Source of the DNA: Promethearchaeota archaeon
Lineage (GTDB): Archaea > Asgardarchaeota > Thorarchaeia > Thorarchaeales > Thorarchaeaceae
Length of the DNA: 16,051 bases
Reading direction: 5' to 3'
NCBI GenBank assembly: GCA_027031765.1
Contig: JALVPN010000069.1
Location: 1 to 16,051 of the forward strand
The position numbers and the translations under genes were made by a program. The notes under the pieces are model-generated. The model was not told the DNA's origin and did no database searches. It saw nothing but the letters and a program-made list of their open reading frames with translations. This document shows, in pieces, positions 1 to 16,051 of the stretch (position 1 is its first letter; every line of letters starts with the position of its first letter).

Positions 1-20
1 TTTCTCGGCCTGCCAGCTCT

Positions 21-205
21 CTCGCAGAAGTTGATTTCAGATTGGGGGGATAGGAAGATGAGAATCACCGCCCCGAGCTCGCGTACGCGGCGTCCTCGCA
101 GAACTAGGTTTCAGACTGGGTGGACTGAAACAAGGGGTTCTCTGCAAGTCTGGGTGTGCGGTCGTTGTCGTTCTCGGGAGCATGTTTCACTTTGGAGGCC
201 GGAAG
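21..205 (+). CRISPR. Degenerate CRISPR array (end of an array or a mini-array): 37-nt repeats at 21-57 and 95-131, a very decayed third copy ending at 205, and 37-nt spacers
   Basis: 21-57 CTCGCAGAAGTTGATTTCAGATTGGGGGGATAGGAAG and 95-131 CTCGCAGAACTAGGTTTCAGACTGGGTGGACTGAAAC align without gaps at 28/37. The second copy ends in ACTGAAAC, a canonical crRNA 5'-handle type, and contains a GTTTCAG/CTGAAAC stem. A third remnant (CTCG...GTTTCA...TTGGAGG..GGAAG) ends at 205, keeping the 74-nt period (57, 131, 205). The array may extend left of the window. Confidence 0.72.
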
Positions 206-486
206 TGTACAGGCGCGTATGTCAGGGTCAGTCTTCTGATTTCCTACTCGGTGGCGGATGACTTATTACGTCAGTCATCTCGCTATTTTCGCAGATGGGC
301 CGCTGTGCTGTGTGGTGTCCCACTCTGCACGACGGGTCTGGGTGCTCACACACCCCGTATACACCGGACATGCAGGGAGGTGTAGTGGGGGGCCGTGTGC
401 TGTCATTTGTGGTGACACCGGCAAAGGGGATTCCAGTCATTTCCAGCGGGTGGCCTGACCGTGAGCGAAAAGGGGGTTGGCCGGCG

Positions 487-1995
487 ATGCACGATGGGTC
501 TGAGGGGTTTGAGTCCCGGTGGGAACAGCTGATGAGTGAAGGACGCTATTCCGAGGCCGGGCAGTTATACGAGGAGATGTTCCCGGTCGTTATCGAGCGT
601 GTCTGCAGGGAGTTCCGGGAGGGAGTGGTCACAGGTCCCTTGGTGGGCAGGTGCATACTTGTCCAGACTGTGGGCCTGTCCCCACTGCCACTCATCCTGG
701 TCATCCGGGCCCTTGAGCCCAAGTTCATCTACTTTGTACACACGGAACAGTCTTTGAGTTCGGTCGATGCCGTGACGCAGTACTTGGGGCTTGCCACTTC
801 CCGGTACCAGAAGGTGCCGGTGGACGGGACAGATGTCTACCAGGCCATCCGGAACATTGCGTCCCGGCTTGCAGAAGGTGGGGTGCCGGTTGTTGCAGAC
901 CTCACCGGTGGTACCAAGGTCATGTCGGTACAGCTTGCACTGTTCTCGGCGATGCGTGGTTACTCTCTGGTCTACGTCCGACACAGGACACGGCACCGCA
1001 ACATTGTGCCGGGTTCTGAGGCTGTGGTTGTGATTGAGAACCCATACGAGGTCTTCAGGCCCATTGAGTTCGGGAGAGCGCTGGAGGCAGCGAACAGCGG
1101 GGCGTTTGACAGGGCCTCCTCCGAGTTCGGGCGTCTTGAACGCATACTATCGGAGCCCGTATCTGTGCTGTGGGCCCGTGCACTGCGCCTGTACTGTGGG
1201 ATGCTGCGTGACTGGCACGAGTTCCACTATGAGGGGGCGGAGGAGTCTGCCAGTGCTCTTGAGGACCTTTTCCGGCAGTACCCGTTCCTGTCCTCTCTCA
1301 AGGAAACAGTCCAGGCGCAGGTCCATACGGTGAAACGTCTTGCGTCCACGGCTACAACGCCCTTGTTCGATGCGTTGAAAGACCCTGACACTGCCCGCCT
1401 CATGGTGCTGGACATCTATGCCAACGCGTTGCGCTGTGATGGACGAGGACGTGTTGCCGATGCCACTGTACGCTACTACCGTGCCATTGAGCTGATAGGC
1501 CAACACCTGCTTGCACTACGTGACATAGACACTGCTGCTGTGCGTTGGGAGTCGGTACCGGAGGACGCCATCGCACTGTTCCGCCGCATCGATGCCACGT
1601 TCAGGGGCCAGTCGTCGGAAGGCCCACTCCCGGAGAAGCTCGCAATGACCCAGGGGTACTCGCTCCTCGTGGCCCTCCGTGACAGTGTTGTCCTCCGTTT
1701 CCTTGCAACTATGATACACAAAGATGCGGTGGCTGGTGGTGATGATGTGCTCTCCAAGTTGGGGGGACACCTTGTGAAACGGCTCAGACGGGCGGCTGAG
1801 GCACGGAACAACCACATCCTCATCCATGGATGGACTACGTCGAGACATGGCCCAAAGGAGCACGAGAAGGTACGCAGACTGTCCCGCGAACTCATCATTG
1901 CGCTGTTCGAAGGGGACGGTGCCCGGGTGGATGAGATGCTCTCCGACCACATGTTCCCTGAGCTCTCCCTTGATACCTTGGGGCTTGCTGTCTGA
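487..1995 (+). CDS. CARF-HEPN cyclic-oligoadenylate-activated ribonuclease candidate, TIGR02710-like CRISPR-associated protein (~502 aa)
   Basis: CARF motifs TVGLSPLP and DLTGGTKVMS, then PGSE...NPY, a helical region with DATVRYYRAIELIGQ, and a HEPN R-x6-H motif RNNHILIHG (1804-1827). The ATG at 487 follows a purine-rich stretch; the ORF-track extension from 295 looks non-protein-like. Confidence 0.85.
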   Translation: MHDGSEGFESRWEQLMSEGRYSEAGQLYEEMFPVVIERVCREFREGVVTGPLVGRCILVQTVGLSPLPLILVIRALEPKFIYFVHTEQSLSSVDAVTQYLGLATSRYQKVPVDGTDVYQAIRNIASRLAEGGVPVVADLTGGTKVMSVQLALFSAMRGYSLVYVRHRTRHRNIVPGSEAVVVIENPYEVFRPIEFGRALEAANSGAFDRASSEFGRLERILSEPVSVLWARALRLYCGMLRDWHEFHYEGAEESASALEDLFRQYPFLSSLKETVQAQVHTVKRLASTATTPLFDALKDPDTARLMVLDIYANALRCDGRGRVADATVRYYRAIELIGQHLLALRDIDTAAVRWESVPEDAIALFRRIDATFRGQSSEGPLPEKLAMTQGYSLLVALRDSVVLRFLATMIHKDAVAGGDDVLSKLGGHLVKRLRRAAEARNNHILIHGWTTSRHGPKEHEKVRRLSRELIIALFEGDGARVDEMLSDHMFPELSLDTLGLAV

Positions 1996-2006
1996 CAGTC
2001 GTTCCA

Positions 2007-2036
2007 CCTAGCCAGTCTTGGCCAGGACTCTCTAGG
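2007..2036. terminator. Hairpin between convergent genes; possible terminator
   Basis: CCTAG(2007-2011)/CTAGG(2032-2036) encloses AGTCTT-GGCC-AGGACT (2014-2029). It lies in the gap between the CARF stop and the last cas7 stop. No clear U-tract. Confidence 0.3.
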
Positions 2037-2108
2037 CCACGCACCGGCTTCTTGCTGTCTGACGGTCGTCCCACTTGGGCCTTCTGCTGTGCTGTCACCG
2101 CACCCGTT

Positions 2109-2852
2109 TCAGCTGTTTCGGTCTTGGTGGTCTGTGAGCAGTGGCTCAAGTGCAGCAAAGGCCTCAGCAGGCATACACCCTTGGCAGACCTCTGGCTCTG
2201 CCATGCCAAGCAACTGTTCTGGTGTGCGGTACAGCTTGATGGTGGTGGTCCTGCAACGGAAGCGGCCCAGCCCGGCCGTTGTCCGTCCGCCCACTCCGAT
2301 GTGTCCCTGTGCGATTTCGTCGAGGACAAAGAAGAGGAGTCTCAGCACATGCGGTTCCATGATGTTCGTAATATGCAGTTCAAGCGTGGCGCTGGCACTG
2401 GGCTGTATGACCTCCTGTTTGAATGGGCCTGACTTGCCGTACGTCCGGGTCTTGGGGTCTATCGTCACATGGGCCCGTACCTCCGTCCTGCCGTCCTCAA
2501 AGAGAATGTCAGCTACCCGAACCGCTCCACGCAGTGCGACTGCACTCTCTCCGCCCACCTTGACGCCTCCAGTCCCGAACAGGACGTCAGACCATTTCAG
2601 GGCCACTCCGCCCTTGCCGATGTCAAAGCTGGGCGGTGTGAGGGCCAGCTGCTCAAGGCGCGAGAACTCCGACCTGAGTATTCCCTTAATCGATGCCCCC
2701 TTGACCAGTGGCAGTGGACTGCCCGTGCCCTGTCTTGCCCTGAGTACAGTTTCTCTGTCGGGGTCCGTACCGCCAACGCGCACTGCCGTGACGGCCTCAA
2801 GATTCATCTCCACTGCTATCAGTGAGTCCTTCCTGTCATAGCCGACCCTCAT
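2109..2852 (-). CDS. cas7: Cas7-group RAMP (Csm3-like), ~247 aa
   Basis: AVRVGG, PLVKGASIKGILRS, LFG, GAVRVAD, HVTIDPKT, and the G-loop VGGRTTAGLGRF. The ATG at 2852 overlaps the upstream stop (ATGA). Confidence 0.88.
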   Translation of the reverse strand: MRVGYDRKDSLIAVEMNLEAVTAVRVGGTDPDRETVLRARQGTGSPLPLVKGASIKGILRSEFSRLEQLALTPPSFDIGKGGVALKWSDVLFGTGGVKVGGESAVALRGAVRVADILFEDGRTEVRAHVTIDPKTRTYGKSGPFKQEVIQPSASATLELHITNIMEPHVLRLLFFVLDEIAQGHIGVGGRTTAGLGRFRCRTTTIKLYRTPEQLLGMAEPEVCQGCMPAEAFAALEPLLTDHQDRNS

Positions 2853-3973
2853 GTGTTGCACCTCCATAGGACCACTTGGTTGAGCTGGCTGTTCCGGAGC
2901 AACTCCTCTCCAATGCCTGTGAACTCGTAGCGCGCAATCTTCTCAGGCTCTGGCTTTCCTGCTGACTCTTCTGGTCTGTAGAAGAACACGCTACCTGGGA
3001 TGGCCGCTCTTATCATGGGCCGCTGCAGGCCTGTTGAGAGTGCCCACCCACTGACGGTCGTGGCCCGGCCAAAAGTGCGCTCAAGTCTGAGGCCGTCTAT
3101 GCGTTCCACATATGGTACCGACTCCCAGCCACTGTCGCCAAGCCTCACCTCAGCCACTGGCGACCTCGCAATCATTATGATGCCGCCAAAACGTTCCAGA
3201 TGGCACTCTACGAGGGGCACCAGCTCGTCGCACAGTCCATCTATCCCCTTGGGCTGTCCCACTTTCCTGAGCTGCATCAGCCCCCATCCACGTCCACGAC
3301 CCGCTCCGACCATGACCATCCTGTTCTCGTCGACCAGTCTGTCAAGGTACTGGCAGAGGTCCTCATCAATCACCACAGACGTCCTGAGGTGGCCTTCGAA
3401 CGTGCACGTCTCGTTGAAGAAGAGCACGCCCGTGACAGTAGAGCCTGTGCGGTCATCTATCTGGATGCCGGGCCTGAGTTCTTTGTGTGGCATGGTGAGT
3501 GGTTTCTTGCATGAGATGCAGACCGGCCTAGTGTAAGGGCGCCGGAAACACTCCTCGTCGTGTGTGTCACAGAACCTTGCGCCAGCGGTCGACCCATTGA
3601 TAATGATCTCCTCGGTGAGGTCGTAGGGCCGCCCATCTGTACAGACCTTGCACCCTGCCCATGTCAGCGGCGGGTGTGCCAGCTCGAGAGGGGAGTCGCA
3701 GTCGCACGCTGGGAGGGCACCCGTCACTTGCACGACTCCGGGGATGACCGACTGGGTAAAGTCACATGTGGCCCTGTCCTGACAGTTGATGCAGCGTCTG
3801 TTCTCACCGTATGGACAGAGCTCGCGGCGGATTGCCGATAGCAGGGCGCCACGCATCTTCTTGCCTGTCACATATCTCTCACTGAGATGTATGTTCCTGG
3901 CTGGCAACTGCTCCCGTAGTGCCGCTTCCGTGAGCGGCTCAAGGTACAGCTCGACCCTCACAGTCCTGCTCAC
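2849..3973 (-). CDS. csx10: Csx10-like two-RAMP subunit (Cas7-like plus Cas5-like), cysteine-rich, ~374 aa
   Basis: YVTGKKMRGALL, GIQIDDRTGST, an internal G-loop VGAGRGRGWG, and a C-terminal Cas5/Csx10-type GWALS..QRP...AAIPGSVFFY. The GTG at 3973 overlaps the upstream TGA (GTGA) and follows GAGGGAG. Confidence 0.72.
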   Translation of the reverse strand: MSRTVRVELYLEPLTEAALREQLPARNIHLSERYVTGKKMRGALLSAIRRELCPYGENRRCINCQDRATCDFTQSVIPGVVQVTGALPACDCDSPLELAHPPLTWAGCKVCTDGRPYDLTEEIIINGSTAGARFCDTHDEECFRRPYTRPVCISCKKPLTMPHKELRPGIQIDDRTGSTVTGVLFFNETCTFEGHLRTSVVIDEDLCQYLDRLVDENRMVMVGAGRGRGWGLMQLRKVGQPKGIDGLCDELVPLVECHLERFGGIIMIARSPVAEVRLGDSGWESVPYVERIDGLRLERTFGRATTVSGWALSTGLQRPMIRAAIPGSVFFYRPEESAGKPEPEKIARYEFTGIGEELLRNSQLNQVVLWRCNT

Positions 3974-4575
3974 AGGTCTCCCTCCTCGTTGTGTGTGCTG
4001 CCGTCTTCCATCTCGACCAGCACCCGCGCCCCGTGTCTTCCAAGACCTTCTCTTTTCAGATGTCGGAACACTATTCTCAACAGTCCCATCATGCCCTCCC
4101 ACTCATCGTTGTTCTCAACGGCACTCTCGTCCACGAGTATCCTGAACCTGAAGGTGGTGCCAGGTGGGACCATCTCGTGAAAGAAGAGGGCCCCTCTTGC
4201 CACAGATCGCGTCTGTGCTGACAGTCTTACACCGGGGATGATGTCTGTCTTGACCTCCCCGTCGCACAGTGCACTCGTGACTACCACAGTACCTGCGTGG
4301 TCGGCTGTCCCAAGCAGGTGGGCGATGAGCGCATCATCACTTGGCCAGCGCTTGAGGAACGCGTCGAGCTGAGAGGGAACGGTGGCGTTTCTCAGGAGTG
4401 GCAACACCAGCCGCAGGATCCAGCGCATGCGTCCCCTGATTGTGCTGCTCGGGATGAACGGTCGGCCCCTGAACCGCTGCACCAGTATCGTGCGCGTACC
4501 CCCGAGCCCCATCTTGCCTGTCCCAATGTGCATCAGGTCAACAGTTGTAAGCTTACAGCGGATCTCTCTCATCAT
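3970..4575 (-). CDS. cas7: Cas7-group RAMP (Csm3-like, probably non-catalytic), 201 aa
   Basis: LMHIGTG, PFIPSSTIRGRMR, LLGT, GVRLSAQTRSVARGALFFHEMVPPGTTF, and a short G-loop GLGRHG. ATGA overlap with the cas10 stop. Confidence 0.87.
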   Translation of the reverse strand: MMREIRCKLTTVDLMHIGTGKMGLGGTRTILVQRFRGRPFIPSSTIRGRMRWILRLVLPLLRNATVPSQLDAFLKRWPSDDALIAHLLGTADHAGTVVVTSALCDGEVKTDIIPGVRLSAQTRSVARGALFFHEMVPPGTTFRFRILVDESAVENNDEWEGMMGLLRIVFRHLKREGLGRHGARVLVEMEDGSTHNEEGDL

Positions 4576-7097
4576 CGTCCCCCCATAAGGATACGTGCGA
4601 GGACCGCGGCATCGAGCACCCCGACGCGTCGTTCCGAGTCGCCAAGGACAAGGTGGCCTATTGCACGGTAGACCTCGCTATCGCGCTTCTTAATCCCGGC
4701 CCGGTTCATCATGTATATGCAGTAGGTGGCTGCAAGGTGCCTGGCATCGTCTGTGACGGATGTATCACACAGCTGCCAGGCATCAGCAATCTGTTCGATG
4801 ACTTCGGAGGCTGCTTTCCAGAATGCCTCGACGGGCGGCTCTTCCTTGTCCGCATCTGGTTCAGTGTCCTTCGTTCTTACTGCAACGTAGTACTCAGTGG
4901 CATAGCGGACCAGGGCCTCGGATGGTTCCTTCGGGTCCTCCAACATGTGTTTGAACAGCAGGTGTTGTTCTCCATCAAGGACGAGGGGGCGCAGCGACAG
5001 ATGGGCACTCCGCCACCGCTCATGGATGGACGCTATCTCTTCGGGCCCTCCCGGCAGTGCCTTCAGTATCTCGTAGTCCACAACTACTTGGGCCTCCTCC
5101 AGACTCGTGCGGCTCACGGTCTTGCAGTGGTCCAAGAGGGCCTCTGCTGCTTCCAGCACTGGGCGGATTGTTTCTTTCGGGTCGAATGCGACCACACTCA
5201 CAGAGAACCCGAGTGCGTAGCCCATCCCCTCCCTGAACTTGTGGGCAATACGCAGGGCCAGTGGCACGGCAAAGGCTGACGGGGCAAGGAGCAGCAGGTC
5301 GTCCCCACCAGCGTACAGGGCACCGAGCTCCAACCTCAGTGACAGCTCCTCCGCGCTCTCCTCCCAATCTTTCCACCCGCGTTCTTGCAGGTACCGTTCG
5401 AACCTGTCGACGAGCCACTGGTACGAGTCCCGTATTGCCTCGTCAAGGACACGCGTGAGCAAGATGTTCTTCTCGACAAGTTCGGACATTGAACGGAGAT
5501 TCGACATGAACCTACCTGCCAGGTTGGCATCGCCCTTCAACAGTGCGATATCTGCACGTGGCTCTTCTTCGTCAGTCTCGCGACCGAGGGCTTCAGGGTC
5601 CTCACCGGCAATGAACTCGAGGACGTACTTGCTCATAGTGTCCCAACCAAGCCCGGTCACCTCTTCCCCACCGTTCTTGCGGTAGGTGCTGGCGAAGGAC
5701 TCGTCGTAACCAGTCCTGTGGAGCATCTCACAGTCCTGACAGTAGTACTGCTCAGTGTCACCCATCTTGAACTTCTTTGATGCTGCATACGTGCGGCAGG
5801 AGTCGCATCGCATCTCTATTCCCAGACCAATAGGAGTGGGAGTGACCTCCAACAGCTCATTCTTTGCAAAGGTCACGGTTTCTCGCGTCTGGTTGAGCGC
5901 ATCGATGAACAGTTCGGGCCGTTCCAGTGATAGTCTGCCCGTCCCGGTCACTACCCGCAGGCGTGTTGTGATCTTGCTGAATGCCGAACGGATGGCACTG
6001 CATACTTCGTCTTCATACCGGCTACCGACCACGAGGACCATATTGCCCCCGCCGGACGCAACTACAGTTTCGAGCGGGAGTCCCATGTCTATCAGTACAC
6101 TGTACAATGACGGGAGTCCACGTCCAAGCAAGACCTCATGGTCTTTCATGAACCCGTCAATGAGGAGCGAAGCCCCCTTGAGCTGTGAGAGGCGGTCTGT
6201 ATTGCGTATGAACGGCTGGATTCCCGAGACGTCCGCGACTACTACGCTGGGTGCCTGTGTATCTGGTGTGTCAGTACTCTTGACAGGGCTCTGTTGCCGC
6301 CCCAAGAACGCCCTGACCACCCTGTCCATGTCCTGCGTCGTCATGCCCGCCAGGGCGTCGTCGTCATCCGCCCTGTCCTTGGGCCAGCTGAGCTCTTCCA
6401 TCACCACCCCTGTGAGTTGCCCGCGGACTGACCTGTAGACAGTGACAAACTCAATCGCCCACTCAATACGCTGGTGTTCGTCGGTCTTCTCCGTGCGCAG
6501 TATGGCCGAGATCTCATCCCAGAGGTTCTCCGTGACAAGGCCAGACAGGAGCTCCTTCCCGTAGTGCTCTGCACGACTGGGGTCGTACTCGTGTCTATCA
6601 ATACGACCGAGACCATGCAGCATGGCCGCCCAACGTAACACAGAGAGGTGACGCACCCGTTCCTCCTCATGTCCGTGCACCTGAGAGTCATAGTCTATGA
6701 CGCAGACTGCTGAGGCCAGCATCTGCGTCGTCCAGAGCCCGGAGAGGTTCAGCACAGGGCGTGGGTCAACTGGTAGCTGGAACATATCGCGTACCTTGCT
6801 GCGCTCTCCAGCCAATAGCCTCTCCGTCTGCTTCCTAGTCCCATACAGCCGACGAATGGTAGCAACAGCAGCTCCCAGGTCTGCCTCCGACAGGGAACTG
6901 CGCAGTACCAACACCAAGAGGTCACAGAGCTTCCACAGCTCCTCGTAGTTGCTGCACTTGGCCCCTACAACCTCCCGCATCACCTTGTTGACTGCCTGCA
7001 CTCCCGTCTGGAGAATAGATTCCACGTCGTCTATGACTCCAACATGGGTCATCCCGCCATCGGCTCGACGGGGGACATACCAAGCCCTATGTACCAT
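4572..7097 (-). CDS. cas10: Cas10 large subunit: Palm GGDD intact, HD domain degenerate (841 aa; alternative start 7052)
   Basis: PVDPRP (PADTRP-like), VVADVSGIQPFIR, SGGGN, a CDSC...YCQDC zinc finger, LLKGDANLAG, and LYAGGDDLLL (GGDD at 5298-5309). The HD position reads LHGLGR. GAGGAGG lies upstream of the ATG at 7097. Confidence 0.95.
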   Translation of the reverse strand: MVHRAWYVPRRADGGMTHVGVIDDVESILQTGVQAVNKVMREVVGAKCSNYEELWKLCDLLVLVLRSSLSEADLGAAVATIRRLYGTRKQTERLLAGERSKVRDMFQLPVDPRPVLNLSGLWTTQMLASAVCVIDYDSQVHGHEEERVRHLSVLRWAAMLHGLGRIDRHEYDPSRAEHYGKELLSGLVTENLWDEISAILRTEKTDEHQRIEWAIEFVTVYRSVRGQLTGVVMEELSWPKDRADDDDALAGMTTQDMDRVVRAFLGRQQSPVKSTDTPDTQAPSVVVADVSGIQPFIRNTDRLSQLKGASLLIDGFMKDHEVLLGRGLPSLYSVLIDMGLPLETVVASGGGNMVLVVGSRYEDEVCSAIRSAFSKITTRLRVVTGTGRLSLERPELFIDALNQTRETVTFAKNELLEVTPTPIGLGIEMRCDSCRTYAASKKFKMGDTEQYYCQDCEMLHRTGYDESFASTYRKNGGEEVTGLGWDTMSKYVLEFIAGEDPEALGRETDEEEPRADIALLKGDANLAGRFMSNLRSMSELVEKNILLTRVLDEAIRDSYQWLVDRFERYLQERGWKDWEESAEELSLRLELGALYAGGDDLLLLAPSAFAVPLALRIAHKFREGMGYALGFSVSVVAFDPKETIRPVLEAAEALLDHCKTVSRTSLEEAQVVVDYEILKALPGGPEEIASIHERWRSAHLSLRPLVLDGEQHLLFKHMLEDPKEPSEALVRYATEYYVAVRTKDTEPDADKEEPPVEAFWKAASEVIEQIADAWQLCDTSVTDDARHLAATYCIYMMNRAGIKKRDSEVYRAIGHLVLGDSERRVGVLDAAVLARILMGGR

Positions 7098-7407
7098 CTC
7101 GTGCTGCCTCCTCTAGAAGGTCTTTCAAACGGACTGTCCCGGGCACTGGGTGCTCGAGCCCAAGGGCCTGCGCAATCTCTGCCCGTGCCCGCGGGTGCAG
7201 GAACGGGTTGTCCTTTCCGTCTACTATCACCGGATCCCTCTCAATCTGCTGACCCCCACTTTTTTCCCAGGGGATAATCTTGAACACGCCGTCCTCAACG
7301 ACCACTCTGAGCCCGCGTCTTGCGTCGACATCCTCTTCTGTAGGCCGATGTATTGAGATGGCCAGCTCGTCGGTCAGCAGAATATAGAACAGTGTCCTCC
7401 CCGTCAT
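7087..7407 (-). CDS. Small uncharacterised protein inside the cas operon (106 aa)
   Basis: Fills the gap between the cas7 fusion and cas10 exactly. It has an ATGA overlap at its start and an 11-nt overlap with the cas10 start. No family recognised. Confidence 0.75.
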   Translation of the reverse strand: MTGRTLFYILLTDELAISIHRPTEEDVDARRGLRVVVEDGVFKIIPWEKSGGQQIERDPVIVDGKDNPFLHPRARAEIAQALGLEHPVPGTVRLKDLLEEAARDGT

Positions 7408-9302
7408 TTTCCTGTCCCTCCAGCAGCAGCAGCCCCTTCTAGTCGTCGCTTGAGTCGGGTTCCATAGTAGTCCTGTGCGACCTCTATCTTCTCCGTCATG
7501 AACTTGACCACGCTACGATCACTTCTCTTGTACTCATGGTTGTTGTCGGTGCACACTCGAGTGACGGCGACCCTTGCCCTTCCGAAGTGTATGGGGTTCT
7601 CTCCCATGTCCCGGTAGTGGTGTCTTCCGATACGAATCCCTCCCCTCTCCTTGACTCCCATCGCAAGGAACAGCAGGCCCAACCGGACATCGTCTAGGTT
7701 CCTATACCTCACTAAACCACTGAAGGCTGTCGTATTGCCTCCAAGCTGTCTTACCACCTCTGCACTGAAGACCCATTCTCCCACTTTCACATCACTTGCT
7801 TTCACCTCTGTGTTCGTGTCCGGCAGTGCATCGTCGACCTCCACCAGTGACCGCAGCCCTCCCGCACGGTCACTCTTTGCACCGTGGCCGCCCTGTGCCC
7901 TGACGGTGAGGCCAAAGATGTCACAGACCACGCAAGGGTTGTTAGTGCTCCGACACTCGGGCCGGCGGAGGATTTTCCCATCAGTCCCATACAACTCCCT
8001 GTGATGGTGACTCTCAGTCCCCTTCTGTGCTCTCCCCTGTATGACGAAGCACGAGTCTATCTCTCCATTCTCCTCTCTGAACAGGAGTTCCATCCGTGAC
8101 CTGAATATGCCCTTCAAGGTAGAACCCGGTATTACATACCGACGGTCAAGGGTACGTCGCTTTGAACGGACTGCTTGGTATGCGAACCGTTCATATGCGT
8201 GCATATCAAGTTCCATGTCCTTTGCAAGGGTTTCCGCGTCTTCAAAGGAAATACCCTTTGCAATGTGTTCCATGAGAGTCCCCTCCTTGAAGGGGACGGT
8301 CTTCTCCCCCGAGCCTACGTGAATATAGTAACCATCAATGGGCACTACGGCGAAGTGTATGACCCCACTCCTGCTTGGGTCTGTGAACTCACGTGGTGTC
8401 GGGCGGACTGTCCGGAGTTTCAGATTCCCGTCACTGACAGGTGCTCCGTGCTGGATGCTCTCTACTGTAGGTCTCTCGGTGTCCCGTCCTTCCATATATG
8501 CGTTCCATGTCTTGCTTGCCCATTCCCGTATCTGCATGGTGAGGTCACCCCCGGTGGTCGGCATTCCCGTCCCGTGTCCACTGTCAGCTGACCCCCCACT
8601 GTCTATCAGTGACGGCCGGTACTCTTCGGCCCCCGTGACCTTCACTCTGACCTTTCCAAACCCCACTGATGTCCGTCCACCAATGCGCAACCGCCCGTCG
8701 TTGCAGGCCAGCAGTGAGTCAAGCAGGAGGGCAAGCTCGTGAACGGCGAGTCCTCTGCATACCAGTCGGGTCTTGAACAGGCTCCCAGGCACGACGTACT
8801 CGGCCGTGAAGAGGGCTCCCTTCGCAACACTCCCAGCCAACCGGTCAACGCCGGTTCCCGGTCTGACCGAAGTGAATACGTGTGTTGGCCCTGCTGGGTA
8901 CGCGTCTTGGAACCGCACCCTGCCCCGATATCCCGGGCTCCCAAAAATACGACACGCAATACAGAACGTCGACAATATCTCCCGGACTCTGTTGTCGTTG
9001 CCTTTCTTCTGGGCGTCTTGGATTGCGCGTGAATTCTCTTTGTTGCCCCCACAGCTCTCTCTATTGTTAAGTATGTCACAGACTTGGATGCCGAGTCCCC
9101 GCAGTCGCTGCTCAACGAACGCCCTCAGTACACCCTTGATTGATGAGCCGGGGATGTATGGGGTGCTGTCCCCGTCCACTGAAATGCGGAGCAGGGGGAG
9201 GTCATATTCAGGATTCTGTTTCGCATCTCCGACCTTCAGCGGCGACTTGACTCTGAGCTCAAGGTCGATGACCTGTACGACATCGGGTGTATGCACTGCC
9301 AC
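7404..9302 (-). CDS. cas7: Cas7-Cas7 fusion protein (Csm3-like plus Csm5-like RAMP), 632 aa
   Basis: Domain 1: SPLKVG..YDLPLLR, PYIPGSSIKGVLR, C..C/CIAC, IGGRTSVGFG. Domain 2: YIHVGSG, YVIPGSTLKGIFRS, C..C/CVVCDIFG, IGRHHYR...FGRARV. A G/S/T-rich linker joins them with no stop codon. GTG start after GGAGGGG. Confidence 0.9.
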   Translation of the reverse strand: MAVHTPDVVQVIDLELRVKSPLKVGDAKQNPEYDLPLLRISVDGDSTPYIPGSSIKGVLRAFVEQRLRGLGIQVCDILNNRESCGGNKENSRAIQDAQKKGNDNRVREILSTFCIACRIFGSPGYRGRVRFQDAYPAGPTHVFTSVRPGTGVDRLAGSVAKGALFTAEYVVPGSLFKTRLVCRGLAVHELALLLDSLLACNDGRLRIGGRTSVGFGKVRVKVTGAEEYRPSLIDSGGSADSGHGTGMPTTGGDLTMQIREWASKTWNAYMEGRDTERPTVESIQHGAPVSDGNLKLRTVRPTPREFTDPSRSGVIHFAVVPIDGYYIHVGSGEKTVPFKEGTLMEHIAKGISFEDAETLAKDMELDMHAYERFAYQAVRSKRRTLDRRYVIPGSTLKGIFRSRMELLFREENGEIDSCFVIQGRAQKGTESHHHRELYGTDGKILRRPECRSTNNPCVVCDIFGLTVRAQGGHGAKSDRAGGLRSLVEVDDALPDTNTEVKASDVKVGEWVFSAEVVRQLGGNTTAFSGLVRYRNLDDVRLGLLFLAMGVKERGGIRIGRHHYRDMGENPIHFGRARVAVTRVCTDNNHEYKRSDRSVVKFMTEKIEVAQDYYGTRLKRRLEGAAAAGGTGK

Positions 9303-9313
9303 TCTGTCCCCTC

Positions 9314-9997
9314 CTACTCTATCACGACCTCATCTGTGATGTCCCTGTACTCGAGTCTGAGTCCACGCACATCGTCCGCAGTCAGAATGGCCACTCTGGT
9401 GATGTCGAGTGAAACAACGCCCAGTCCTGAAGTCGTCTTGCCACCAATCGCAATCCGGGAGTTCTTCAGTTCGCTGAGGACAAGCCGCATGGCCTTTGCC
9501 TCTAGAGTGTCATCCCTGATGTCGATGTTCTCCATTATCAGCTTGAACGAGAAACGTGTACCCGGTGCTACTGTTTCGATGTCGTACTTTTTCCTTGGGC
9601 TTGCTGCGCCCGTCGTACGGTCTATCGCGACACCCGGCTTTGTATGGACTGCTACGGGCTCCAACGGGTGGCAGTCTACAAACGCCACATGTCCACGTAC
9701 TCTCGTATCCTTGCCAGCGCTGCCAAACAGGTACTGGACTACCCTCTCTCCACCACTGACACCGGACAAGAGGGGTTCAAGGTGCGACCTGACCACTCCC
9801 TTCACACTGGAACCTGGGATGTATGGTACTTCCTCATTGCCAATCCTCACCCGGATGACTGGGTTGTCGGTAGACCCCCGTGTGGTAGCGGCTCCGATGT
9901 GAACCTGTGTCACCGCCCTCAGGACACCTTCCACAACTGTACGACACTTGAAGACATCGAAGTCTCCAGGAGCAATTTTGCTGTCGTCCTCATTCAT
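9314..9997 (-). CDS. csm3: Csm3-type Cas7 backbone RNase, 227 aa
   Basis: DFDVF..RTVVEG, VHIG, the catalytic-Asp motif TDNPVIR, PYIPGSSVKGVVRS, LFGS, PGVAIDRTTG, IGGKTTSGLG. Confidence 0.92.
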   Translation of the reverse strand: MNEDDSKIAPGDFDVFKCRTVVEGVLRAVTQVHIGAATTRGSTDNPVIRVRIGNEEVPYIPGSSVKGVVRSHLEPLLSGVSGGERVVQYLFGSAGKDTRVRGHVAFVDCHPLEPVAVHTKPGVAIDRTTGAASPRKKYDIETVAPGTRFSFKLIMENIDIRDDTLEAKAMRLVLSELKNSRIAIGGKTTSGLGVVSLDITRVAILTADDVRGLRLEYRDITDEVVIE

Positions 9998-10057
9998 AGT
10001 TCATCCACTCCATGACCCGTCATGTGTGTAGGAACGCCCCCTGCAGTCACCGCTCGG

Positions 10058-10516
10058 TCATCTCGGCCCTTTCCTCGGTCGTCTGTCCTGGCCACGGGAG
10101 TCCCCGAATACCAACCTTGCCAATTGGTCAAATGCGTCTTCTCTGTTGCTTATCCTTCGCATGTCCTCGGGTCTCAGTTTCTCGGCGCCCTTGTAGAGGC
10201 GCTTCAGGTGCGTGAGATACATGCGGGCAAGTGCAGTCGCGTCGGCCGTGTCGAGCTTGTACAGATCTGCTAGGTCTTCGTACACCTGCTTGGAGAACTC
10301 TCTAGGCAATACCTCACGCTGTCCACTCTGGTAGACAAGATGTTCCTGTACTAGCAGTATTGCGTCCTTTCCCTTTCCCCTTGAGAACACTTCAAGGAGC
10401 TGGTTGACCTGTGATGAGGCGCCGCTTCCACGTTTGGCCACTCCAAGTTTGGCCACTGCAAATGCCGCATAGTTCAGGAGGTCGAGCTGACTGGGTCTGG
10501 GATTTCCCTCGGTCAT
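10058..10516 (-). CDS. cas11: Cas11/Csm2-like small subunit, ~152 aa (alternative start 10594)
   Basis: Small, apparently all-helical protein and first gene of the operon. SSQVNQLL, LVYQSGQR and ARMYLTHLKRLY resemble type III small-subunit patterns. The call rests on position and general pattern. Confidence 0.68.
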   Translation of the reverse strand: MTEGNPRPSQLDLLNYAAFAVAKLGVAKRGSGASSQVNQLLEVFSRGKGKDAILLVQEHLVYQSGQREVLPREFSKQVYEDLADLYKLDTADATALARMYLTHLKRLYKGAEKLRPEDMRRISNREDAFDQLARLVFGDSRGQDRRPRKGPR

Positions 10517-10830
10517 TGTTACGTAACTCTCCAGTGCACATGTGCAGACCGCGGCAATGTGACTCTTGACACAACGACTTGGGTGCGCTGACATCTAGCA
10601 CGCCAGTCCTCGGTCGGCCGCGCAGGAGTCCATTGCAGACCTCTGGGGTCACAGTATCTGTGTGTATGGTCTGAGGATAGGGCCCCCTCCTGCCACACTG
10701 TACGTACATGCATCACGTTGCACCCATCTGCTCTTCCAGTATGGAGGGCCCGGCGTGAAGATGTATGTAGCTGTTCCATTTCATTGTGGTGTCACATGCC
10801 ACATATCTGACTATACCTCTTCGAATGCCA

Positions 10831-10840
10831 CTATATAAAG
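10831..10840. promoter_or_regulatory. Archaeal TATA-box-like element (TATATAAA on +, TTTATATA on -)
   Basis: CTATATAAAG is a conspicuous AT-rich element in the GC-rich divergent intergenic region. Direction cannot be determined. Confidence 0.45.
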
Positions 10841-11380
10841 AGATGTCTGGCCACCACTGTCCGACACGGGCGTCGCAGGGGCCTCCAGAGGCTGTTCTGG
10901 GCGGTTTCTGTGAGGCGTCCCGTCTGTCCCCAGGAAATGGCTGGCGCACTTGGCGATGTTGGGTAACGAGAATAAACTCGACCCCCACTGTATGTGTGTC
11001 CTGTGTACCGTAGCACCTCCTGCCATGACACAATGTGTACCTCTCATTTTGCAGATTGTAGCAACCGTACCGGCTGTGGCACTGTGTCGTGGGTTCCATT
11101 GTGGTGGTTTCCGGCAGCAATGTCCACACGCGTGCCGCCGTTTGATGGGAGTGCCCGTCATCTCCAGCTGTATGCCTGTTCGACTGAGAGTTTATTAGAC
11201 GGGACTGCCCAAGACGCGGACTCGTGCGGTGATAACGACACTGAGAGAAAAGTCACAGGCGGTGTGTCCGTCTGACCTGGTGTGTAGATATGCATAGCCA
11301 AGACATGGGGGTGATGTGATGGTGTCCTGTCCACCAAACGACCCAATGCCCATACCGCCATGGTAGAAGCCATGCGCCTG

Positions 11381-11599
11381 ACAGAGGGCGGAGTGGCTGG
11401 GAATCCCGACCGAGTCGGGACTATGGCTCTCAATGGTGCAGCAGTGGTGTCCGCGACATTTCCGTTGCGGATACCCTTCCTTCTCTGTGGCCCACCAGTG
11501 ACAATCGCAGCACCCGCACCGAATTCCCGCTTGCTGGATTGTCGTGGGCTGTGTGCCCCCATCGGAGCGCACAGTCCCTGCGGCAGGACACAGTGGGTC
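11381..11599 (+). ncRNA. Putative structured non-coding RNA or long structured 5' UTR, family unknown
   Basis: Six nested, mutually compatible helices of 7-12 bp cover much of the segment. Their 8 G-U pairs all work on the + strand only (details in findings). Confidence 0.45.
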
Positions 11600-11675
11600 G
11601 TTTTCTGTGGCGTGTTGTTGGCCGTGCTTGACGATGGCCTCAAAGTCCATCCGGTTGGGTGTGGTAGATACCTGT

Positions 11676-12326
11676 ATGAGGTGGAGCTATAGGGATCGTA
11701 CTGAGGCCGGTGAGGTACTTGCGGACGAGCTTGTACGTGGCGGTGTTGGTCGTCCATTGCTCGTCCTTGCTGTACCGAATGGGGGTGTCAAGGTAGCGGC
11801 CCCCATGGCGCGTGCCCTGGGTGCGGACCTCGACATTGTTGTTGTCCGCAAGTTGCAGGTCCCGCACAACCCTGAGGCGGGGTTCGGGGCACTGACCTCT
11901 CTTGGGGCTGTCTTCCTGAACCAGCGGCTTGTAGAGTACCTGGGGCTGTCGCCGGACGTGGTGGAGCGGGTGAGGGCACGGACAGCGGCACAGGTCGAGG
12001 CGCGGGTGATGCGTTACCGCAGCGTTCTTGCTGAGAAGAGTCCTGCGGGGAAGCATGTGGTGCTGGTCGATGACGGTCTTGCGTCCGGGTACACGATGCT
12101 GGCTGCGGTCGAGTCTGTCCGAGAGAAGGGCCCGCTGAGCATCACTGTGGCTGCGCCCACTGCTTCCGAGAGTGCTGTCCGGCTGTTGCGTCCGCGCGTC
12201 GACCGGCTGGTGTGTCCGCGTGTCACGGGTGGGCCGGTGTTTGCTGTCGCCGACGCATACAGGGACTGGTACGATGTACCGGACGACGAGGTGGAGGCCA
12301 TCCTCCGTGCCTACGGTGCAGTGTGA
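11676..12326 (+). CDS. Phosphoribosyltransferase-family protein (COG1926-like), 216 aa
   Basis: YRDRTEAGEVLA, VLAVPNGGV, VVRKLQVPHNPEAGFGA, the PRPP-binding motif VVLVDDGLASGYT, and YRDWYDVPDDEV. ATG at 11676. Confidence 0.9.
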   Translation: MRWSYRDRTEAGEVLADELVRGGVGRPLLVLAVPNGGVKVAAPMARALGADLDIVVVRKLQVPHNPEAGFGALTSLGAVFLNQRLVEYLGLSPDVVERVRARTAAQVEARVMRYRSVLAEKSPAGKHVVLVDDGLASGYTMLAAVESVREKGPLSITVAAPTASESAVRLLRPRVDRLVCPRVTGGPVFAVADAYRDWYDVPDDEVEAILRAYGAV

Positions 12327-12378
12327 GGATAGTATCAACCCCAGTCCTCGTCTGATTGGGGCTACGGTGCAGTGTGAG
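12311..12378 (+). repeat. 17-bp perfect direct repeat CTACGGTGCAGTGTGAG (12311-12327 and 12362-12378)
   Basis: Read directly from the sequence. The first copy covers the last codons and stop of the PRTase gene; the copies are 51 bp apart. Confidence 0.95.
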
Positions 12379-12498
12379 TGGCAATGTGCCTGCCCTGTAG
12401 TCTCAACCCCACTTCTAGTCTGGGCGGGATTGGAATGCGTATAGCCGAGTGGAGCTAGCACTGGAGTCGTTTCAACCCCACTTCTAGTCTGGGCGGGA
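12332..12498. CRISPR. CRISPR mini-array: three 30-nt repeats (possibly 37 nt) and two spacers of 38 and 39 nt
   Basis: 12400-12429 GTCTCAACCCCACTTCTAGTCTGGGCGGGA and 12469-12498 GTTTCAACCCCACTTCTAGTCTGGGCGGGA match at 29/30. 12332-12361 GTATCAACCCCAGTCCTCGTCTGATTGGGG matches at 22/30. Periods are 68 and 69. The minus-strand reading ends GTGGGGTTGAAAC. Orientation is ambiguous. Confidence 0.75.
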
Positions 12499-12522
12499 CT
12501 CGTGCACTGCTGATGGGACGGG

Positions 12523-13728
12523 TCACGAGATTATTGCCTCGCGTTCGAAGAGCTTGGCGCCAATCAGTAGGGTCGCCACTGTGAAGCCGAGGAGGTAGAG
12601 CATGTTGCCCATGAGGCTGATGGGCGTGGCTGCTCCTGACAGGACACCGTTGAGGATGAGGATTGCGTGTGTGAAGGGCACCAGCATGACGAAGGTACCG
12701 AAGAGGCCACCGAAGGCGCTGATGCTACCGGCGAAGCCGAGTATCCCGATGACCATTGTCGGGATGAGGAGGGCGAAGTTGTTGACGGCCTCCGCGGTCG
12801 CCTGGTCCCTTGCAAGGCACGAGATGACCACGCCAATGCCGATGGCACACAGGAGCACCAGGAACTGGCAGAAGACGATCAGTGGCAGGGATGCGAGGTT
12901 GACGGTGTAGAACGCCGTATAGTCGATGGGCTCGTCAGGTAGGCCCGCGTCGCGGATGATTATGGAGAGGTTGTACAGCAGGACGCCGACCACTGTGAAG
13001 CCCGTGTATATCACAGTGATGACAAGCCCGGCGACGAGTTTCGCGGCGAGGATTTTGAGCCTGCTCATCGGCACTACGAGCAGGGCCTCCAGGGTGTGGC
13101 GCTCCCTCTCGCCGGCGAACGACTGGCTCACGTATGGTGCTGGTGCGACGACGGAAGTGAGCATGATGAGGAATATTGCGAGCTGGTGTCCGTAGGTGCG
13201 TTCTGGGGCGATGGTCTCCCAGCTGAACTGGACCTCCTGCACCACGATGATGCGCGTAATCTGGGAGTAGATGAAGCCGCGGATGAGCCATGCCACCGAT
13301 GTCGCCCTGAAGTTCCCGGTGTTGACGTAGAACTCCACGAGGCACGAGTGCGTCGTGTTGAGCAGGTACGTGAAGTTCTCAGGTATCACAATCCAGACCG
13401 TCAGGCGTCGTTCCGCGATGAGCTGTTGCCCCTCCTCTCGTGTGATGTTGATGATCTGCCGTATCCTGAGGTCTTCGGAGTGGTTGACGATGCTCCTGAA
13501 CAGCTGCTGGCCCAGTGGCCCATTGTCCTCAAGCGTCATGTATACGTCCGATGGCTCCACGGTGGTCTCGCCGACGACAAAGGACAGGAACGCCCCCTGG
13601 AACATCCATGCGAAGATAGGACTGATTATGAAGCCCAGCATGAGCCACCGGGAGCGCACTATCGACTTGACCTCTTTCTTGATGAGCCAGTACACCTTCT
13701 TGTCCATCACCCGTCCCTTTACCATCAC
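12523..13728 (-). CDS. ABC-2 type exporter permease, ~401 aa
   Basis: N-terminal TM helix, an extracytoplasmic domain, the motif SFAGERERHTLEALLVVPMSRLKILAAKL, and several C-terminal TM helices. Its start overlaps the ATPase stop. Confidence 0.92.
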   Translation of the reverse strand: MMVKGRVMDKKVYWLIKKEVKSIVRSRWLMLGFIISPIFAWMFQGAFLSFVVGETTVEPSDVYMTLEDNGPLGQQLFRSIVNHSEDLRIRQIINITREEGQQLIAERRLTVWIVIPENFTYLLNTTHSCLVEFYVNTGNFRATSVAWLIRGFIYSQITRIIVVQEVQFSWETIAPERTYGHQLAIFLIMLTSVVAPAPYVSQSFAGERERHTLEALLVVPMSRLKILAAKLVAGLVITVIYTGFTVVGVLLYNLSIIIRDAGLPDEPIDYTAFYTVNLASLPLIVFCQFLVLLCAIGIGVVISCLARDQATAEAVNNFALLIPTMVIGILGFAGSISAFGGLFGTFVMLVPFTHAILILNGVLSGAATPISLMGNMLYLLGFTVATLLIGAKLFEREAIIS

Positions 13729-14504
13729 GCCTCACCCCCATAGACCCCCTCGCCGGTCACCAGGCCCATGAACACTTCCTCCAGGTCTGCCGCCCTGTAC
13801 TTCTCCTCCAGTTCGCTGGGCCTGCCTATGGCCACCAGGCGTCCCTCATTGAGGATCCCGACCCTGTGGCACAGCTCCGAGACCTCGACCATGTCGTGTG
13901 TGGTCAGCACGATTGTCAGGTCGTCCTCGCTGCTCAGACGCCTGAGCAGGTTCCGCACGATCCGGGCCCCGATGGTGTCGACCCCCGTCGTCGGCTCGTC
14001 GAGGAATATCACCTCCGGCTCTATGATGAGGGCCCTTGCAACGAGGACCTTGCGCTTCATGCCACCACTGAACCTCTTCACCTGCTCGTCCGCCCTGTCG
14101 CTCAGGCCGACGATTTCGAGCAGCGTGTCAGCACGGCGGTAGAGCTCGTCCTCGTCTATCCCGTACATGCCACCGTAGTAGACGAGGTTCTCGCGGGCCG
14201 TGAGCCGCTCATAGATGCCCGCCTCCTGTGGGAGCAGTGCCACTCTCGGGCGGATGTCCTCTATCTCAGTGACGACGTCCTTGCCGAGCACCCACGCACG
14301 GCCCCGGGTGGGCCTGAGCAGTCCGACCAGCAGACGTATCAGCGTCGTCTTGCCCGCGCCATTGGGGCCTATGAGCCCGAAGACCTCGCCGCGCCCCACC
14401 TCCATTGTCACACTGTCGAGGGCGACCACCTCGCGTCGTGTCCCTGGTGAGAAGACCTTGGTCAGCTCTTCAGTCCTTATTACCGGGCCGTCGTGAGCGG
14501 ACAC
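13725..14504 (-). CDS. ABC transporter ATP-binding protein, 259 aa
   Basis: Walker A GPNGAGKTT, signature FSGGMKRK, Walker B IFLDEPT, H-loop TTH. Confidence 0.96.
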   Translation of the reverse strand: MSAHDGPVIRTEELTKVFSPGTRREVVALDSVTMEVGRGEVFGLIGPNGAGKTTLIRLLVGLLRPTRGRAWVLGKDVVTEIEDIRPRVALLPQEAGIYERLTARENLVYYGGMYGIDEDELYRRADTLLEIVGLSDRADEQVKRFSGGMKRKVLVARALIIEPEVIFLDEPTTGVDTIGARIVRNLLRRLSSEDDLTIVLTTHDMVEVSELCHRVGILNEGRLVAIGRPSELEEKYRAADLEEVFMGLVTGEGVYGGEA

Positions 14505-14510
14505 CGCTTG

Positions 14511-15284
14511 TCACTCCTCTCTGATGTCCGTGATCTCCGGGAACGGCGGTTCTCCTTTTATCCCTTTGAGGTACTCGTATGCGGCTGCAACGTCCTCGTC
14601 CTCACCCTCGACCAGGAGCGTCACGGAGCCCTCGGCACCGTTCACGCCGCCCGCTGCAATCGGGGTGGCAAGCACCGAGAACATGACGTCCAGCGCCTCG
14701 ATCTCGGTGAACACGAGTCCCTCGGGCACTGCGATTGCACCGACAGGGGTGCCGATGGCATAGTCCCAGCTGTCCATGCCGATCACGCTTGCGAACTCCC
14801 TGTACACTGTCGGGATGCACTTTTCCAGTCCCACCGGCATCACTATCTTGATGTTCCGTGCAGCAGCCGCACCCAGGAACGTGCCCACAGTGCCCCCGGT
14901 CCCGCTTGCGAGCAGCACTATCGGCGTGAAGTTCACGTCCAGGGCATTGGCGCTCTTGACAATGACATCCTGTGGCCCCATCTTGTCGAGGACGTCGATG
15001 ACCTTCTTCCCCTCGATGTACTCGCCCCTGTAGAAGATTGCATCTGTGGCACGGGTCTCCCGCTTGGTGACCGACAGCCCCCGCGGTATGGTCACGCCGG
15101 CGACATGGTGTGCCTTGTCATACTCGCCAAGGATTTCCTCCACAAGGTACGCTGTGGTGGTGCCCAGAGTAATGCACAGGTACCCGTTCTCAAGGGCGTT
15201 GCTGATGAGCTGCGTGTTGAGCAGGGCCCGTGCTATCAGCCGCTTGCTCTCTGATGGCGTGAGCGTGACAAGTAGTTGTGCCAT
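14511..15284 (-). CDS. Conserved hypothetical protein, ~257 aa (possibly NagB/RpiA/CoA-transferase-like fold)
   Basis: Looks like a conserved protein: LTPSESKRLIA, LGTTTAY, VKSANALD, GTGGTVG, PVGLEK. The fold suggestion is inference only. ATG at 15284 is preferred over 15371. Confidence 0.75.
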   Translation of the reverse strand: MAQLLVTLTPSESKRLIARALLNTQLISNALENGYLCITLGTTTAYLVEEILGEYDKAHHVAGVTIPRGLSVTKRETRATDAIFYRGEYIEGKKVIDVLDKMGPQDVIVKSANALDVNFTPIVLLASGTGGTVGTFLGAAAARNIKIVMPVGLEKCIPTVYREFASVIGMDSWDYAIGTPVGAIAVPEGLVFTEIEALDVMFSVLATPIAAGGVNGAEGSVTLLVEGEDEDVAAAYEYLKGIKGEPPFPEITDIREE

Positions 15285-15329
15285 GTAGACCCGACCTGCG
15301 ATGTGTTGTGACGGCGATGTCCACCGCAT

Positions 15330-15337
15330 GCTTAAAG
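15330..15337 (-). promoter_or_regulatory. TATA-like box (TTTAAG) upstream of the hypothetical/ABC operon
   Basis: CTTTAAGC on the minus strand, about 47 nt upstream of the ATG at 15284. Confidence 0.45.
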
Positions 15338-15502
15338 TTGTCGTATCGTGTGCCGCCACTGTGTCACGCATAGGGCTGGGTGTCTGTCCTGAGCGTCCTC
15401 AGTCACTGTATGCGGTTGTCCAGGGCCATCGGCATTGGTCAGGTGGCTGGCACTGTGTCCCCACCACACGCCTTTGTGCCTTACCTGCCCCGCCCTGCCG
15501 TG

Positions 15503-16051
15503 CTAACTGTCCGTACCACTCTCTCCCGCCGATGTGCTGCCGCTGGCTGCCCCCGTGGTGGTATCCACTATGAGTCTGGACACTTCCCTGACGCCATCCA
15601 GGTATGCCTCAGTGCTCATCCCGGCCCTGCGGGCATAGGGCCCGAGCTCCGGGTCATTGAGCACCACCTGCATCAGGTCGCCGCCCTCCGTGATGGTCCT
15701 GTTGATGAGGGCCCGCAGACGCTGGTGTGCCACCGGGCGCGGGAGCCCAGCCCGGGTGAGGGCCGTGACGATATACTCACTGATGGTCGTGCCGAGTGAG
15801 CGTTCGAGGTTCTCCCCGACCCTTGTCCCGTCAATCTCGAGGCCCACGAGCACCCGGTTGACCTCCCTCACGAGATAGTCGGTGAGTATGAAGGCCTGCG
15901 GTATGACGAACCTCTCTGTCGAGGAGTGAGAGATGTCGCGCTCCTCCCAGCTGACCACGTCCTCAAGGGCCGGTGCCACGAGGCTCCGCACCACCCGTGC
16001 GAGGCCGGATATCTTCTCGCATGTCACAGGGTTCCTCTTGTGTGGCATCGC
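15503..16051 (-). CDS. purB: Adenylosuccinate lyase, C-terminal part (5' end outside the window)
   Basis: Fumarase/ASL signature AMPHKRNP, followed by WEERDISHSSTERFVIP. The frame is open at the window edge. Confidence 0.92.
   Translation of the reverse strand, partial: AMPHKRNPVTCEKISGLARVVRSLVAPALEDVVSWEERDISHSSTERFVIPQAFILTDYLVREVNRVLVGLEIDGTRVGENLERSLGTTISEYIVTALTRAGLPRPVAHQRLRALINRTITEGGDLMQVVLNDPELGPYARRAGMSTEAYLDGVREVSRLIVDTTTGAASGSTSAGESGTDS

Follow-up and report, generated by a model that had tools for sequence, protein, structure and literature searches.

The 16,051-nt stretch of DNA analysed here (the window), from a Thor-type Asgard archaeon, in all likelihood carries a complete type III-D effector module with the architecture of the Saccharolobus solfataricus SsoCsm complex (III-D1), which would assemble and act in the way proposed below. 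The SsoCsm operon (sso1424-1432) and this operon are colinear, gene for gene; the SsoCsm order is cas11, cas7c, cas7d, cas7e, cas10, cas7a, cas5, cas7b (III-D1, PDB 8bmw; PMC9945777). The probable placement in III-D1 is based on the best matches among solved structures, the profile matches and the synteny.

Gene content and subunits of the operon

Eight tightly packed genes, all with intact ORFs, run on the minus strand from 10516 to 2109, in the order Cas11, Cas7, double Cas7, 106-aa protein, Cas10, Cas7, Cas5-type RAMP and Cas7 (Table 1). Cas10, a Cas7 RAMP backbone, a Cas5 and a Cas11 small subunit are thus found in one operon, as revealed by profile matches and, for Cas11, by its fold; RAMP profile matches give five Cas7 domains in total and a single Cas5. 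Overlaps occur at five consecutive junctions, with starts taken from an independent gene call. No family match to cas1, cas2, cas4 or cas6 was obtained among the scanned ORFs of at least 80 aa in the window, and Rfam detected no RNA families in it. The gene order, the five Cas7 domains, the five overlapping junctions and the absence of cas1/2/4/6, all given in a preliminary description of this DNA, are therefore borne out by the profile scans and the gene call. The eight-gene order is complete in three other loci and partial on two shorter contigs, and the architecture is kept among members with only 33-38% identity.

Table 1. Features of the window and overlaps between operon genes
Feature	Position	Strand	Basis or remark
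Two degenerate terminal repeats (21-57 and 95-131)	21..131	+	Array continues past window position 1
Csm6-type CARF-HEPN ancillary RNase	397..1995	+	Convergent with operon; longest ORF starts at 295
Two 35-nt direct repeats, 67 nt apart	1984..2085		Convergent gap between csm6 and last cas7
Cas7 paralogue, SsoCsm Cas7b (sso1432) position	2109..2852	-	RAMPs 1.4e-15, Csx7 2e-12
Cas5-group RAMP, SsoCsm Cas5 (sso1431) position	2849..3973	-	374 aa, GTG start; Csx10/Cmr3-like
Cas7 paralogue, SsoCsm Cas7a (sso1430) position	3970..4575	-	RAMPs 3.5e-15
Cas10	4572..7097	-	841 aa; Pfam palm2, 8bmw_K match, alignments, tree
Small conserved protein	7087..7407	-	106 aa; alignments A1, A4, A7; uncharacterised archaeal family
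Cas7d::Cas7e fusion, two RAMP stretches	7404..9302	-	8bmw_H and 8bmw_J matches
Cas7 (Csx7/Csm3 type), SsoCsm Cas7c (sso1425) position	9314..9997	-	227 aa; TIGR02581, 8bmw_G
Cas11 small subunit	10058..10516	-	152 aa from conserved Met; longest ORF to 10594
Three decayed repeats, related to second repeat family (31-mer)	12332..12499	+	Repeat comparison
Junction fusion/small-protein gene			4 nt overlap
Junction small-protein gene/cas10			11 nt overlap
Junction cas10/cas7			4 nt overlap
Junction cas7/cas5			4 nt overlap
Junction cas5/cas7			4 nt overlap

The Csx7-type Cas7, a III-D feature (TIGR02581 equivalog, cut-off 108.05 bits), is represented above cut-off by both the 227-aa Cas7 (113.8 bits) and the fusion (140.3 bits). 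The former also matches 8bmw_G (6.5e-14) and has the catalytic Asp (alignment A5). In the fusion, the N-terminal half (residues ~12-226) is Cas7d-like, has the catalytic Asp and matches 8bmw_H (sso1426) at 5.6e-25, while the C-terminal half (residues ~296-564) resembles the Cas7e cap and matches 8bmw_J (sso1427) at 2.7e-6; the double-RAMP model TIGR03986 gives 87 bits against a cut-off of 161. Cas11 has no sequence family in NCBIfam and Pfam scans, and its profile gave nothing meaningful against PDB sequences; its model (pLDDT 85) has Cas11/Csm2 chains as top fold matches, with TM-scores normalised by target of 0.69-0.73 and rmsd of 3.4-3.7 A to 8bmw_A/B/E, and 6xn3_C also among the top. For Cas7a, Cas7b and Cas5 the PDB sequence search found no significant match to the SsoCsm counterparts, and their orthology is assigned by position only. 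The Cas5-type RAMP has four invariant Cys (alignment A8) and scores 32 bits with PF09700 Cmr3, above the cut-off of 21; it had been labelled csx10, and a Cas5-type RAMP does occupy that position, but the Csx10 model TIGR02674 reaches 35.4 bits against a cut-off of 177, over the C-terminal 60 residues only.

Cas10, Csm6 and the small protein

Cas10 contains an HD-type N-terminal domain, retained and inactivated, a palm 1 with 'DVSGIQ', a Cys4 zinc finger and a palm 2 with GGDD. It matches PF22335 palm2 (1.5e-10) and the Csm1 and Cmr2 models; among solved structures it comes closest to 8bmw_K, the III-D Cas10, with a phmmer E-value of 6e-19 over residues 285-660 (0.004 for a III-A Cas10 chain), a distant relationship. 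In the alignment the HD position reads 'LHGLGR' and two further His motifs are likewise absent. The HD dyad is missing in all six members of the clade to which this Cas10 belongs and is kept in 130 of 142 relatives (142-sequence alignment), its loss being confined to the Thor clade and a few other sequences; GGDD is found in every clade member and in 133 of the 142. Judged by these motifs the HD nuclease is dead, as had been proposed, and consequently no Cas10 DNase arm is expected; the accompanying remark that III-D Cas10 is usually HD-less does not fit this family, in which HD is kept in more than 90% of the relatives.

Phylogenetic analysis poses the six HD-less sequences in a monophyletic clade (support 1.0), whose taxonomically placed members belong to the same Thor-type Asgard family as the window genome; together with HD-intact sisters, such as that of locus L025, they form a 22-member group (support 0.99). 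TACK-group (Thermoproteota-type) archaea predominate among the named distant relatives; Thermococci and MAGs labelled 'bacterium' occur singly. A word-index protein search with Cas10 returned the query itself alone, and a first-pass scan of the genome contigs with the single Cas10 sequence gave no match.

The neighbouring Csm6-type protein matches the Pfam Csm6 HEPN family (PF09670, 4e-14; 53 bits, cut-off 27), while CARF_Card1 (21 bits) falls just below its cut-off and Csa3_N is also weak. Its CARF ('DLTGGTKVMS') and HEPN Rx6H ('RNNHILIHG') motifs are intact, and it has 34% identity to the gene in the same position in the homologous locus L021. A CARF effector lies convergent downstream of the operon in three loci, this one included. 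CARF proteins are sensors of cyclic oligoadenylate (cOA). Since the cyclase motifs of Cas10 are intact and a CARF-HEPN Csm6 lies next door, an RNA sensor that signals through cOA, as already suggested, appears to be the best reading.

The gene of the 106-aa protein is translationally coupled on both sides, and the family is found in other archaeal loci, including HD-intact relatives. A near-invariant His lies within an 'LHPR' motif, and the model (pLDDT 83) has five strands and two helices. NCBIfam and Pfam scans of the protein and its family members at relaxed thresholds returned noise only, and profile searches of PDB sequences, 8s9t included, nothing meaningful. By fold, no match above background was obtained with Foldseek on the PDB, with VIA-align (run wide and on Foldseek's top 1000) or with a search of the ESM Atlas by shape; the best values (Z 5.7, TM below 0.5) fell on generic beta-meander pieces. 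A language-model search of the Atlas gave no usable match either. The predicted complex with Cas10 scored 0.26 against a mark of 0.32, which speaks neither for nor against binding.

The csx19 gene is frequent, not universal, in III-D systems. Identity with Csx19 was considered and found no support, as no NCBIfam, Pfam or PDB match was obtained. The resemblance to the published description of Csx19 is confined to the cas10-adjacent position and the beta-rich fold; Csx19 is located between Cas5 and Cas10. Most probably the 106-aa protein serves as an additional subunit, with a structural or a regulatory role. A broader proposal can be put forward only tentatively, as we consider it rather doubtful: the ~100-aa protein encoded upstream of cas10 might be an unrecognised core subunit of archaeal III-D1-type effectors (in the Thor clade and in scattered TACK, Thermococci and Korarchaeota loci), acting as a Csx19 analogue or a cyclase regulator, and the Thor clade might separately have taken an independent Cas7-fusion step toward fused type III effectors, one that would set both how long the complex is and how it is capped.

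Probable origin of the guides and proposed mode of action

The locus looks array-less because the contig ends within the array: the repeats at its very beginning form the trailer of a genuine array severed by the contig end. In another assembly the same sequence (L006) runs 669 nt further and shows 10 repeats, so the array has at least 10 copies; mismatches to the consensus increase toward the window (0-1, then 2, 3, 2, 5, 6 and 9). On the plus strand the repeat is a 37-mer ending in ATTGAAAG, and array and operon are read on opposite strands, in contrast to L021. The homologous operons L020 and L021 are flanked by arrays of the same family, which have 25, 37 and 34 repeats. The earlier impression that only decayed arrays lie nearby is thus corrected by a full array of 37-nt repeats abutting the locus just past window position 1. 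An exact 25-mer search of IMG/VR with three spacers gave no target, and the nine spacers had no match in the window's genome except the array itself, so that there is no sign of self-targeting.

The other repeats of the window are of less certain nature. The 35-nt direct repeats show no convincing similarity to either CRISPR repeat family; possibly they are decayed repeats or terminator-region duplicates. Those at 12332-12499 are probably a remnant and may not belong to the III-D system; full arrays of the 31-mer family are present on genome contigs C63 and C139.

A search of the genome for cas6, cas1 and arrays found, besides the array, two copies each of cas1, cas4 and cas6, all on another contig, C139. 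One of the C139 Cas6 proteins has 39% identity (1e-71) to the Cas6 whose gene adjoins the L020 operon. In archaea, sharing of Cas6 and Cas1 between type III modules and co-resident type I systems is the norm.

From these elements a mode of action can be proposed. The crRNAs would derive from the adjacent 37-nt-repeat array and be processed by a Cas6 whose gene lies at another place in the genome; the 8-nt ATTGAAAG handle that this cut leaves would be bound by Cas5. The backbone would be assembled from Cas7a, Cas7b and one or more copies of Cas7c, followed by a single Cas7d::Cas7e fusion that would end and cap the filament, with copies of Cas11 forming the minor filament. Binding of a complementary transcript would switch on the Cas10 cyclase, whose palm 1 and GGDD are intact, and the cyclic oligoadenylate produced would activate the neighbouring Csm6 RNase; cleavage of the bound target RNA would fall to Cas7c and Cas7d, in both of which the catalytic Asp is present. 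The type I modules on C139 would supply adaptation in trans.

The preliminary description had considered guides supplied in trans or a non-adaptive role, and a stand-alone effector of this kind, borrowing its crRNAs or acting in regulation, would agree with the lack of cas1/2/4/6 in 16 kb, with the presence of degenerate repeats alone inside the window, and with the array-bearing L020 and L021, which have no recognised adaptation genes within 10 kb. It is nevertheless improbable, given the regular array seen in the other assembly of the same contig, the same-family arrays at homologous operons, and a genome that has both the Cas6 and the Cas1 which archaeal type III modules commonly share with type I systems. 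Decay of the whole locus into a non-functional remnant could be suggested by the loss of the HD motifs, the missing adaptation genes and the degenerate repeats at 21-131, 1984-2085 and 12332-12499; however, all eight ORFs are intact and the 4-nt overlaps are conserved, the GGDD, palm 1, zinc finger, Cas7 Asp and Csm6 motifs are kept, the architecture persists across widely diverged members, and the repeats decay progressively in one direction, as they do in the trailer of an array that is still live, all of which makes this reading highly unlikely.

A further alternative concerns the signal: the Cas10 palms may make a messenger other than cOA, for instance SAM-AMP, in which case the principal output would be something other than Csm6. 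The identity of the messenger is not readable from sequence, and SAM-AMP is reported for III-D2 (PMC13294483); the linked effectors are, conversely, CARF proteins (a Csm6 CARF-HEPN both here and in L021, and a weak Card1-endonuclease match in L020), and no CorA-type gene occurs in the window or the inspected loci, so that we give this possibility very little weight and retain cOA as the putative messenger.

Comparison with known type III systems

III-D systems, HD-less Cas10, Cas7 fusions and Cas6 and Cas1 supplied in trans are all already known, and the locus is a modest variant of a known III-D system, with little new in principle. A III-D system has also been reported previously in an Asgard archaeon (PMC9246712). 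The interest of the locus is that conservation of the eight-subunit architecture of SsoCsm reaches far beyond Sulfolobales, that a natural Cas7d::Cas7e fusion, probably independent in III-D1, could help to explain what determines the length and the capping of the complex, and that an uncharacterised small protein family is tied to cas10 across several archaeal lineages; it also cautions that a contig ending in an array makes a locus seem to lack one.

III-G, III-H, III-I and III-C, in which the Cas10 cyclase is inactivated or lost and CARF effectors are absent (PMC12669027), were discarded, as GGDD and palm 1 are intact here and a CARF-HEPN gene is adjacent. III-D2/III-Dv was likewise rejected, since Cas5, Cas11 and every Cas7 domain outside the fused pair have genes of their own. 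The Synechocystis III-Dv (III-D2) complex (PDB 8s9t, PMC11026444), likewise III-D, has a double Cas7 (Cas7-2x) and, as a core component, the additional small beta-rich subunit Csx19, and here too a double Cas7 and a small beta-rich protein are found; both have Csm6-type accessory genes nearby, whereas the Cas7-Cas5-Cas11 fusion and the Cas7-insertion subunit of III-Dv are absent here. The double Cas7 probably arose independently of the III-Dv one, because the fused pair corresponds to two adjacent SsoCsm-type genes.

Locus L025 (ENA ERZ23499107 scaffold_117), from an uncultured archaeon, shares the gene order, with a small gene (115 aa, 'IHPR') before cas10. It differs in encoding Cas7d (275 aa) and Cas7e (314 aa) separately, matched by the fusion halves at 37% (5e-41) and 32% (3e-30) identity, in the intact HD..HH..D motifs of its Cas10, and in the adjacent cas6, cas4 and csa1.

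The colinearity with SsoCsm and the chain-specific 8bmw matches confirm the description of the locus as III-D-like and archaeal, and leave little of the subunit set of its own that had been attributed to it: the differences are one fusion and one small gene, the latter also present in HD-intact relatives. Of what had been named as speaking against a divergent variant, about half applies: a described III-D gene set and an adjacent full array were found, while cas1/2/6 are on another contig. As in SsoCsm, there are five different Cas7-type proteins and neither cas6 nor adaptation genes in the locus, and for Cas10, Cas7c, Cas7d, Cas7e and Cas11 the best or top match among solved structures is the SsoCsm counterpart; the Cas7b of SsoCsm does not cleave (PMC9945777), and the Asp column of the protein in its position is not conserved (alignment A5). 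Conversely, Cas7a cleaves in SsoCsm (PMC9945777), whereas the protein in its position is without the catalytic Asp, as is the column in every clade member (alignment A5). Finally, Cas7d and Cas7e are here one polypeptide, the 106-aa gene is inserted between the fusion and cas10, the HD motifs of Cas10 are lost, and the host is an Asgard archaeon instead of a crenarchaeon.

Gene content of the operon and distribution of its Cas10

The 16-kb window is an entire contig of a 2.95-Mb genome (229 contigs, 95% complete), and the eight genes of the operon occupy positions 10516 to 2109 of the minus strand. When the starts are those of an independent gene prediction for this DNA, overlaps of 4, 11, 4, 4 and 4 nt are found at five consecutive junctions. 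None of the other window ORFs scanned matches the cas1, cas2, cas4 or cas6 families. These overlaps and absences, together with the Pfam and NCBIfam matches in the table, show that the preliminary description was correct on gene content, on the five overlapping junctions and on the lack of cas1/2/4/6 in the window. About 1 kb upstream of the operon (10595-11627) forms a gap unusually long for such a compact genome, with no called gene, no Rfam match and no second copy in the genome. The Cas5-type protein carries a Cys-rich insertion, whose Cys 108, 111, 135 and 152 are invariant in the clade described below and in L025, a locus of an HD-intact relative (alignment A8); this pattern suggests a zinc site.

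Genes of the operon and the neighbouring csm6, with the range of protein sizes in the five relative loci that could be read
Feature	Positions	Strand	Family matches and motifs	Size in relative loci (aa)
Gene 1 (Cas11-like)	10058-10516	-	no Pfam/NCBIfam family	133-143
Csx7/Csm3-type RAMP (227-aa Cas7)	9314-9997	-	TIGR02581, 113.8 bits, exceeds cut-off	221-227
632-aa double-RAMP protein	7404-9302	-	two RAMP stretches; TIGR02581, 140 bits	604-632
106-aa ORF (small protein)	7087-7407	-	no Pfam/NCBIfam match	98-106
Cas10	4572-7097	-	palm 2 match	831-862
RAMP (Cas7)	3970-4575	-	RAMP match (Pfam/NCBIfam)	203-206
Cas5-type	2849-3973 (ORF scanned: 2849-4102)	-	Cmr3 and Csx10 matches, weak	370-389
RAMP (Cas7)	2109-2852 (ORF scanned: 2109-2867)	-	RAMP match	235-249
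Csm6	397-1995	convergent with operon	Pfam HEPN domain; CARF 'DLTGGTKVMS', HEPN 'RNNHILIHG'	

The Cas10 of the window is without close relatives. Among 5.8 billion proteins searched by word index, the query itself was returned and nothing else; an exhaustive HMMER search recovered six relatives with 33-38% identity, all full-length but for one of 687 aa, beyond which matches fall to E 1e-45 and at most 30% identity. Gene order and gene sizes are as in the window in the five relative loci that could be read; three of them have the complete order, and two, on shorter contigs, have part of it. When 142 relatives are placed in a tree, the six full-length sequences (window plus five) are grouped on a long branch with support 1.0, and this Thor clade is nested in a 22-member group with support 0.99. 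Among 400 genomes of the phylum, clade-level matches are confined to the window's own family, in which 3 of the 85 other genomes have them, all three belonging to different genera. Relatives at a greater distance (22-29% identity) are mostly from Caldarchaeales, Brockarchaeota, Methanomethylicota, Desulfurococcaceae and other Thermoproteota. The same metagenome contains a second operon of this type (L019, ENA ERZ23491057 scaffold_4346), whose Cas10 is only 38% identical, so that two distinct carriers of the clade co-occur in one sample.

Catalytic motifs and predicted output

The GGDD motif is present in 133 of the 142 Cas10 relatives and, together with the palm-1 motif D-x-S-G-I-Q, in all members of the clade. 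The HD position is occupied by HD(I/L)GK in 130 of the 142 relatives and reads HG, YI, YG, YF, YG and YV in the six clade sequences, which have also lost the downstream HH motif and Asp and, in four of six, carry a substitution of the upstream His. The HD nuclease proposed to be dead is borne out as such, but its loss is specific to the clade, since HD is normally retained in this family; the N-terminal domain of about 280 residues is still present and contains an invariant P-x-D-x-R motif. As for the Cas7 subunits, the alignment (A5) reveals that the Cas7c-like and Cas7d-like proteins keep the catalytic Asp column, that the Cas7a-like protein lacks the Asp in every member, and that the column is not conserved in the Cas7b-like one; in the complex of Saccharolobus solfataricus (SsoCsm) the non-cleaving position is Cas7b (PMC9945777).

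A convergent CARF gene lies downstream of the operon also in two of the relative loci, coding for Csm6 in L021 (34% identity to the window protein) and for a protein with a weak Card1-endonuclease match in L020. Motif state and the adjacent csm6 support a scheme in which target RNA would activate cOA synthesis by Cas10, which would in turn feed the CARF-HEPN RNase, with no DNase arm of Cas10.

Cognate array and other CRISPR modules of the genome

Inside the window only degenerate repeats are found, two at 21-131, two at 1984-2085 and three at 12332-12499, and only decayed arrays had been reported near the operon. This claim is contradicted by a second assembly of the metagenome (L006, 16,720 nt), which has the same sequence and extends 669 nt past window position 1 into a regular array with a 37-nt repeat, 37-39-nt spacers and at least 10 repeats, visible up to the contig end. 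Towards the window, the repeats depart more and more from the consensus, with 0-1 mismatches, then 2, 3, 2, 5 and 6, and finally 9 in the repeat at 95-131; a gradient of this kind is what the trailer of a live array usually shows. On the window plus strand the repeat has the classical 8-nt handle, ATTGAAAG, at its end. Arrays of this repeat family stand beside the homologous operons of L021 (25 and 37 repeats) and L020 (6 and 34 repeats, with cas6 immediately upstream of the operon). Thus the system has its own cognate array, and it is only through the assembly, as an artefact, that it looks array-less.

The repeats at 12332-12499 belong to a second repeat family of the genome, full arrays of which end contigs C63 and C139. 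These three decayed repeats directly follow a phosphoribosyltransferase gene. In the stretch 12313-12499, the last 17 nt of that gene (ctacggtgcagtgtgag) recur after the first repeat, so that a tandem duplication seems a likelier origin for part of this mini-array than the uptake of spacers. The pair at 1984-2085 consists of 35-nt direct repeats with a spacing of 67 nt; it lies where csm6 and the last cas7 converge and has no convincing likeness to either CRISPR repeat family.

Contig C139 (32 kb; loci L074 and L075) is a CRISPR supercluster, containing a type I-D-like module (partial cas1, cas4, csc2, cas3 helicase, PF10040-type cas6, csa1), a type I-A/B-like module (cas6, cas7, cas5, cas3, cas4, cas1) and a III-B cmr operon followed by the array at the contig end; one cas6 gene of this contig is located at 9212-10126. 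A further RAMP cluster is found on contig C6, and the genome has three type III effector modules (C139, C6 and the window). The PF10040-type Cas6 of C139 has 39% identity (1e-71) with the Cas6 beside the L020 operon and is a plausible candidate for crRNA processing. Archaeal type III modules, SsoCsm among them, normally share Cas6 and adaptation genes in trans.

Correspondence to SsoCsm and other type III-D systems

In a sequence search of solved structures, all chain-specific matches fall in one entry, 8bmw, the type III-D SsoCsm complex. Cas10 matches chain K (6e-19; runner-up a III-A Cas10, 0.004), the 227-aa Cas7 chain G, and the 632-aa protein chain H with its N half (5.6e-25) and chain J with its C half (2.7e-6). 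Gene 1 is modelled as a helical bundle (pLDDT 85), which by fold matches best to Cas11/Csm2 chains, 8bmw_A/B/E among them (TM by target 0.69-0.73, rmsd 3.4-3.7 A). In this structure chains A-E are sso1424 (Cas11), F/G sso1425 (Cas7c), H/I sso1426 (Cas7d), J sso1427 (Cas7e, the cap), K sso1428 (Cas10), L sso1430 (Cas7a), M sso1431 (Cas5) and N sso1432 (Cas7b) (PMC9945777). By the matches and this assignment the operon is colinear, gene for gene, with sso1424-1432, the counterparts of Cas7a, Cas5 and Cas7b being assigned by position only.

Differently from SsoCsm, the window has the Cas7d and Cas7e equivalents fused. The L025 locus has the same order with separate genes for Cas7d (275 aa) and Cas7e (314 aa), which align to residues 20-226 (37% identity, 5e-41) and 296-564 (32%, 3e-30) of the fusion, respectively, so that the fusion is a derived trait of the Thor clade. 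Fused to the cap, Cas7d may be limited to a single copy in each complex; together with Cas7a, Cas7b and two copies of Cas7c this would give six 6-nt steps (36 nt), consistent with the 37-39-nt spacers of the array. A III-D2/III-Dv architecture was rejected, as the locus has no Cas7-Cas5-Cas11 fusion.

A second difference from SsoCsm is the small gene between the fusion and cas10. Every locus of the clade keeps this protein, whose LHPR motif is invariant, and the HD-intact relatives L025 and L024 have it too; an HMM from these sequences detects it in L032 and L068 as well. The corresponding place before cas10 is taken by ORFs of 91-110 aa in loci from Thermococci, Thermoproteota, a Korarchaeota-like MAG, Methanomethylicia and Geothermarchaeum, and their profile matches the Thor profile with 94.5% probability (E 7e-8). 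In several archaeal phyla, genes for III-D1-type Cas10 are thus accompanied by a protein family of about 100 aa that matches nothing in the databases (L033, L038, L040, L044, L059, L032); other loci of the same Cas10 family have a Cas7e-like gene directly before cas10 in its place. The model (pLDDT 83) has a five-stranded sheet followed by two helices, and searches of Pfam, NCBIfam, PDB (sequence and fold) and ESM Atlas gave nothing above background. Csx19 of the Synechocystis III-Dv system, small, beta-rich, located between Cas5 and Cas10 and needed for assembly (PMC11026444), would be the obvious functional analogue; the two proteins have no demonstrable similarity.

Type III-D had been reported earlier in Asgard archaea (PMC9246712). 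The best assignment of the window locus is to the III-D1-type systems, and it has three derived features: the inactivated but retained HD domain and the Cas7d::Cas7e fusion are specific to the Thor clade, and the small protein is common to this locus and scattered archaeal relatives.
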